A stretch of 63,990 bases of DNA, filler included. It is 5 parts of 5 records of this genome, joined end to end, with 100 filler letters (N's around TTAATTAATTAA, not from the genome) between each part and the next. Parts side by side here need not be neighbours in the genome. Positions count along the whole stretch, not along the records: positions 57,959 to 63,990 come from SRR31156797_10372; 4 more parts are not named here. One strand, written 5' to 3'. Positions 1 through 63,990 of the stretch are shown here, piece by piece. The notes below the pieces were generated by a model. That model was not told the origin of the DNA. It worked only from the letters and a program-made list of their open reading frames with translations, and made no database searches. The translations under genes were made by a program, and so were the position numbers. The stretch's first letter is position 1; every line of letters starts with the position of its first letter.

Positions 1-306
1 ACCCATTGATCTAACTTCAACATCAACTTCTGGAGCAAGGTCTAGTTTCATTAATGAATCTACAGTATCTGGTGTTGCAGATACGATGTCGATCATTCTT
101 GCATGAACTCTGATCTCAAATTGCTCTCGAGAGTCTTTGTTAACGTGTGGTGATTTGATTACAGTATATTTTCTGATTTTAGTTGGCATTGGAATTGGTC
201 CAATTAACTCAGCACCTGTTCTCTTAACAGCTTCAATGATTGAAGCAACTGAACGATCTAAAACTCTGTGATCGTATGCTTTAAGTTTTAATCTAATTTT
301 TTCCAT
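1..306 (-). CDS. rpsJ: 30S ribosomal protein S10 (3' end runs off window)
   Basis: Manual translation from ATG at 306: [20 protein letters not shown]...[39 protein letters not shown]...; Campylobacterota-like S10; not in ORF track. Confidence 0.97.
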
Positions 307-384
307 TTTTTTCCTTTAAAGAACTCATTAGACTGGTGAAAAGCAGTTTGCTAAACACTTCCTCTAACCAAATTATGGACGCGA

Positions 385-413
385 ATAATAGCTTGTTTTT
401 ACATAAAAGTCAA
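385..413 (-). promoter_or_regulatory. sigma70-type promoter of the S10 operon
   Basis: Minus strand TTGACT (413-408), 17-bp spacer, TATTAT (390-385), upstream of rpsJ. Confidence 0.7.
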
Positions 414-592
414 GAAATAAGGAGGTTCCTAGGAGAAAATATCAAATTTATTTCCTTTTTAAAAGGAAATAAAAGTAGTTTAATCTATATCATTTAGTCG
501 AGATAGATTAATTTCACCAAGCTCTTTTTAAACATTTGCCATACTCATTTGATGTTTTTTCCTAAACTTTTTTAGAAATTAAGCCTATATAT

Positions 593-3433
593 CTATCTCT
601 CATAAAATTTATCCACAAAATTTACTATCTTATCTAGTACCCTTGGAACGATTTTTTTACGTTCAAGTATTTTTGGTTTTACTTTTAAAGTGAGTGCAAT
701 ATCATTTGCTAAGGGAACTCTTTCATCATAAAGATAAGTATCAATCACTTTTTTTACTTTATTACTTTGGAGATTTTCTTCCTCACATAGTTGATAAAAA
801 GCTTTCTCTTTCTCTTCATCCCAAAACTTTTCAAACTCCTCTTCTATATCTTCACTATTTTTAATTTGAAGAAGATTTTCATTGATAAATTTTTCTATAA
901 GCTCTTTTTTACTTCTAAGCTGAGGGTTGTTATTTAGGATATTACTAATATTCTCTTTTTGTTTTTGTTTAGCCTCTTTATCTTCTGTATCTTTGTATTT
1001 TGATAGAAGCTGTAAGATATAGGTTACATTGATCTCATCTTTGTGGATCAGTTCAAGTTCAAAGTCTACATCGTTTAAAATAGATACTTTTTCAGCTCCT
1101 TCACCTTTATGTTTTCCTATCTCCTCATACAGATCAAGATATTTAGACTTATAGTCCTCAAACTCTTGTTCACTCATTTTCAGATCAGTCCACTTAAAGT
1201 CACTAAAACCACTAATGATATTTTTTACTCTCATAAGCTCTCTAAAGGCTTTGATAAATTCAAACTTTTTCTCTTCACCTTGTAAATCATTGACACTTTG
1301 AACTGTTGGGACTATCTTTTTAAGATCTTCATATTTTTCATTGAACCTTTTTACATACTCTTCATAAGGCTCCATAAGGATAACCTCTTTTGCTTCTTTA
1401 TTTGAAAAAAGAGCGATAGCATCATCTGTAGCACTTTTTAGGTTTCTAAAACATAAGATATTCCCTTGGGACTTTCTCTCATCTTTAATTCTATTGGTTC
1501 TTGAAAATGCTTGTATAAGTCCATGATATTTCAGGTTTTTATCTACATACAAAGTATTAAGAGCTTTACTATCAAATCCAGTTAAAAACATATTAACCAC
1601 AAGTAAGATATCTACCTCTTTGTTTTTTACCCTTTTTGATATATCGTTGTAGTAGTTATAAAAGCTTTTTGAATCTTTAGTTGAGTATTTGCATCCAAAC
1701 ATTTTATTATAATCTTTGATAAATTCATCTAGCTTCTCACGACTGTGTTTATTTATATGCTCTTCATCCACATGAGCACCATCGGCAACATCCAGATTTA
1801 TTTCACCAGTGGCATCTTTATCATCTTCATTGGCACTATATGAGAAGATCGTAGCTATTTTAAGGTTGTGATCTTTACTTTTAAAGGCTTCATAGTATTT
1901 TATAAGCATATCTACAGAGCTTACACACATCATCGCTGTAAACTCTTTAGAGTGAGTTTTTCTATCATGATTAGCAATGATATATTCTACTATTCTCTCG
2001 ATCCTTTTGTCACTCTCAAGAAGCTCTTTTGTGTCTATATCTTCTACCTCTATATCTCGATAAGTTTCACTTCCCTCTTTTTCTTTATATTTTCCTATAT
2101 ATTCAACAGAAAACTTTAAGACATTTTCATCATTGATTGCATCTGTTATTACATACTTATGAAGACACTCTTCAAATAGCTCTTTTGTGGTTCTTTTTCC
2201 TAATGCATTTTTAGAAGCATTATCTGCAAAGATTGGAGTACCTGTAAAACCTATCATTTGATTTTTATTAAAGAATTTACCTATAGCCATATGGGTTTCA
2301 CCAAACTGGCTTCTATGACACTCATCAAAGATAAATACTATATGTTTATCTTTTAGCTCTTCCATTTTGACTAAGTATTGTTTTTTAGATATTGCTGTAT
2401 TTAGCTTTTGTAAAGTTGTAACGATAAGCTTTGTATCGTCACTAAATTGTTTTACTAATGCTTTTGTATTATCTGTTCCATCTACACTTCCATCAGAAAA
2501 ACTATTAAACTCTTTGGTGGTTTGATAGTCTAAATCTTTTCGATCTACTACAAACACTACCTTATGTACTTTTGGTAGTTTCATAAGTATCTGAGCTGTT
2601 TTAAACGAAGTGAGTGTTTTTCCACTTCCTGTAGTGTGCCAAATATATCCATTTTTATTTGAGTTTGATACTCTATCGATGATCTTTTCAACTGCATGAA
2701 ACTGATAAGGGCGTAGTACCATAAGGATCTTTGGTACTTCTGCAAGAACGATATACTTACAGATCATTTTTGATAGATGGCATCTCTCTAAAAAGCTTAC
2801 AGTAAACTCTTCAAGATTATCTATCCTTTTATTTTCTTTATCAGTCCAATAAAAAGTTTGCTTGTAGCTCATAGATTCTAATTTACTATTTGCATAATAC
2901 TTTGTATTGACCCCATTGCTTATTACAAATAGTTGTATATAGTTAAAAAGTGCATTATTAGACCCATATGAGTGCCTTTTATATCGAAGGGTTTGGTTAA
3001 AAGCTTCTTTTAGCTCTAGTCCTCTTCTTTTAAGTTCAATCTGAACCAAAGGAAAACCATTTATTAAAATAGTTACGTCATATCTATTTTTATAAATTCC
3101 GCTTACTGTTACTTGTGAAGTCACTTGAAAAAGGTTTTGGCACCAATGTTCACTATCTAAAAACTCTATATATGAAGTAGTTCCATCATCTTTAACTAAA
3201 ACAAACTTATCTCTTAATATCTTTGCTTTTTCAAAGATAGAGCCTTTTTTTAAGTGGTTGAGTATCTTTTTAAATTCATTATCTGTAAGAGTAGTTTTAT
3301 TATGCTTTTCAAGCTGAGATTTTAGGTTTTGTTCTAATTCACTATCATTATTTATAACAACTCTTTTATACTCTTGAAGTTCAAGTTGTTTTAATAGGTT
3401 AACTTCAAGTATTGCTTCTGATTGCGTATTCAC
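593..3433 (-). CDS. hsdR: Type I restriction endonuclease subunit R
   Basis: Nuclease motif RYDVTILING...QIELK, Walker A HTTGSGKT, DECHRS box, GFTGTP; probable start GTG at 3433 right after the upstream stop (ORF track extends to 3478). Confidence 0.96.
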   Translation of the reverse strand: MNTQSEAILEVNLLKQLELQEYKRVVINNDSELEQNLKSQLEKHNKTTLTDNEFKKILNHLKKGSIFEKAKILRDKFVLVKDDGTTSYIEFLDSEHWCQNLFQVTSQVTVSGIYKNRYDVTILINGFPLVQIELKRRGLELKEAFNQTLRYKRHSYGSNNALFNYIQLFVISNGVNTKYYANSKLESMSYKQTFYWTDKENKRIDNLEEFTVSFLERCHLSKMICKYIVLAEVPKILMVLRPYQFHAVEKIIDRVSNSNKNGYIWHTTGSGKTLTSFKTAQILMKLPKVHKVVFVVDRKDLDYQTTKEFNSFSDGSVDGTDNTKALVKQFSDDTKLIVTTLQKLNTAISKKQYLVKMEELKDKHIVFIFDECHRSQFGETHMAIGKFFNKNQMIGFTGTPIFADNASKNALGKRTTKELFEECLHKYVITDAINDENVLKFSVEYIGKYKEKEGSETYRDIEVEDIDTKELLESDKRIERIVEYIIANHDRKTHSKEFTAMMCVSSVDMLIKYYEAFKSKDHNLKIATIFSYSANEDDKDATGEINLDVADGAHVDEEHINKHSREKLDEFIKDYNKMFGCKYSTKDSKSFYNYYNDISKRVKNKEVDILLVVNMFLTGFDSKALNTLYVDKNLKYHGLIQAFSRTNRIKDERKSQGNILCFRNLKSATDDAIALFSNKEAKEVILMEPYEEYVKRFNEKYEDLKKIVPTVQSVNDLQGEEKKFEFIKAFRELMRVKNIISGFSDFKWTDLKMSEQEFEDYKSKYLDLYEEIGKHKGEGAEKVSILNDVDFELELIHKDEINVTYILQLLSKYKDTEDKEAKQKQKENISNILNNNPQLRSKKELIEKFINENLLQIKNSEDIEEEFEKFWDEEKEKAFYQLCEEENLQSNKVKKVIDTYLYDERVPLANDIALTLKVKPKILERKKIVPRVLDKIVNFVDKFYER

Positions 3434-3434
3434 A

Positions 3435-5276
3435 TTAAGCCTTTTTATATGCTTGTTTTGGGTGATTTGGCAATTCATATAGCTTTATCAACTTTTTACT
3501 ATTTGAAAGATCACTCAAATTATCTTTTATCGTATCTTTACTTTTAGATATTAACTTAGATAATAGCTCAGGAGAAAAGTACCCTAAACTGCAAATACTT
3601 AATATTATTTCGTGCATTATCTCTTTTTTGAGTCTTTGTTTACTCTTAATAGGTTCTAAAATTTGTGCTATCCTATTCGAAATATTTTGTGGTATTTCAT
3701 CTAAATCATAGTAAATATTTAAAGCTTCTTCACTTTCATTAACACCCTCAGCTTTTTGGCTAACACCCCTAGCTTTATCATTAATACCCCTAGCTTGATA
3801 AATAGTCCCCCTACCTACTCCATTAGAAAGTAACAATAACTCATTTACTAGTTTTTTAAGTATATTAGATACATCAGCAGGATGTAAATCAAGTAATTCT
3901 AATACTCTTTTATGATTTGTTCCATCTTCTAGGTGTGCAGTAGCTAGTATAGTTATTTCATTTTGTGATAAGCTTTTTAATTCATCTCCATATAATTCAA
4001 TTAATTCACTCATAACATTATCATCAAGTAAATTAATCATTCTTAACTCTACTAAAGTTTGATCTATTTCAGTTTTTTCATAAATAAGGGGTTTAGTCCA
4101 ATTTTGAGAATTCCAACCACTATAAATTTTTGGTATTCCCGAACCTGCTCTTTCGCTATATCCTATAAGAGTAAACATCTTTTGTAAAATTCTATTTCTA
4201 CAATCACTCTCTCCACCTTTTACAGCTATTTCGATTGGTATTCTCATAAGTCCAGGGTTTCTAAAGCCAAACATATCTGGTCTTTTTACAATTAATATAG
4301 AACTTTTACCACTATAATCTGCATGAACAATAGAGTTTATAAAAGATTCTCTTATTGATTGATGTACAGGTGTATCATCTTGCCTTTTGTCAAGTTCAAG
4401 TTTAAAAGGAACTTTCAAATCAGAAAATAGTTTTTTTATAACTATTCTATAAAAATCAAATACATTCCCGCTCCAAGTACCGTCAATTTGTACCCTATCT
4501 ATCCACCTAAGTTCTGTTTTTGCCCTTGGTCTTTCTTGATAATCAAGGGCATAAAAAGGGAAATACTCCTCTATAGCTGTTGAATTGCCAAACATTAAAA
4601 GTCCTGCAATAGTAAGCCCAACTACTCCTATTTCTCTATCTTTTTTATATCCACCTATACTTTTTAAAAAGTCTAAATCATTTTGTTCATTCCAAGGGTG
4701 GTCTGGCTTGTTTGATTTAAATATATTTCTATAAGCATAAAATGTACTCATATCAATATCATCCATATCATAATTATTTAAAACTTTACTGTCTCTACTC
4801 TCCTCTGTTTTTTCTGCAAACATTTTATTGATAGTAGTTTCATCACATTTAAAATCACCCTCATACTGTCTAATATAAGTTCCTTGTATGGGATTTTGAC
4901 CTTTATAGATTGGTTTTTGTTGTCTTGTAGCTTGTGGGATAACTATATGAACTACATAACTATCTTTAAATTTATATACTTTTACATTATCATCAGATAT
5001 TATATTTGCACTTATCTTTTGTTTGTTATTTAGTGAATCAAACAATTCTTTTTTGATAGATTCTACCTCTTTGATACCTGAAAGAGAAATACCATCATCA
5101 AGCTCCTCTATCCCTAAAAATATATTTCCACCTTGAGTATTTGCCATAGCACTATATGTTGAGAACATATCATCTGGTAATTTACCTTTGCCAGATTTTC
5201 CCAAAGCTTTTTTAAATTCAATATCATAGTCTTCTTTAAGTGCTAATATATCTTCAAGTGTTTCTATTTTTACCAT
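3435..5276 (-). CDS. Schlafen/AlbA_2 domain plus HATPase-like (RecG-C-like) and winged-helix protein
   Basis: N-terminal EDYDIEFK...SAMANTQGGNIFLGI; central RESFINSIVHADY...FRNPG...RNRILQKMF...ERAGSG; start ATG 5276 preceded by GAGGA. Confidence 0.8.
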   Translation of the reverse strand: MVKIETLEDILALKEDYDIEFKKALGKSGKGKLPDDMFSTYSAMANTQGGNIFLGIEELDDGISLSGIKEVESIKKELFDSLNNKQKISANIISDDNVKVYKFKDSYVVHIVIPQATRQQKPIYKGQNPIQGTYIRQYEGDFKCDETTINKMFAEKTEESRDSKVLNNYDMDDIDMSTFYAYRNIFKSNKPDHPWNEQNDLDFLKSIGGYKKDREIGVVGLTIAGLLMFGNSTAIEEYFPFYALDYQERPRAKTELRWIDRVQIDGTWSGNVFDFYRIVIKKLFSDLKVPFKLELDKRQDDTPVHQSIRESFINSIVHADYSGKSSILIVKRPDMFGFRNPGLMRIPIEIAVKGGESDCRNRILQKMFTLIGYSERAGSGIPKIYSGWNSQNWTKPLIYEKTEIDQTLVELRMINLLDDNVMSELIELYGDELKSLSQNEITILATAHLEDGTNHKRVLELLDLHPADVSNILKKLVNELLLLSNGVGRGTIYQARGINDKARGVSQKAEGVNESEEALNIYYDLDEIPQNISNRIAQILEPIKSKQRLKKEIMHEIILSICSLGYFSPELLSKLISKSKDTIKDNLSDLSNSKKLIKLYELPNHPKQAYKKA

Positions 5277-5286
5277 TACAATTTCC

Positions 5287-6487
5287 TCACACAAACATCT
5301 GCTGTAAAAGTGCTTTTTTAAACTCTTTTTGTTTGTTTTAATTGTTTTTGAACCTGTTCTATCTTATCATCTATTGAAGATAAAAAATTTGCTATTTTAT
5401 TTTGTTCTTCTAAACTTGGTAATTGTATCTTTAATCTATAAAAATCACTATGGTTTAAATCTGGAATTGTTGAAGTTCCTGCATACCTCATTATCATATT
5501 TTGAGTTATATTAAGTCTTAAATAATAAACTAAAAATTTTTTATTGAAGTTATCAAAATATTTTATTTTGAAAAAGTTATTATGAAAAGCACCTTTTACA
5601 TCAGTAACAACTTGTCCTGTATTTCCAGTCCTTGTCATAAGTATATCATCTTCATCACATATTACTGATTCAGGTGGATTTTTAATAAAATACTTTTTAT
5701 CAGAATTTTCTTTTAAAAACTCATTTGTAATATAAAAATAGCTATTTTCAACTTCATTTGTAAATCGTTCAGAAATTGCGATTTGTAGTCCTTGATTTAT
5801 CTTCGTTAAATCCCCAAGTTTTTTCTCTTCCCATTCCTTAAATTCACCCCCATCATTATCTTTAAATCTAATCTTTTGATTAAATAACTTTTGTATTATA
5901 CCTTTTTTATATTGCTGTATAAGTTTTTCTTTTTTCATAAATTGTTCTATTTTATTATCAATAAAAGTTAAAAAAGAAACAATTTTGTTTTGTTCATTTA
6001 TAGTTGGAATAAATATTTCACCACTTAAAATATAATTTGAGTCTGCTGTAATATATCTATCTCCTACTAAGACATATTTTTTTAAAAAATTATTTGCTCT
6101 ATTTAGATGGCTAAAATATTTATCTAAGTATTTAGCTGAAACATTATCAAAGGTTTTAAAAGTAAAATAAAGAGTTGATAAAAGTCCATCTCTACATTTA
6201 TTAACTTTAAATAATCCATATGGGCAACTAGCACTTATACTTTTTCCATAAACAAAATCATTTAACCTAGTTTTCAAATAGTTAGTATGATTTACTTTAT
6301 TGTATGTATCTTCAAGTAACTCTTTTCTATCTACAATACCATGAATAGAAGATAATGAAAGTATATCTTCTATACTAAATTCATTATCAGAATTTTTTTC
6401 TGAATATCTTTTCATCAACTGAGATAATTTGTACTCTATGTATTCTCCACTAAATTCTTTAAATCTTAACTTAGGTACTTTACCCAT
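5287..6487 (-). CDS. hsdS: Type I R-M specificity subunit, with a +1 frameshift in the A-run at 5326-5330
   Basis: VPKLRFKEF start, two TRDs, conserved PTINEQNKI and PSLEEQNKIANF repeats; the ORF stops early at 5318, and removing one A restores ...TKEFKKALLQQMFV* ending at 5287. Confidence 0.93.
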
Positions 6488-6577
6488 TTTTGCCTCCGTC
6501 GGTGCTAAAGCACATCGACTCTGGTTCCCTCGCTATGTAAATAAAACAGTTTATTTCCATTATACGCTCCTCACCTT

Positions 6578-8143
6578 TTAAAATGGTGTAGCAATACCAA
6601 GTTCCGCGCAGTACTTAGTAATAGTTTCATCTGTAAATTTCATATCAATCTCAAGCTGTTTTAACTGAGAACTAACTTCATCAATATCAATAAGCTCTTC
6701 CTCTTCAAATGTATCTACATATCTTGGGATATTTAGATTGTAATCATTTTCTTTTATCTCATCTAGTGTTGCTAAGTATGAGTATTTATCTTCAACTTTT
6801 CTATCTCTAAAAGTAGTAATAATTTTATCAATATCACTAGCTCTTAAATAGTTTTGATTTTTAGCCTTTTCAAAATGATTTGAAGCATCTATAAATAAAA
6901 CATTATCACTATCTTCTCTACACTTTTTAAATACTAATATACAAGTTGGAATTGATGTACCATAAAAGATATTTGCTGGTAATCCTATAACTGCATCAAG
7001 ATAGTTTCTATCTTCTATTAGATACTTTCTTATATGACCCTCAGCAGCTCCTCTAAATAAAACCCCATGAGGTAATACAATAGCCATAGTTCCATTATCA
7101 TCTAGATGGTGTATCATATGTTGTACAAAGGCAAAGTCAGCTTTTGAACTTGGAGCTAATTTTCCATATTGTGAAAATCTATCATCATTCATATGGAGTG
7201 GATTTGCTGACCACTTAGCAGAAAAAGGTGGATTAGCAACTATTGCTTCAAATCTTTGCTCAATATGTTGAGGATGTTCAAGTGTGTCTTCTTGTTTTAT
7301 ATCAAACTTTCTATAATGAACATCATGCATAATCATATTCATTCTAGCAAGGTTATATGTGGTTCTATTTAGCTCTTGTCCATAGAAGTTTGAAACATCT
7401 TCAACCTCTTTGGCTACTCGTAGAAGAAGTGATCCCGAACCACAAGTTGGGTCATATACTGATTTTAGTTTTGATTTTTTTGTAGTTACTATTTTTGCTA
7501 ATATCTTTGAAACTTCTTGAGGTGTATAAAACTCACCTGCTTTTTTCCCTGCGTTACTTGCGAATTGACCTATAAGATATTCATAAGCATCCCCTAGCAC
7601 ATCTCTATCATGGTTTTTAAGTTCAAAGTCTATATTGTCTAAGTGGTAAAGAACTTTTGATATAAGGGTGTTTTTTGCTTCTTCTGTTCTTCCAAGCTTT
7701 GTAGAAGTAAGGTCAAGGTCTTCAAAAAGATGTTCAAAGTCATCTTCACTCTCATGACCCATAGTTGATTGTTCTATATCTCTTAAAACTTGTGTTAAGT
7801 CTTCAAGGATAAAGTTATCGCTTTCACTATTCCCTTTTTTTGCCATAGCAGAAAATAGTTCATTTGGTTTTAAAAAGTACCCAAGGTGTTCTATAGCATC
7901 CTCTTTGATAGCTTCACACATCTCTTGATGTTCCGCATTTTTATCACAATCAAGCTGTGTAAATTTGATACCATCTTCTGCTAAGAGTTCATTTCCATAG
8001 TCTTCAATCTTTTCTGAGAGGTATTTATAAAATATAAATCCAAGGATATAGTCTCTAAACTCATCAGCATCCATTTTACCTCTAAGCTCATTGGCTATAT
8101 TCCAAAGTTGTTGTTCTAGTCTTTTCTTTTGTTCTTCACCCAT
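6578..8143 (-). CDS. hsdM: Type I R-M N6-adenine methyltransferase subunit
   Basis: LWNIANELRG, GEFYTP, motif I DPTCGSG, motif IV NPPF, YNLNIPRYV. Confidence 0.97.
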   Translation of the reverse strand: MGEEQKKRLEQQLWNIANELRGKMDADEFRDYILGFIFYKYLSEKIEDYGNELLAEDGIKFTQLDCDKNAEHQEMCEAIKEDAIEHLGYFLKPNELFSAMAKKGNSESDNFILEDLTQVLRDIEQSTMGHESEDDFEHLFEDLDLTSTKLGRTEEAKNTLISKVLYHLDNIDFELKNHDRDVLGDAYEYLIGQFASNAGKKAGEFYTPQEVSKILAKIVTTKKSKLKSVYDPTCGSGSLLLRVAKEVEDVSNFYGQELNRTTYNLARMNMIMHDVHYRKFDIKQEDTLEHPQHIEQRFEAIVANPPFSAKWSANPLHMNDDRFSQYGKLAPSSKADFAFVQHMIHHLDDNGTMAIVLPHGVLFRGAAEGHIRKYLIEDRNYLDAVIGLPANIFYGTSIPTCILVFKKCREDSDNVLFIDASNHFEKAKNQNYLRASDIDKIITTFRDRKVEDKYSYLATLDEIKENDYNLNIPRYVDTFEEEELIDIDEVSSQLKQLEIDMKFTDETITKYCAELGIATPF

Positions 8144-8214
8144 CTTTATTACATTACCCCGTTATATTTAAAAAATTCATTATAGCATTTTAATATGATA
8201 TTTATTTATAGATT

Positions 8215-8523
8215 TTATTCCAAAGGAAACTCAATTTTTTCACTATCAATAATTTTTTTAAAACTATCATCAATATGATTAAGATCAACAATATCTACAC
8301 TATATTTTAGATCACTATCATTAAACTCTTCTTTTAAATCTATTAAGAGATCTTTATCTATTTTTTCCTTTGCTTCTAAAGCAAGATCAAGATCAGAATT
8401 AAACCTTGTGGTATATTTTGCACGACTGCCAAAAACATATACTTTCGTATCTTTTAGATGTTTCTTTAAAATAGCATTGACTATATAATATTCTTCTATA
8501 GTGATATCAAACTTTAATTTCAT
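8215..8523 (-). CDS. Minimal nucleotidyltransferase (MNT), putative antitoxin
   Basis: GS-x10-DxD motif (FGSRAKYTTRFNSDLD), VDIVD; 102 aa; overlaps the HEPN gene stop. Confidence 0.9.
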   Translation of the reverse strand: MKLKFDITIEEYYIVNAILKKHLKDTKVYVFGSRAKYTTRFNSDLDLALEAKEKIDKDLLIDLKEEFNDSDLKYSVDIVDLNHIDDSFKKIIDSEKIEFPLE

Positions 8524-8930
8524 ACTTTTTGATTATACACTTTTATCTTTTCTAGAAGAAATCTTGCTTCATCATAAAACACTTGCACACTTCCAGCAAT
8601 TTCAATGGCATTGTCTTCATTATATCCATGTGAAGTTCTATTTCTATCTTCTCTGTATTTTTTCCAGATATCCCAGCTATTTTTAAGAACTCCTTTAGTG
8701 TATCCCTCTCTTACAATCTCTTGAAAACTCATCTCATTTATACTGCTTGGATCTGCTGCGGTGATAGAGAGATATCTTTTGATCATTTTTGTAGTAAGCT
8801 CATATGTATATTCAAACCTTTGAATCACTGCATCTCTTATAAATTCATTAGTATGGTCTAGTTCATATGCATCAATAGCTTTTTTAAAACTATCTATAGC
8901 TTTTTCTAGTGCTGTTAAATCTAATTGCAT
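8520..8930 (-). CDS. HEPN protein (HI0074-like nucleotidyltransferase substrate-binding family), putative RNase toxin
   Basis: DAVIQRFEYTYE and Rx4H motif RNRTSH. Confidence 0.88.
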   Translation of the reverse strand: MQLDLTALEKAIDSFKKAIDAYELDHTNEFIRDAVIQRFEYTYELTTKMIKRYLSITAADPSSINEMSFQEIVREGYTKGVLKNSWDIWKKYREDRNRTSHGYNEDNAIEIAGSVQVFYDEARFLLEKIKVYNQKV

Positions 8931-8995
8931 CTTTATCCCTTAGGTCTCTATTCAAAGTTCATTATACTATTTTTAAACTTTTTGTTTAAAACAGT

Positions 8996-9097
8996 TTATT
9001 TACTTCTTACTATTTTAATATCTCTTTTGATTTTCTCTTTTTTTATCTGCTCCAAAACCTCATCAAACGATTTTGAATCTTTTGGTTGTACTGACAT
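8996..9097 (-). CDS. Small 33-aa basic protein (MSVQPKDSKSFDEVLEQIKKEKIKRDIKIVRSK)
   Basis: Manual translation; GGAGG RBS 6 nt upstream, TATACT -10 and the 14-bp motif further upstream. Confidence 0.5.
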   Translation of the reverse strand: MSVQPKDSKSFDEVLEQIKKEKIKRDIKIVRSK

Positions 9098-9144
9098 AAT
9101 AAGCCTCCATATTTTTATATGGTAAAAGTATATTAGATGAATAA

Positions 9145-9158
9145 GAATACTTAATGTC
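9145..9158 (-). promoter_or_regulatory. Candidate WYL operator, copy 1 (GACATTAAGTATTC on the minus strand)
   Basis: Exact reverse complement of 10132-10145. Confidence 0.6.
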
Positions 9159-9163
9159 TGTTT

Positions 9164-10090
9164 TTAGATCAAAATATCCATTTGCTCTTTTAAAAACTCT
9201 TGGGTTTCATCTCTTAATTGTTTGGCTATGGAAGTTGGCTCGATGATCAAAAGATTTGGAAGCCATTTTTTTACTTCTGTGGTGATCTCTTTTGGACTAG
9301 TGGCATATAGGGAAAAAAGTATCGCTCCATCATCATACTTTTCTACTATTTTTTGAGTTCGTGATAATGGTCTTCTTTCAAAATATTTTGAAATACTAGT
9401 TTTTGCTAACAATTGGACTTCAAAAGGTTCATTGTTTGGATCAAACCAAATATTAATAGCATTTTGTATTATATGATCTGCCTTTGGATTTTCTTTAAAA
9501 GTTTTTTCATTTACTGTTAGATTAGTGATATCTTTTATATAAAAAGTTTTGAGTTTATCTACCATAATATCTTTTCCATATAGGTACCAGTATCCATCAA
9601 AAGTAGTGATCTTGATAGGTTCAAGATATCGATACTTTTTATTATGGTAAAACTCTACTTGATATCTATTTGATATGGCATCTTGAAGTTTCTGTACAAT
9701 TTCTAGTTTATCATGGATATCTTCTATATCTAGTCTAGAATATATTGGGTTATTGTGAGTATTGGATATTTTATTAAATAAGTTATTGACTCGGGAGTGG
9801 ATCAGATTACTCATAGATGATCCAAACTCTTTTAAGATATCCAGTATTATTTCATCTTCATAGTCAAGGTTTTTATCAATTTGATGTCCATCTTTTACTT
9901 TCCACTTATGCCCTACTTTTTCTATAGGAAAGATATATACAAGCCTTTCATTAAAATCTCTTTGTATCGTTTTTGTGGTGACATTAAACTCCTCAGCCAA
10001 CTCTTTTACACTTAAGACTTCACCCTCTCTAAGTCTTCCCCAAATAGTTGTAAGACGATACAAGATCTTATCATAATCATGTTTTTTCAT
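9164..10090 (-). CDS. WYL-domain transcriptional regulator (wHTH-WYL-WCX)
   Basis: HTH SVKELAEEFNVTTKTIQRDF; WYL motif LEPIKITTFDGYWYLYG; C-terminal KKWLPNLLIIEP. Confidence 0.92.
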   Translation of the reverse strand: MKKHDYDKILYRLTTIWGRLREGEVLSVKELAEEFNVTTKTIQRDFNERLVYIFPIEKVGHKWKVKDGHQIDKNLDYEDEIILDILKEFGSSMSNLIHSRVNNLFNKISNTHNNPIYSRLDIEDIHDKLEIVQKLQDAISNRYQVEFYHNKKYRYLEPIKITTFDGYWYLYGKDIMVDKLKTFYIKDITNLTVNEKTFKENPKADHIIQNAINIWFDPNNEPFEVQLLAKTSISKYFERRPLSRTQKIVEKYDDGAILFSLYATSPKEITTEVKKWLPNLLIIEPTSIAKQLRDETQEFLKEQMDILI

Positions 10091-10131
10091 ACCCATTCCT
10101 TTTAAAGAAAATTTTACTCCATTTATTTACG

Positions 10132-10145
10132 GACATTAAGTATTC
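10132..10145 (+). promoter_or_regulatory. Candidate WYL operator, copy 2 (GACATTAAGTATTC)
   Basis: In the divergent intergenic region; pseudo-palindrome GGAC-N8-TTCC; identical to copy 1. Confidence 0.6.
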
Positions 10146-10189
10146 CATATAATAGTTTAAACTTACACTATACTATTTAAGGAGTGATT

Positions 10190-10348
10190 ATGGAAGCGAT
10201 ATTTAGTTTTATAGTTTTGGGAGTGATTTGGTTTGGAGCATATATTCTTTTTAGAGCCTTGGTTTTATTTGTACGTCAGCCTATAACTTTTATCGTAGTA
10301 GCGTTTGGACTTGGATTTTTATTGGGGGATGATGAGTGTAAGATATAA
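10190..10348 (+). CDS. Small 52-aa hydrophobic (two-TM) protein
   Basis: Manual translation MEAIFSFIVLGVIWFGAYILFRALVLFVRQPITFIVVAFGLGFLLGDDECKI; AAGGAG RBS; divergent from WYL. Confidence 0.65.
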   Translation: MEAIFSFIVLGVIWFGAYILFRALVLFVRQPITFIVVAFGLGFLLGDDECKI

Positions 10349-10382
10349 AAAGGGAAGATAAACTTTCCCATTTTATTATAGT

Positions 10383-10728
10383 TTATTTATGAAAACTTGA
10401 AGAGATTATGGACATAAACTCATCCTTAGTCTTTTTCTCTCTTTTAAAAAGTCCTCTAAGAGCGGAGGTTACAGTTGAAGAGCAAATCTTTTCAACTCCT
10501 CTCATCTCCATACACATATGGCGTGCATCTATAACCACTGCTACCCCTTTTGGTTTGAGATTATCATGGATCGCATCACAGATCTGCTCGGTCATCTGTT
10601 CTTGGATCTGTAATCTTCTTGCAAATACATCTACTACTCTTGGTATCTTACTAAGCCCTACCACTTTTCCATCAGGGATATATGCAATATGTGCTTTTCC
10701 TATAATTGGTAACATATGGTGTTCACAC
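10383..10728 (-). CDS. folE: GTP cyclohydrolase I (5'-truncated by contig edge)
   Basis: CEHHMLP...GKAHIAYIP...[22 protein letters not shown]...HMCMEMRG. Confidence 0.95.
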
Positions 10729-10828
10729 NNNNNNNNNNNNNNNNNNNNNNNNNNNNNNNNNNNNNNNNNNNNTTAATTAATTAANNNNNNNNNNNNNNNN
10801 NNNNNNNNNNNNNNNNNNNNNNNNNNNN
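10729..10828. other. Artificial contig linker
   Basis: N run with the six-frame-stop spacer TTAATTAATTAA, 100 nt. Confidence 0.99.
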
Positions 10829-10858
10829 CACCGCATTCGACCACTCTGCCATCTCTCC
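10829..10858 (-). tRNA. 5' fragment of a tRNA, probably tRNA-Ser (cut by contig edge)
   Basis: Reverse complement GGAGAGATGGCAGAGTGGTCGAATGCGGTG gives acceptor stem plus D arm; Bacteroidota-type TAnnTTTG promoter element at 10870-10877; anticodon not visible. Confidence 0.8.
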
Positions 10859-11164
10859 TAACGCGGTTGCAAATGTAGTGTATTTATCTTTTCTACCAAA
10901 AAACTATTATAAATTTTTTAACGATTTTTATCCTATTTTTTACTGTCTATTGATTTTCAATATTTTGAAAAAACTAAATATTCAGTTACTATAAATCATA
11001 ATTATTCATTAACGCCCTTCACGATATTTATAACATCCGATAATGAACAATTCTGGTGATAATTTTGTGTTATAAAATGTTATTTATACATTCACATATA
11101 TGAATTCAATATTCATTTTTGTATAAGTCGCAGAAGCTTAACTTTTTAACTTAAAACTCACATC

Positions 11165-12826
11165 ATGTTAAAAGAAAACTTTGTTGAATACATAACCAAT
11201 AGTATCTCTGAAAATTGGGATCTTCCAGCTTTATCTGATTATAAAGGTAAGGATTATACTTATGCCGACACAGGTGAAAGAATTGCTAAGTTACATCTAA
11301 TTTTCAAAGAGTTAGGTATTGAGAGAGGTGACAAGATTTCACTTTTGGGTAAAAACTCTGCTCATTGGGCTATGATTTATTTAGCCACGGTGAGTTATGG
11401 CGCAGTTATAGTACCCATCCTCCCTGATTTTCATGCTAATGACGTTCATCATATTGTGAATCATTCTGATTCTAAATTACTTTTTGCAGGTGAAATGGTT
11501 TGGGATAATATTGAAGAAACAGCAATGAAGAATTTGCTTGGAATTCTTTCTATTGAAGAATTTAGTGTACTTTATGCTAAACCTGAGTCAAAATTCAAAG
11601 AGATAATTGCTGGTGCCCACGAATCATTTAAAAACAATTTCTCACAGGGCTTTAATAAGGACGATTTTAAAGTTGAGCCAGTTTCAAATGATGATATTGG
11701 AATTATAAACTATACTAGCGGGACAACAGGATTTTCTAAAGGAGTTGTACTGAAAAACAATGCATTAGCTGCAAATATTCGTTTTGCCAGAAATAACCTG
11801 CCTTTAGGAGCTGGAGAAAAAGTTGTAAGCATGTTACCATTAGCTCATACTTACGGATGCGCTTTTGAGTTTCTGTGGCCATTCTCAATGGGTTGTCACA
11901 TTAATTTCTTAACCCGTACTCCTTCTCCTAAAATTATAGTTCAGGCCTTTCAATCAGTGAAACCATCTGTTGTAGTAACAGTGCCACTTATTATTGAAAA
12001 GATCTACAAGAAACAGATCAAACCGGCTATTGATAAAAAACTTATCAAGATTCTTACAAGCCTTCCACTTATTGATAAACCTATTTACAAAAAAATCAAT
12101 AATAAGCTTTCAGATGTCTTTGGTGGTCAGTTTAGAGAAGTTATCATTGGTGGAGCTCCATTAAGTGAAGAAGTTGAAATATTCCTAAAAAAAATAAAGT
12201 TTAAATATACCGTTGGTTATGGAATGACCGAATGCGGGCCTCTTATTAGTTATGCCAACTGGGAAAAAGCTAAACTGCGCTCAGCTGGATCCGTGGTAGA
12301 TACCCTTGAAATTAAAATTGACAGCAATGATCAGGTAAATGAATCCGGAGAAATTATGGTAAGAGGCGAAAACATCATGGAAGGATACTACAAAAACCCT
12401 GAAGCCACTGAGCAAGCTATCGATAAAGATGGTTGGTTACATACGGGAGACTTAGGTGTTGTGGATGAAGATAATTTTGTTTTTATAAATGGGAGAAGCA
12501 AATCACTCATTCTAGGTCCATCTGGCGAAAACATTTACCCTGAAGAAATCGAAGCTAAAATTAATGGTTTACCTTATGTAATGGAATCGCTTGTGCTTCC
12601 GGACGATAATAAGCTAGTCGGTTTAATTTATCCCGACTATGAAGCTATAGATAAGGAAGGAATTCGATTAAAAGACTTACCAGATCATCTTGAAAGCGGA
12701 AGAAAAGAAGTAAATGAATCTCTTCCTAAATACAAACAAATCAGTAGGTTTAAGCTTTATCCTACAGAGTTTGAGAAAACACCAAAGAAAAGTATAAAGC
12801 GGTTCCTCTACGAGATAGATGATTAA
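11165..12826 (+). CDS. Long-chain fatty acid-CoA ligase (AMP-binding family)
   Basis: YTSGTTGFSKG, GYGMTE, WLHTGDLG motifs. Confidence 0.92.
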   Translation: MLKENFVEYITNSISENWDLPALSDYKGKDYTYADTGERIAKLHLIFKELGIERGDKISLLGKNSAHWAMIYLATVSYGAVIVPILPDFHANDVHHIVNHSDSKLLFAGEMVWDNIEETAMKNLLGILSIEEFSVLYAKPESKFKEIIAGAHESFKNNFSQGFNKDDFKVEPVSNDDIGIINYTSGTTGFSKGVVLKNNALAANIRFARNNLPLGAGEKVVSMLPLAHTYGCAFEFLWPFSMGCHINFLTRTPSPKIIVQAFQSVKPSVVVTVPLIIEKIYKKQIKPAIDKKLIKILTSLPLIDKPIYKKINNKLSDVFGGQFREVIIGGAPLSEEVEIFLKKIKFKYTVGYGMTECGPLISYANWEKAKLRSAGSVVDTLEIKIDSNDQVNESGEIMVRGENIMEGYYKNPEATEQAIDKDGWLHTGDLGVVDEDNFVFINGRSKSLILGPSGENIYPEEIEAKINGLPYVMESLVLPDDNKLVGLIYPDYEAIDKEGIRLKDLPDHLESGRKEVNESLPKYKQISRFKLYPTEFEKTPKKSIKRFLYEIDD

Positions 12827-12889
12827 AAAAAATGGCCAGAAGTTTTTCACTTTTGGCCTTTCATTTTATATTTTTAGAAAAAAAATCCA

Positions 12890-13558
12890 ATGATTATTCA
12901 AATAATTGCAAGGGTATTTTTCATATTGTTTTTCTTCATTCAAAATACAAGTCTTTTTGCTCAAAATCCAGAACAAAAAGCTGATAATCCATACCTTAAC
13001 TGTATAGAGGAAAAAGACAAAGATGGCACACTCAAATCAAAAGGTTGTTATAGTTTACAAGAGGACAAAACATGGGCAAAGCATGGCACATGGTTGCATT
13101 TCAATAAAGAACAAATACTCATCGATTCCATTAACTATTCAAACGGCCTTCATGTAGGAATTAGAAATACTTATAATTCCAAAGGAGAACTCATTGAGCA
13201 AATTAATTATGGTGAAAGCACATTTCCAAGAACGATAAGACACACAGAGTTTTTGTATAAAGGTACAACCAGAGAAATAACAACTACATATAATCAGGTA
13301 AAGAAAGACTCTGTAATAAAACACGGCGTGCTTTTGTCTAAATGGAAAAATGGCAACACTAAAGATTCAGTTGTATATGACAATGGAATTAAAAAGCTTT
13401 GGGCAGGTTTTTACAAATCTGGAGAGCTCCAATTTACAAGTGATTTTGGTAAAAACCCAAAAAAAGGGTCACCCATAAAAACCACTGAATATGACAAGGA
13501 TGGATCTGTTAGATCAATGAGAACTGAATATGCAGGTTATGATATAGATTTGTATTAG
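12890..13558 (+). CDS. Exported MORN-variant (YwqK-like) repeat protein
   Basis: Signal peptide; repeated KHG.W / Y.NG / Y..G motifs. Confidence 0.6.
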   Translation: MIIQIIARVFFILFFFIQNTSLFAQNPEQKADNPYLNCIEEKDKDGTLKSKGCYSLQEDKTWAKHGTWLHFNKEQILIDSINYSNGLHVGIRNTYNSKGELIEQINYGESTFPRTIRHTEFLYKGTTREITTTYNQVKKDSVIKHGVLLSKWKNGNTKDSVVYDNGIKKLWAGFYKSGELQFTSDFGKNPKKGSPIKTTEYDKDGSVRSMRTEYAGYDIDLY

Positions 13559-14247
13559 TCCACCATTTTCTTTTTCTTCATATAATTCGCAATATAAACA
13601 AATGGTGTATCAGCAGCTGCTACTACCCATTTAAGAATATAGGTGGTTAAAACAATCTCAATCAATACATTATTCTCATAAACACCATAGAAAGCTATAA
13701 CAGTAAATATTACGCTGTCAATCAATTGCGAAACCATTGTGCTTAAATTATTACGCAACCATATAAATTTCCGTCCTTCAAATCTCTTTCCCCAGAAATG
13801 ATATGCCCAAATATCGTGTTTCTGCGATATCAAATATGCAGTAAAACTTGCAATAACGATACGCGGCATAAAACTAAAAATAGTAGAAATACTTTCGTGT
13901 GTTGATTTAGAGAAGTCATCACCGAGAGGCTCAAATAAAAGGGCCAAATTCATAAGCAAAGTCATACTTACCAAGCTAAAAAAACCAATCCATATAGCCC
14001 TGTTAGCTTCCTTTTTACCATAGTTCTCTGAAAGAATATCTGTAACCAAAAATGAAGAGGCATAAACAATATTTCCTAATGTAGCAGCAAATCCGAATAA
14101 ACTAATTCCCTGAATAACCTGAATATTAGCAATGATTACCGAAATAGGTACCCAAATATACAAACCCATTTTCCCAAACACGCGGTACGCCAACAAAATC
14201 AGAGCAAAATTAGCTAGTAACATTGCTAGCCAAAACAGTTCATTCAT
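13555..14247 (-). CDS. yhhQ: Queuosine precursor transporter (VUT/YhhQ family)
   Basis: TDILSENYGKKEA, WLRNNLSTMVSQLIDS, DTPFVY. Confidence 0.9.
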   Translation of the reverse strand: MNELFWLAMLLANFALILLAYRVFGKMGLYIWVPISVIIANIQVIQGISLFGFAATLGNIVYASSFLVTDILSENYGKKEANRAIWIGFFSLVSMTLLMNLALLFEPLGDDFSKSTHESISTIFSFMPRIVIASFTAYLISQKHDIWAYHFWGKRFEGRKFIWLRNNLSTMVSQLIDSVIFTVIAFYGVYENNVLIEIVLTTYILKWVVAAADTPFVYIANYMKKKKMVD

Positions 14248-14286
14248 TATATAAAGTTTTTAGATACTCTAGATAAACAAAGCAAA

Positions 14287-14751
14287 CTAATCTTCGTTTA
14301 TTTCAAACCCATCTTTTTTATCCCCAGAAATTACAAAAATGCTATGGAATTGCGATATGTTACGCACACTAGCTAGTTTTTCTTCTAAGAAAACTTTAAA
14401 CTCACTCATATCAGCAACCATTACTTTTAATAGTGCATCATAATTTCCAGAGATATAATAAAACTCCATAACTTCTGGCAATGACATTGCATCTTTTTGA
14501 AAGCTTTCTACAATCTCCTTAGTATGATTTTTTAATGAAACCATAATGAAGGATGTCATATTACGTCCTATTTTTTCAGCATTAAGCTTTGCCGAATACT
14601 TTTCAATTATTCCTGCTTTCTCCAGCTTTTTAACTCGCTCATAAACAGGAGTATTAGATAAGTGCAATTGAGAAGCCAATTCTTTAGTAGTAATGCGGGC
14701 ATTTTCTTGTAAAATGCCTAAAATCTTTCTATCGGTGCTATCCAATTTCAT
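14287..14751 (-). CDS. Lrp/AsnC family regulator
   Basis: LDSTDRKILGILQENARIT..ELA...LS.TPV.ERVKKLE..GII; RAM domain. Confidence 0.95.
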   Translation of the reverse strand: MKLDSTDRKILGILQENARITTKELASQLHLSNTPVYERVKKLEKAGIIEKYSAKLNAEKIGRNMTSFIMVSLKNHTKEIVESFQKDAMSLPEVMEFYYISGNYDALLKVMVADMSEFKVFLEEKLASVRNISQFHSIFVISGDKKDGFEINED

Positions 14752-14793
14752 AATTTATAGAATTTTATAGAATTTTATAGAATTTTATAGAAT
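14752..14793. repeat. Tandem 10-bp repeat (AATTTTATAG) x about 4
   Basis: Three perfect copies at 14761-14790 plus partial copies, immediately upstream of the Lrp start codon. Confidence 0.9.
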
Positions 14794-14950
14794 GTTTAAC
14801 CTTAAAATATCGAATACAGATCGATGTATTAGAATTTTTATTACTCAACACTATACAAATATAGTTAATTTTTCTAAAATAAAACACTAATGCAGATATT
14901 TTAATTAATTATTGCAATATTTGCAGTCTCAAAATCTAAAGATTTATTGT

Positions 14951-15496
14951 ATGAAAGAAATCAGATGGCACGGACGCGGTGGACAGGGGGGATTTACAGC
15001 TTCCCGCTTGCTAGGGATAGCTGCCGGAATGTTTGAAGATAAGCACGCATTGGCTTTTCCATCATTCGGGCCTGAGCGTCGTGGCGCACCGGTTTTAGCC
15101 TATACGAAGATTGACACAAAAAAGATACATGATCGTAGCGAAGTTGAAATGTGCGACTACGTTGTGATTATGGATGAGACACTTGTGAACGATCAAATCG
15201 CTAAAGGCATTAAAAAAGATGCTACAGTTTTAGTAAATAGTAAACCGGGAACAACATTTGATTCATTAAAAGATTTTAAGGTGCAAACTATTGATGCCAC
15301 GTCAATAGCACTTGAAATCTTAGGACGTCCTATCACCAATACAGCCATGTACGGTGCATTAGTAGCAGCTTCTGATATAGTTTCTCTTGAAGCAGCCACT
15401 AACAGCATCAAACATGAAATGAAACCAGCCTTGGTTGATAAGAATGTTAGAATTGTAGAAGAAGCTTACCAAACAATTAAATCCCAACTATCATGA
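14951..15496 (+). CDS. porC: 2-oxoacid:ferredoxin oxidoreductase gamma subunit
   Basis: EIRWHGRGGQG, FPSFGPERRGAP. Confidence 0.9.
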   Translation: MKEIRWHGRGGQGGFTASRLLGIAAGMFEDKHALAFPSFGPERRGAPVLAYTKIDTKKIHDRSEVEMCDYVVIMDETLVNDQIAKGIKKDATVLVNSKPGTTFDSLKDFKVQTIDATSIALEILGRPITNTAMYGALVAASDIVSLEAATNSIKHEMKPALVDKNVRIVEEAYQTIKSQLS

Positions 15497-15792
15497 ATCG
15501 TCCGGTAAAACAAGATTATAAAAGACCTACGCATATAAAAGATTTTCCTGTTGGACCACAATTTGATGCGGGTCACCTGGCTGATGAAAATGCTGGATGG
15601 CGCACATTCAAGCCTGTCGTGGATACTGAAAAGTGCATTAACTGTTTGATTTGTTACCTCGTTTGTCCTGATGGAACAATTGTAAAAGAAGAAAACCATG
15701 TAAGTGTAGCTTACGATTATTGTAAAGGTTGTGGAGTTTGTGCTAACGAATGTCCTAAAGATGCTATAAGTATGGTAAAAGATGAGCGCTAA
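15493..15792 (+). CDS. porD: 2-oxoacid:ferredoxin oxidoreductase delta subunit (2x[4Fe-4S])
   Basis: WRTFKP, CINCLICYLVCP, CKGCGVCANECP. Confidence 0.92.
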   Translation: MNRPVKQDYKRPTHIKDFPVGPQFDAGHLADENAGWRTFKPVVDTEKCINCLICYLVCPDGTIVKEENHVSVAYDYCKGCGVCANECPKDAISMVKDER

Positions 15793-15858
15793 AATTCTAA
15801 ATATTGAATAGGTATTATATTAATAATGAAATTCGATAATACTATTTTAAAAAAGATA

Positions 15859-15912
15859 ACAGAAGACAGAAAACAGAAGACAGAATATTAAAACGCTGTA
15901 TTCTGTATTCTT
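15859..15912. repeat. Heptamer tandem repeat (ACAGAAN)x4 followed by an inverted (TCTGTAT-like) array
   Basis: acagaag acagaaa acagaag acagaat ... ctgtattctgtattct. Confidence 0.7.
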
Positions 15913-15967
15913 GGATATAAAATCACTCTGCTTAAACACATAATTACAACCTATATTAAAAACTAAG

Positions 15968-17149
15968 ATGTCAAAAAAATTATTTATATCAGGTGATGAA
16001 GCCATAGCATTAGGAGCCAAGCTTGCACGCCCTCATGTTATTGCAGCCTATCCTATTACCCCTCAAACTATTGCCGTTGAACGCTTATCTGACATGGTAG
16101 AAAATGGCGAGCTAAAAGCTGAATATATGCACGTAGAGTCTGAACACTCTGCCATTTCAGCTTGTATGGGAGCTAGTGCCATTGGCGCACGTACTTTTAC
16201 TGCTTCATCATCGCAGGGACTGCTTTATATGGCTGAAGGATTACATTACTGTTCAGGAGGTCGCTATCCTGTAGTCATGATGAATGCCAACCGTTCTGTG
16301 GCACTTCCCTGGAGTATTTACGGAGATCAAAGGGACTCATTAGGATTATTGGACAGTGGTTGGATTCAAGTTTATGTTGAAGATGCACAAGAGGCGTTAG
16401 ATATGATGATTCAGGCATATAAAATTGCTGAAAATTCAAAAGTATTAACACCAATGATGGTTAATATCGACGGTTTCATCCTTACACATACTTATGAAAT
16501 GGTTGACATACCTGAACAGGAAAAAGTTGACGCATTCCTCCCCCCTTTCGAAACAGTAAACAAAATGAGCTTTGAGCAACCTAAAAACATGGGATTTAGC
16601 TCACAACCCATTGACAATACTGAATTTAAATATCAACAAGACCGTGCTATGTTCGATGCTATTCCAGTTATTAATAAGACTGATGAAGATTTTGCAAAAG
16701 CATTTGGCAGAAGATATTATGGCATGGTTGAAAACTATAAATGCGAGGATGCTGACTACATTATTATCACATTGGGAAGCGTTTGCGGTACGACACGCAT
16801 TATAGTTGATGAACTTCGCGAACAAGGCTTAAAAGTTGGAATGCTTAAAATACGCTATATGCGTCCATTCCCGGAAAAAGAAATACAGGAAATTACAGCA
16901 AATGCAAAAGCTATTGGCGTATTAGAAAAAAACATATCATTTGGATATGAAGGAACTGTTTTTACTAATGTGAATAGTGCCATTTCAAAAACACAAGCTC
17001 GTCCATTTATGAAAAACTTCGTTGGTGGATTTGGCGGCCGTGATATAACCAAACATGAAATCCGTCAGATGTTCGAAACATTAAAAGAACAATCAACACC
17101 CTCAAAAACTGTCGAATACTTTAACTTAAATGTAGCAATCGATGAATAA
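15968..17149 (+). CDS. porA: 2-oxoacid:ferredoxin oxidoreductase alpha subunit
   Basis: AAYPITPQT, VESEHSA, SSQGLLYM. Confidence 0.92.
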   Translation: MSKKLFISGDEAIALGAKLARPHVIAAYPITPQTIAVERLSDMVENGELKAEYMHVESEHSAISACMGASAIGARTFTASSSQGLLYMAEGLHYCSGGRYPVVMMNANRSVALPWSIYGDQRDSLGLLDSGWIQVYVEDAQEALDMMIQAYKIAENSKVLTPMMVNIDGFILTHTYEMVDIPEQEKVDAFLPPFETVNKMSFEQPKNMGFSSQPIDNTEFKYQQDRAMFDAIPVINKTDEDFAKAFGRRYYGMVENYKCEDADYIIITLGSVCGTTRIIVDELREQGLKVGMLKIRYMRPFPEKEIQEITANAKAIGVLEKNISFGYEGTVFTNVNSAISKTQARPFMKNFVGGFGGRDITKHEIRQMFETLKEQSTPSKTVEYFNLNVAIDE

Positions 17150-18065
17150 TTCAGATACACTTACAGCACCCAAGAGAATTACAGCTAAAAACATGACCGA
17201 AAAAGAGTTCTTTTATGGTCATAAAGCTTGTGCAGGCTGTGGCGGATCTGTTGCAGTACGTTTAGCTTTGAAAGTAACCGGTGAAAGAACTTTTGCTGCT
17301 TTTCCAGCTGGTTGTATGGCAGCGGTAGGATTTATTTACCCACAAATGGCTTTTCAAAACAACGCCATTATTACAACTTTTCCAGGCGTTGCCAGTATGG
17401 CTTCAGGAATAAGTGTTGGAGCTAAAGCCTTGGGCCTAAAAGACTATAAAACAGTTGCCTTTGCAGGTGATGGTGGTACTGCAGATATTGGTTTGCAAGC
17501 ACTATCTGGAATGATTGACCGTGGCGATGATGTAATGTACATCTGCTATGACAATGAAGCTTACATGAACACCGGTATTCAGAAAAGTGGTTTAACACCT
17601 TACGGAACACATACAACCACCACTCCTGCCGGTAAAAACATACCGGGAACAAAAACACACAAAAAAAACCTTTTTGAAATCATTGCAGCCCATGACATTG
17701 CTTATGCAGCAACTGCCAGCATTGGTTATCCGCAGGATTATATAAATAAAGTAAATAAAGCCAAACAAGTTAAAGGACCATCATTTATTCATGTGTATGC
17801 CTCTTGCCCAACGGGCTGGGGAACACCAACAAACACAACTATTGAAATTGCCAAAGAAGTTGTGGATACAGGGCTATTCTTTTTGGCAGAATTTGAAAAT
17901 GGTGAGTTTAAACTCAACAAGAACCCAAAAGAATTTAAATCAATAAAAGATCACTTAAGTCAACAAGGACGATTTAAGCATCTAACTGATAATGATTACG
18001 ATATTATTACTAAGCAGCGCGATATGAAATGGGAACGTATGCGCAAGTATTGGACACTCCCATAA
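17142..18065 (+). CDS. porB: 2-oxoacid:ferredoxin oxidoreductase beta subunit (TPP-binding)
   Basis: GHKACAGCG, GDGGTADIG...DNEAYMNTGIQ, CPTGW. Confidence 0.92.
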   Translation: MNNSDTLTAPKRITAKNMTEKEFFYGHKACAGCGGSVAVRLALKVTGERTFAAFPAGCMAAVGFIYPQMAFQNNAIITTFPGVASMASGISVGAKALGLKDYKTVAFAGDGGTADIGLQALSGMIDRGDDVMYICYDNEAYMNTGIQKSGLTPYGTHTTTTPAGKNIPGTKTHKKNLFEIIAAHDIAYAATASIGYPQDYINKVNKAKQVKGPSFIHVYASCPTGWGTPTNTTIEIAKEVVDTGLFFLAEFENGEFKLNKNPKEFKSIKDHLSQQGRFKHLTDNDYDIITKQRDMKWERMRKYWTLP

Positions 18066-18158
18066 ACAAGTACTAGCGTAGGCTAGAAGCAAAAAACCAC
18101 CGATTCTATCGGGAAAACAGACTCTTTATAGGTTGTGAAGTAGATCATAGCTACTATT

Positions 18159-18180
18159 GGGCCGCCAGAAATGGTGGCCC
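18159..18180. terminator. Hairpin between convergent porB and the hydrolase gene
   Basis: GGGCCGCCA-GAAA-TGGTGGCCC. Confidence 0.6.
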
Positions 18181-18189
18181 TCACATTTA

Positions 18190-18999
18190 CTAATTTGTTT
18201 GTTCTATTAAGTATTCCAACTTCGAAAGATATTCATCCTTTTTATCAATAATGCCTTTTAAATGACCAACCTCATTATTCCAAAATATTTTAGGGTTTGG
18301 TGCATTTTCAAATACAATCTGACCATGATTATATGGAATTGATTCATCATTGCTACTATGTATAATTAATTTAGGCATACCAACTAAATCTTTTATTTGT
18401 TCTTTTGCTGAATAAGGTGAGGTAACATATGTTTTAATAATCTTCTTCATTGGACCTTTGGCAGATTCCAAAGCTATATCAGTAAACGAGCTCATTGGAC
18501 CATCTAAAACAAGAGCATCTACAAGCTTAATATTATCATTAGCTAATTTTGTGGCAATCTGGCTTCCCATTGATGCGCCCATAATAATTAAAGGTTTAGC
18601 ATGAAAACTTTCATTTTCGATTAAAAAATTAAATACAATTTGAGCATCATGTGCGATATTTATATGCGTTGGTGTACCGGTAGAATACCCATATCCTCGA
18701 GGCTCAAACATAAATACCTGATAACCATCTTCAACTAATGGATATATAATCGAATAATAAGTAGAAACATTACCTCCTGCACCATGAAAGAAAATAATAG
18801 AAGCTTTAGCATCAATTTTCGGAAGTAACATTAATCCATAAATAGAATCCTGCTCTACATTAAAATTAAACTCTTTAATATTATCCCAGTCTACTTGTTT
18901 CATTTCTTCCGTTGGAAAATAAAATTTATCATCATATTGCGCATTTGTAATATGACTCATTGCAAATAATAATACTGTAAATAAAATCGTCTTTTTCAT
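18190..18999 (-). CDS. Exported alpha/beta hydrolase
   Basis: Signal peptide, FFHGAGGN, GASMG nucleophile elbow, IIHS..D...P. Confidence 0.85.
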   Translation of the reverse strand: MKKTILFTVLLFAMSHITNAQYDDKFYFPTEEMKQVDWDNIKEFNFNVEQDSIYGLMLLPKIDAKASIIFFHGAGGNVSTYYSIIYPLVEDGYQVFMFEPRGYGYSTGTPTHINIAHDAQIVFNFLIENESFHAKPLIIMGASMGSQIATKLANDNIKLVDALVLDGPMSSFTDIALESAKGPMKKIIKTYVTSPYSAKEQIKDLVGMPKLIIHSSNDESIPYNHGQIVFENAPNPKIFWNNEVGHLKGIIDKKDEYLSKLEYLIEQTN

Positions 19000-19058
19000 A
19001 ATAATAAGTTTTAAAATCTCATCAAACCTAAACACAAAAGACTCATTATCAAATATTA

Positions 19059-19124
19059 TGTGATACTTGACAAAGAATTGGGATATTTATCAATCTAATG
19101 GGATGAACAACAACATTTGTGATA
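19059..19124. promoter_or_regulatory. Four direct repeats TG(G/T)GAT(A/G) at about 20-bp period; candidate LytTR binding array
   Basis: Copies at 19059, 19079, 19099, 19118 between the LytTR and hydrolase genes. Confidence 0.65.
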
Positions 19125-19128
19125 GAAT

Positions 19129-19995
19129 TCACTTACCAGAACCAAATTTCTTACGGACGGTATCCACAAATTTTCGGGAAACAGGAATAACTTTTTCTGA
19201 ATTAGATAAATATAATTTAAGACCTTGAGCATTTCCTTCAATTTTATTTACAAAATTCAAGTTTATTAAATATGCTCTGTGGCAACGAATGATTTTATCG
19301 AAATCTAAATAATCAATAATTCTAGTAATTGTATTTCTGATCAATGTATTTTTAACATTCTCTCCGTCAAAGTATATTACATTCACATAATTCCCTGTAG
19401 ACTCTAGATACATAACTTCATTCAGTTCAAACTCATAACTATTTCTTTGATTAGTATCTTTTAATACTATTAAATCTGGACTTTTAACAATTTCCAATGA
19501 AGACTCACGTGAATTTTCGATCGACAGGGCTACATTTCTATATTTCCTAAATAACAGATGCTGTCTTGTGGCTATCATTACAATTATTGGAATTAGTGAA
19601 ACGGCTAATGTATACTTCACATAGTCTAATACAAATGAAAGAGTTAAATTCAAGTTTCCATTGTAAATCACATCAAATAAGGCATTAGCTAATGCAATTG
19701 AAATTAAAACACATAAAAGCCATAGTAACTCTTTTCCTATTGTCCATTTATCTTCGTTAAAAGTATTTTTGCAAATGGATTCGATTAAAATCAAATAAAC
19801 GAACAAAACTAAAAATGTTACACCTGCGAAATAGGCACTTATAATTAATATCGTTTTTTGATCAGATGAATTCAATCCAAAGGGCTGATATACTGCCAAA
19901 AAAAGGAACACAAAAAATGAAATTACAAATACTGTAGGCCAGTTCTGACTACTTTTCGGATAAGGCTGCTTTAAATATTTAAAGAATTTATTCAT
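19129..19995 (-). CDS. Membrane-anchored LytTR-domain regulator
   Basis: Four N-terminal TM segments; C-terminal YLESTGNYV...RCHRAYLIN...IPVSRK. Confidence 0.9.
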   Translation of the reverse strand: MNKFFKYLKQPYPKSSQNWPTVFVISFFVFLFLAVYQPFGLNSSDQKTILIISAYFAGVTFLVLFVYLILIESICKNTFNEDKWTIGKELLWLLCVLISIALANALFDVIYNGNLNLTLSFVLDYVKYTLAVSLIPIIVMIATRQHLLFRKYRNVALSIENSRESSLEIVKSPDLIVLKDTNQRNSYEFELNEVMYLESTGNYVNVIYFDGENVKNTLIRNTITRIIDYLDFDKIIRCHRAYLINLNFVNKIEGNAQGLKLYLSNSEKVIPVSRKFVDTVRKKFGSGK

Positions 19996-20055
19996 TGGAT
20001 ACAAAAAAAGTCCGACTAAAAAGCCGAACTTCAATAATATTATAAAATCAGCATT

Positions 20056-21318
20056 TTACAAACCAAATACTGCTTTAATTTTATCTACGTAGTCTAATTT
20101 TTCCCATGCGAAAAATTCAACTTCTCTCTCAACGATTTTTTCTGATCCGTTGTTTCCTTCGATAAACTCTACTTTTTTGGTATATGGATCGCGGCCCATA
20201 TGTCCGTAAGCAGCAGTTTCTTCAAACACAGGATTTTTCAAACCAAATCTTTTAACGATGTATGCAGGACGCATATCGAAAATTTCATTTAGTTTTTCAG
20301 CGATTTCGCCATCAGTCATATTTACGTTAGATTTTCCATATGTTTCCACATATAATCCAACAGGGTTAGCAACACCAATAGCATAAGCTACCTGAACTAA
20401 TGCCTCGTCAGCAACACCAGCTGCCACAAGGTTTTTCGCAATATGACGAGTTGCATACGCTGCAGAACGGTCAACTTTTGAAGAATCTTTACCAGAAAAA
20501 GCACCACCACCGTGAGCACCTTTTCCTCCGTAAGTATCTACAATAATTTTACGTCCTGTAAGACCAGTATCACCGTGAGGTCCACCAATAACAAACTTAC
20601 CGGTTGGGTTCACGTGAAGTATATAATCGTCTTTGAATAATTTCTGAATTCTTTCAGGGAATTGGGCTTTTGCTCTTGGAATCAAAATGTTTTGAACATC
20701 ACTCTTAATCTTTGCAAGCATCGCTTTTTCCTCGTCGAAATCATCATGTTGAGTTGAAACAACAATTGTATGAACGCGCATTGGCTCATTGTCATCACCA
20801 TACTCAATGGTCACTTGTGATTTTGAATCAGGCGCAAGGTAAGTCATCTCCTTACCTTCTCTACGAATTTTTGCCAACTCGATCAATAGCACATGTGAAA
20901 GCACTAATGACAATGGCATAAACTCGTCAGTTTCTTTGCTGGCATAACCAAACATCATTCCCTGGTCACCAGCACCTTGTTCTTCCTCTTTTTCACGCAC
21001 TACTCCCTGGTTGATATCAGGAGATTGTTCATGAATGGCGGAAATCACACCACAGGATTCTGAATCAAATCGATAACTTTGCTTGGTATAACCAATTCGT
21101 TTAATAACTCTTCGGGCAACTTCCTGCACATCAACGTATGCTTTTGTACGAACCTCACCGCTCAATACAGCTAAACCAGTAGTCACAAGTGTTTCACAAG
21201 CAACTTTTGATTCTGCATCGCGACGTAAGAATTCGTCCAGTAAAGCATCTGATATTTGATCAGCAACCTTGTCAGGATGTCCTTCTGAGACAGATTCAGA
21301 CGTAAATAAATATCCCAT
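20056..21318 (-). CDS. metK: S-adenosylmethionine synthetase
   Basis: [28 protein letters not shown]. Confidence 0.99.
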
Positions 21319-21348
21319 AATTATTAAGATTTATATATTAAAAGAAAA

Positions 21349-21371
21349 GTCGGGTAGCAATCCTACCCGAC
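21349..21371 (-). terminator. Intrinsic terminator-like hairpin between ahcY and metK
   Basis: GTCGGGTAG-N5-CTACCCGAC followed by a U-rich tract on the minus strand. Confidence 0.7.
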
Positions 21372-21379
21372 AGTGTTTA

Positions 21380-22834
21380 TTAGTATCTATAATGATCTGG
21401 TTTGTATGGACCTTCAACAGGAACACCCAAGTAATCAGCTTGATCTTGAGACATCACTGTTAGCTTAACTCCTAATTTATCTAAGTGTAAGCGAGCTACC
21501 TTTTCATCTAAATGTTTAGGTAACGTATACACATTCTTTTCGTATTTATCATTGTTTTTATGCAACTCAATTTGTGCTAAAACCTGATTTGTAAATGAAG
21601 CTGACATTACAAAACTAGGATGACCTGTGGCACAACCTAAATTCAATAATCGACCTTCAGCTAGAATAAGTACACTATGTCCATCTTCAAAAGTCCACTT
21701 ATCGAATTGTGGTTTAATATTCGTTCTTTTGATACCAGGAATAGCCATCATTTTAGCCATCTGAATTTCATTATCAAAATGACCAATATTACCAATAATA
21801 GCCATATTTTTCATTTTCTTCATGTGCTCTGCAGTAATCACATCCTTATTACCGGTAGTGGTAATAAAGATATCTGCATAGTCAACAACGTCTTCCACAG
21901 TTTTTACTTCGTACCCTTCCATTGCTGCTTGTAAAGCACAAATTGGATCAATTTCAGTTACAATAACACGAGCACCTTGACCGCGCAATGATTGTGCAGA
22001 TCCTTTACCCACATCACCATATCCGCATACAACAGCTACTTTTCCTGAAAGCATTACATCTGAAGCACGCATGATACCGTCAGTTAATGAATGACGACAT
22101 CCGTATAAGTTATCGAATTTCGATTTTGTTACTGAATCATTCACATTTATTGCAGGGAAAGGAAGTTTTCCTTTTTCAGCCATTTGGTACAAACGATGCA
22201 CTCCTGTTGTAGTTTCTTCTGAAACACCACGAATTGCTTCACGAGTTTTTCTCCAACGTGTTGGATCTTCAGCTTGTACTTTTTTGCATAATGCTAAAAA
22301 TACGCCTTCTTCTTCAGAATGTATTTTTGGATCATATTCAGGAACTTTACCATCTTCTTCAAACTGCGCTCCTTTTACAACCAACATCGTTGCGTCGCCA
22401 CCATCATCAAGAATCAAATTTGGACCACTACCATCAGGCCATTGTAGAGCTCTATTTGTGCAATCCCAGTATTCTTCCAGCGTCTCACCTTTCCAGGCAA
22501 ATACAGGCGTTCCTTTTGGTGATTCTATTGTTCCGTCTTTACCAACAACTACGGCTGCAGCTGCATGATCTTGGGTAGAAAAAATATTACATGATACCCA
22601 ACGTACATCAGCACCTAATTCAACCAGCGTTTCAATAAGAATTGCAGTTTGTACTGTCATATGAAGAGATCCCATAATCTTTGCGCCAGCTAAGGGTTTC
22701 TTTCCTTTATACTCTTCTCTCAATGCCATTAATCCAGGCATTTCAATTTCTGCTAATTCGAGCTCTTTTCTTCCCCATTCCGCTAAACCAATGTCTTTAA
22801 TTTGATAAGTTAAGTTTTCAACAATTGTATCCAT
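21380..22834 (-). CDS. ahcY: Adenosylhomocysteinase
   Basis: [41 protein letters not shown]-terminal YRY. Confidence 0.99.
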
Positions 22835-23022
22835 GTTAATCGTTTATATATTATTATTTTTTCTTTCTTTTTTTGAACGTGCAAAATTACTTTAAAATAC
22901 GTATGATTCAAAACTATACGTAGAAAATCACACTTGGTTTATTTCAAATTAAAAAATTCAAAATTAATTAAATATTGATAACTCAATGTTTTATTAGAAC
23001 AAACAAGTTTAAAAAAAGATCA

Positions 23023-23895
23023 TTATTTAAACTTTTTTGGGATGTGATCGAATAATTCAATGGCTGCACGTGATTTATTTAATGTGAAAACATGAATCCC
23101 TGGCGCCCCATTTCTCAATAAATCAAGGCTTTGCTGTTTAGCAATTTCTAGTCCCAGCTCATAAACTTTATTTTTATCGTTTTGCACTTCAGCCATCTTT
23201 TTTTCAATCTCTAATGGAATTTTTGCCCCACTGATTTGTGCAAATCGCTTTATTTGTGTGAAACTCGTTATTGGAATAATTCCTGGAATTATTCTGGCTC
23301 CTATCCCTTTTTGAACAGCCTGATCTAAAAATTCCCAGTAGTAATCATTATCAAAAAACATCTGTGTTACCAGAAAATCAGCTCCTGCATCTATTTTTCG
23401 TTTTAAGTTATCCAAATCATCATCCATTGATGATGCTTCTATATGTTTTTCTGGATATGCTGCAGCTCCTATGCAGAAATCAAAATTCTTTTTCACAAAA
23501 GAAATTAAATCCGACGCATAATTAAACCCATCAGCATTTTTCGGAAAAGTTTCACTACCCTTTGGCGGATCACCTCTCAATAGCATTACATTCTCAACGC
23601 CCATGTCTTGCAACGTGCGCATATCATAGGCAATTTTTTCCCTGGTTGCTCCTACTACAGTATAATGAGCCATACATGTAAAACCAAGCTCATTCTGAAA
23701 AAAATCAACTAATTCAAAAGTGTTTTCTCTGGAAGATCCTCCAGCACCATATGTAATGGACACAAACGAAGGGCACAGATTGATCAATTGTCCCGCATTA
23801 ATTCCAAACCTAACAGCAGTTAAATAATCCTTTGGCGGAAAAAACTCAAAGGAGAATGTCCTTTTATCAGGTAAAAACAGTTCATTTATCTTCAT
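23023..23895 (-). CDS. metF: 5,10-methylenetetrahydrofolate reductase
   Basis: SFEFFPPK, TYGAGGS, LRGDPP, YPEKH, TQMFFD. Confidence 0.96.
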   Translation of the reverse strand: MKINELFLPDKRTFSFEFFPPKDYLTAVRFGINAGQLINLCPSFVSITYGAGGSSRENTFELVDFFQNELGFTCMAHYTVVGATREKIAYDMRTLQDMGVENVMLLRGDPPKGSETFPKNADGFNYASDLISFVKKNFDFCIGAAAYPEKHIEASSMDDDLDNLKRKIDAGADFLVTQMFFDNDYYWEFLDQAVQKGIGARIIPGIIPITSFTQIKRFAQISGAKIPLEIEKKMAEVQNDKNKVYELGLEIAKQQSLDLLRNGAPGIHVFTLNKSRAAIELFDHIPKKFK

Positions 23896-23945
23896 AATCG
23901 GCTGCAAAAGTAAAAAAGTTCTGCCAAACTAAGGTGAAATAACCT

Positions 23946-26900
23946 CTATTCTTCCGCTTTTATTTCAATTCCACTAGAATGCGCACTAAATTCAGGCGCA
24001 TATGCCGATTGAATTTCAACAGGTCCGGCATTAAATACTCCACTGCGCTCAACGTACAAATCATAATATACAACAATACTTTCGTTGTTTAAATAATTAA
24101 AAAAGAATCTTCGTTCGCTATCATGACTTTCTTCATAGTATGATTTACCACTTTTCCATTGATAACCACTCATTTGATTTTTAGGTTCAAAACAAGCGCC
24201 ATGCGGTGCTTTCACCCATACAAAATCAAGGGCTCTTTTACTTTTAATAATTAATTGTACGCGTACTTCATCTCCCACTTTCAATACATCTTTCACTGGA
24301 TCAATTTGAACCACTTTCTCACCTTTATCTGTTTTTGTTTTTACAAATATTTGTCGCTCAACCGACAATTCATCGGTATGTGATTCAATATTTTCAAAGC
24401 TTTCAGTAAATGAATGATAAATACCACCCCACACAGGTACTTTCCCGGGGTTTTTCACTTCAATATCTTTCATTGAGGCATCAATTTGATCAATCTTTTT
24501 ACTAAAGTATCCAGTTCCAGCTTGCTGTGCTTCTTTGTCAGAATCAATGATTAGGCCACCCAATTTTATGCTAACACTGCTTTTCTCATTCAACCAATCG
24601 GATCCGGTTGAAATTAATGTTTTTACAGCTGCCAATGAGGCATCCGGATTTCTCCATGCCTGCCCTTGCTTTTCATATACAAGCCAAAGTTTAATGGCAT
24701 CCAACTCACTTTCCGGTTGATTCATTTCCATTAAAAACGTTGCAATTAGAGCTTGAGTTTGAATTGGTGCTTCGTCCCAATTCCAGCCCGTTTGATTTTC
24801 GCGCCAGAACATACCTTTTTCAGCATCAATTGTAGCTCTTTCTTTTAATCTGTCAAGAATTAAAGCTGCGTATTTAGTATTGGAATACTTCTTAGCTAAT
24901 ATACCTGATAATACCTGTTGATATAGATTTTGCTTTTGGTATCTAAAAGCATGATTAAAATAGAATTTCTCTGCTTCAGATGTAATTTGATATTTAGAAT
25001 TAAAATTACTTTGCGTAATGAAATAGAGCATCTTGTCACTAGAAGTCACATACTTTGAGGTGTCTGCGCTATAATGCATTAATCGATAATAATCTGCTTC
25101 CACTTCATCTTTAAGGTAGCGTAAGGCCTTACTTAATGGCTGTTGCACATTGTATTTATTATACGTTTCCAATTCAGCTGTTTGCGATAATTTATATGCT
25201 GTTTGCAAGGTAAAATAATAAGAAGGACGCATTCCCGGACGCCAGCTAAATGCCCCATTTTCTATTTGAATCTCAATAATTTTATCAATTGTTGTACTCA
25301 ATTGGTTTTGGACAAAATTCTCGTTCAGCATTTCCATCAAAGCAGCATGCTGCAATTCTTCATTGGCAGCTACTTCTTCCCATGGTGTTTCTCCAAGTAG
25401 TAAATTCCGTAAATCTGATTTTTGACTTAACGCTGACTTTAACGCCTCAGGTTGAGCTGATTTCCAGATTTCAAATACTTGCTGAATTTCAGGATTATTC
25501 TGAATTAAATAATCACTCCAGGAAGTAACCTGGAAATTACGGGCAAGCTGAACAGCAGAATTATTATTTGTTTCAAAGACTGCCGGCATGGCCTTTATCG
25601 CATGCCAAATAGGGTTTGTAGATAATTCAATTGTTAATTCATGTGATTTAGCTGTCTCACTTTTTAGTTTATCTATTGAAGCAAATTTGTATTGCTTTGT
25701 AGAATTTGGCTTAACCCACAAAGAAAGTGTATTAATAATTCTTTGTCGACTAGGCAGGACGGGGATATTATGCAACTCACCATCAGTGTATTTGCCACTC
25801 TTTCCCGCAATTTGATATGTTAAAGCATTTAAACCCTCAGGCACTACAAATGTAATGGTAAAGCTTCCATTTCCTTTTGCATCAATATTAATGCTTCGCA
25901 TTTTTGTACTAGCATTAATTCTTTTTCCGTTGTAAGGATTGGTAAACTTAATGTCAGGATGCACTTGAATTACACTATCCGTTAAATTATAAACCATCGC
26001 TTTCATAGACACTTTATCCCCTTGATGCACAAAACGTAATCGATTAGGAATCACCATTAATGGTTTTTGTGTAACCACCTCTTTCACGGCATAACCTGAT
26101 GCCATTTCTTTATCATGGACAAAAACTTGAAACTTCCACTTGGACATACTCTGAGGAGCAGAAAACTTCACATCCACTTTACCATTTTCGTCTGATTTTA
26201 ATGTGGGATAGAAAAATGCGGTCTCGTTAAAGTTTGTACGAACTGATTGTTTTTGAGCCTTTTTTTCTTGTTCTTTTACTTTATCTTGTTCATTAATTGC
26301 AACAAAAGCCTCTTCGTCCTGATCATCAGCACTTACATCAGCTTCCGCTTCTTCCAATGTGATATCCATATTTTCCTCAGCTGTTTTGGCTCCTTCAATC
26401 ATTGGTGCCCGACCGTTTCTATAGCGATATCTGTCGGAAGTAAATGGACTATTTAAATACCAATTTGTTGGTTCTGTATAAGGCTTTGATAAATCCTTGA
26501 ATGAATTAATTGAACCCATTTCAAAACCAGATGATTTAAGCATTAATTGCTTATTATGAACATATTGATATGGAAAACTCCATCTGTGTAACCTAAACAT
26601 ATCCAGTGACATATCATACATAGAAGCTACCAATTCAGCATTTTGCAAAGGCTTATCATTCTTTGTAAGTTGAAGGGACCAATTTTCTTCATCCCCCGGA
26701 GTTATTTTATTTCTAATGGAAGTAAATTCAATATTTATTTTACGATTTACAGGAATAACTTCAACATGAGCCTGGTCACTAAAAGATCTACCGGCAGCCA
26801 ACAAAATACATGATATCGAGATTCTTCCTTCGCTATCGTTATTTGTTTGAATTTCGATGTGCTGCTTTTTACCATCCACCGCTACAATTTCTTCCTGCAA

Positions 26901-29780
26901 AATGCCATTTTTATCATTTACCAATAATTGAATTTGAGCATCTTCAAATCTGGATGACATTGTAATTTTAAAAGTCTCCCCAGGCTTCACTTTATCTTTA
27001 TCCACAAAAACAGTTAACGGATCCGGTACTTTAGTTTTCTTATAATCCGAATCAGAAAATTTCTGATATAAAGTTTGATTTAATGTGTCACCTGCATAAA
27101 ATTCAAATGCATACCATCCTTCATTCAGTTTAAAACTATCATCAAATATGATTTTACCTTTATCGGTTTGTTTCTCATAGGTGGTTTTTAGGCTCTTCAT
27201 ATTTTGTGGCTTCAAATTATCATTGAATGCCATACCCGGAAACTCATTTTTCCAAATTGATTTATCTGTTAGTATTTTTTCTGCTGTTGAAAATGGCATA
27301 TCATAAAAATATTCATCAGGATAGTCTAATGCTTTAATTTTCAACTCAATATTTTCAGTAACTTTTTCCCCATTTATACCTGAAATGGTTATTTCAGGCT
27401 TTTTCTCATTTATAAAATTTGACCAATCCGAAATACCTATATTCAAAGGATTAGGTGTAACATAATAAGAATGATTAAACTCATTTGAAGCACCATCAGG
27501 TAATGTTACTTTACTTGTAATGGTATAATACTGTGATTCATTTCCGGGCAGCGACTTAAAGTTAATATTGGCAATACCTTTAGCATCTGTAGTATCAATT
27601 ATATAATCTACAACCTGCGATTGGAAAAATCCTGACCACCATCTAAAAAACGAAGGACCAATCTTCACAGTGGTCTCAACCACAGCATTTTGAATAGATG
27701 ACCCAGCGAATGAACGTACTTGCAAATTCAGTTCTACCTCTTCGCCAGGTTTCGTTAATTTATCACTCGATAAAAATTCAGCTTCAAATGAAGGTCTTTT
27801 GTAATATTGCACCTCTATGAAAGTTGAACCATATTGAGACCTGAGCCTGAAATGACCTGGCCTGGCATTTTCAGGAATTGGAAATGAACCATACACAGAA
27901 CCAAAGGCATTTGTAGTAAAACTTCTTTGAGCAATTTGTTTATAATTCGCTCCATGCAAAAACACTTCAATCTTTTCATTGGGAAATGGTTTAAAAACAT
28001 CATCATTTTGTGATGTTAGTATCCCCTTGAAATGTATAATCTGCCCAGGTCTGTAAATTGATCTGTCCGTAATGAATTGTACATTTTTTCTTTCTTTTAT
28101 GGAGCGGTTATAATCAATATTATAATCAAAATTCACAATAAGCGTATCATCTGCATATGTAAACCGAAGATAATTCCCTCTGGAACTAATAGGTATACTT
28201 ATTCTACCTTTATTCATTTTTTGAGGAATTTCATAGGTAATGCTTTGCTTTCGGGTTCTATAATCGTAATTGATTTTAATTTTTTCAACCTGTCCCTGAT
28301 TTAGATTTACACCTGAATTTCTTTCTACTAATTGATATTTTGTATCTATTTCGCCAGGAGAAGTAACAGTTGCCAAATCACTCACATTGATGTAATGGTA
28401 ATTATTCCTTAAATTCTCAGGTAGCTTTTCGGTTTCTGTTCTCAATAAATAAAATCCTTTCCCCACCTTTGGAAAAAGTGTGATAATTGAATGCTGGAAA
28501 TAATCATCTTGTTTTGGCAACTCAGTTTTCTCTTCCCAAACCAGAGGTAATTCCCTTTCCATTAAAATGCCTCTATGGCGCTGACTTTTTACAAAATCCT
28601 CAGCACTAATCTTGTATAATTTGAATCTTATCCATTCCGTATTTTTATATGTAATACGCACTGGAATGGGCTTTTCACTCATTAAATAGGTTTGCAGCGA
28701 TACGTTTATCATTGGGTTTTTCAGACGCTCAATAAACATTTTGCATGACTTTGCACCATAACTATTCGGATAAATCTTCAATGCCCCTTCGCATAGCTGC
28801 AATGCTTTCATTTGCCATGTTTTGGCTTCTTCAATTTTTCCATTTTCTTTTGACCGACTTGCATAGCCATTATAAATTTCTGCTAACTTAACTGAAGCTG
28901 ATGTTTTTATTGGAGACTGATTTTTCGCATATTTTTCAAGCGCATTTTCATATTTTTTGAGTTTATCATACTGATCATCATTTACAAATAAATCATTTAA
29001 CCGATTTAAATCCATATGATCATTCAACAAACTATTTTCCTCTTGATTTGATAAAAGCAGTGCATAATATCCTGAAATTATTTCTGTTGGGTGTTCAAGT
29101 GTATATTCAGCATAAGTTTCTAAAAATACTTTCTTTTCACTATAAAGATTTTGACTTCTAAACGGATAGTCTCCAGCATAACTTTGCATATTCTGAATGG
29201 CAGTTAATATAGCTAAATCAGTTAATCTGGATGGTCGTATACCATCTATCTCTCTTGCAAAAGAAAAATTCTCAAGTTCTTCCTTATTTAGCGTTTCTGA
29301 GGAATTAAGTTGTGTAATAGCTTTAAGTTCAATATCTGTAAGTTTCCAAATATCTTCTTTTGACCATTGCTTAGGCTCTTCATTTAATATCCCATCATTC
29401 AAATTATTTCTTAATTGATACTGGTTTCGATTAAAAAAATGGTGATAACCACTTATTTTAAATGTACGTAACAATATCTCAGTTCGTCCGAATGGGTTAT
29501 CTATAGCTTTATCAATACGGTCAAGCGCCATATGAAAAGTTTCATAACCAAACCAACGCTGTGCCTTAATCTCCAATTCCAGCGCTTGGATAAAAACAAT
29601 ATCTTCTTGTTTTTCGCGCGCTAAATCCTGTACTTTAACGGCTAATTCTGCAGCAGATTTATATTTTCGCTGTTGCTCCAATTGCTGAGCCTCTTTGAGC
29701 ATTTTATTTAAATCGTCCCCATCAGGACTCCAAAATATTGAAAAGAAAGGAATTAGAATTACTAAGATTATCTTTTGCAT
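23946..29780 (-). CDS. Bacterial alpha-2-macroglobulin family protein
   Basis: TDRSIYRPG (MG2), YKRPSFE, VRTNFNETAFFYP, C-terminal IQSAYAPEFSAHS; about 1940 aa, exported. Confidence 0.92.
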   Translation of the reverse strand: MQKIILVILIPFFSIFWSPDGDDLNKMLKEAQQLEQQRKYKSAAELAVKVQDLAREKQEDIVFIQALELEIKAQRWFGYETFHMALDRIDKAIDNPFGRTEILLRTFKISGYHHFFNRNQYQLRNNLNDGILNEEPKQWSKEDIWKLTDIELKAITQLNSSETLNKEELENFSFAREIDGIRPSRLTDLAILTAIQNMQSYAGDYPFRSQNLYSEKKVFLETYAEYTLEHPTEIISGYYALLLSNQEENSLLNDHMDLNRLNDLFVNDDQYDKLKKYENALEKYAKNQSPIKTSASVKLAEIYNGYASRSKENGKIEEAKTWQMKALQLCEGALKIYPNSYGAKSCKMFIERLKNPMINVSLQTYLMSEKPIPVRITYKNTEWIRFKLYKISAEDFVKSQRHRGILMERELPLVWEEKTELPKQDDYFQHSIITLFPKVGKGFYLLRTETEKLPENLRNNYHYINVSDLATVTSPGEIDTKYQLVERNSGVNLNQGQVEKIKINYDYRTRKQSITYEIPQKMNKGRISIPISSRGNYLRFTYADDTLIVNFDYNIDYNRSIKERKNVQFITDRSIYRPGQIIHFKGILTSQNDDVFKPFPNEKIEVFLHGANYKQIAQRSFTTNAFGSVYGSFPIPENARPGHFRLRSQYGSTFIEVQYYKRPSFEAEFLSSDKLTKPGEEVELNLQVRSFAGSSIQNAVVETTVKIGPSFFRWWSGFFQSQVVDYIIDTTDAKGIANINFKSLPGNESQYYTITSKVTLPDGASNEFNHSYYVTPNPLNIGISDWSNFINEKKPEITISGINGEKVTENIELKIKALDYPDEYFYDMPFSTAEKILTDKSIWKNEFPGMAFNDNLKPQNMKSLKTTYEKQTDKGKIIFDDSFKLNEGWYAFEFYAGDTLNQTLYQKFSDSDYKKTKVPDPLTVFVDKDKVKPGETFKITMSSRFEDAQIQLLVNDKNGILQEEIVAVDGKKQHIEIQTNNDSEGRISISCILLAAGRSFSDQAHVEVIPVNRKINIEFTSIRNKITPGDEENWSLQLTKNDKPLQNAELVASMYDMSLDMFRLHRWSFPYQYVHNKQLMLKSSGFEMGSINSFKDLSKPYTEPTNWYLNSPFTSDRYRYRNGRAPMIEGAKTAEENMDITLEEAEADVSADDQDEEAFVAINEQDKVKEQEKKAQKQSVRTNFNETAFFYPTLKSDENGKVDVKFSAPQSMSKWKFQVFVHDKEMASGYAVKEVVTQKPLMVIPNRLRFVHQGDKVSMKAMVYNLTDSVIQVHPDIKFTNPYNGKRINASTKMRSINIDAKGNGSFTITFVVPEGLNALTYQIAGKSGKYTDGELHNIPVLPSRQRIINTLSLWVKPNSTKQYKFASIDKLKSETAKSHELTIELSTNPIWHAIKAMPAVFETNNNSAVQLARNFQVTSWSDYLIQNNPEIQQVFEIWKSAQPEALKSALSQKSDLRNLLLGETPWEEVAANEELQHAALMEMLNENFVQNQLSTTIDKIIEIQIENGAFSWRPGMRPSYYFTLQTAYKLSQTAELETYNKYNVQQPLSKALRYLKDEVEADYYRLMHYSADTSKYVTSSDKMLYFITQSNFNSKYQITSEAEKFYFNHAFRYQKQNLYQQVLSGILAKKYSNTKYAALILDRLKERATIDAEKGMFWRENQTGWNWDEAPIQTQALIATFLMEMNQPESELDAIKLWLVYEKQGQAWRNPDASLAAVKTLISTGSDWLNEKSSVSIKLGGLIIDSDKEAQQAGTGYFSKKIDQIDASMKDIEVKNPGKVPVWGGIYHSFTESFENIESHTDELSVERQIFVKTKTDKGEKVVQIDPVKDVLKVGDEVRVQLIIKSKRALDFVWVKAPHGACFEPKNQMSGYQWKSGKSYYEESHDSERRFFFNYLNNESIVVYYDLYVERSGVFNAGPVEIQSAYAPEFSAHSSGIEIKAEE

Positions 29781-29985
29781 AGCTTCTTTTTTAATGATCT
29801 TATAACGAACAAATGTTTGTTGAAAGTACGAAATTTTAAGCTTTTTGCATAAAAAAAGAGGGGATTCAAAAAGCTCCATCATAGATTTTCAGCAAGTTTT
29901 TATCCAATATGCGTTAACAGTAAATGGATTTCATACGACAGCAGCAATTCCACCGATAACAATTGATCGTCTCTGATTATAGGTT

Positions 29986-30048
29986 GCATCGCGGCGGATT
30001 ATACACGATGCTCATTTGACCACAGGCTGCGCCTGTGGCTACAGATAT
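29986..30048. repeat. REP-like palindromic element at the contig end
   Basis: GCATCG...CGATGC (29986-30011) and CCACAGGC-TGC-GCCTGTGG (30020-30038); GC-rich against background; assembly breaks here. Confidence 0.55.
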
Positions 30049-30148
30049 NNNNNNNNNNNNNNNNNNNNNNNNNNNNNNNNNNNNNNNNNNNNTTAATTAA
30101 TTAANNNNNNNNNNNNNNNNNNNNNNNNNNNNNNNNNNNNNNNNNNNN
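30049..30148. other. Artificial contig linker
   Basis: N run with TTAATTAATTAA. Confidence 0.99.
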
Positions 30149-30149
30149 C

Positions 30150-30254
30150 GGACAAGGATTTGACTTAGACGTTGCTGGTCAGACAGGTGGAATATACATG
30201 CTTCAAATTGTAACTAATGGAAAAGTAACCAGCAAGCGAATAGTGATTAAATAA
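30150..30254 (+). CDS. C-terminal fragment of a T9SS type A sorting-domain protein
   Basis: Manual translation ...GQGFDLDVAGQTGGIYMLQIVTNGKVTSKRIVIK*. Confidence 0.8.
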   Translation, partial: GQGFDLDVAGQTGGIYMLQIVTNGKVTSKRIVIK

Positions 30255-30279
30255 ACCAAACTACAGTAGATTGATTTTC

Positions 30280-30315
30280 GAAACCGCGCTTGAAAAAGGC
30301 GCGGTTTCTTTTTTT
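30280..30315 (+). terminator. Intrinsic terminator
   Basis: GAAACCGCGC...GCGCGGTTTC followed by a T run. Confidence 0.85.
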
Positions 30316-30482
30316 AATATAAGCAACTGAATACAAACAGCTTGAACAACATGCAGCTAATCATAATTTATCCTGATATAAATCAGCTTTATAGCGATTT
30401 TCTTTCGCACCTTTGATTTCTTATAAAAGAGTTATTGGTTGTATTTTTGATATATCCTTAGGGAAATAAACCCCGGACGAGG

Positions 30483-32474
30483 ATGAACCAACTATTAAAT
30501 TCAAGATTGACTAATGATTATGAGGTACTAACTGATAATCTACAAAAATTGATGCAAGTCCAATACGCCAGTGAGATTTTTAATCTCATTGGTGAAGGAT
30601 TGCAAAAGCTTGTTCCCAACTCCGTTATCATCATCAATCAAGTTTTAAAGGAGGAAAAGACAACCACCACTAAAGGAATTTATGGATTAGATGAAAACGT
30701 CTTGTACAATCTGTTAAAAAAACTTCCCATCAATCCAATTGGAAAAACATATCCCTTAAAACCAGAATTGTTAGCGTTATACAAAATAAGTGACTTGCAT
30801 AAAATCCCAAACGGTCTTGCCACATTTAGTAACAATGCCTTTCCATCCAAAATCCTTAATGAATTAGAACGATTTCTCAATATCAAACAGATTTATACAG
30901 TAGGTCTAAGAAAGCAAGGAAAACTATATACTATCATTCATATTTTCAAACGAAAAAACCCTGAAATTCAAAATATTGATATTGTACAACAACTTTTGAA
31001 TCAGAGTTCAATTGCCCTGCAAAACAGGCTCTATCAAATAGAGCTTGAGCAAAAAGAAAAAGCGCTAGAACAGGCATTAAAAGAAGCCAATAGCGGATAC
31101 ATAATTTGGAATAGTGTAAGCAATAAACTTCAGTATAGTAATCAATTCTTACACAATCTAGGTTATAGAAGTGTAGAGCTTAAAAGAGACATAAGTCAAT
31201 GGAAAACACTTGTGCACCCTGATGATAAAAGAGCAACACTAAACAAAATTGCCAGATTCTTTCAAGAGAATATACCATTTCAAATCGAATACAGAATAAA
31301 GGCCAAGTCAGGAAATTATAAATGGTTTGAGGCGAACTTTAAAATCAATGAAGCTGATTTATTAAATCAAGATGAGATTTTAATTGCACATAAGGATATA
31401 AATGAAAGCAAGAGAAATGAAATCGCATTACAGCAATCAAAGAAACGACTTCAAACTCTCGCAAATGTAACGCAAGAAGGAATTATAATACACCAAAATG
31501 GCATATGCATTGATTTAAATAATGCAACTCTTGAAATTACCGGTTTCACTAAGAATGACCTAATGGGTAAAGCATTTTCAAATATTATATTTTGTACAAA
31601 AGAGGATGCTGAACTAATTAATTTAAACGATAATAAACCACATATAATTTGTGCTAAAAACAAAAATGAAAAAAATTATTTCATAGAAATCACAAACAGG
31701 AAATTTGATGAAAAATATGAAGTATTAACCATTAGAAATATTTCTGAATTGAAGGAAAAAGAACTTGAACTTCAATCCAAGAATAAAGAACTAAACGAAC
31801 TTCTAGAATTAAAAAATCAATTTCTAACTATTTTAAGTCATGATCTCAAAAACCCCTTATCTAGCACAAACGGGATACTCGATTTATTAGATAAAAATCT
31901 AGAAAAATATCCCAAGGAAAAGATTCGAAGATTAATAAGAAGTGTTGCTGAAGAATCTAAAAACACATATATTTTATTGGAGAGTTTATTACTATGGTCA
32001 CAAAAAGACAGAGGCTCGCTAAAACTTTATATACAAAGCATTAACCTCAAAAAAGAATTTAACAAAATTGTCAGTATATATACAAATCAATTAAATTATA
32101 AGAACATAAAGCCTACAATCAAAATTTCTGAATCCGTAAATATTGAAACTGATAAACAAATACTTAAAGTTATCCTACGAAACTTAATAGGCAATGCCAT
32201 TAAATATACTCCTCAAAATAAAAGCATTGTAGTTGAAGCTTTTATAAACAATAAATTGGTTACTATAAATATCCAAAATGAGGGATCTCAGATCGATCAG
32301 GAAACCATCAATAGCATCCTTCAAAGTAAAAAAGTGAAATCAACAAAAGGCACAGCCAATGAAAAAGGTACTGGATTTGGCTTAAGCATTGTCAAAGATT
32401 TAATACAACTTTTAGGTAGTCAATTGGAGATTTCCAGTAATGAAAAAACTACTACTTTTAGTTTTTCTTTATAA
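30483..32474 (+). CDS. PAS-domain sensor histidine kinase
   Basis: VHPDD PAS_3, H-box SHDLKNP, N-box NLIGNAIKY, G2 GTGFGL. Confidence 0.93.
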   Translation: MNQLLNSRLTNDYEVLTDNLQKLMQVQYASEIFNLIGEGLQKLVPNSVIIINQVLKEEKTTTTKGIYGLDENVLYNLLKKLPINPIGKTYPLKPELLALYKISDLHKIPNGLATFSNNAFPSKILNELERFLNIKQIYTVGLRKQGKLYTIIHIFKRKNPEIQNIDIVQQLLNQSSIALQNRLYQIELEQKEKALEQALKEANSGYIIWNSVSNKLQYSNQFLHNLGYRSVELKRDISQWKTLVHPDDKRATLNKIARFFQENIPFQIEYRIKAKSGNYKWFEANFKINEADLLNQDEILIAHKDINESKRNEIALQQSKKRLQTLANVTQEGIIIHQNGICIDLNNATLEITGFTKNDLMGKAFSNIIFCTKEDAELINLNDNKPHIICAKNKNEKNYFIEITNRKFDEKYEVLTIRNISELKEKELELQSKNKELNELLELKNQFLTILSHDLKNPLSSTNGILDLLDKNLEKYPKEKIRRLIRSVAEESKNTYILLESLLLWSQKDRGSLKLYIQSINLKKEFNKIVSIYTNQLNYKNIKPTIKISESVNIETDKQILKVILRNLIGNAIKYTPQNKSIVVEAFINNKLVTINIQNEGSQIDQETINSILQSKKVKSTKGTANEKGTGFGLSIVKDLIQLLGSQLEISSNEKTTTFSFSL

Positions 32475-32528
32475 AAGTTTATAAAAAAAGCCCGCATAAC
32501 TGCAGGCTTCAAAATTGCTTTTCAATCT

Positions 32529-33527
32529 TTATCTATGTCTTGTATAATGTCCAAAGCTTTTCATAAATTGAGCTCTCTCCCATGCTGCAGGATTAGTTGT
32601 TTTTTGTTGTGCTAATTTTCCGCGGAAATCATCAACCGATTCAAATCCTTTTTTATCCATCCAGACATTTAATTCCGAAACTAAATCAGACATATATCCT
32701 ACTCCATTTCTGTATAAAGATGAAGCAACCTGAACTGTTGTAGCCCCTGCCAGTAATTGCTTAACCACATCATTTCCGGTATGCACACCAGTTGTGGCTG
32801 CAATATCACAATCTACACGATTAGCCATAATAGCTACCCAGCGCAGTGATAAGTGAATATCTGAAGGGTTACTTAACACGTGTCCATTCGTAACTTTTAT
32901 TTCTTCAGTATCAATATCCGGTGCATAAAACCGATTAAACAATACCAATCCTTTTACTCTTGTTTCTGAAAGACGTCGCAATGCAGGTCCCAAATCAGAA
33001 AAATAGTAACTCACTTTTGCAGCCAAGGGGATATCAATTTCGGAGCTCACTTGATTTACAATATCATGATAGATTTTTTCATTATCTACCGAAGAACGAG
33101 AAAAATCAGTAGGTAAAATGAACATATTTAATTCCAAAGCGTCTGCTCCGGCTTTTTCAATTTCAGCTGCTAAATAGGTCCATTTCTGAGCAGAAACACA
33201 ATTGATACTAGCTATAACAGGAATATCAACCGCTTCTTTTGCTTCTTTAATCAAACGTAAATATTTACGCGTTTGATCTTCTTCAAAAGCTTCATCCATA
33301 TAATCCATCGTTTCAGGATAAATATATGGTCTGCCCGTCATTTGCTTTTGCATTTGGTCCATCTCCATTTGAATTTCTTCCTCAAAAAGAGACTTTAAAA
33401 CAATTGCGCCTGCTCCAGCAGTTTCTAATTTTTTTATGTCTTCAACATTGCCTGTAAGTTCTGAACTTGCAGCAATAATAGGATTCTTTAGTTTTAAACC
33501 AAGATAAGTAGTTTCAAGATTTGCCAT
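32529..33527 (-). CDS. Dihydroorotate dehydrogenase-like FMN protein
   Basis: TTYLGLKLKNPIIAASS, AGAIVLKSLFEE, LFNRFY, ATTGVH. Confidence 0.85.
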   Translation of the reverse strand: MANLETTYLGLKLKNPIIAASSELTGNVEDIKKLETAGAGAIVLKSLFEEEIQMEMDQMQKQMTGRPYIYPETMDYMDEAFEEDQTRKYLRLIKEAKEAVDIPVIASINCVSAQKWTYLAAEIEKAGADALELNMFILPTDFSRSSVDNEKIYHDIVNQVSSEIDIPLAAKVSYYFSDLGPALRRLSETRVKGLVLFNRFYAPDIDTEEIKVTNGHVLSNPSDIHLSLRWVAIMANRVDCDIAATTGVHTGNDVVKQLLAGATTVQVASSLYRNGVGYMSDLVSELNVWMDKKGFESVDDFRGKLAQQKTTNPAAWERAQFMKSFGHYTRHR

Positions 33528-33750
33528 AATGCTATTTTTTTTGTCTAAGAGAATAACAATTACACATTCATTTAGTTGCACTAAAACCAAATTTACACAT
33601 AGTTTTACAAAATATTGACATGAAAACAAAACAATAACTGTCATTATGTCATCGCAAAATATAATACAAATGTCAAATAGTCATCTTTTAAGGTAAATAT
33701 AGCATTGGCAAGTCATTTGAATACTTACTCAAAACCTAAAATCATTAAAA

Positions 33751-36345
33751 ATGGACTTTAATAAATTCACAATAAAAGCACAGGAAGCCATTCAGGAGGC
33801 CATCAACATTACCCGCACAAATGGGCAGCAATCTGTTGAAAACAGTCATATTCTAAAAGGTTTAACCTCAAAAGGCGAAAGCATTATCTCATTTTTGGTT
33901 TCAAAATCCGGAGCCAATCACAATCAGATTAAGCAGGTAAATGAAAGCATTTTAAGTTCTTTACCTAAAATACAAAATGAGGCACAACCCTATTTATCAA
34001 ATGAAACACAAATAACATTCAATAAATCCATTGACATAGCTAAAAAATTAAATGATGAGTTTGTGGCTATTGAACACATCTTTGCAGCCATGGTATCTGC
34101 TAAAGATTCTGTTGGACAAATGTTAAAAGATGCTGGTTTAAATGAAAAGGATATTTTGAGTGCGATTCAAGAATTACACAAAGGAGAAAACATCAAAAGT
34201 CAGACTGCCGAAGACACTTACCATGCTTTGGATAAATTTGCCATTAACTTAAATAAATTAGCTTCTGAAGGAAAACTAGACCCGGTAATAGGCCGTGATG
34301 ATGAAATACGAAGAATCTTACAGGTTTTAACCCGAAGAACCAAAAATAACCCTGTTCTCATTGGTGATCCGGGCGTTGGTAAAACTGCCATTGCAGAAGG
34401 CTTAGCGCACAGGATCATCAAAGGAGACGTACCCGAAAATCTTAAATCGAAACAGATTTACTCCCTTGACATGGGAGCCTTAATTGCTGGCGCAAAATAC
34501 AAAGGCGAATTTGAAGAGCGATTAAAAAGCGTTGTTAAAGAGGTAACAAACTCTGATGGACAAATTGTATTATTCATTGATGAAATCCATACGCTAGTGG
34601 GTGCAGGTAAAAGCGAAGGCGCCATGGATGCTGCCAATATTTTAAAACCTGCGCTGGCACGCGGAGAATTAAGAGCCATTGGAGCCACAACTTTAAATGA
34701 GTTTCAAAAATACTTCGAAAAGGATAAAGCACTTGAGCGCCGTTTCCAAAAAGTATTGGTTGATGAACCCGACAGACTGAGTGCTTTAGCCATTCTTCGT
34801 GGTTTGCGTGAGCGATATGAAACACACCATAAGGTGCGTATCAAGGACGATGCTGTAATTGCAGCTGTAGACTTATCAACACGCTATATTTCAGATCGTT
34901 ACTTGCCTGACAAAGCCATTGACCTAATCGACGAAGCGGCATCTCGCCTCAAAATTGAGATCAATTCTGTTCCTGAGGAAATTGATAATATTGAGCGTCA
35001 AATCATGCAACTAGAGGTTGAGCGCGAGGCTATGAAAAGGGAGAAAAATAAATCCCGAATGACAGAGATTGATCAAATTTTAGCCAATTTAAGAGACGAC
35101 CTTAACCAAAGAAAAGCCAAATGGCAACAAGAACGCGAACTGATTGAATCTTTACAATCAAACAAAAAAGCTATTGAAGATTACAAATTCGAAGCAGAAA
35201 AAGCTGAGCGCGAAGGTAATTATGAAAAAGTTGCGGAGATTCGATATGGAAAAATCAAAGAAACAGAATCGGCTATTGAAAGCATTCGCCAAAAATTGGA
35301 AGAAGTTCAGTCCGAAAACCCAATGATCAAAGAAGAAGTGGGCGCTGAAGATATTGCTGATGTGGTTTCACGTTGGACAGGAATACCCGTTTCAAAAATG
35401 CTCAGTGGAGAACGCCAAAAACTCATGAAACTGGAAGAGAACTTACATAAACGCGTAGTTGGCCAGGATGAAGCTATTGTGGCTGTGGCTGATGCAGTTA
35501 GAAGGTCACGCGCAGGCCTTCAAGATCCTAAACGCCCTATTGGTTCGTTTATATTTCTGGGAACTACCGGAGTTGGAAAAACTGAATTAGCTAGAGCGCT
35601 AGCTGAAGACCTTTTTGATGACGAAAACCATATGGCACGTATAGATATGTCTGAATATCAGGAGCGCCACTCGGTTAGCAGACTTCTTGGAGCGCCTCCG
35701 GGATATGTAGGCTACGATGAAGGTGGACAATTAACCGAAGCCGTGCGTCGCAAACCATATTCTGTGGTGCTTTTAGATGAAATTGAAAAAGCGCACCCTG
35801 ATGTATTCAATACCTTACTGCAAGTGCTGGATGATGGACGTTTGACTGATAACAAAGGCAGAACAGTTGATTTCAAAAATACTATTGTGATCATGACATC
35901 CAATGCCGGATCAGATATCATTCAAAACAATTATTCCAATGTTGGAAATCAAAGTGAAACAGAAGTATTTGAAAAGACAAAATCTGAAGTTCGCGAAAGA
36001 CTGAGACAAACCATTCGCCCTGAATTCCTGAACCGTGTAGATGAAATTATTATGTTCACACCATTGAGTCAGGAGCAGATTGAAGAGATTGTTAGGTTAC
36101 AATTTGATTTATTAAAAACCAGATTGTTGGAAAATAATGTAAAAATAAGCATCACTGATAATGCAGTGGAACAATTGGCCAAACAAAGTTACGATCCATT
36201 ATTTGGAGCACGTCCGGTGAAACGAATCATACAAAAAGAGCTCCTTAATGAATTATCAAAACAAATCATTGAGAACAATATCAATAAGGAAAAAGAAATA
36301 TTTGTAGATGTATTAGATGGTAAAATTATGTTTACAACGAAGTAG
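33751..36345 (+). CDS. clpB: ATP-dependent disaggregase ClpB
   Basis: Two AAA modules ([16 protein letters not shown]), coiled-coil M domain, GAPPGYVGY. Confidence 0.98.
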
Positions 36346-36385
36346 TTAGGTTAGTTAATTAGTTAGATTATGGGAAGTCAATCAA

Positions 36386-37348
36386 TTATTTGGCTTCCCA
36401 TAAACTATTTACAAAGTATTTTCTTGAATCATAGAAGTTATCTACAATGGTAAAGTTTGTATCACCGGCAAAACGATTGATCATATGCATATCATACTTT
36501 TGAGAAATCTCCATAAAAATGGGTTCCCATTTAGCGAATGAAATAGGTTCTCCAAATTCCTTAAAGTAAACTTTCTGATCATCCTGACTAATCAGATAAC
36601 TTTTCGCAGAACCTGTAATAGGATCATATACAGCATAATGTGAGAATTTATTCAGGTTAAAATCAGCACCTAACTCTCGATTCATTCGCGTTAAAAGATT
36701 CAAATTGAAATCAGCAGTATGACCATGTGGATCATCATAGGCAGGTAATACTATTTCAGGTGATTTTTTAAGGTCAAATCCAACGAGGAACATATCCCCA
36801 GAGGACATATAACTATTGATTTTTCTAAAAAACTTAATGGCTTTGTGATGCGGAAAATTTCCAATGGTTGATCCTAAAAACATATAAACTTTCTTTCGAT
36901 CATCGACATGTTGTATAACGGATAACGCATCATAAAAATCACCCACAAATGGTGTAATTTTTAAATCTGGCATAGCTGATTTAAAATCGCTGGTCAATAA
37001 ATTCATAGCTTCTTCGCTGATGTCAACGGGCATATAGTTCACATCTGCATTTTGCTCCAAAAAATGAGATAATAGAAGTTTTGTTTTCATTCCATCACCT
37101 GCACCCAACTCTATCAAATCAAAAGGTTCATTATATGGGGCTACCTTTCTCAGAATGTCATCGGCTTTAGTATCGAAAATCTCGTATTCGCAATCCGTTG
37201 GATAATATTCGGGCATGCGCATAATCTTTTGGAAAATGCGGCTGCCTTCATCATCGTAGAAGTATTTACTCATTAAAGACTTGGGATTACTTTTTAGACC
37301 TTCGTAAACATCAGCGGCAAAAGTTTGGGTAATGGTTTTTATTTTCAT
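36386..37348 (-). CDS. egtD: L-histidine N-alpha-methyltransferase
   Basis: KYFYDDEGS.IF..I...PEYYPT, ELGAGDG, FLGSTIGNF, AYDD..G.TA.FN. Confidence 0.92.
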   Translation of the reverse strand: MKIKTITQTFAADVYEGLKSNPKSLMSKYFYDDEGSRIFQKIMRMPEYYPTDCEYEIFDTKADDILRKVAPYNEPFDLIELGAGDGMKTKLLLSHFLEQNADVNYMPVDISEEAMNLLTSDFKSAMPDLKITPFVGDFYDALSVIQHVDDRKKVYMFLGSTIGNFPHHKAIKFFRKINSYMSSGDMFLVGFDLKKSPEIVLPAYDDPHGHTADFNLNLLTRMNRELGADFNLNKFSHYAVYDPITGSAKSYLISQDDQKVYFKEFGEPISFAKWEPIFMEISQKYDMHMINRFAGDTNFTIVDNFYDSRKYFVNSLWEAK

Positions 37349-37353
37349 GATTT

Positions 37354-38508
37354 CTATTTTTTTACGAGTCGAATTCCTGTGAATTGCCAAGCCATATCAG
37401 GATGGAAAAAGTTTCGGTAGGTTTTCCGGCTGTGATCTTCAGAAGTGACCACTGAAGCCCCACGCAATACCTTTTGATTCACCATAAACTTACCATTGTA
37501 TTCACCAACAGCACCCGCAGCTTTTGCATAGCCGGGATATGGCAAATAAGCACTTTCGGTAAACTCCCATCTTTGCCCCCACTTCAATTGATCAGCAGCT
37601 ACTTCCCATTCAAATTCGGTAGGCAAACGCATATCTTTCCAATTAGCATAAGCAGCGGCTTCATAATAGGAAATATGTGCTAAAATATCATCAGGTCTCA
37701 CCTCTCTCAGGCCAGCAAGTGTGTATTGCATCCATTTACCATCTTTCTTTTGCCAATACAATGGCTTTGTTAAATTGATAGGGTCTTTCCAGGCTAAAGC
37801 ATCATCATGCCAAAACTCAAAACGCTCATATCCTCCATCTTCGATAAACTCAATAAAATCTATATTGGTAACCAGTGTTTTTGATATTTCAAAAAGTTCC
37901 AAGAATACTTTATGAGCTCTTTGTTCATTATCAAAATGAAAACCTTCACCTTTGAAACCTACTTCATAAAGTCCTTCATTGAATTGAATAAACCCGGTTT
38001 CATCCTCATTTTCTGTCTCAACATAAGCTTTATCAGTGTAGGCAGGATATAATGGATTTTTACTAAAATTATATTTTAAATCGGTAAAAAACAGTTCCTG
38101 ATGTTGCTGTTCATGATTAATTCCCAACTCAATTAAATCCCATATCTCTTGCGTAACAGAACCTGACTCCATCAATTGCATCATCTGCTCATCCACATAA
38201 GCTCTGTAAGCATATACCTCTTTTACTGTTGGACGACTCAATGATCCACGCTGATCTCGATTTACTCTTTCACCCAATGTATTGTAATAACTATTAAACA
38301 GGTAATTATACTGTGGGTGAAATTGCGTGTATTTTTTCACATATTTTTTCAATATCATCTCTTCAAAAAACCAGGTTGTATGTGCCAGATTCCATTTGGG
38401 AGGACTGGCAAAAAAGGCTGATTGCGCAATGTAATCCTCTATTTCCAGAGGATTACACATTGCCTCAGAGAATGATCGTACTTTTCGGAATTTTTCTTTC
38501 AGATGCAT
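37354..38508 (-). CDS. egtB: Ergothioneine sulfoxide synthase (EgtB family)
   Basis: SPPKWNLAHTTWFFE, HEQQHQE iron motif, FGE-like C-terminus, GEYNGKFM, YRNFF. Confidence 0.92.
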   Translation of the reverse strand: MHLKEKFRKVRSFSEAMCNPLEIEDYIAQSAFFASPPKWNLAHTTWFFEEMILKKYVKKYTQFHPQYNYLFNSYYNTLGERVNRDQRGSLSRPTVKEVYAYRAYVDEQMMQLMESGSVTQEIWDLIELGINHEQQHQELFFTDLKYNFSKNPLYPAYTDKAYVETENEDETGFIQFNEGLYEVGFKGEGFHFDNEQRAHKVFLELFEISKTLVTNIDFIEFIEDGGYERFEFWHDDALAWKDPINLTKPLYWQKKDGKWMQYTLAGLREVRPDDILAHISYYEAAAYANWKDMRLPTEFEWEVAADQLKWGQRWEFTESAYLPYPGYAKAAGAVGEYNGKFMVNQKVLRGASVVTSEDHSRKTYRNFFHPDMAWQFTGIRLVKK

Positions 38509-38517
38509 ATAATAAAT

Positions 38518-39291
38518 TTACTTGATTGCTTCTTTAGCCATCAAATATCTTTCGTTTACTGTTTCCCAATTCACTATTTGCCAAAAATTGGAGATATACT
38601 CTTTTCTTTTGTTCTTATACTCAAGATAATAAGCATGCTCCCATACATCAAGATTTAATACCGGAATACCCTGAATTTTAGCATCAGGCATCAAAGGATT
38701 ATCCTGATTTGCTGATTGTGTGATGGCTAATTTCCCATCTGTTTTAACCACTAGCCATGCCCAGCCACTACCAAACTGAGTAGCAGCTGCTTTCTCAAAT
38801 TGCTCCATAAAAGCTTCTTTGGTATTAAACTCAGCTACAATAGCATCAGCCACTTCGCCTTTAAATTCAGTTCCCCCGGGTTTAAGAAATGTCCAAAATA
38901 GATTGTGATTATAAAAACCACCACTATTATTCCTTACAAAATCAGGGTATTTAGTAATTTCAGTAAATACCTTAATTACAGGCATCTCTTTCAAACCATT
39001 ATCTTCAAATGCCTTATTTGTTTTTTTAGTATATCCATTATGATGCTTACTATGATGTGTTTCCATTGTAACTGCATCAATTACAGGCTCCAATGCATCA
39101 TAAGAATAATCTAAATCAGGTAGTTCAAATGGATAAACCCATGCGTACTCAGGAAGTTTTTCAATAATTTTAACCAATTCTCCTTTGGGTTCATCTATTT
39201 TCTTTTGAACCTCTTTTACTTCCTCTTTAACAGTAGTCTGACTACATGACAAAAATACAATTGCCAAAAATAGCGTTCCAATTATTTTCAT
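38518..39291 (-). CDS. sod: Fe/Mn superoxide dismutase with lipoprotein signal
   Basis: HHSKHH, NH.LFW, FGSGWAWL, DVWEHAYY; N-terminal ...VFLSC lipobox. Confidence 0.95.
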   Translation of the reverse strand: MKIIGTLFLAIVFLSCSQTTVKEEVKEVQKKIDEPKGELVKIIEKLPEYAWVYPFELPDLDYSYDALEPVIDAVTMETHHSKHHNGYTKKTNKAFEDNGLKEMPVIKVFTEITKYPDFVRNNSGGFYNHNLFWTFLKPGGTEFKGEVADAIVAEFNTKEAFMEQFEKAAATQFGSGWAWLVVKTDGKLAITQSANQDNPLMPDAKIQGIPVLNLDVWEHAYYLEYKNKRKEYISNFWQIVNWETVNERYLMAKEAIK

Positions 39292-39471
39292 TGTCTTAAA
39301 TTTTAACGTTTTACATTATTTATATTCTTTGACAAAAAAAAGAGGTAATTGTTCCACAAAAAAAAAATAACCCTGACATAACAAGTAAAAACACGTATAA
39401 TATCACATCTATTTATGATTTATTTTAGCTATCAAACTGAGATAGGGATATTAAAATTTAAAGAATACACT

Positions 39472-41502
39472 ATGAAATGGAAAAATCTTAAACTTGGGAG
39501 AAAGTTCGCTGTAGCTTTCGGGCTTGTAATTGCGCTTCTTGTTACAGTGGCACTATGGGCAATAACAGGCATTGGAGGAATTGTTACAAATGCTGAGGAA
39601 GTTATTGATGGTAATGTACTTCGCACAGAAATGGAGGAAAAATATGTGGATCATCTGAATTGGGCAAGTGAGGTTACTAAGCTATTGTTAGATGAACATG
39701 TTACTGAACTTCATGTCCAAACAGACGATCACCAATGTGCATTTGGGAAATGGTATTATGGTGAAGGCAGGAAGCATGCTGAACATCTTGCGCCAGAACT
39801 CAAACCAATCTTCGATAAATTTGAAGAACCTCACAAGGCCCTGCACAATTCGGCCATTAAAATTAAAAATGTATTTCAACAGGCTAGTACTGCTTTAAGC
39901 GCAAAGCTAAGGGAAACAAAAGCAGATCATTTAACCTGGGCACACAAAGTGAAAGATTATGTTGTAGATGGAGTTAGAGTAAATTCTATCGATGTTGTAA
40001 AAGATCATCGCATATGTAAATTTGGAAAGTGGTACTATAGTGCTGAAATGACAAAATTCAAGCAAGAACATCCTGATTTTGCGGCAATAGCTAAAGAAAT
40101 TGAAGAACCACATGAATTTCTTCATAATAGCATTCATCAACTGGAGGATTATTTTAGAAATAACCAAATTGCTCAAGCTAAGTCGTATTACATGAGTACT
40201 GTTAAACCACAAACATATGTAGTGATCAACATTCTAAATAAAATGATAGAATGGAATGATAAAAGATTGGCTGGAATGACCCAGGCAAATAATATTTATG
40301 TAAATGAAACTGAATTACACCTGGAAAAAATGGGTTCATTATTCAATGAAGTTATTAGTGAATCTGAAAACTACCTCATGACTGACAAAGTAATGCTTGA
40401 TAAGGCATCAAATACACAATCAATGGTTGGTATAATAAGCATTATTGCATTGCTTGTTGGGATTATATTAGCTACGATCATTGCCATCGGAATAATTAGA
40501 CCGATTAACAAAGGAGTAGATTTTGCCAGAAAAATTAGTGAAGGAGACCTTACAGCTACCATTGATGTAAATCAAGAGGATGAAATAGGTGAACTGGCTA
40601 AAGCACTGCTAAATATGGTTGAAAAGCTTCGTGAGATAGTAAACAACATTATGACTGGAGCAGACAATATAGCATCAGCCAGTTTGCAAATGAGCTCAAG
40701 TTCGCAGCAAATGTCGCAAGGTGCCAGTGAACAAGCTTCCTCAGCTGAAGAGGTTTCTTCATCCATGGAAGAAATGGCATCAAATATCCAACAAAACACG
40801 GATAATGCCAATCAAACAGAAAAAATTTCAATGAAAGCTTCTCAAGACGTTGGAGAGGGAAATAAATCTGTAAATCAAACAGTTACATCCATGCGAAATA
40901 TTGCTGATAAAATTGGAATCATCAGTGAAATAGCTCGACAAACCAATATTCTTGCGCTCAATGCTGCCGTGGAAGCAGCTCGCGCAGGCGAACACGGAAA
41001 AGGCTTTGCAGTAGTTGCAGAAGAAGTACGAAAACTAGCAGCTCGTAGTCAGGAAGCCGCGCAGGAAATTGAAGAAACCAGCAAATCAAGTGTTGATATT
41101 GCTGAAAAATCTGGTAAAATGCTTGAAGAGATCGTACCAGATATTGAAAAAACAGCCAAACTTGTTCAGGAAATTTCTGCTGCAAATAACGAAATGTCAT
41201 CCGGTGCTGCTCAGGTAAACAATGCTATACAGCAATTGAACCAGGTTACACAACAAAATGCTGCGGCATCAGAAGAATTAGCTACAAGTAGTGAAGAACT
41301 CTCAAGTCAGGCAGATGAATTGAAAAATCTGGTATCGTTTTTTAATACCGGATCACAGATAAATACAAAAAAGAAAAAAGTACATAAAAAAGCACATTCA
41401 AATAATGGCTCATCCAAACCCAAAGCTCAAAATACAGCACCGAAAGAAGCTGAAGGTTTTAAAATAAAAATGGATGATGATGGCGAATTTGAAAATTTCT
41501 AG
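39472..41502 (+). CDS. Methyl-accepting chemotaxis protein with two CZB domains
   Basis: TM1, two HxxW...CxFGKWYY...H units, TM2, [31 protein letters not shown]. Confidence 0.93.
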
Positions 41503-41522
41503 GGATAAAAAATTTTAAGAAA

Positions 41523-41549
41523 AGGGGCTGTCTCAAAAGTGCTTAATTA
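41523..41549 (+). mobile_element. IS terminal inverted repeat at the contig end (IS1182-like by recollection)
   Basis: AGGGGCTGTCTCAAAAGT; 24 bp identical to 57829-57852; inverted copy at 41661-41678. Confidence 0.7.
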
Positions 41550-41649
41550 NNNNNNNNNNNNNNNNNNNNNNNNNNNNNNNNNNNNNNNNNNNNTTAATTA
41601 ATTAANNNNNNNNNNNNNNNNNNNNNNNNNNNNNNNNNNNNNNNNNNNN
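41550..41649. other. Artificial contig linker
   Basis: N run with TTAATTAATTAA. Confidence 0.99.
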
Positions 41650-41678
41650 TATTTATTCTTACTTTTGAGACAGCCCCT
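41650..41678 (-). mobile_element. Opposite IS terminal inverted repeat at the contig start
   Basis: ACTTTTGAGACAGCCCCT is the reverse complement of 41523-41540. Confidence 0.7.
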
Positions 41679-41697
41679 TGTTATTTTTGGCTTTGAT

Positions 41698-42435
41698 CTA
41701 CATATCTAAAAAGAAATAACTTACTGAGAAAGTAATCATTCTGTGACTTTGCTTAAAATCTTTAGGATCAAAATCTCCTTCAGCTTCAGGTGTTATATTT
41801 CCTAGGCCAAGAGAATAGCCAGCATTTAATAATAATGAGTTCATTTGATAACCAATCCCAAAATTTAAACCCATGTCAAGACCTCTATAGGGCATTTCAT
41901 CATTATCTAAATCATCTTCTCCAACTTCTCCATAAAAGGGTTTATATGAAATTTCATCGCTATTTGTTTCTTCATCACCTCCGTATTTAAGTGTTACATC
42001 CCATTTGTTTTTACCTCCAATTCCAAATCCGAAATAAGGTCCCGCGTAGATTTGGAATGAATCAAATTTGTATGCTATATGAATAGGCAGTTCAATGTAG
42101 TTTAGCATAACTCTGTCATATCCATCAACTTCTAAACCTGAAATGCCTAATTCATCTTCTAATTGTTCTGCAGTTTCATCTAAGTCATAGCTATATCCTT
42201 TTCTTGTAAACAGTAGGCCTGATTGTATAGCCAACTCATCGTTAATACCATATTCTAAGGCAGCTCCAAAATGAAATCCTAATCCCATTTTTGTTTCAGG
42301 TTCAAAATCAGAGTCTGAATAATTTGAAGCAACATTATTGATGTTAAGACCAGCCTTTGCTCCAAATTTTATTTGTGCTTGTGAAGCAATACTCATTGTG
42401 ATAAGTAATGTAAAAAGTAATGATAATTTTTTCAT
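41698..42435 (-). CDS. Outer-membrane beta-barrel (porin/PorT-like family)
   Basis: Signal peptide, FGAKAGLN, LNYIELP, AGPYFGFG, terminal aromatic strand. Confidence 0.85.
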   Translation of the reverse strand: MKKLSLLFTLLITMSIASQAQIKFGAKAGLNINNVASNYSDSDFEPETKMGLGFHFGAALEYGINDELAIQSGLLFTRKGYSYDLDETAEQLEDELGISGLEVDGYDRVMLNYIELPIHIAYKFDSFQIYAGPYFGFGIGGKNKWDVTLKYGGDEETNSDEISYKPFYGEVGEDDLDNDEMPYRGLDMGLNFGIGYQMNSLLLNAGYSLGLGNITPEAEGDFDPKDFKQSHRMITFSVSYFFLDM

Positions 42436-42665
42436 AATTAGTTAATTTTAATCCGCCTACTCTTCAGGTTTTTCAGCATTCACCTTCACTTATTTTTACT
42501 CAAAATAAATCATTAAGAAATGAATTTTAAAGCTAATAAATATTAGTTAACAATAAAATAACAATACAAACCTATTGTTTATTATCTTTGATTTCGCCTT
42601 AAATTGGGTTAATTTTTAACAATCATTAATTGTTATGATTTAATTGTTAAATATCTAATAATAAA

Positions 42666-43859
42666 TTAATTATGTTTCATGATTTTAAGGTTTTCCTTGC
42701 GTAATAAGATTATCGAAAATAGCATTCCAATTGTAAAAATTGTTCCTGCCATTATTAGAGCATCCGCCAAATTAAAATGGTCTGTGTACCAACCTAAAAG
42801 AGGGCTCACTATTGCAAAAGCAATTCTAATAATAAAACTTCTAATAGATAACACGGTGGCTCTGACTTCTGATGAGGTGTTTTGGTTGATGTAGTCTTTT
42901 AAAATTGGTGTGCCCATTCCTCTTATGAAATAAATTGCAAATAGAATTCCAATTCCAAAGAGTCCATCAGCAAAACCAAGTGAAATAAATCCTCCTCCGG
43001 TAATTATGGCTACCATCAGCAAAATAAGAGTCGGCGATAGCTTTTCTTGAATTTTATAGGCCAAAATTGCGGTAAGTGCAACTGATAAATTTAAAGCTGT
43101 CCATAATATTCCAAACCAGCTTAGTGGGATATTAATAGAAGTGAAATAAGGTTGAATAAACCAGGCAAGTGTTAAAGATGTCATTCCCGCAAAGGAAGAA
43201 AATAAAATATAGGCTCTTAATAATTTGTTCTCAACCATTACAAACTTCATGGTTTTGGCAATAACAAGCATGGTTGTTTTTTTTACTTTTTTGTGTGTCA
43301 CTGGCTCAATTAGCAATAGTGCGGCAGGGATACCAATAAAGGCTATGCCGGCTTGAGCAATGAATGGTAGACGAAGGCTTATACCTGCCAAAAAACCACC
43401 TAAAATACCCGCTGCTGCTTCTGAGAAATTTCCTAAAGCAGTTATTCTACCTTCCTGTTTACTGTAATGATCTTGCTTATTTTGAAATAGTAATGAATCA
43501 TAAAGCATAGCTGAATCGGCCCCTGAAATAAAACTCATACTTATTCCAATTAACAGCTCAGCAATAGCAAATCCCCAAAATCCGTGTGCAATTGAGTACG
43601 CCAAAAAGCCTCCAAAACTAAGTATTGTGCCAAGAATTAGAGTTTTTCGCCTGCCTAAAACATCTGCCATATATCCGGAAGGGATCTCCAAAATAACTAC
43701 AGTTATTGCATTTATAGCTTTCAACATAAATATATGTCGCATTTCTAAACCGTTATCCTGAAAGAATATCACGATAATGGGCATGAATAGCATAAACCAT
43801 TTCGAGAACTTAATAAGATATAGTAATGGTATGTTATTTTTTATTTGTTGAATTTGCAT
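42666..43859 (-). CDS. MFS transporter
   Basis: EIPSGYMADVLGRRK motif A, SGADSAMLYD; about 12 TM. Confidence 0.9.
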   Translation of the reverse strand: MQIQQIKNNIPLLYLIKFSKWFMLFMPIIVIFFQDNGLEMRHIFMLKAINAITVVILEIPSGYMADVLGRRKTLILGTILSFGGFLAYSIAHGFWGFAIAELLIGISMSFISGADSAMLYDSLLFQNKQDHYSKQEGRITALGNFSEAAAGILGGFLAGISLRLPFIAQAGIAFIGIPAALLLIEPVTHKKVKKTTMLVIAKTMKFVMVENKLLRAYILFSSFAGMTSLTLAWFIQPYFTSINIPLSWFGILWTALNLSVALTAILAYKIQEKLSPTLILLMVAIITGGGFISLGFADGLFGIGILFAIYFIRGMGTPILKDYINQNTSSEVRATVLSIRSFIIRIAFAIVSPLLGWYTDHFNLADALIMAGTIFTIGMLFSIILLRKENLKIMKHN

Positions 43860-43955
43860 TGAGCGCAAAAATAGAAATTATTAAGACAAGTTTATCCTAA
43901 AAAAAGAAACGCAATAACTTGAAGTCATTGCGTTTCGAAATCTTTGTAAAGATTA

Positions 43956-44546
43956 TTAGTCCTTTATTGAGCATCCAATTGCTTTCGTTTCAGTTACTTT
44001 AGGCTTCTTACCTGATAGTAATGCATCTACTGCATCAGCAACGTAAGTTGTTTTAACTTTCTCAGGATCACGGGTGCTATCATCAATAGCTCCAATATAT
44101 TCCAAGTAGAAATCACCTTCTTTCTTGCTTACTATAAAAACATGAGGAGTTCTTGAAGCTCCAAATTCTTTGTAAACCGTTTGTTGCTCATCAAAAATGT
44201 ATGGAAATGTAAATCCTTTTTCTTTAGCTCTAACAATCATTTTGTCAAATGAATCCTCCGGTTGAATTTTAGGATCATTTGGGTTGATTGCAACAACCGG
44301 ATATCCTTTTGCTTTGTATTTTTTGTCTAAAGCAATAATTCGATCTTCGGTCGCTACTGAGTAAGGACAATGGTTACAGGTAAAAATGACTATAGCTCCT
44401 TTGACATCTTTCATATCAGCCAACGAAACCATTTTTCCGTCAATATTCTTTAATTTAAAGTCATTGACTTTATCTCCAATTTCATATCCACCAGCTATTA
44501 AGGCTGATGAGATGAGTAATCCGATTGCAAAAAGTATGTTTTTCAT
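43956..44546 (-). CDS. Thioredoxin/AhpC-TSA family protein
   Basis: CNHCPY, TP.VF, GAIDD, C-terminal GCSIK. Confidence 0.9.
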   Translation of the reverse strand: MKNILFAIGLLISSALIAGGYEIGDKVNDFKLKNIDGKMVSLADMKDVKGAIVIFTCNHCPYSVATEDRIIALDKKYKAKGYPVVAINPNDPKIQPEDSFDKMIVRAKEKGFTFPYIFDEQQTVYKEFGASRTPHVFIVSKKEGDFYLEYIGAIDDSTRDPEKVKTTYVADAVDALLSGKKPKVTETKAIGCSIKD

Positions 44547-44556
44547 AATTCTATTT

Positions 44557-45027
44557 TTAGTTTAACATTAATTGTATTTGTTTTTTCAAGTCTGATTCTG
44601 TGAATGTTCCTTCATGAAAATGTTTTCTATTGCCTTTATAAATGACGGTTGCCGGAATGGCTCCTGACCATGATTTGTCAACAAGAGGAATCCATTCATT
44701 GGCATTTTCATCTGTAGTTAAGAAACTGTCAAAACTGTATCCTTTATTGTCTAAAAATGTATTGGCTTTTTGCCAGGCATTACCGCCAAAATCAAGGCTT
44801 AGGAAATAGAATTTAACTGGTTTGTTTTTAAATACTTGAACATTTTTTTCAAAAGCCGGCAATTCTTTGATGCAAGGTGCACACCAGGTAGCCCAAAAAT
44901 TAATCACATATACTGTATCTTCTGATTGTACATATTGATTTTTGAAATCAACATAAGTCCAGGTTTTCTGCCCAAAAACAAAATATGAACTCACGAAAAT
45001 AATTCCTATAGTAATAAAATACCTCAT
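44557..45027 (-). CDS. TlpA-family disulfide reductase
   Basis: NFWATWCAPC..ELP, WSGAIPAT. Confidence 0.9.
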   Translation of the reverse strand: MRYFITIGIIFVSSYFVFGQKTWTYVDFKNQYVQSEDTVYVINFWATWCAPCIKELPAFEKNVQVFKNKPVKFYFLSLDFGGNAWQKANTFLDNKGYSFDSFLTTDENANEWIPLVDKSWSGAIPATVIYKGNRKHFHEGTFTESDLKKQIQLMLN

Positions 45028-45253
45028 TGTCTTTTTTTATCCAAACAGATATTGTGTAAATTAGTTTAGAATTTTTATCCTATTTGTATAAAAATGTGTA
45101 GTTTACAAAAGGTTTGTGTGTTGTTTTTTGAGTAGTAAAAACTTTAATACATCATAAAGTGTTGTATTTCCATCAAAGAATCGGGTAAAATAGCCTGCTT
45201 TTTTTTACATTTAGGCTGAAACTTGTATTTTTGCTATATTAAATCTAATTAAG

Positions 45254-46813
45254 ATGCGCAAAAACATTATATTTTCCCTTACCATTCTTACTGTATTGAT
45301 TTTTGTTAAAATGGCTTCGGCACAGGATCCCGAAACAAAATTAATTCAGAGATATGCTGAAACCAGCTTTGAGAATGGAGATTTTGAGTTTGCATTGGAA
45401 AATTACCTTAAACTCTATGAAAATAATAAAGATGATATAAACATAAATTTTCGCATTGGTGTTTGCTATACCGAAACAGAGATAAATAGAACAGCTGGTA
45501 TATCCTATTTAGAATTTGTAGTTAGTCATAATAACTTTCCAACAGATGCTTTTTATTTTTTAGGCCGTGCTTACATGTACGCTTACCGTTTTACAGAAGC
45601 GGTTGAGGCTTTGTATGAATATAAAATTAGCGGTTTGAACGATAAACTGGTTGCAGATGCAGATCATCTTATTACAACTTCTTATGATGCACTTGAGTTT
45701 ATCAATATACCAAGTAAAGTGGACTTTGTTCATTTGGATACTTCTATCAATACAGCAATGAATGATTACAGGCCATTTATTACTCCTGATGGAGATAAAT
45801 TGTTTTTTGCTTCAAATTCAAGGTATGTGGATGATTTAGAGGTGAATGTCTCTGACATCTATATTGCGGATAAAAAAGGCGATGGATGGGCTGTTGCAGA
45901 GTTTTGGGAGCAAAATACTTTTGATCATGAAGAGGTTGCCGGAATCAGTGGTGACGGAGAGAATTTGTTTATCTATTCCAATGGTGATTTTTCAACGCAT
46001 GATATTTCAATGGCAAAAATCAGGAAAAGAGACCTTGAAAAAACAAAAAAAGGATTTCCGGCAGATAAAATCAATACAAGAGACTTTGAGCATGGTGCTA
46101 CAATGAGTAAAGATGGAAAAACACTTGTTTTTTCAAGTAATAAACCGGGGGGATTTGGTGGATTTGATCTGTATTATATGACTAAAGATGAGGATGATAA
46201 TTGGAGTGAACCACAAAATATGGGTGGAACTATAAATACCCCTTATGATGAAAATTATCCTACTTATGCTAAAGAAGGGAAAAATATTTATTTTTCATCA
46301 AATGGCCATAGTGTAGCAGGTGGATTTGATATTGTTCAAGGAATATATGATCCCAATAAAGAAGAGTATGGGTTGATTAGAGCGTTACCTATGCCAATTA
46401 ATACACCTTATGATGAAATGTCTATTTCATGGATTAAAGATGGAGTGGAAGGTTATATTGCTGCTAATAGAAAAGAAGGCTTTGGTAAATTGGATATATA
46501 CCAAATTATTATTACTCCTGATACTAAAAATACAATTCTAACTGGTACAATTATGGTTGGAACGCCTAGTGCTTCTGAACCCTATTCAGAAGATTTTAAT
46601 AAGGTTTTTGTGACCTTATATGATAAGTATGGAAATATATATGCCCGGTATAATGTGCAAGAAAATCAGTTTTTTGCTACTATACCACCAGGAGAGTATA
46701 AACTAGAAATTTTTATTGATGGTTCTAGCAATAAATATACTGAAGATATGACGGTTATCGATACTGGTGAAGATCAATATCCTGAAAAAACATTTTATAT
46801 TCAGCCACAATAA
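45254..46813 (+). CDS. Exported TPR plus PD40 beta-propeller protein
   Basis: N-terminal TPRs; F.S...GG.GG.D.Y and INTPYDE repeats. Confidence 0.8.
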   Translation: MRKNIIFSLTILTVLIFVKMASAQDPETKLIQRYAETSFENGDFEFALENYLKLYENNKDDININFRIGVCYTETEINRTAGISYLEFVVSHNNFPTDAFYFLGRAYMYAYRFTEAVEALYEYKISGLNDKLVADADHLITTSYDALEFINIPSKVDFVHLDTSINTAMNDYRPFITPDGDKLFFASNSRYVDDLEVNVSDIYIADKKGDGWAVAEFWEQNTFDHEEVAGISGDGENLFIYSNGDFSTHDISMAKIRKRDLEKTKKGFPADKINTRDFEHGATMSKDGKTLVFSSNKPGGFGGFDLYYMTKDEDDNWSEPQNMGGTINTPYDENYPTYAKEGKNIYFSSNGHSVAGGFDIVQGIYDPNKEEYGLIRALPMPINTPYDEMSISWIKDGVEGYIAANRKEGFGKLDIYQIIITPDTKNTILTGTIMVGTPSASEPYSEDFNKVFVTLYDKYGNIYARYNVQENQFFATIPPGEYKLEIFIDGSSNKYTEDMTVIDTGEDQYPEKTFYIQPQ

Positions 46814-46823
46814 CTTTAACCTT

Positions 46824-48356
46824 ATGAAAAGCACTTTTTTCAGCATTATATTTATAATTTTTGCTATGTTTTCCATGGCTCAGGATGCTATGCGCGAAGG
46901 AGATGCTTTTTTTGATGAGGGTAATTATAAGGCAGCGTTAGAGCAATATCTTAAAGCACTGAAAGGTAATGAAGAGGATGTTACTCTTCGAAATAATATT
47001 GCCATTTGTTACTTAAGCTTAAATTTAGATAGAAGTCAGGCCATTCCACATCTTGAATGGGTCGTCAAACAAGAAAAATTTGATGATTATGCATGGTACG
47101 ATTTAGGTAGGGCTTATCATTACAATCATGAGTTTGATAAAGCTATTACAAGTTACAGAAAGTATGCATCATCAGGTAAGGATGAGGATTATAAAAAGTT
47201 GGCCAAGCTTGGTATTCAACAATGTGAGAATGCCAAAATGTTAGTTGCAAAACCCATTGATGTAACATTCCATAATGTGGGCGATATTGTTAATTCTGAG
47301 AATAACGAATTTCAGCCTTATATTCCACCTGATGAGTCAACATTAGTTTTTACCTCCGATGAAAGATATGATAGTCGATATAAAATTCATATCAGTAACG
47401 TTTATATTGCTGAAAGAGAAAATGGTAAATGGGGAAGGCCTAAAACGATTGGCGTAATAAATAGCCAGGAAGATGAATATGTTTCCGGTCTGGCTGCCAA
47501 TGATAAATATCTTTTTGTAAAGTATCAACGATACGAAGCTTTTGATGATATTTTTATGGCTGAGAAAAATGGTTCACGCATAGGTCGACCTGAAGATTTA
47601 GGTGATAATATCAATTCTAAATATATTGAGAGTGGCGCTACTATGAGTCCAACAGGTGATACAATTTATTTTGCATCCGATAGAGATGGTGGATTTGGTG
47701 GTTTAGATATTTGGATGGCATTTAAATTACCTGACGGTTCATGGGGAACACCTGTGAATCTGGGTGAGCCTATAAATACACCAAACGACGAAGATTTTCC
47801 ACATATTATGGGCGATGGAACAACTTTTTTCTTTAGTTCAACCGGACACAATAGCATGGGAGGTTTCGATGTGTTTAGAACAAAATTGAATACGCAGAAT
47901 GGTAAATTTGCAAAACCCAGAAACTTTGGATATCCTGTAAACAATACATATGATAATTTTACCATTGCCATGTCGCGTAATTTCAGATATGCATATGTAT
48001 CTGATGTAAGAAAAGAAGGTTTAGGAGGGATGGATATTTACCGTGTGGTATTTAATAATGTAAATGCCAATATTTTTCTGCATAAAGCTACATTCAGTGT
48101 GGGAGAAGGTCAGGCAATGGATATTCCTGCTGATGCAGAAATAATTGTGGAAGTAATAAATAAAGAAACTGATCAATTGCAGGGAAAATATAAATATGAT
48201 GTAGCGAAAAATGAATTTTTGATGGCTCTACCTCCAGGATCTTTTGAAGCAAAAGTTAAAATCAGTGGATATAAAGAAGTTGTTAAACAAATTTTCGTGC
48301 CGGATTTATTACCAAATGAAATTTTTAATATAAAAATAACGCTCCAGGCGGAATAA
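46824..48356 (+). CDS. Exported TPR plus PD40 beta-propeller protein (paralogue)
   Basis: TPRs; FASDRDGGFGGLDIW, NLGEPINTP.DE.FP, SMGGFDVF. Confidence 0.82.
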   Translation: MKSTFFSIIFIIFAMFSMAQDAMREGDAFFDEGNYKAALEQYLKALKGNEEDVTLRNNIAICYLSLNLDRSQAIPHLEWVVKQEKFDDYAWYDLGRAYHYNHEFDKAITSYRKYASSGKDEDYKKLAKLGIQQCENAKMLVAKPIDVTFHNVGDIVNSENNEFQPYIPPDESTLVFTSDERYDSRYKIHISNVYIAERENGKWGRPKTIGVINSQEDEYVSGLAANDKYLFVKYQRYEAFDDIFMAEKNGSRIGRPEDLGDNINSKYIESGATMSPTGDTIYFASDRDGGFGGLDIWMAFKLPDGSWGTPVNLGEPINTPNDEDFPHIMGDGTTFFFSSTGHNSMGGFDVFRTKLNTQNGKFAKPRNFGYPVNNTYDNFTIAMSRNFRYAYVSDVRKEGLGGMDIYRVVFNNVNANIFLHKATFSVGEGQAMDIPADAEIIVEVINKETDQLQGKYKYDVAKNEFLMALPPGSFEAKVKISGYKEVVKQIFVPDLLPNEIFNIKITLQAE

Positions 48357-48357
48357 T

Positions 48358-49164
48358 ATGGATTTAAACCTACAAAAACCAATCGTTTTTCTTGACCTTG
48401 AAACCACAGGTATTGACCTTGTAAATGACAGAATTATAGAATTTTCCTTTATAAAAATTCATCCTAACCAAAAAGAAGAAGTTTGGACGCAACGTATAAA
48501 TCCGGGTATGCCAATTCCGGAAGCATCTACTGCTATTCATGGAATTAAGGATGAAGATGTAGCCAATGAACCACTTTTCAAAGATTTGGCAAAAAAAGTA
48601 GCTTCTTTTATTGAAGGGTGCGACCTTGCCGGATATAATTCAAATAAATTTGACATTCCCCTTTTGGCAGAAGAACTTGCTAGAGCTGAGGTAGATATCG
48701 ATTTGAAAAAAATGCGACATGTTGATGTGCAAACTATATTCCACAAAATGGAACAACGAACCCTCGAAGCGGCTTACAAGTTTTATTGTGAAAAAGACTT
48801 GACCAATGCACACAGTGCTGAGGCTGATACCAGGGCAACTTATGAGGTACTTAAAGCGCAGCTTGAAAGGTATGAAAACGTAGAATTTAAAGATAAAACT
48901 GGTGAAATTACTAAACCAGTTGTGAATAACATCGATGCATTATCCAGCTTTTCGCAGCAAAATAAAAATGTAGATTTTGCAGGCCGCGTAGTTTTTAATA
49001 GTGATGGTGTGGAAGTATTTAATTTTGGTAAATACAAGAATGTTCCGGTTGAAGAGGTATTTGAAAAAGATCCCGGTTATTATTCCTGGATTTTAAATAG
49101 TGATTTCCCTTCATATACCAAAAGAGTTTTAACAGCTATTAAGCTGCGTAAAATGATGAAATAA
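48358..49164 (+). CDS. DEDDh 3'-5' exonuclease (DNA Pol III epsilon-like)
   Basis: DLETTG, YNSNKFD, HSAEAD, C-terminal FNFGKY. Confidence 0.9.
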   Translation: MDLNLQKPIVFLDLETTGIDLVNDRIIEFSFIKIHPNQKEEVWTQRINPGMPIPEASTAIHGIKDEDVANEPLFKDLAKKVASFIEGCDLAGYNSNKFDIPLLAEELARAEVDIDLKKMRHVDVQTIFHKMEQRTLEAAYKFYCEKDLTNAHSAEADTRATYEVLKAQLERYENVEFKDKTGEITKPVVNNIDALSSFSQQNKNVDFAGRVVFNSDGVEVFNFGKYKNVPVEEVFEKDPGYYSWILNSDFPSYTKRVLTAIKLRKMMK

Positions 49165-49195
49165 TTTTTTTCTTTCAGAATTTAAAGTTTTTCTA

Positions 49196-49807
49196 ATGAA
49201 GATTATCGCCATAGGTCGCAACTATATTAATCACGCTAAGGAACTGAATAACGAAGTACCAACAGAACCTGTTTTCTTTATGAAGCCTGAAACAGCTTTG
49301 CTTCAAAAGAACCAACCATTTTATTATCCTGAGTTTTCGAAAGATATACATTATGAGTTGGAATTGGTCATCAAGATCAACCGCGTAGGAAAGCATATTC
49401 CAAAAGAATTTGCCCATAGGTATTACAATGAAATTGCTTTAGGTATAGATTTTACAGCTCGTGATTTGCAGAAAAATGCCAAAGGCAAAGGATTACCATG
49501 GGAAAAAGCCAAAGCATTTGATCATTCAGCTCCCATTAGTAAGTTTTACGATAAAAGTGATTATAAATCCATTAATGACATCAATTTTTCGCTCAAAAAG
49601 AACGATGTGTTAGTTCAAAAAGGAAATTCGTCTGATATGATTTTCCCCGTTGATAATATAATAGCATATGTTTCTCAATTTGTTACTTTGAAAATTGGAG
49701 ATCTTATTTTTACTGGTACTCCGGAAGGTGTTGGACCTGTTCAGGTTGGTGATAAATTGGTAGCTTCGCTAGAAGACCAGCAAGTACTTATTGTCGATAT
49801 CTTGTAA
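49196..49807 (+). CDS. Fumarylacetoacetate hydrolase family protein
   Basis: IGRNYINH, HYELEL, DFTARD, GDLIFTGTPEGVG. Confidence 0.93.
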   Translation: MKIIAIGRNYINHAKELNNEVPTEPVFFMKPETALLQKNQPFYYPEFSKDIHYELELVIKINRVGKHIPKEFAHRYYNEIALGIDFTARDLQKNAKGKGLPWEKAKAFDHSAPISKFYDKSDYKSINDINFSLKKNDVLVQKGNSSDMIFPVDNIIAYVSQFVTLKIGDLIFTGTPEGVGPVQVGDKLVASLEDQQVLIVDIL

Positions 49808-49823
49808 ATTTGGAATAAAGGTC

Positions 49824-50585
49824 ATGAGTACTAAAAAGTATAGTATATCAGTTGTTTCCTACACGAATACCTTACCTTTTAAAGTAGCATTGGAAAATGA
49901 CGCTTTATTATTAAAATATGCAGACCTTTCATACGATAATCCGGCTGTTTGTGCTCATAAAATAATGAATAACCAATCAGATATTGGACTTATTCCAATT
50001 GGTGCTTTCCCAGAATTAACGGATTATCAAATTATAAGTGATTATTGCATTGGAGCCGATGGAATAGTTGAGACTGTTAAACTTTATGGTAATGTTCCAT
50101 TGGACAAAATGGAAACCATATACCTTGATACACAAAGCAAAACATCTGTAAATTTAGTAAAAGTTCTCGCCTCAAAATTTTGGAATATAAAGCCGGAGTT
50201 TGTAAACGGACAAAGTGGATTTGAAAATCATTTTGATTCCCCCAATGATGGTTTTGTATTGATAGGTGATCGTACTTTCAATCTGAAAAATCAATATGCC
50301 TTTGAATATGATCTGGCCGAAGAATGGAAGACATTTACTGGCTTGCCGTTTGTTTTTGCAGCCTGGGTTGCAAACAAACCAATAGATAGCTCTTTTATTG
50401 AAAGATTTAATAAAACGCTTCAAAAAGGAATTTTAATGATTCCTTATATTGCCGATGACTATCAACATACTGTACCTGATGATGTAGATTTGGTTAATTA
50501 CCTAACAAATTGTATCAGTTTTCCTCTTGATGAAAAGAAAAGAGAAGCCATGCGATTGTTTTTAGACTATATGAAGGATTTGTAA
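49824..50585 (+). CDS. mqnA: Chorismate dehydratase (futalosine menaquinone pathway)
   Basis: VSYTNTLP, SKTSVNL, LIGD, DLAEEW...TGLPFVFAAW. Confidence 0.88.
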   Translation: MSTKKYSISVVSYTNTLPFKVALENDALLLKYADLSYDNPAVCAHKIMNNQSDIGLIPIGAFPELTDYQIISDYCIGADGIVETVKLYGNVPLDKMETIYLDTQSKTSVNLVKVLASKFWNIKPEFVNGQSGFENHFDSPNDGFVLIGDRTFNLKNQYAFEYDLAEEWKTFTGLPFVFAAWVANKPIDSSFIERFNKTLQKGILMIPYIADDYQHTVPDDVDLVNYLTNCISFPLDEKKREAMRLFLDYMKDL

Positions 50586-50659
50586 GTTGATATTTCACTA
50601 AATAAAGCAGCAATCTTACTTTTTATTTTGTAATTTCATGCAAATTTAAACTGTTTGAC

Positions 50660-52054
50660 ATGAATAAGATTTCTCGAGCAATTCTCATTTTATTGTTACT
50701 AGCATTTAATATTAATGCCTTTAGCAATGATACTACTTTGGTTTATTTGTATGAAATCAAGCAGGAAATAGGTCCGGAAGCATGGCGAAATACCCAAAAC
50801 GCATTTGTCGAAGCAGAGCGCTTGAAAGCTGATATGGTATTTATTCATATGAATACTTACGGTGGAATGGTCAATGCAGCGGATAGTATTCGAACCAAAA
50901 TATTGAATGCAAAATTACCTGTTTGGGTTTTTATTGATAATAATGCGGCATCAGCCGGTGCTTTAATTTCTATTGCTTGTGATAGAATTTATATGCGTCC
51001 CGGAGGTAATATTGGGGCAGCCACCGTAGTTGATCAAAGTGGCCAACCCGTTCCCGATAAATATCAATCTTTTATGCGTAGCATGATGCGCTCCACAGCT
51101 GAATCGCACGGAAAAGATACTACCATTACAGCTGATGGCGATACAATTATTGACTGGTACCGTGATCCGGCTATTGCAGAAGCCATGGTTGATCCCAGGT
51201 TGTCTGTTGAAGGGGTTAGCGATAGTGGTCAGGTCATTTCTTTTACAACTTCTGAAGCCATAGCCAATGGATTTTGTGAAGGTGAAGCTGAAAATATAAA
51301 TGATGTTTTGAATCAGGGCGGTATTGAGCAATATGAAATTGTGAAGCAGGAGCTAACTGCCATGGACCATATAATTAATTTCCTTATTAATCCTTTTGTG
51401 CATGGTATTTTGATTATGATTATTATTGGCGGTTTGTACTTTGAATTACAATCGCCCGGAATTGGATTTCCACTTGCTGCAGCAGCCTTAGCAACCATGC
51501 TATACTTTGCACCGTTATATTTGGAAGGCATTGCAGAGAATTGGGAGATTTTAATTTTTATAATTGGTGTGATATTGATAATGGTTGAGATTTTTGTCAT
51601 ACCAGGATTTGGAGTGGCTGGAATCTCCGGTGTAGTTTTAGTTATTACAGGACTTACTTTAGCTATGATCGATAACCTGGAATTTCAGTTGAATCCTAAT
51701 TATGTAGATACAGTACTCAAATCATTAGGCATTGTAGTAATATCATCAGTGGCTGCTATGGTTCTAGGTATCTGGGGAAGTAAAAAAATGTTTGATGGTG
51801 CCATTTTTAACCGGTTAACTTTAGCCAGCACTCAAGAGCGCGAAGAGGGATTTATCAATGTAGAAAAAGGATTTAGAGAGATGACTGGAAAAAAAGGTGT
51901 TGCCACAACTGTACTTAGACCATCTGGAACGATAGAGGTTGACGATGAGCATTTTGACGCTAAAGCTGAAAACGGTTATATAGATAAAGGAACAAAGGTT
52001 ATTGTAACTCGCACTTCAGCATCGCAGCTTTATGTTGAACCCGACTCAGAGTAA
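50660..52054 (+). CDS. NfeD-family membrane-bound serine protease (long form)
   Basis: NTYGG, AASAGA, IGAA, TM region with PG.G, C-terminal LRPSG OB fold. Confidence 0.9.
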   Translation: MNKISRAILILLLLAFNINAFSNDTTLVYLYEIKQEIGPEAWRNTQNAFVEAERLKADMVFIHMNTYGGMVNAADSIRTKILNAKLPVWVFIDNNAASAGALISIACDRIYMRPGGNIGAATVVDQSGQPVPDKYQSFMRSMMRSTAESHGKDTTITADGDTIIDWYRDPAIAEAMVDPRLSVEGVSDSGQVISFTTSEAIANGFCEGEAENINDVLNQGGIEQYEIVKQELTAMDHIINFLINPFVHGILIMIIIGGLYFELQSPGIGFPLAAAALATMLYFAPLYLEGIAENWEILIFIIGVILIMVEIFVIPGFGVAGISGVVLVITGLTLAMIDNLEFQLNPNYVDTVLKSLGIVVISSVAAMVLGIWGSKKMFDGAIFNRLTLASTQEREEGFINVEKGFREMTGKKGVATTVLRPSGTIEVDDEHFDAKAENGYIDKGTKVIVTRTSASQLYVEPDSE

Positions 52055-52057
52055 TAA

Positions 52058-52498
52058 ATGGAGAAGTTTACCATAAATAAATACCATCCGGATGACTTTC
52101 CTCAAATTGCCCTTTTATGGAAAGAGTTGGGGCTAGGCGGTGCCGAAAGAGGTGATGATGCTAATGTAATAAGCCGAACAATAAAAAACAATGGAGCATT
52201 TTTTGTTGTTAGGATTAAATCAAGAATTATAGGAACTGCCTGGATAACCAATGATCAACGTAGACTGTATTTGCATCATATGGGAGTTTCACAAGAGTTT
52301 CAAAATCAAGGAGTAGGTTGGGCCTTGCTGAAAAAATGTTTGCAATGGTCAAGGAAGATAGGATTGCAGCTAAAATTGGAGGTAAATCCTGCCAATGAAA
52401 ATGCAGTTCATTTATATAAAAAAATTGGATTTAAACATTTGGGAGATTATGATGTCTTTATTATTCGAAATTATGAGGATCTTCCAAACATAAAATAG
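52058..52498 (+). CDS. GNAT family N-acetyltransferase
   Basis: V...FQNQGVG..LL, N..A..LY.K.GF. Confidence 0.88.
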   Translation: MEKFTINKYHPDDFPQIALLWKELGLGGAERGDDANVISRTIKNNGAFFVVRIKSRIIGTAWITNDQRRLYLHHMGVSQEFQNQGVGWALLKKCLQWSRKIGLQLKLEVNPANENAVHLYKKIGFKHLGDYDVFIIRNYEDLPNIK

Positions 52499-52504
52499 TT
52501 ATAC

Positions 52505-54193
52505 ATGAGATATTTTATAATTTTTTCTATTCTATTTATCACTTTCACTGGTGTTAATTCTCAGAATATAGAAACAGGCAAAAAAGTACTTGAATACCTT
52601 GCTGATGATAAATTGGAAGGAAGGGCTCCAGGTACAAAAGGTGATAATCTAGCTATAAAGTATATTGATCAATGGTTTTACGATAATTGGTTGGGACGAT
52701 TCTCATTTGGTTATCAACAAGAATTTGAAATAAATACTGATGTGAAGATTGATAAATCGACCAATCTTAAAATAGGAGATCTTTCGGCCAAATTAAATGA
52801 GGATTTTATTCCGTTTGTTTTTAGTGCAGAAAAGAATCTGGAAGAATTGTTGGTGTTTGGTGGCACTAGTTTAAAGGATAATGAGTTTGATATAGCTGGC
52901 AAATGGGTCTTAGTTTATATGAAAGATGAAAATGATGAAAGTCCTTCTTTCAGAGGAATAATTGAAGAGATTATGATTGCACGTGACCGAAAAGCATCTG
53001 GTGTGATCTTAGCATCTCAGCAAGATTTAACAGATGAAGGTGAGTTTTATCCATTTAAATTTTCACGTTCGGCTGTAAGCCTGGATATACCTGTAGTTCA
53101 AATCTCAAGGAATTTCCTTCAGCAAATATTATTGTCAAAGAATTTGACCTTAAGGAAAATCAGGAAATATAAACTTGAGAAAGTGAATAAAGTCTTGGGT
53201 GAGTTAAAAGTAAGTTCAAATATTAAATTTGAGCATATTTATAAAAAAACTGCAAACTTAGCTTCATTCATAGAAGGAAGCGAAAGTAATGAGTGGATTG
53301 TTGTAGGTGCTCATTATGATCATCTGGGATATGGTGGATACGGTTCAGGTTCTCGCGTGCCTGAAGAAACTGCTATACATAACGGAGCAGATGATAATGC
53401 TTCTGGAGTAGGTATGGTCATAATGATGGCAGAATACTATAAGAAGAATCCTCCAAAGTCAAATATGGCTTTTGTATTATTTGGTGGTGAAGAGATGGGA
53501 TTACTGGGTTCAAAACATTTTGTGAAGAATCTGCCTTTCCCTAAAGAAAAAATAAAGGCTATGGTTAACTATGATATGGTTGGAAGAGTCGAGGATTCAG
53601 TTTTAAAAATAATAGGGGTTAACACGGCCAAAGAGTTTAAGCCTTTATTGGAACAATGGCAGAGAGATCCATTAAATCTCTCATTGGGTAGAGGAGGCTA
53701 TAGTGGCTCAGATCAGGCACCCTTTTATGCTGAGGACATACCTGTACTATTTTTTAATTCAGGTCTTCACGACGATTATCATAAGCCAACGGATGATATT
53801 GAAAAAATCAATTATGAGGGAATGGAATGGGTTGGTGACCTTTCTGTAAAACTGTTAGATTCATTAACCAGTCCCACATTTACACTGACTTTCCAGAAAG
53901 GAAAAGAACAAAAAGGGGGCAATTACAGAACCTCAATGAAAGTGAAAATGGGTATTATGCCTGATGTCGCTGGTGCAACTAAGAATGGAATGGCAGTAGA
54001 TGGTGTTTCTTCAGGCGGACCTGCTGATAATGCTGGGATAAAAAAAGGTGATGTAATCATTCAAATGGGTGATACTAAAATTTCCAATATTTATGATTAT
54101 ATGCATCAGTTAAAAAAATTAGAGAAAGGACAGAAATTAACTGTGAAAGTGAAAAGAGGAGAGGAAGAAGTTGAACTTAAAGTACAATTCTAA
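52505..54193 (+). CDS. M28 family peptidase with PA and PDZ domains
   Basis: GAHYDH, GADDNASG, GEEMGL, DYHKP.D, C-terminal PDZ. Confidence 0.92.
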   Translation: MRYFIIFSILFITFTGVNSQNIETGKKVLEYLADDKLEGRAPGTKGDNLAIKYIDQWFYDNWLGRFSFGYQQEFEINTDVKIDKSTNLKIGDLSAKLNEDFIPFVFSAEKNLEELLVFGGTSLKDNEFDIAGKWVLVYMKDENDESPSFRGIIEEIMIARDRKASGVILASQQDLTDEGEFYPFKFSRSAVSLDIPVVQISRNFLQQILLSKNLTLRKIRKYKLEKVNKVLGELKVSSNIKFEHIYKKTANLASFIEGSESNEWIVVGAHYDHLGYGGYGSGSRVPEETAIHNGADDNASGVGMVIMMAEYYKKNPPKSNMAFVLFGGEEMGLLGSKHFVKNLPFPKEKIKAMVNYDMVGRVEDSVLKIIGVNTAKEFKPLLEQWQRDPLNLSLGRGGYSGSDQAPFYAEDIPVLFFNSGLHDDYHKPTDDIEKINYEGMEWVGDLSVKLLDSLTSPTFTLTFQKGKEQKGGNYRTSMKVKMGIMPDVAGATKNGMAVDGVSSGGPADNAGIKKGDVIIQMGDTKISNIYDYMHQLKKLEKGQKLTVKVKRGEEEVELKVQF

Positions 54194-54195
54194 TT

Positions 54196-55014
54196 ATGAA
54201 AACCTTTAAATTAATACTAATATGGGTTGCTGCAGTTGTTATAACTTTATCAGCAGCTATTTATCAAAGAATGACCGGACCTACTTATCCACTCAGGTTG
54301 AAAACAGAAATTAATGGAGTACAATATAAATTTAAGCTTACCAGAAGTGCCTCGCTAGGAGAAGGTTGCACTATTGAAGTGCCACAGAATGAGAATATTT
54401 CAGCTGTGAGTATATTATTCCGCAAATATCCCGGGGACTTCGAATATGATACCATTCGAATGTATAAAGATTCTGTTAGCTGGCTGGCTAATCTCCCTGT
54501 TCAACCCGCGGCTGGTAAACTTGAGTATTATGCGATGGTATTTGACAAAAATGGGGAAGTGATATATGAGAATGTGGACAACACAGCAATTGTAAGGTTT
54601 AAAGGTGATGTGCCTAAATCTGTTTTAACCCCCCATATCATTTTGATGTTTTTGGCAATGCTGTTTAGTACAGCTGCGATGTTAATGGCAATTTTTAATT
54701 TAGGGAATTTCAGACTTACATCTTTTATTATGTTGGGATTACTCACTGTAGGAGGGTTGATTTTGGGTCCAATTGTACAGCATTATGCCTTCGGCGAAGC
54801 ATGGACTGGTTGGCCTGTAGGAATGGATTTAACAGATAATAAAACTCTAATTACAGCTATATTCTGGATTGCGGCAGTTATTTTAAATATCAAAAAGCCA
54901 CGCAGGTGGGCTGTTATTATTGCAGCAATTGTTCTGTTGGCTGTATATTCTATTCCTCATTCAGCAAGAGGTTCTGAGCTTGATCATCAGACTGGTGAGG
55001 TTGTAACAGGATAA
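54196..55014 (+). CDS. Conserved hypothetical membrane protein
   Basis: YQRMTGPTYP, four C-terminal TM segments, WTGWP.G.DLTDNKT. Confidence 0.7.
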   Translation: MKTFKLILIWVAAVVITLSAAIYQRMTGPTYPLRLKTEINGVQYKFKLTRSASLGEGCTIEVPQNENISAVSILFRKYPGDFEYDTIRMYKDSVSWLANLPVQPAAGKLEYYAMVFDKNGEVIYENVDNTAIVRFKGDVPKSVLTPHIILMFLAMLFSTAAMLMAIFNLGNFRLTSFIMLGLLTVGGLILGPIVQHYAFGEAWTGWPVGMDLTDNKTLITAIFWIAAVILNIKKPRRWAVIIAAIVLLAVYSIPHSARGSELDHQTGEVVTG

Positions 55015-55055
55015 TTAATGCAAATTCGAATTAAATTATAAAATTATCGCATAAA

Positions 55056-55086
55056 AAAGAGGCTGACTTTTTAGACAGCCTCTTTC
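55056..55086. terminator. Bidirectional hairpin resembling the IS end
   Basis: AAAGAGGCTG...CAGCCTCTTT; ACTTTTTAGACAGCC matches the IS IR at 14/15. Confidence 0.7.
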
Positions 55087-55104
55087 GTATTTTTTATAAT
55101 TGTT

Positions 55105-55602
55105 TTATTCAGCTGATTGACCGGCAGCATTATTTTTACTTCTCTCGATTGATTGAAGTGCAAGATAATTGTCACCGAATTTTTTCATGTTATTGATTTC
55201 ATCATCATAATGATTAAAATGACGTTCTTCATCCTCCACTAATCTTTCAAAAAGTTTCTTAGAAACTGAATCAGCATTGGCTGAGCATTCATTTGCCCAT
55301 TTGTTATAATCATTGGCACTTGATTCTTCCATTTTTGTTGCTAAATCAAGCATCTCTTTTATTTCATGTATTTTTTTAACGTCTTCAGAAGCAACCATTT
55401 CAACATCGCCTCCTAAGAAAAGAATACGTTCAGCAAGGTCTTCAATGTGCATCATTTCTTCAATAGCAATTTTTTTAAATAGGCCGGCTAAAAGGTCATA
55501 ACCCTGATCGTCACAATGAAAATGAAAATACATATACTGATGTACTGCTGTGAGTTCATCAGCAACAGCTTTGTTCAATAAATCAATGCTTTTTTGTTTC
55601 AT
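55105..55602 (-). CDS. bfr: Bacterioferritin
   Basis: ELTAVHQY, EEMMH...ERILFL.G, DEERH ferroxidase motifs. Confidence 0.9.
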   Translation of the reverse strand: MKQKSIDLLNKAVADELTAVHQYMYFHFHCDDQGYDLLAGLFKKIAIEEMMHIEDLAERILFLGGDVEMVASEDVKKIHEIKEMLDLATKMEESSANDYNKWANECSANADSVSKKLFERLVEDEERHFNHYDDEINNMKKFGDNYLALQSIERSKNNAAGQSAE

Positions 55603-55658
55603 AATTATATGATTTGAGATTTTACAATATCAAACAAATTTAATAATTCCTTTTGCAT

Positions 55659-55686
55659 AAAAAAAAGCCGCCAAATGGCGGCTTTG
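55659..55686 (-). terminator. Intrinsic terminator
   Basis: AAAGCCGCCA-AA-TGGCGGCTTT with an adjacent A run. Confidence 0.8.
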
Positions 55687-55706
55687 TAATATTTTGAAAT
55701 TAATCT

Positions 55707-56285
55707 TTATTCTTCAGGTTGCATTTCACCTGCTAATTGTCCATATACATATGCTTTAAGTCCAAGGTTGAATGGCATGTAAAGTAACATGTAAAGAAGA
55801 ACTAAGATTGGGTGAATAAGACCAAAGATGAAAATTGGAAGAACCAATACAATTTGTGCTCCAAACATAATCCACTTGTAACCATAAGTTAATTTGTTAC
55901 TTGTATTAAGAGCTGCATTAGCATTCATGTTTTTATCTACAACTAATAATACACCTAGTGACCATGCTAGTGATAACACAATACCAGGAATAATTAAGAA
56001 ATAGAAAGCAAACATAACTCCAATTCCTCTTAGTGCAACAATCAAGAAGAAATCACCCATGTTTTTCAAATACTTCTTATTGAAAATTTCAGTTGGTGAA
56101 ATCATTTTACCACGGCTCAAACTTGCTGGTAATGTCGCCATTGCGATGGTTGTTCCTACGTTAATGTAAGGAATCCAAATTGTCAAAACCCAAAGGATTA
56201 AGGCTCCAATTAAAGATAAAATGTTTTTGATTCCAATTTGATAAGCGTTCGATAACGCATCGCTAAATGTGAATTTTCTTTCCAT
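55707..56285 (-). CDS. Hypothetical integral membrane protein
   Basis: Hydrophobic; WIPYINVG and IIPGI motifs. Confidence 0.65.
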   Translation of the reverse strand: MERKFTFSDALSNAYQIGIKNILSLIGALILWVLTIWIPYINVGTTIAMATLPASLSRGKMISPTEIFNKKYLKNMGDFFLIVALRGIGVMFAFYFLIIPGIVLSLAWSLGVLLVVDKNMNANAALNTSNKLTYGYKWIMFGAQIVLVLPIFIFGLIHPILVLLYMLLYMPFNLGLKAYVYGQLAGEMQPEE

Positions 56286-56337
56286 AATATGCAGTAGTTT
56301 AGTTAATGATTTTCCCAAATTTAACCAAAATTATTGG

Positions 56338-57726
56338 TTAAATTGTAAACGAATTGTTAATATTTTGTTTAATTTCTTTTGCTAATTCTTCTGCTTCCTT
56401 TACAGTTGGTGCTTCACAGTATATTCTGATAATAGGCTCAGTATTAGATTTCCGTAGATGAACCCAACCATTTTCAAAGTCAATTTTTACACCATCTGTT
56501 CTGTCAAATTGCTCGTTTTGATAGGCTTTTTCAACATTGTTTAAAAGTTCGTCAACATTGAGCTCAGGGCTCAGTTCAATTTTATCTTTGATAATAGTAT
56601 ATTTAGGATAACGTGCCTTTAGTTGAGAAACTGTAGTATCTTCTTGTGCCAGGTGGCTTAAAAACAATGCAATGCCTACTAGAGCATCTCTTCCATAATG
56701 TAATTCAGGGTAAATTACTCCGCCATTGCCTTCACCTCCAATTACTGCATCTTCTGCTTTCATAACTTCTACCACATTTACCTCACCCACTGCTGAAGCA
56801 AAATATTTACCACCAGCTTTCTCAGTAATATCCCTCAGTGCTCTGGAGCTTGATAAATTAGATACTGTATTGCCTTTGTTGTGTTTCAAAATGTATTCAG
56901 CCACAGCTACTATGGTATATTCTTCGCCAAACATTACTCCATTTTCATCAATTAACGCCAATCGATCTACGTCAGGGTCAACTACAATTCCAAGATCAGC
57001 TTTGTGCGATTTAACAGTTTCGCAGATTTCCACTACATTTTCTGGAAGTGGTTCTGCAGGGTGTGCAAAATGACCATTGGCTTCGCTGTTTAATTCAATA
57101 ATATCTGTCACGCCTAAGGCTCTTAACATGTCTGGAATAATTAATGCACCTACAGAATTAATTCCATCCACCACAACTTTAAAGTTTTTCTTTTTAATGG
57201 CTTCTGGTTTTACTAGATCCAATTTTACAATCTCATCAATATGTTCCTGATGATATGAGGCTGTTTCAATTTTACCTAAATTATGCACTTCTGCATACGC
57301 TTCAATTCCTTTATCTACAATTTCAAGAATAGCTTTTCCATCGTCACCACTTAAAAATTCACCTTTATGGTTTAGCATTTTTAAGGCATTCCATTGTAAT
57401 GGGTTGTGAGAAGCTGTTAAAATAAGTCCACCGTCAGCCTTAAAATGTACTACAGCCATTTCAGTAGTGGGAGTAGAGGCTAAATCAATATCAATTACAT
57501 CAATTCCACAACCGCTCAATGTGCCATTTACAATCATTTTTACCATTTCTCCGCTAATACGGGCATCACGGCCCACAACCACTTTTAATTTTTCTGTTTG
57601 TCGTGTTTTCTTAAGCCACTCAGCGTAGGCACTCACAAATTTTACGATATCCTCTGGTGTAAGATTATCTCCGGTTTTACCGCCTATTGTCCCTCTGATC
57701 CCTGAAATTGATTTTATTAATGACAT
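56338..57726 (-). CDS. glmM: Phosphoglucosamine mutase / phosphohexomutase
   Basis: SISGIRG, TASHNP, DPDVDR, GGEGNGG, RKSNTEP. Confidence 0.88.
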   Translation of the reverse strand: MSLIKSISGIRGTIGGKTGDNLTPEDIVKFVSAYAEWLKKTRQTEKLKVVVGRDARISGEMVKMIVNGTLSGCGIDVIDIDLASTPTTEMAVVHFKADGGLILTASHNPLQWNALKMLNHKGEFLSGDDGKAILEIVDKGIEAYAEVHNLGKIETASYHQEHIDEIVKLDLVKPEAIKKKNFKVVVDGINSVGALIIPDMLRALGVTDIIELNSEANGHFAHPAEPLPENVVEICETVKSHKADLGIVVDPDVDRLALIDENGVMFGEEYTIVAVAEYILKHNKGNTVSNLSSSRALRDITEKAGGKYFASAVGEVNVVEVMKAEDAVIGGEGNGGVIYPELHYGRDALVGIALFLSHLAQEDTTVSQLKARYPKYTIIKDKIELSPELNVDELLNNVEKAYQNEQFDRTDGVKIDFENGWVHLRKSNTEPIIRIYCEAPTVKEAEELAKEIKQNINNSFTI

Positions 57727-57828
57727 ATTTCTTAGTTTTGAACAAAAGTATAAAATCAATTTAAATTATAAGAGAAGTAGGATATATAGAATATTTAATT
57801 TTATGTTAATCATTGAGAATAAATAAAA

Positions 57829-57858
57829 GGCTGTCTCAAAAGTGCTTAATTAGCTCAA
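57829..57858 (+). mobile_element. Second copy of the same IS end at the contig end
   Basis: GGCTGTCTCAAAAGTGCTTAATTA identical to 41526-41549. Confidence 0.7.
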
Positions 57859-57958
57859 NNNNNNNNNNNNNNNNNNNNNNNNNNNNNNNNNNNNNNNNNN
57901 NNTTAATTAATTAANNNNNNNNNNNNNNNNNNNNNNNNNNNNNNNNNNNNNNNNNNNN
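57859..57958. other. Artificial contig linker
   Basis: N run with TTAATTAATTAA. Confidence 0.99.
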
Positions 57959-58002
57959 ACATGCAAAAACCGCACGTCGCTTTGGTCGTAAATCCGTTAG
58001 GC
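57959..58002 (+). mobile_element. attC site 0 (3' half)
   Basis: Ends in GTTAGGC (GTTRRRY); first 20 bp identical to 60959-60978 in attC3. Confidence 0.8.
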
Positions 58003-58044
58003 GACATATAATTTTCGAAATTAACAGATAAGAGGTGGAATGTT

Positions 58045-58818
58045 TTGAGATATTTTTTTAGTAGCGGGAATAGGAAATTGTCATATATTGATTATGGAGG
58101 ACAAGGACCAGTAGTGATTGCCTTACATGGTCACTTTGGATGCGCTTCAATGTATAGCCAATTGGCGAGTGATCTAGGTAATCGGTGTAGAGTTATTGCA
58201 TTGGATCAGCAAGGGCATGGATTTAGCGGTTTGGGAAAGAACTATACTAGAGAAGATTATATTGAAGATATTAATGAACTATATGGAGAATTGGGAATAG
58301 ATAGTGCAATTCTTATAGGTCATTCACTAGGAGGCGTCAATGCATATCAATTTGCAGTACGATATCCGGATAAGGTTGAACAATTGGTAGTTGAAGATAT
58401 TGGTGCGATTGTAGATGATGATTTGAGTTTTATATTGGAATGGCCAAAAACTTTCGAGAGCGCAAGAACAGCTTTCACTTTTCTTAAGAATAATGGAGTA
58501 GATAATTTCCTGTACTTTATGGAAAGCATGGTTCATGAAGATGATGGTTGGAAATTTATGTTTGATTCAAGAGGGATAGTAGAATCCCAGAAGAAGCTTA
58601 ACGGTAATTGGATAGATGATTGGAAGCGAATATCTTGTGATACATTATTACTTAACGGCGGTAGATCAGATGTATTAAGTAAAGAGCAGGCGAATGAGAT
58701 TACTAAAATGAATAAGAATGTATCTTTAGTTAGATTTAAAGAAGCAGGTCATACCATTAGAGATGATGACTATTGTGGTTATAAAACTGCAATTACTGAG
58801 TTTATTGGGGTGAGCTGA
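58045..58818 (+). CDS. Alpha/beta hydrolase (cassette 1)
   Basis: LHG, DQQGHG.S, GHSLGG, AGH; TTG start with GAGGTGG RBS. Confidence 0.9.
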   Translation: MRYFFSSGNRKLSYIDYGGQGPVVIALHGHFGCASMYSQLASDLGNRCRVIALDQQGHGFSGLGKNYTREDYIEDINELYGELGIDSAILIGHSLGGVNAYQFAVRYPDKVEQLVVEDIGAIVDDDLSFILEWPKTFESARTAFTFLKNNGVDNFLYFMESMVHEDDGWKFMFDSRGIVESQKKLNGNWIDDWKRISCDTLLLNGGRSDVLSKEQANEITKMNKNVSLVRFKEAGHTIRDDDYCGYKTAITEFIGVS

Positions 58819-58848
58819 GATTTATCTAGGATTGTCAGATTATACGTT

Positions 58849-58925
58849 GCCTAACAGCAAATTGACAACATGGCCGTTATTATCGAAAGGACGGCACACG
58901 CTCGTCAACTCACAGGACATTATGA
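58849..58925 (+). mobile_element. attC site 1 (77 bp)
   Basis: GCCTAAC...TTGAC..GCCGT..ACGGC..GTCAA...CAGGAC-ATTATGA. Confidence 0.8.
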
Positions 58926-58967
58926 GAAACAAACTAACTAGAATTATTAAACTAAGGAGGAAGCTTT

Positions 58968-59600
58968 ATGAAATTACGTAAGCTAATTAATTATTGCGGT
59001 ATGATTAGTTATTTTATTTTATTCACTTTGCCAATATATTTACTTAGACATACCAATCTAACAACTTCAATGGAATTTATTTTATGTATTCATTTAGTAA
59101 TTACTCCTATAATTTTAAGACATTTTTTAATAAGTAATTTTTTTTATTTAGTTAAATCTAATACAGCTGAAGCTTGTGTTTATGCTGATACTGAATTTTT
59201 AGATTTTATTCCAGCTATAGGTCCTATTTTCTTTTTTAACCTACTTGCTTTTTTTATAATTAAAGAAAGTAACTTAGTCTTTTTTTTAGTTTTTTCTATA
59301 ATTTCTTTTAATTATTGTTATCGGTTTATAAGCTTTTTTATTTGTGCAGAAACAAATCTATATATAATGAAATTAAATAGTATTAAAATAATAAAGATAA
59401 TCGACATAAAACGCGTTAGCCCTTCTTATTCTATGACAAATTTTACTAGAGGTGGACGTAATTATAAGTATACTAGCGGTGTTTATATTGAGTTACACAA
59501 TGAAAAGCCTATTCACTTAATCGGTTTTTTTAACTCAAAAAGTGTTAAGTCTATATTTGAAAATATAAATAAATATCAATCAGTTACTTCAAACGATTAA
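58968..59600 (+). CDS. Hypothetical membrane protein (cassette 2)
   Basis: AAGGAGG RBS; about 4 TM; very AT-rich. Confidence 0.7.
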   Translation: MKLRKLINYCGMISYFILFTLPIYLLRHTNLTTSMEFILCIHLVITPIILRHFLISNFFYLVKSNTAEACVYADTEFLDFIPAIGPIFFFNLLAFFIIKESNLVFFLVFSIISFNYCYRFISFFICAETNLYIMKLNSIKIIKIIDIKRVSPSYSMTNFTRGGRNYKYTSGVYIELHNEKPIHLIGFFNSKSVKSIFENINKYQSVTSND

Positions 59601-59802
59601 TTTTATTAGTTATATAAAAGTTCTTTTTTATTTTTAATCTATCCAACTTATAACTATCTTAACACTTTTATAAGCATAAGTTACATGAATCTTAAAACAA
59701 TTGGAAAAATAGTAACAAATTTAGAGTTTTTTCTATCGTGGGAAGAAACTTTTACCCTGTTCTCAAAAAACATGTTAAAAACATAATAAGCATTCTAAAA
59801 TC

Positions 59803-59862
59803 TCATAACACACGGCAGATTCCATGAAAAACGCACGGCATCTGTCCGTCAGGACATTATAG
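59803..59862 (+). mobile_element. attC site 2 (60 bp)
   Basis: TCATAAC-acACGGCAGAT...ATCTG(T)CCGT-CAGGAC-ATTATAG with one unpaired base. Confidence 0.8.
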
Positions 59863-59923
59863 AAAATTATAACTAAAAAAATATTACACTTTAATTTTTA
59901 AAGGGGGTATCAATATTTATACT

Positions 59924-60934
59924 TTGAAAAGTTCTACAATTAATGCATTAAGTTCAATTTACCTCCATTTAACAGTGGTCATTATTATTAGTTTTTTCTT
60001 TGTTAGAAACTCTACATTAAACGAAAAATTTATCATTACCAAGATTATTACTCTTTGGGGTATTTTTTTGACAAACTTCTTAATAGATTCTGTTGAAAAA
60101 ATCATTCTAAAGAAAAACTTTAGAAACAAAAAATATGATTTTCATGAGAAATTTGTAGTGGTTAATTCGTATGATAAGCCTTTTCTTTCAGATACTACAG
60201 TTTTTGAAATCTATTCGTCAATGATATTAATTTTAATTTGTTTTTTAAATAATAATCAGACAATATTAATTCTTCTTCTTTACTTCAGTATAAGAATATT
60301 AAAAAGAAATTTTATTTACATCTTTGATTTAAAAGAAAATAATATTTCAATTGGAGAAATACCTATTTCTATTAATAAAAGAATTTGGATTTCTAATTCT
60401 GATTTAGGAAACATTGCATTTAGTTTAACAGAATCAAGAAAAATAAAAACAATTAACATGAATATCCTTTCTAGGACTTACAACCGGGGTAAAAGAAATA
60501 TTTCAAACAATTATGAAAAAAATTATTACAATATGCATATTATTACTGAAAACTTAAATAATATTTATATTGAATTAGGAACAACCATTTCAAATATAAA
60601 AAAAGATGACTTTTTAGAAGAAAGTACGATAGTAAATTATTCTTTAAACTCAAAAAATAAAAACCAAGAGAATAATATTAACATTCGCAATATAGTTGAT
60701 TTTTTTAATAAAAGCATGAATATATTTATAAAAGTCAGAAAAAAAAACCATATTTTAACCAGCTATTTATTCCCTGTTCTATCTATGTTTTTTGTGTTTA
60801 TAACTATAGTAATGTTCTTTGGGGATTTTAAATTATTATCAAGAAATAATTTTTTTATATTAACAGTTTTTCTTTCAGTAATAAATCTCATTTTAGAGAT
60901 TAATATTAGATTCAAATGGAAACTAATGTCTTAA
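59924..60934 (+). CDS. Hypothetical membrane protein (cassette 3)
   Basis: 336-aa ORF with N- and C-terminal TM segments; stop 4 nt before attC3. Confidence 0.65.
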   Translation: MKSSTINALSSIYLHLTVVIIISFFFVRNSTLNEKFIITKIITLWGIFLTNFLIDSVEKIILKKNFRNKKYDFHEKFVVVNSYDKPFLSDTTVFEIYSSMILILICFLNNNQTILILLLYFSIRILKRNFIYIFDLKENNISIGEIPISINKRIWISNSDLGNIAFSLTESRKIKTINMNILSRTYNRGKRNISNNYEKNYYNMHIITENLNNIYIELGTTISNIKKDDFLEESTIVNYSLNSKNKNQENNINIRNIVDFFNKSMNIFIKVRKKNHILTSYLFPVLSMFFVFITIVMFFGDFKLLSRNNFFILTVFLSVINLILEINIRFKWKLMS

Positions 60935-60938
60935 GAAT

Positions 60939-61002
60939 CTATAACATGCTGACAGTCAACATGCAAAAACCGCACGTCAGTTAGGTCACAGGAGCGTTAT
61001 AT
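60939..61002 (+). mobile_element. attC site 3 (64 bp)
   Basis: CTATAAC...ACATGCAAAAACCGCACGTC...TCACAGGAGC-GTTATAT. Confidence 0.8.
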
Positions 61003-61033
61003 ACAATTAAAAAAATTATCTCTTGGAGGATTT

Positions 61034-61750
61034 ATGGAACTTGAAAGTAAATATCAAGAAATGTCTAATGAGAAGCTTTTTAAAAAATATGAAGATTTAC
61101 TCTTCTTTACGGAACTCGAGCAGAAGATCATTATCCGTGAAAGAGAGAAAAGATTAGTTTGTTTAAAAGTAAAGAATGGTAATAATGAAAAAACAAAACC
61201 ATTAACAGGAATGCGTAAAATATTTGGTTGGATTTTTGTCCTATTTCTTCTTTCAATAATAATAAATGGATTCATTAATTATTTTAACGGTTTCTATAAA
61301 AATATAGAAGTCAACTCATTTGTGAAGATTCTCCCTTACACATTTCTTATCTCCATAGTATTATTTATTATTCTTAGGTTAATTTTTGGAAAAATTTGGG
61401 ATGTATTTTTAATTGATTTTATTTGTATAAATTTGTTCTTCATGATAATTCTTCCAGATGGACTACTAATGAATATTAACAATTTCCATGAAAAAAGAGA
61501 GGTTATTTTTAAAGGAAGAGTTACACGTTTCTATAGTCATTATAGAAAAGGGAGTTGTATTGAAATTAGTAATTCAAATTCTAAACTTAATATATATCTA
61601 AATAGAAAAAGAAATTATCAAATTTCTAATAAGGTGAGTAATTTCAAAGATGCTTATATCGAAATAGAAATTAAAGAAGGAATCTTTGGTGTGTTTTTCA
61701 ATCCTAAAATTCTCAAAATCGAAAATAAAAATATTAGGATTAAATTTTAA
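61034..61750 (+). CDS. Hypothetical membrane protein (cassette 4)
   Basis: GGAGG RBS; three TM segments. Confidence 0.7.
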   Translation: MELESKYQEMSNEKLFKKYEDLLFFTELEQKIIIREREKRLVCLKVKNGNNEKTKPLTGMRKIFGWIFVLFLLSIIINGFINYFNGFYKNIEVNSFVKILPYTFLISIVLFIILRLIFGKIWDVFLIDFICINLFFMIILPDGLLMNINNFHEKREVIFKGRVTRFYSHYRKGSCIEISNSNSKLNIYLNRKRNYQISNKVSNFKDAYIEIEIKEGIFGVFFNPKILKIENKNIRIKF

Positions 61751-61813
61751 ATGAAGAAGGAAATCGATTATTTAAAAATATTTGCATAAATATACATTTG
61801 AGGTGAAAAATAG

Positions 61814-62248
61814 ATGAACCGTTTTAAAATGAATGTCGCTGTACATTTATTTCTTGAAAAGAATGATAAAATCTTACTCTTGAGAAGATTTAATACAGGA
61901 TATCAGGATGGAAATTATAGTGTAATTGCAGGGCGTATTGATGGGCAGGAAGATTTTGTTTCAGCAATTATTAGAGAAGCAAAAGAGGAAGCTGGTATAA
62001 TATTGACAGAAGATGACGTTACCCCAATTCAAGTAATGCATCGAAAAAAAATAGATAGTGAGTATATTGATTACTTCTTCCATGCAAAATCATGGAAAAA
62101 TAGAATTGAAAATATGGAACCAGATAAATGTGATGAACTGAGTTGGTATAATAAAAATGAATTACCAACAAATATAATCCCATATATCAGAGCCGCGATA
62201 ATGAATTATTCCGAAAACAAAGTATTTACAAAATTTGGTTGGGAGTAA
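61814..62248 (+). CDS. NUDIX hydrolase
   Basis: Nudix box G.IDGQE....AIIREAKEEAG; NMEPDKC. Confidence 0.92.
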   Translation: MNRFKMNVAVHLFLEKNDKILLLRRFNTGYQDGNYSVIAGRIDGQEDFVSAIIREAKEEAGIILTEDDVTPIQVMHRKKIDSEYIDYFFHAKSWKNRIENMEPDKCDELSWYNKNELPTNIIPYIRAAIMNYSENKVFTKFGWE

Positions 62249-62368
62249 ATTAGTAACTTTTTTAAATAAAATTTTAATTGTTCTACATTTTAAAAACTTA
62301 TGAAAAGTATTTTGCTTAAGTTATGTATTTGTTAGGTAATAAAATAATAAAAAAATTAAAGGAGAATC

Positions 62369-62830
62369 ATGAATAATAAACTTAATTTTTATATTACTAA
62401 ATTTAACCAAATGGAATTTAATATACTAAAAAAAATTCTAATAAAAAAAGTTTATATACTTTGTAGTCCAGAAAATTTTCTTTTTTCGTGTAATGAGAAT
62501 CTTCAACAAGTTATGACTACAATTGAAATTTCTAAAGAAAGAAATAGAGTTGTTTCTGTAGGAGAACCTTTCATAGATACTATTAAGAATGAGTGCATTA
62601 ACTTATTTGATTTAAATCTACAAATAGACGAAGAAGAATATCTTTTATACCTTCAAAGTTATTTACTATATTTCACTCGAAAAGTTGCTAAAAATTTATT
62701 AATTAAACCCATTGTCATTATTTGCGAATCTGATAGTCTACCCAATAATTTTAACACAAGTCAAAAAGAACTACTTAGAAAGGCTCTTCTAAATCTAGAA
62801 ATAGATAATTCTATTTTTATAGATAAATAA
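62369..62830 (+). CDS. Hypothetical protein
   Basis: AAGGAG RBS; 153 aa; no motif recognised. Confidence 0.6.
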   Translation: MNNKLNFYITKFNQMEFNILKKILIKKVYILCSPENFLFSCNENLQQVMTTIEISKERNRVVSVGEPFIDTIKNECINLFDLNLQIDEEEYLLYLQSYLLYFTRKVAKNLLIKPIVIICESDSLPNNFNTSQKELLRKALLNLEIDNSIFIDK

Positions 62831-62877
62831 GCTTATCATAGATGTCGCTAAGCTAGAACTAAAAATAAGGGGAAGTT

Positions 62878-63495
62878 ATGAATAAAATTTATATTATACA
62901 ACATTGTCAATCTGAACATCATGTAAACGAATTAACTGGTGGGTGGACGGATACACCATTAACACAATTAGGTATGAAGCAAGCTCAACAAGTTGCGAAT
63001 GAATTAAAAAATCTGGGAGTCGAAAAGGATTTTGAGCTGTATTCTTCTGATTTAAAAAGAGCAAGTATGACAGCAGAAGCAATTGAGAAGAAGTTTAATG
63101 TGGAGATGATTTTAGATAAATCATTAAGAGAACACAATAACGGAAAAGCAGCTAATAAATCTGGAGAATGGGCTAGGAAAAATTTTCTCTATCACTCTTC
63201 AAGAATCGAGTTAGATAAACCTTTGTGGGAAAATGCTGAAACATATAGAGAATTATATAATAGAATGAAAGAATTTAAGACTAGAGTGATTGATAAATCA
63301 GTGAAGGATATAATCATAGTGTCGCATGGTGTAGCTATTGGATACCTGATCTGGGCATATCTTAATATTGAGTGCGACCTTGTTGTAGAGTCATTTATAC
63401 GTGGTGGTGCTGGTGGAGTATCAATCTTATCAAAAAGTCCAATGGGACAAAACACTTTGAATTTATTTAATTCTAGTGCGCACCTGAATTTCTAA
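62878..63495 (+). CDS. Histidine phosphatase family protein
   Basis: QHCQS (RHG-equivalent), DTPLT..G..QA, SSDLKRA, LRE, VSHG. Confidence 0.88.
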   Translation: MNKIYIIQHCQSEHHVNELTGGWTDTPLTQLGMKQAQQVANELKNLGVEKDFELYSSDLKRASMTAEAIEKKFNVEMILDKSLREHNNGKAANKSGEWARKNFLYHSSRIELDKPLWENAETYRELYNRMKEFKTRVIDKSVKDIIIVSHGVAIGYLIWAYLNIECDLVVESFIRGGAGGVSILSKSPMGQNTLNLFNSSAHLNF

Positions 63496-63513
63496 CAGAA
63501 TGGAGCATACACA

Positions 63514-63927
63514 ATGATAAAAATAAGAGAAGTTATAGACAAAGATTTAGAATCTTTACTAATTCTGGATAAACATGTTAATAAAGAAATTCTTAAGAAA
63601 AAAATTAGAGATAAAGAGATTATTGTTTTACTTCAAGATAATGAAATAATTGGATGGTTAAGATACAGCTTCTTTTGGGATGAACACCCATTTATGAATA
63701 TGCTGTTCATAATTGATGAGTATAGAGCAAAAGGTTACGGTACTAAACTTACACTTTATTGGGAAAAGTTGATGTTAGAAAGAGGATATAAAACTCTTAT
63801 GCTTAGCACACAATCAAATGAATACTCACAGCATTTTTATAGAAAATTAGGTTATACAGATGTGGGCAGCTTCAGTATGCACAATGAACCACTGGAATTA
63901 ATTCTGATTAAGGAATTGAGTAAATAG
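63514..63927 (+). CDS. GNAT family N-acetyltransferase
   Basis: YRAKGYG, STQSNE.SQHFYRKLGY. Confidence 0.9.
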   Translation: MIKIREVIDKDLESLLILDKHVNKEILKKKIRDKEIIVLLQDNEIIGWLRYSFFWDEHPFMNMLFIIDEYRAKGYGTKLTLYWEKLMLERGYKTLMLSTQSNEYSQHFYRKLGYTDVGSFSMHNEPLELILIKELSK

Positions 63928-63990
63928 ACAAATGGAGAAAACAATGAGAAATCAAAAACACACGCCGCAAGCGGACGGGGTATGGTGTAG

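Follow-up and report, generated by a model that had tools for sequence, protein, structure and literature searches.

Background

Integrons are defined and counted by means of an integrase with a specific inserted domain. Among the features of integron integrases, the I2 insertion is regarded as the key innovation. In classical integrons, whether of class 1 plasmids or Vibrio chromosomes, cassettes are co-oriented, mostly carry a single ORF, and end in an imperfect AAC...GTT palindrome. Crossover is at G|TT, the start of each cassette is complementary to its own end, and sites fold better as bottom strands. The attI site adjoins the recombinase gene. The array described here resembles classical integrons in each of these respects, attI being a candidate site in relatives; the sites and the candidate enzyme are different. 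For the classical attC fold, we use the definition in a passage of Bouvier 2009. The IntI-specific insertion is termed defining and necessary in a passage of Ghaly 2022, and is tied to single-strand recombination in an eLife 2020 abstract.

A cassette array with attC-like sites

The window, meaning the whole stretch of DNA analysed (63,990 nucleotides), consists of five contigs with N linkers between them. The cassette array is confined to the last, the ~6 kb contig SRR31156797_10372 (positions 57959-63990). Nine ORFs of at least 60 aa, all co-oriented, are present on its coding strand, with GGAGG-type ribosome-binding sites visible upstream. An earlier note, made from the sequence, had described four related imperfect palindromes between such ORFs. 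We confirm all four, at the positions below.

57959-58002, + strand: site 0, attC-like, of which the contig start leaves only the 3' part
57997-58919, + strand: cassette 1, alpha/beta-hydrolase ORF 58045-58818 (257 aa) and its own attC
58849-58925 (77 nt), + strand: attC-like site 1, R'' GCCTAAC, R' ATTATGA
58920-59856, + strand: cassette 2, ORF 58968-59600 (210 aa), about 200 nt without an ORF, then attC
59803-59862 (60 nt), + strand: attC-like site 2, R'' TCATAAC, R' ATTATAG
59857-60996, + strand: cassette 3, ORF 59924-60934 (336 aa) and attC
60939-61002 (64 nt), + strand: attC-like site 3, R'' CTATAAC, R' GTTATAT; the weakest hairpin
60997-63947, + strand: five co-oriented ORFs, not separated by any recognisable site, namely 61034-61750 (no family), 61814-62248 (NUDIX), 62369-62830 (no family), 62878-63495 (histidine phosphatase) and 63514-63927 (GNAT)
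63948-63990, + strand: multi-copy repeat at the contig end

The ORF of cassette 1 matches Pfam Abhydrolase_1 (E 4e-21). Those of cassettes 2 and 3 match no family; the former has a hydrophobic N-terminal part and the latter is very AT-rich. At site 0, the R' box GTTAGGC (57996-58002) places the cassette boundary between 57996 and 57997. The core that the note had assigned to all four sites holds, as a relaxed CATG..AAAA..GCACG pattern, for sites 0, 2 and 3, and site 1 has a variant. The pattern has no match elsewhere in the 63990 bases of the window, and its three matches share the + strand of the array contig; 100 shuffles gave an expectation of 0.00. Sites 1-3 do have the CAGGA-containing 3' ends ascribed to them. 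Each of the three complete sites has AAC in R''. The R' box of sites 0 and 3 begins GTT. In sites 1 and 2 it begins ATT, and A rather than G as first base departs from the textbook motif.

Complementarity was scored over the 8 nt outside the GTT/AAC cores. Cassettes 1, 2 and 3 match start to own end at 6/8, 6/8 and 5/8 positions, with runs from the core of 4, 6 and 5. The two halves of the same site match less well (3/8, 3/8 and 4/8). Hence, the own-cassette partner is preferred in 3/3 cases, exactly at the hairpin edges, just as the note had proposed. This supports its reading of the boundaries as the mark left when a tyrosine recombinase inserts circular cassettes. Note that block shuffles of the array contig give loose-rule complementarity chains of 5-12 links, so that a bare chain is not significant. 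The case therefore rests on position at the hairpin edge, on site homology, and on covariation.

The last 3 kb of the contig yielded no site, and none follows the 61034-61750 ORF. Similarly, reading by eye, no complement of the site 3 R' extension was seen downstream on the contig. The note had ended the array at 61750, and this position is the end of an ORF, not of a cassette. The block 60997-63947 is either one multi-gene cassette, or cassettes with decayed sites, or flank beyond the array. The terminal repeat is possibly the 5' half of another site type. It is the only piece common to at least four other source-run contigs, with a summed word depth of 803 (35 for the array contig), is single copy in the window, and is absent from 98 retrieved loci.

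Fold of the sites

Folded as bottom strands, site 1 gives -12.2 kcal/mol (z -2.94 against shuffles), site 2 gives -9.8 kcal/mol (z -3.60), and site 3 gives -6.0 kcal/mol (z -0.94), the last no better than shuffles. Of the two strands, the bottom one is the more stable at 3/3 window sites, at 4/4 sites from a related Ilyobacter array (below), and at 36/36 Bacteroidota-type sites. The bottom-strand hairpins expected from the earlier note therefore hold for all three sites in strand preference, and for two of three in standing clearly above shuffles.

In all three window sites, the first loop has 4 nt on the bottom-strand 5' (R'-L') arm and none opposite. With the R box of site 1 forced, a one-sided 4-nt bulge follows after 4 pairs. 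The same 4/0 loop is found in 2/4 Ilyobacter sites, a third being 3/0, and in 24/36 Bacteroidota-type sites, where 28/36 have a one-sided bulge of 2-4 nt. Two class-1 controls, folded by the same script, gave spacers of 5x4 and 4x4, and their R''-L'' arm has one extra base. The window sites do not have this classical geometry of a two-arm central spacer with extrahelical bases on the R''-L'' arm. Across 24 long sites, 15/21 pairs show compensatory changes, and G.U is kept in 23/24 sequences at two pairs. Across 6 short sites, including the three from the window, 10/21 pairs do so, and the closing pair of the consensus is G.U in 6/6. An R box of xAACG with TGTTx, closing with G.T and followed by the one-sided 4-nt bulge, is common to 3/3 window sites and the 24-sequence consensus. 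We conclude that covariation supports a bottom-strand fold with a one-sided bulge.

No Rfam family, DUF1874 included, matches the array contig or four related loci (E<=0.1-10). The attC family is distinctive, as had been suggested.

An Ilyobacter array that shares the sites

A 20-mer from the window matched one contig in the genome collection, from an Ilyobacter MAG. The sites there are 83-89% identical to window sites 2 and 0, and are located in an array. Site 0 aligns with positions 10001-10044 of this locus (L001) at 39/44 identities, site 2 with 7560-7619 at 50/60 (BLASTN 92% over 53 nt), and site 3 with 9981-10044 at 48/65 columns. BLASTN identities between window and Ilyobacter sites are 92% and 90%. 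Start to own-end complementarity over five links is 7/8 for the first (by hand), 6/8 for three, and 3/8 for the fifth. The array begins at a G|TTA junction, and the gene of a co-oriented tyrosine recombinase has its stop codon ~70 nt before this point. Site anatomy, the boundary signature, and homology to the sites of an array adjoining a recombinase are all observed for our contig.

Ilyobacter is the only genome found in which these attC types adjoin a recombinase. A 76-nt site query found a single place in each of the genomes G001 and G095, and the site type is not dispersed. While G095 carries a matching site, its recombinases are just 31% identical and it has no family recombinase. Xer-like genes of ~31% identity are separately present in G001 and G095.

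The recombinase and its family

By tblastn with the family recombinase and IntI1, no tyrosine recombinase was found in the window or on the array contig (best E 1.9 and 0.88). The note's statement that no integrase is in view stands. Measured as a CALIN, the 6-kb contig has three complete sites, one cut site, and no recombinase. A strict definition asks for an IntI-domain recombinase beside the array, and none is present in the window or in the nearest relative with the same sites. Both ends of the contig are repeats, shared with source-run contigs, so the absence of a recombinase, and the CALIN-like look, may reflect an assembly break. Since the window has no recombinase, the link to the family described next rests on homology of sites in another genome.

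The recombinase of the Ilyobacter array has 352 aa and is on the same strand as the array. Its best NCBIfam model is NF040815 (XerA), at 238 bits against a cut-off of 220. On TIGR02249 it scores 225 bits, below the cut-off (265), and the match is split in two, leaving out profile positions 181-238. In the Ilyobacter genome, 0/13 TIGR02249 matches are above the integron-integrase cut-off. Among solved structures, VchIntIA (2a3v) is the best match in both sequence and fold, followed by XerA structures. The enzyme has 21 residues in place of 63 in 2a3v; aligned with IntI1, it shows 32% identity and a gap of 43 residues. Hence, it is without the IntI-specific insertion. It also carries an additional N-terminal domain of ~80 aa. 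As a side observation, the N-terminal domain of the family is weakly like HARP-type domains, which recognise DNA structure.

The family is very large, with E<=1e-30 in 7959/8000 scored candidates, and source names are mainly Flavobacterium or Bacteroidota. Only 4/190 Fusobacteriota genomes have a member at E<=1e-40, and in genome G134 the sole family recombinase is truncated (186 aa). A metagenome scan gave 558 relatives. From 80 retained metagenome loci, 38 had sufficient downstream DNA, and the junction motif is present in 27 of these. Tracing cassette chains in the metagenome loci found 44 sites, 36 of them with dG<=-15, spread over 17 loci; the longest array behind a family recombinase has 8 consecutive cassettes. 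A conserved junction and arrays behind the recombinase family are thus seen in many loci, together with covariation of the fold.

Source and host of the contig

The GC content of the array contig (0.24-0.30) is below that of the rest of the window, and strong ribosome-binding sites also set it apart. Contig 4 of the window is Bacteroidales (GlmM 89% to Salinivirgaceae), as is the window apart from the array contig. The attC types of the array recur in two Fusobacteriota genomes. The note's remark that this contig differs from the others is therefore well founded: the contig is probably mis-binned into a Bacteroidales MAG. We infer that its host is a fusobacterium-like organism. Note that named relatives of the histidine phosphatase (62878-63495) are from Tenericutes, Firmicutes and Asgard archaea, with none from Fusobacteriota, and we count this against our explanation.

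Many other contigs of the source run, at similar depth, have only site pieces in common with the array contig, and two overlap it solely at the site 0 piece. The term 'sedentary', used in the note, may apply, as it fits these many contigs. One joint, in a single source-run contig (side 32), goes back from 59844 to 57966. This more likely reflects a similar site elsewhere than excision.

Proposed explanation and alternatives

We consider it likely that the array contig is a fragment of an integron-like cassette array, with a non-classical IntI/XerA-like recombinase as the most likely cognate enzyme. Each cassette would be an ORF followed by an imperfect palindrome. Recombination between two sites would release a cassette as a circle, which could then be inserted at attI, the primary site. 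In the right-hand box, crossover would fall just after the first base and ahead of TT (G|TT or A|TT). The active form of each site would be a folded bottom strand, in which xAACG pairs with TGTTx as a short R box that ends in a G.T wobble; next come a 4-nt bulge, on the R'-L' arm only, and then a stem. The predicted enzyme is a tyrosine recombinase of ~350 aa, lacking the IntI insertion and having an N-terminal domain of ~80 aa. Its gene would lie upstream of the array and be co-oriented, with attI ~70-110 nt past the stop codon. We infer that recombination occurs, that bottom strands are used, and that this recombinase is the agent.

The note had named IntI as the recombinase. Could a classical IntI, encoded elsewhere in the host, serve what is an ordinary integron array or CALIN, with the co-oriented recombinase of relatives incidental? 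The AAC...GTT boxes, the boundary rule and the preference for bottom strands are all as in classical attC, and G follows the bottom-strand AAC, as in most attC sites according to a passage of Bouvier 2009. However, the Ilyobacter genome, with the same site types, has no TIGR02249 match above the integron-integrase cut-off, and its array adjoins an insertion-less recombinase at a junction conserved in many loci. Furthermore, the sites lack the symmetric spacer and extrahelical base of the class-1 controls. We therefore judge a classical IntI unlikely and, on the sequence comparisons made here, the cognate recombinase is probably of another kind.

A fossil array of the same non-canonical lineage, having once-mobile cassettes, decayed sites, and no recombinase left in the host, is quite unlikely too. 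It would account for the weak folding of site 3 (z -0.94), A as first base of two R' boxes, the last 3 kb free of sites, the matching site in G095 without a family recombinase, and the truncated 186 aa enzyme of G134. Conversely, sites 1 and 2 fold well, and several same-run contigs of similar depth have the same site types; that assembly breaks there suggests many well-kept copies. Least probable by far is that the palindromes are REP-like intergenic repeats or intrinsic terminators, with complementarity arising by chance. Short complementary words are common in so AT-rich a contig, shuffles give long chains under a loose rule, and energy-density scans also catch unrelated AT-rich hairpins. 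Yet no T-run was seen 3' of the hairpins in the window sequence, as a terminator would have. Complementarity is at the hairpin edges with the own-cassette partner in every case, G001 and G095 each have the site type in a single place, homologous sites form an array headed by a recombinase and attI-like junction, and covariation with conserved G.T wobbles favours one DNA strand.

Implications

Both the sites and the recombinase of relatives are unlike those of classical integrons. This points to an integron lineage of Fusobacteriota and Bacteroidota that has been overlooked. We lean, if only slightly, towards a wider proposal. Under it, the array would belong to a second integron lineage of very wide distribution, with abundant members in Bacteroidota and others in some Fusobacteriota and on at least one Chryseobacterium plasmid. 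The integrase of this lineage would recombine folded single-stranded sites without the I2 insertion, by way of sites with a one-sided bulge. In that lineage, the bulge, adjoining the cleavage point, may be used along with the N-terminal domain.

Our literature search found no paper on this lineage. In the relevant passages, the Néron 2022 preprint has Bacteroidota almost free of integrons, and Fusobacteriota are absent from that paper and from the phylum list of a 2021 review. Our data suggest a parallel system with thousands of recombinase relatives. If so, censuses that use the IntI-specific domain are blind to a second lineage, and phyla thought nearly free of integrons have their own version. 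Given such a system, the range over which genes are captured as cassettes would need a new estimate. The system would also be a natural test of the need for the I2 insertion in single-strand hairpin recombination, and provide new, compact recombination sites and enzymes for study. More immediately, the result flags the array contig as a probable mis-bin in a Bacteroidales MAG.

Comparison with known systems

Classical IntI has the IntI-specific insertion, whereas the recombinase considered here is without it and has an extra N-terminal domain. The gene here points to the array, with attI past its stop codon, unlike in classical integrons. Classical attC has a symmetric spacer and extrahelical bases on R''-L''; in contrast, the sites here have a one-sided 4-nt bulge on R'-L'. 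Xer enzymes act at a single dif site to resolve chromosome dimers. XerA and XerC/XerD have a core of the same length as the family here, and also lack the IntI insertion, but in the family an N-terminal domain is added, and the gene is followed by a conserved junction and by cassette arrays. Reverse-orientation integrons, with typical Spirochaetota IntIs, likewise have an integrase that is not divergent from the cassettes, in hosts outside Proteobacteria. They are set apart by having the IntI-specific domain; according to passages of Ghaly 2022, they were found with IntegronFinder, which demands that domain. Finally, runs of the DUF1874 motif are also structured elements recurring in consecutive intergenic regions, and a passage of Weinberg et al. 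2017 proposes them as possible unusual attC sites with no integrase in view. Compared with that motif, the sites here are simple hairpins without an Rfam match.

Four related sites delimit a cassette array

The earlier note placed four related attC-like imperfect palindromes on the last of the five contigs that N linkers join into the window (57959-63990; hereafter the array contig). Direct reading of the sequence found all four at the proposed positions.

57959-58002, + strand, site 0, truncated by the contig start
58849-58925, + strand, site 1, 77 nt
59803-59862, + strand, site 2, 60 nt
60939-61002, + strand, site 3, 64 nt

A relaxed core pattern matched three times in the whole window, always on the + strand of the array contig, with 0.00 matches expected by chance. 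As also proposed, all coding-strand ORFs have the same direction, and GGAGG-like ribosome-binding sites are present. The remaining claim was that each cassette start is complementary to its own end. We compared the 8 nt that follow each right-hand box with the 8 nt preceding the next site's left-hand box. Complementarity was 6, 6 and 5 positions of 8, versus 3, 3 and 4 of 8 between the halves of a single site. The reading as a cassette array is borne out.

The expectation that bottom strands form hairpins held in part. The bottom strand folded better than the top at all three complete sites (bottom/top energies of -12.2/-10.3, -9.8/-6.9 and -6.0/-4.9 kcal/mol for sites 1-3). Compared with shuffles, z-scores were -2.94 and -3.60 for sites 1 and 2, but only -0.94 for site 3. 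Note that the right-hand box begins with A, not G, at two sites. Rfam gave no match to the array contig at E ≤ 10, or to four related loci at E ≤ 0.1.

Hairpin scans using energy, or energy density, were dropped as site detectors because sites 1 and 3 escaped them and unrelated AT-rich hairpins were selected. Similarly, a loose chain rule (6 free bases, at most one mismatch) yielded 63 links in the real window, and chain length was rejected as a statistic because shuffles also produce chains of 5-12 links. Cassette chains in metagenomes were trusted only where the sites were homologous repeats with strong folds.

The contents of the array are listed below.

Cassette 1: alpha/beta hydrolase gene
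Cassettes 2 and 3: one AT-rich hydrophobic ORF each, no family
Downstream of site 3: five ORFs, in order unknown, NUDIX, unknown, histidine phosphatase, GNAT

No recognisable site was found, by sequence reading, among the five ORFs after site 3. PADLOC, applied to 8 ORFs, returned only a weak NUDIX-type match. The ORFs at 58968-59600, 59924-60934 and 61034-61750 are very AT-rich, at a GC of about 0.24, have hydrophobic N-terminal parts and match no family in Pfam or PADLOC. In cassette 2, about 200 nt ahead of the site are free of ORFs.

A related array in Fusobacteriota

A 20-mer common to sites 0 and 3 matched a single record of the genome collection, a contig (1.69 Mb) from an uncultured Ilyobacter MAG. 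In its co-oriented cassette array, two sites resemble window sites 2 and 0, with 50/60 and 39/44 identical positions. We measured how well each cassette start complements its own end for five links of this array; three gave 6/8, the first 7/8 (read by hand) and the fifth 3/8. Among the cassette products are a reverse transcriptase paired with a SLATT protein, a radical-SAM/phosphoribosyltransferase/NUDIX trio, a ferredoxin-type protein and a methyltransferase. Farther along lies an inserted IS3-family element. In another Fusobacteriota genome (G095), one further site of the window type lies between co-oriented ORFs. The type has a single occurrence in each of these genomes, and is not dispersed.

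Two other features of the Ilyobacter locus (L001) were seen. One cassette (5598-7553) consists of a reverse transcriptase gene, then a gene for a SLATT_5 two-TM effector protein, and looks like a phage-defence module. In addition, a repeat of ~200 nt, rich in cgtgacaaaa-like words, has two copies. These are at 2215-2420, upstream of the recombinase gene described below, and at 15740-15940, about 13 kb downstream, in or after the array. The copies may flank a mobile unit, or the repeat may simply be common in the host.

Source of the array contig

One public run contains the array contig (6032 bases), as a complete assembly contig with a depth of 35. The suspicion that it differs from the other four contigs proved right; it has strong ribosome-binding sites, lower GC (0.24-0.30, compared with about 0.30-0.40 elsewhere in the window) and sites of a Fusobacteriota type. 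On contig 4 (41,650-57,858), GlmM is 89-92% identical to metagenome proteins, from Salinivirgaceae (89%) where named, and no ribosome-binding sites were found upstream of the genes read there. Judged by sequence, contig 4 is Bacteroidales. The other four contigs together (1-57858) resemble a Bacteroidales (Salinivirgaceae-like) MAG.

The taxonomy of cassette genes was drawn from one protein search, and from BLASTN against Fusobacteriota only. By BLASTN, the NUDIX gene has 68-76% DNA identity to genes in three Fusobacteriota genomes. In the protein search, the named relatives of the histidine phosphatase are from Tenericutes, Firmicutes and Asgard archaea. We read the array contig as probably mis-binned, with a fusobacterium-like member of the same sample as its source. 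Alternatively, a Bacteroidales host may carry the array as foreign cassettes.

Further contigs in the source run, with depths of 27-41, match the array contig only at site 0, at site 2 and over its last 43 bases. This pattern is consistent with a larger array whose assembly breaks at the repeated sites. One joint that 'goes back', in one contig, counts as no evidence of circles because a similar site elsewhere explains it equally. The last 43 bases (63948-63990) form a repeat of high copy number in that run, and at least four other contigs share only that piece. Its summed word depth is 803; depth bins, being summed over contigs, were not taken as copy numbers. This repeat was absent from all 98 fetched loci, and could represent the left half of another site type that is more abundant.

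The Ilyobacter array follows an insertion-less tyrosine recombinase gene

The Ilyobacter array begins at a G|TTA junction, ~70 nt past the stop codon of a same-strand gene for a 352-aa tyrosine recombinase. Short GCGTATA-like repeats lie between stop codon and junction. The protein scores 238 bits, passing the cut-off of 220, with the NCBIfam model 'site-specific tyrosine recombinase/integron integrase'. Against the integron-integrase model it scores 225 bits, below the cut-off of 265, and its alignment is split in two, leaving out profile positions 181-238. By both sequence and predicted fold, its best solved relative is the Vibrio integron integrase 2a3v, with archaeal XerA next. The Ilyobacter protein has 21 residues where 2a3v has 63, and alignment with IntI1 places a 43-residue gap at the same point. 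On these alignments, the absent segment is the IntI-specific insertion. The insertion is treated as defining in the Ghaly 2022 preprint and an eLife 2020 paper. In the window, no tyrosine recombinase of either kind (IntI or the insertion-less family) was found.

The recombinase also has an extra N-terminal domain, of ~80 residues, with two beta hairpins and two helices. In Foldseek nothing passed E ≤ 0.001, and the SMARCAL1 HARP domain ranked first, at E 0.029. With VIA-align, the best Z was 6.2, in a range that the tool calls common, and the XPB and UvsW N-terminal domains gave Z 5.7. The Pfam HARP model scored 22 bits, below its cut-off of 25. We take HARP, XPB and UvsW N-terminal domains to share a structure-specific DNA-binding fold. 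For the predicted domain, HARP-type kinship is a lead only.

The recombinase family is common and followed by cassettes elsewhere

Almost all scored family candidates (7959/8000) reached E ≤ 1e-30. Most are about 347 aa, with about 48% identity in gapless full-length alignment, and named sources are mostly Flavobacterium and other Bacteroidota. Four of 190 Fusobacteriota genomes have a member at E ≤ 1e-40, and one of these is truncated with the same junction kept. At the locus from genome G134 (L015, 1450-2010), only the C-terminal 186 aa of the recombinase remain, and the conserved junction precedes nucleotidyltransferase-type defence-like ORFs.

A metagenome scan gave 558 relatives, and 80 loci were kept. 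The downstream 150 nt were inspected in 77; three, where the gene runs to the locus end, were left out. In most of the 77, a TATA-rich stretch ending AG|TTA follows the recombinase, and many contigs stop a short way beyond. Of the 38 loci with enough downstream DNA, 27 matched a strict regex for the junction, which is also visible by eye in several of the remaining 11. Tracing cassettes by rule from the regex-detected junctions yielded 44 sites; 36 of these, in 17 loci, had dG ≤ -15. The longest runs of consecutive cassettes were 8, 7 and 5 (metagenome loci L094, L052 and L033), with homologous sites of ~127 nt.

On a Chryseobacterium plasmid (NZ_CP041688.1, locus L097), a 47.5%-identical recombinase is followed by small co-oriented ORFs. 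Two insertions lie among the cassettes.

L097 16215-17267, IS110-family transposase gene, directly after the left-box sequence of a cassette site
L097 18676-20048, strand opposite the cassettes, group II intron, directly after the left-box sequence of a cassette site

IS110-family elements and group II introns target attC sites in classical integrons. Separately, a 38-nt perfect minimal hairpin (GTTGGG...CCCAAC) occurs after the attI junction of L097, and in three further places.

Folded sites have a one-sided bulge

Bottom strands were folded with AAC/GTT pairs forced. In 3/3 window sites, the four-pair R box is followed by a 4-nt bulge on the 5' (R'-L') arm, with none opposite. The same 4/0 bulge occurs in 2/4 Ilyobacter sites (a third has 3/0) and 24/36 Bacteroidota-type sites; 28 of these 36 have a one-sided bulge of 2-4 nt. 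For two class-1 plasmid sites, the same script returned textbook spacers, 5x4 and 4x4, with a single additional base on the other arm. These are our only classical controls, because in the intended second control, a Gemmatirosa plasmid, no array was found upstream of the integrase. Extrahelical bases are defined as lying on the R''-L'' arm by Bouvier 2009. The bottom strand was the more stable in every set (36/36 Bacteroidota-type, 3/3 window, 4/4 Ilyobacter and 2/2 class-1 sites).

RNAalifold, given 24 long sites from 12 loci, drawn from the 36, recovered the same lower stem, with compensatory changes in 15/21 pairs. At two pairs G.U is kept in 23/24 sites; these would become A.C mismatches on the top strand. 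Six short sites, three from the window, have the same geometry with 10/21 pairs compensated, in a MAFFT alignment that misplaces the 3' end of site 1.

Relationship to integrons

In the literature outside subscription journals, we found no description of an insertion-less integron lineage. The IntegronFinder 2.0 preprint gives, for Bacteroidetes proper, only In0 plus one Salinibacter integron, and does not mention Fusobacteria. Similarly, the phylum list of a 2021 review is without Fusobacteriota.

The earlier note attributed the array to an IntI tyrosine recombinase. This part of its reading is not upheld as it stands, and a classical IntI is improbable; the Ilyobacter recombinase is insertion-less, 0/13 matching proteins of that MAG pass the integron-integrase cut-off, and site geometry is also non-classical. 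Compared with the classical integron, the array differs in two defining features, the likely recombinase and the geometry of its sites. Therefore, we class it as an array that probably works like an integron, but as a variant outside the strict sense of the term.

What the first reader, a model, noticed from the sequence alone, without database searches (positions are those of the whole stretch)
58849..59862. Two attC sites carry ATT instead of the canonical GTT crossover triplet
attC1 and attC2 both end CAGGAC-ATTAT (58919, 59856), whereas attC0 and attC3 end C-GTT. The GTT triplet is normally highly conserved at IntI crossover points. On the bottom strand, ATT would replace a G-C pair with a G-T wobble. 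The same variant in two otherwise divergent sites suggests either an integrase with relaxed or altered specificity, or a recurrent change that locks cassettes in place. Standard attC models could miss such sites.
Basis: partly seen in the sequence, partly recalled or inferred. Interest (0 to 1): 0.7.

Follow-up and report, generated by a model that had tools for sequence, protein, structure and literature searches.

The report
Integron cassette sites with ATT crossover
Two neighbouring recombination sites in a small gene-cassette array really do carry A instead of the usual G at the strand-exchange point, and this looks like a rare, repeatedly arising, probably tolerated variant of an ordinary site, not a new recombination specificity.

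Summary
Window 57959-63990 is one 6-kb contig of a metagenome bin, cut at both ends inside attC repeats, and it carries an integron-type cassette array. attC1 and attC2 end A|TTATGA (58919) and A|TTATAG (59856). attC0 and attC3 end G|TTAGGC and G|TTATAT.

The boundaries are real:
- Each TTRRRY hexamer is the exact complement of the next attC's inverse core (3 of 3).
- A helix scan blind to the first base picks the same positions.
- ATT sits where a 92%-identical attC in an Ilyobacter MAG has GTT.

In the same attC family, found in four Fusobacteriota genomes, 34 of 38 model hits read GTT, 3 read ATT (two here, one in another genome, also boundary-consistent) and 1 reads CTT. All 10 close copies of the family's attI motif (0-1 mismatch) read G|TT there. 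ATT is therefore a derived minority allele that arose at least three times, not a changed system specificity.

On the more stable minus strand it turns the closing C-G pair into a T.G wobble. Class 1 data show that a G-to-A site is still cleaved. Whether these sites still recombine is untested. Interest is modest.

Side finding: the only intact recombinase next to such an array is IntI-like but lacks the IntI-specific domain.

The parts
57859..57958 (.). Contig-join linker (N44 + TTAATTAATTAA + N44). It is not biological sequence. The array contig starts at 57959.
   Evidence: four identical linkers in the window.
57959..58002 (+). attC0, 3' part only (cut by the contig start). R' is GTTAGGC at 57996-58002.
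   Evidence: It is 90% identical to an attC of G001.
57997..58919 (+). Cassette 1. It starts TTAGGC, carries an alpha/beta-hydrolase ORF at 58045-58818 and ends with attC1.
   Evidence: (PF00561, PF12697).
58849..58925 (+). attC1. R'' is GCCTAAC at 58849-58855, followed by a 16-bp imperfect stem. R' is ATTATGA at 58919-58925, with A at 58919 in place of G.
   Evidence: (26.9 bits).
58920..59856 (+). Cassette 2. It starts TTATGA, carries a 210-aa ORF at 58968-59600 with no Pfam match and ends with attC2. Both of its boundaries are ATT sites.
59803..59862 (+). attC2. R'' is TCATAAC at 59803-59809, followed by a 14-bp stem. R' is ATTATAG at 59856-59862, with A at 59856 in place of G.
   Evidence: (61.7 bits). 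It is 92% identical over 53 nt to a GTT site of G001.
59857..60996 (+). Cassette 3. It starts TTATAG, carries a 336-aa ORF at 59924-60934 with no Pfam match and ends with attC3.
60939..61002 (+). attC3. R'' is CTATAAC and R' is GTTATAT at 60996-61002 (canonical G).
   Evidence: 64.4 bits. Its own fold is weak (z -0.9).
60997..63952 (+). Five co-directional ORFs (unknown, NUDIX, unknown, histidine phosphatase, GNAT) with no attC detected between them. The expected inverse core ATATAAC is absent.
63953..63990 (+). 5' part of a further attC-like repeat (CAAAAAC ACACGCC...), cut by the contig end.
   Evidence: at least four other contigs of run X1 share 63948-63990, and the summed depth there is 803.6 against 35.

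Best explanation
What it is: attC1 and attC2 are genuine attC recombination sites of an integron-type cassette array. In each, the one base 5' of the crossover has changed from G to A on the cassette-sense strand, which is C to T on the opposite strand.

What the base does (taken from class 1 integrons): this is the single 'docking' nucleotide that travels with the attC body. After cleavage between AA and C on the bottom strand, it must pair with the G of the partner's R'' or attI.

Expected effect (inferred): both sites keep AAC in R'', so the folded minus strand closes its R box with a T.G wobble in place of C-G. After strand swap the T would again face a G, whatever the partner. The sites should therefore still be cleaved and still recombine, at normal or somewhat reduced rate, with GTT and ATT partners alike.

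Origin (shown): ATT is a derived, minority, recurrent allele in a family whose attI and most attC sites read GTT. It does not signal a new specificity.

Shown: site identity, boundaries, register, rarity, recurrence. Inferred: which strand is used, cleavage, and the size of any loss of activity.
For: - Boundaries: the hexamer after each first base complements the next inverse core, 3 of 3 in the window and 16 of 21 consecutive pairs over all arrays.
- Position: the first-base-blind stem scan agrees with the model-defined R' in 31 of 37 sites, including all three ATT sites and the CTT site.
- Register: ATT aligns with GTT at the same 6-nt spacing in a 92%-identical site. After the 7-mer come GAAAC and AAAAT, as after GTT sites of the family.
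- Structure: all 8 stem pairs show changes on both sides and 0 of 500 shuffles reach the covariation score, on a model-fitted alignment.
- Strand: the minus strand is the more stable in 33 of 37 sites, mean -11.55 against -9.90 kcal/mol, and in the window's 3 of 3.
- Census: 34 GTT, 3 ATT and 1 gap (C) among 38 hits. Outside the window that is 1 ATT of 33.
- Third ATT site: L046:2102-2208 in genome G144 has R' ATTACAC, the next inverse core is GTGTAAC, and a GTT homologue lies in the same array.
- attI: the 10 motif matches with 0-1 mismatch read G|TT, as the pattern itself required. Where conservation breaks was read in 7 of them.
- Literature: with IntI1 the G1-to-A1 substrate is cleaved in vitro, and full recombination returns when docking complementarity is kept (PMC2811028, sections 13 and 18).
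Against: - No activity data exist for this system.
- In class 1, changing G1/C3' in one partner only cost 1000- to 10000-fold (PMC2811028). A wobble was not tested there, so the mild effect is my inference.
- Two ATT sites side by side among four are unexpected if the allele frequency is about 3% and events are independent (roughly 0.5% by my arithmetic, post hoc). The model does not explain the adjacency.
- The cognate recombinase of the window's array is unknown, because the contig ends in attC repeats.
- The only intact recombinase next to a related array lacks the IntI-specific domain, so class 1 rules may not transfer.
- Models R1 and R2 were trained with the two window ATT sites included.
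- The base calls rest on one read set.
Confidence: 0.55

Rival explanations
1. Decayed sites. The G-to-A changes arose after the array was assembled and disable strand exchange, so cassettes 1 to 3 are frozen in place as a fused block.
For: - ATT is rare among relatives, 1 of 33 outside the window.
- Single-partner changes of this base cost 1000- to 10000-fold in class 1 (PMC2811028, section 13).
- No recombinase lies on the contig.
- Three of the four related genomes lack an intact IntI-like gene, so decay is going on in this family.
- Downstream of attC3, five ORFs follow without any detectable attC.
Against: - Stems and spacers of both sites are intact and score as well as GTT sites in the blind scan (16.1 and 11.9).
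- No TT-position change was seen in the 38 hits, against 4 first-base changes. That fits a tolerated position better than random decay, but both detectors favour xTT.
- The natural change keeps a wobble pair, unlike the tested mutants.
Confidence: 0.25
2. Compatibility class. ATT sites recombine efficiently only with ATT sites because the first nucleotide must be identical in both partners. An ATT cassette then lands next to an ATT site, and cassette 2 becomes a private excision unit.
For: - Identity of the first nucleotide in both partners was the only absolute requirement found for IntI1 (PMC2811028, abstract and discussion).
- The two ATT sites are adjacent and flank one cassette.
Against: - In those experiments the pairing base in R'' was changed too. 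Here R'' stays AAC, so a T faces G with any partner and no ATT-specific advantage follows (inference).
- The third ATT site, in G144, is followed by a GTT site, and the nearest detected site upstream also reads GTT.
Confidence: 0.1
3. Not a point change. The canonical R' was lost by a 10-nt deletion or by use of a secondary site, leaving a GACATTAT motif that normally lies just downstream of R'. One relative reads CAGACC GTTAGGT GACATTATGG.
For: Removing 10 nt from the G001 site gives CAG GACATTAT, an 8-of-8 match to attC2. Several cassettes start TTAGNN GACAT.
Against: - The hexamers TTATGA and TTATAG co-vary with the next inverse cores TCATAA and CTATAA.
- Stem-to-triplet spacing is unchanged.
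- The five bases after the 7-mer (GAAAC, AAAAT) match the family's usual register.
- The third ATT site has no GACAT context.
Confidence: 0.05
4. Assembly or sequencing error at both positions.
For: There is a single read set, and the contig is bounded by repeats.
Against: - An identical Logan contig exists at word depth 35 with no other letters.
- The same change occurs at homologous positions in two unlike sites.
- An ATT site is present in an unrelated assembly.
Confidence: 0.03

Closest known systems
attC sites of integron cassette arrays (class 1 cassettes, Vibrio VCRs). On a contig without an integrase this is a 'CALIN' in IntegronFinder's terms.
   Same: - ORF followed by an imperfect hairpin bounded by RYYYAAC and xTTRRRY.
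- Cassette boundary one base into R', so that the hexamer pairs with the next cassette's inverse core.
- The strand opposite the ORFs folds more stably.
- Co-varying stems.
(definitions from PMC5027507 and PMC2727003, passages read)
   Different: - The first base of the conserved triplet is A in 2 of the window's 4 sites.
- The L'-R' spacer is 3-4 nt longer than the R''-L'' spacer in most sites.
- No consistent side for bulged bases was found (13 sites 3' arm, 7 sites 5' arm, 13 equal).
- No integrase lies on the contig.
Engineered G1-to-A1 cleavage-site mutants of attCaadA7, attCVCRd and attI1 (Frumerie et al. 2010, PMC2811028)
   Same: The same base is changed in the same way. Those substrates are cleaved by IntI1 and recombine fully when the partner matches.
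   Different: - The engineered attC mutants also changed the complementary base in R'', giving an A-T pair. The natural sites keep C/G there, giving a T.G wobble.
- The recombinase is different.
- This is natural occurrence, not design.
Integrons whose integrase gene points the same way as the cassettes, as in Treponema denticola
   Same: In relative G001 the recombinase gene, the attI and the cassettes all point the same way, with attI about 70 nt after the stop codon.
   Different: The G001 protein lacks the IntI-specific domain. As I recall, those integrases have it.

Membership tests
integron attC site | Inverse core RYYYAAC at the 5' end and core GTTRRRY at the 3' end | tested here: not met
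   R'' ends AAC in attC1, attC2 and attC3. R' reads ATTATGA and ATTATAG in attC1 and attC2, so position 1 fails and positions 2-7 fit. attC0 and attC3 meet it fully.
integron attC site | Imperfect hairpin (L boxes, variable loop) supported by covariation | tested here: met
   82.2% of cells are paired, all 8 stem pairs change on both sides, and 0 of 500 shuffles reach the score (alignment fitted to the model); z -3.0 and -4.7 for attC1 and attC2, but only -0.9 for attC3.
integron attC site | Crossover between position 1 and 2 of R', so that the following hexamer pairs with the next cassette's inverse core | tested here: met
   3 of 3 in the window and 16 of 21 evaluated pairs over all arrays. 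Among 7 attI copies that were read, conservation stops at G|TT.
integron attC site | Bottom strand folds more stably than the top strand | tested here: met
   33 of 37 sites. Window sites: -12.2/-10.3, -11.1/-6.9 and -6.0/-4.9 kcal/mol.
integron attC site | Extrahelical bases on the arm opposite the cleaved AAC of the bottom strand | tested here: inconclusive
   [quoted passage not shown] Over 33 sites there is no consistent side. The rule is from PMC5027507 (passages read).
complete integron | Adjacent intI gene with the IntI-specific additional domain | not testable with these tools
   The contig ends inside attC repeats on both sides and no genome is held. tblastn of the G001 recombinase against the window gives nothing below E = 1.9. 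In relative G001 the adjacent recombinase scores 224.9 bits on TIGR02249 against a cut-off of 265 and lacks about 42 residues of that domain.
complete integron | attI site next to the integrase where cassettes are inserted | not testable with these tools
   None lies in the window. In relatives the motif matches 10 places with 0-1 mismatch in 3 of 190 Fusobacteriota genomes and 4 more places in 4 other genomes with 2 mismatches (7 of 190 genomes in all). The reversed control gives 2 hits.
CALIN (attC cluster without integrase) | Two or more attC sites with no integron integrase nearby | tested here: met
   Three complete and two cut attC sites lie in 6 kb, and no tyrosine recombinase ORF lies on the contig. 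The contig is truncated, so this is a description and not proof of absence.

The most novel reading that the evidence does not exclude
The window's array belongs to an undescribed integron lineage seen so far in a few Fusobacteriota genomes.

Its features would be:
- an IntI-like recombinase without the IntI-specific domain that reads extrahelical bases in known integrases;
- an attI lying downstream of the gene and pointing the same way;
- several platforms per genome;
- an asymmetric central spacer.

In this lineage the docking base would be less constrained (G, A and once C), because site recognition differs from that of known IntI enzymes.
Probability: 0.2. Interest if true: 0.7.

Novelty: new variant of a known kind. 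Interest (0 to 1): 0.4.

Why it matters
The GTT triplet is the only sequence shared by all integron sites. Frumerie et al. called its conservation absolute and put it down to the need to exchange cassettes between integrons, not to chemistry.

Natural attC sites with ATT that sit at correct cassette boundaries, and that arose at least three times in one family, would be field evidence for that view. They also give a ready-made test of whether a wobble at the docking base is tolerated.

In practice, annotation that insists on GTT will place cassette boundaries wrongly or merge cassettes.

The effect is small in scope: one base, a minority of sites, and no functional data.

Tried and rejected
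- **Whole genome of the window:** none is held.
- **Exact-word scans for more family members:**
  - The attC0/attC3 20-mer found one genome, G001.
  - It found one unrelated viral contig.
  - The attC2 19-mer found 16 metagenome contigs, none of them an attC.
  - The 19-mer of the end repeat found two unrelated viral contigs.
- **Other collections:** plasmids by blastn gave no match. Rfam gave no match at E up to 10.
- **Host placement:**
  - The housekeeping contig does not match G001's genus at DNA level.
  - Its GlmM is at most 30% identical to Fusobacteriaceae proteins and is of the TIGR03990 type.
  - The bin is probably not Fusobacteriota, or the array contig is mis-binned. This is left open.
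- **Recombinase relatives:** P0001 at E <= 1e-60 was found in G001 alone among 131 family genomes.
- **GTT-only covariance model:** It was replaced by a sequence-only profile.
- **R' finder based on folding energy:** unselective and dropped.
- **Chain walker that maximises summed stem scores:** it ran on into noise, so only its high-scoring steps were read.
- **Wobble asymmetry in the model-defined stem pairs:** 9 bottom-strand against 7 top-strand wobbles, so no signal.
- **Excision products:** Logan contigs show no joint at 58919 or 59856. The one joint listed (59844 to 57966) lies inside two similar attC loops. Contigs cannot show rare forms.
- **Literature:** four full-text searches found no report of natural ATT attC sites. 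Supplements were not readable, and attC tables in them could hold such cases.

Full report
**Setting**

The window is a chain of contigs joined by 100-base linkers (N44 + TTAATTAATTAA + N44) at 10729, 30049, 41550 and 57859. The finding lies on the last contig, 57959-63990. That contig begins inside one attC-like repeat and ends inside another.

One public run holds the stretch. It is a 915-Mb set of Logan contigs, so a metagenome and probably the source. It contains an identical 6032-base contig at word depth 35 with no differing letters. Other contigs of the run share only the repeat parts: 57959-58000, 59798-59849 and 63948-63990.

The window is therefore from a metagenome bin and no whole genome is held. 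The array is not physically linked to the rest of the window.

**The observation**

Four co-directional units follow the pattern ORF, then imperfect hairpin.

| Site | Inverse core (R'') | End of site and R' | First base of R' |
|---|---|---|---|
| attC0 | cut by contig start | AAATCC GTTAGGC | G, 57996 |
| attC1 | GCCTAAC, 58849 | CACAGGAC ATTATGA | A, 58919 |
| attC2 | TCATAAC, 59803 | GTCAGGAC ATTATAG | A, 59856 |
| attC3 | CTATAAC, 60939 | AGGAGC GTTATAT | G, 60996 |

**Are these the crossover positions?**

Three lines of evidence agree, and none depends on the identity of the first base.

1. In an integron array the six bases after the crossover belong to the next cassette and must pair with that cassette's own inverse core. 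Here TTAGGC/GCCTAA, TTATGA/TCATAA and TTATAG/CTATAA match 6 of 6 each. The two ATT sites differ from each other in the hexamer, and the partner boxes differ with them.
2. A scan that looks only for the best stem between an inverse core and any xTT puts R' at 58919 (score 16.1, runner-up 8.7) and 59856 (11.9, runner-up 5.5). The same scan agrees with the covariance-model R' in 31 of 37 family sites.
3. attC2 is 92% identical over 53 bases to a site in an uncultured Ilyobacter MAG (G001). That site ends CCATCAGACC GTTAGGT, with the same six-base spacer between stem and triplet.

The minus strands of attC1 and attC2 fold at -12.2 and -11.1 kcal/mol, and 0 of 200 shuffles do as well. attC3 folds weakly, with z -0.9.

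**The family**

Two covariance models, built first from 7 and then from 21 sites, were run over fetched regions of four Fusobacteriota genomes: G001, G011 of the same genus, G144 and G003. They gave 38 hits including the five window rows.

- Stem pairs co-vary: all 8 pairs change on both sides and 0 of 500 shuffles reach the score, with the caveat that the alignment is fitted to the model.
- The minus strand is the more stable in 33 of 37 sites.
- The boundary rule holds for 16 of 21 consecutive pairs.
- Of the five breaks, the one I looked at (L045, between 8359 and 10387) coincides with what looks like a GC-rich foreign insertion. The other four were not examined.

These are bona fide attC-type sites.

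The platform was also found. A conserved region of about 90 nt ends TATGCGTRTATARAYGAG|TTA. It matches 10 places with 0-1 mismatch in 3 of 190 Fusobacteriota genomes, and 4 further places in 4 other genomes with 2 mismatches, so 7 of 190 genomes match in all. The reversed-pattern control gave 2 hits. Among the 7 copies I read, conservation stops at G|TT and the following hexamer pairs with the first attC's inverse core.

**Census of the first base**

| Set | GTT | ATT | Other |
|---|---|---|---|
| All 38 model hits | 34 | 3 | 1 (aligned as a gap by the model, C by the blind scan) |
| 33 hits outside the window | 31 | 1 | 1 |

- The third ATT site is L046:2102-2208 in G144. It reads GTGGAACC ATTACAC, the next inverse core is GTGTAAC, and a GTT homologue in the same array ends GTGGGAAC GTTATAC.
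- The CTT site is the last site of one G001 array.
- All 10 close attI copies read G at this position, as the search pattern required.

GTT is therefore the system's normal triplet. ATT is a derived allele that arose at least three times on unrelated attC bodies. At the TT positions no change was seen in the 38 hits, but both detectors favour xTT, so this comparison is weak.

**Mechanism**

Established facts for class 1 integrons:
- The C is the only base that must pair after strand swap.
- Mutating G1/C3' in one partner costs 1000- to 10000-fold, and mutating both partners alike restores recombination.
- G1-to-A1 substrates are cleaved in vitro (PMC2811028, sections 13 and 18).

Those attC mutants changed both R' and R''. 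The natural sites here keep AAC in R''.

My inference runs as follows. On the minus strand the R box closes with T.G in place of C-G. After exchange the T again meets a G, in any attC or attI of this family. That predicts a tolerated site, possibly weakened, with no partner preference.

It also removes the basis for a 'private ATT class', although adjacency of the two sites is otherwise unexplained. At a frequency near 3%, two of four is about a 0.5% event, judged post hoc.

The alternative that these are dead sites freezing cassettes 1 to 3 cannot be excluded without an assay.

**A rival that was set aside**

One relative reads CAGACC GTTAGGT GACATTATGG. Deleting ten bases would recreate CAG GACATTAT. 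Three things argue against this origin:
- the hexamer covariation with the next inverse cores;
- the unchanged stem-to-triplet spacing;
- the usual GAAAC and AAAAT following the 7-mer.

**Which enzyme?**

Nothing on the contig or elsewhere in the window resembles a tyrosine recombinase of this kind.

In G001 the array starts about 70 nt after a 352-aa recombinase gene that points the same way as the cassettes.
- The protein passes NF040815 (238.5 bits, cut-off 220) and misses TIGR02249 (224.9 bits, cut-off 265).
- Its best solved relative is VchIntIA (2a3v, E 4e-43). It has 21 residues where VchIntIA has 63 (residues 183-245), which by my recollection is the IntI-specific domain.

Only this copy is intact.
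- G144 keeps the C-terminal half and G011 keeps a 55-residue remnant.
- No IntI-like gene at E <= 1e-25 was found in G011, G144 or G003.
- No close relative of the protein was found in the other 130 family genomes.

This is a lead for a distinct integron lineage and is not part of the finding proper.

**Host**

The cassette pool and the attC family point to Fusobacteriota. The neighbouring contig's GlmM is of the TIGR03990 type and is at most 30% identical to Fusobacteriaceae proteins. The array contig may be mis-binned.

**Comparison and verdict**

The sites work like, and by most tests are, integron attC sites. They fail one defining feature, the G of GTT, in two of four cases.

Four full-text searches found no report of natural ATT sites. 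Frumerie et al. describe GTT conservation as absolute in the integrons then characterised. Supplementary tables, where site lists would be, could not be read.

I rate this a real, small variant of a known kind. It is worth a census and one assay, and it is not a new specificity.

Noticed in passing
L017:9578-10636 (G001:C3:101578-102636) and L017:10637-10711: An IntI-like tyrosine recombinase of 352 aa lies directly upstream of an attC array and points the same way. Its closest solved structure is VchIntIA, but it has 21 residues where VchIntIA has 63, so the IntI-specific domain seems absent. It also carries an N-terminal extension of about 80 aa. A conserved attI-like region follows its stop codon.
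   Followed up: partly
G001:C2:292828, G001:C3:102691, G011 (4 places), G144 (4 places): Ten copies of the attI-like motif occur in three genomes, each followed by cassettes where I looked. Only one has an intact recombinase beside it, one has half a gene and one has a 55-aa remnant. That means several platforms per genome, most of them without their enzyme.
   Followed up: partly
L045:14588-14640 (G144:C1, about 74590): A sequence beginning GTGCGACCAGCCC starts a few bases after the R' of an attC. A reverse-transcriptase-sized ORF lies about 1.2 kb downstream at 15791-16849, and larger ORFs follow. It looks like a group II intron inserted at an attC, as is known for group IIC-attC introns (recalled).
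   Followed up: no
L001:225-1555 (G001:C3, about 104225-105555): The second cassette of the G001 array carries a 452-aa ORF and a 195-aa membrane-like ORF. By eye the larger one looks like a reverse transcriptase, possibly a retron or other defence module in a cassette. It was not scanned.
   Followed up: no
window 60997-63952: Five co-directional ORFs (unknown, NUDIX, unknown, histidine phosphatase, GNAT acetyltransferase) follow attC3 with no detectable attC between them. The inverse core expected from TTATAT is absent. This is either a large multi-gene cassette or several cassettes whose sites have decayed.
   Followed up: partly
window 63948-63990: The contig ends in an attC-like repeat whose summed contig depth in the source run is 803.6 against 35 for the unique sequence. 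This attC type is very abundant in that community.
   Followed up: no
all family sites: The unpaired spacer between stem and R box is consistently 3-4 nt longer on the R' side (1/5, 2/6, 3/6, 4/7). [quoted passage not shown] Over the family no consistent side was seen.
   Followed up: partly
window 41550-41680 and 57830-57858: Two contigs end in the same GGCTGTCTCAAAAGTGCTTAATTA-type sequence and another begins with its inverted form. A dispersed repeat or terminator-like element seems to break the assembly.
   Followed up: no
window 56338-57759 (-): The phosphoglucosamine mutase is of the TIGR03990 type (522 bits). It is at most 30% identical to the best Fusobacteriaceae matches, which argues that the bulk of the bin is not Fusobacteriota.
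   Followed up: partly
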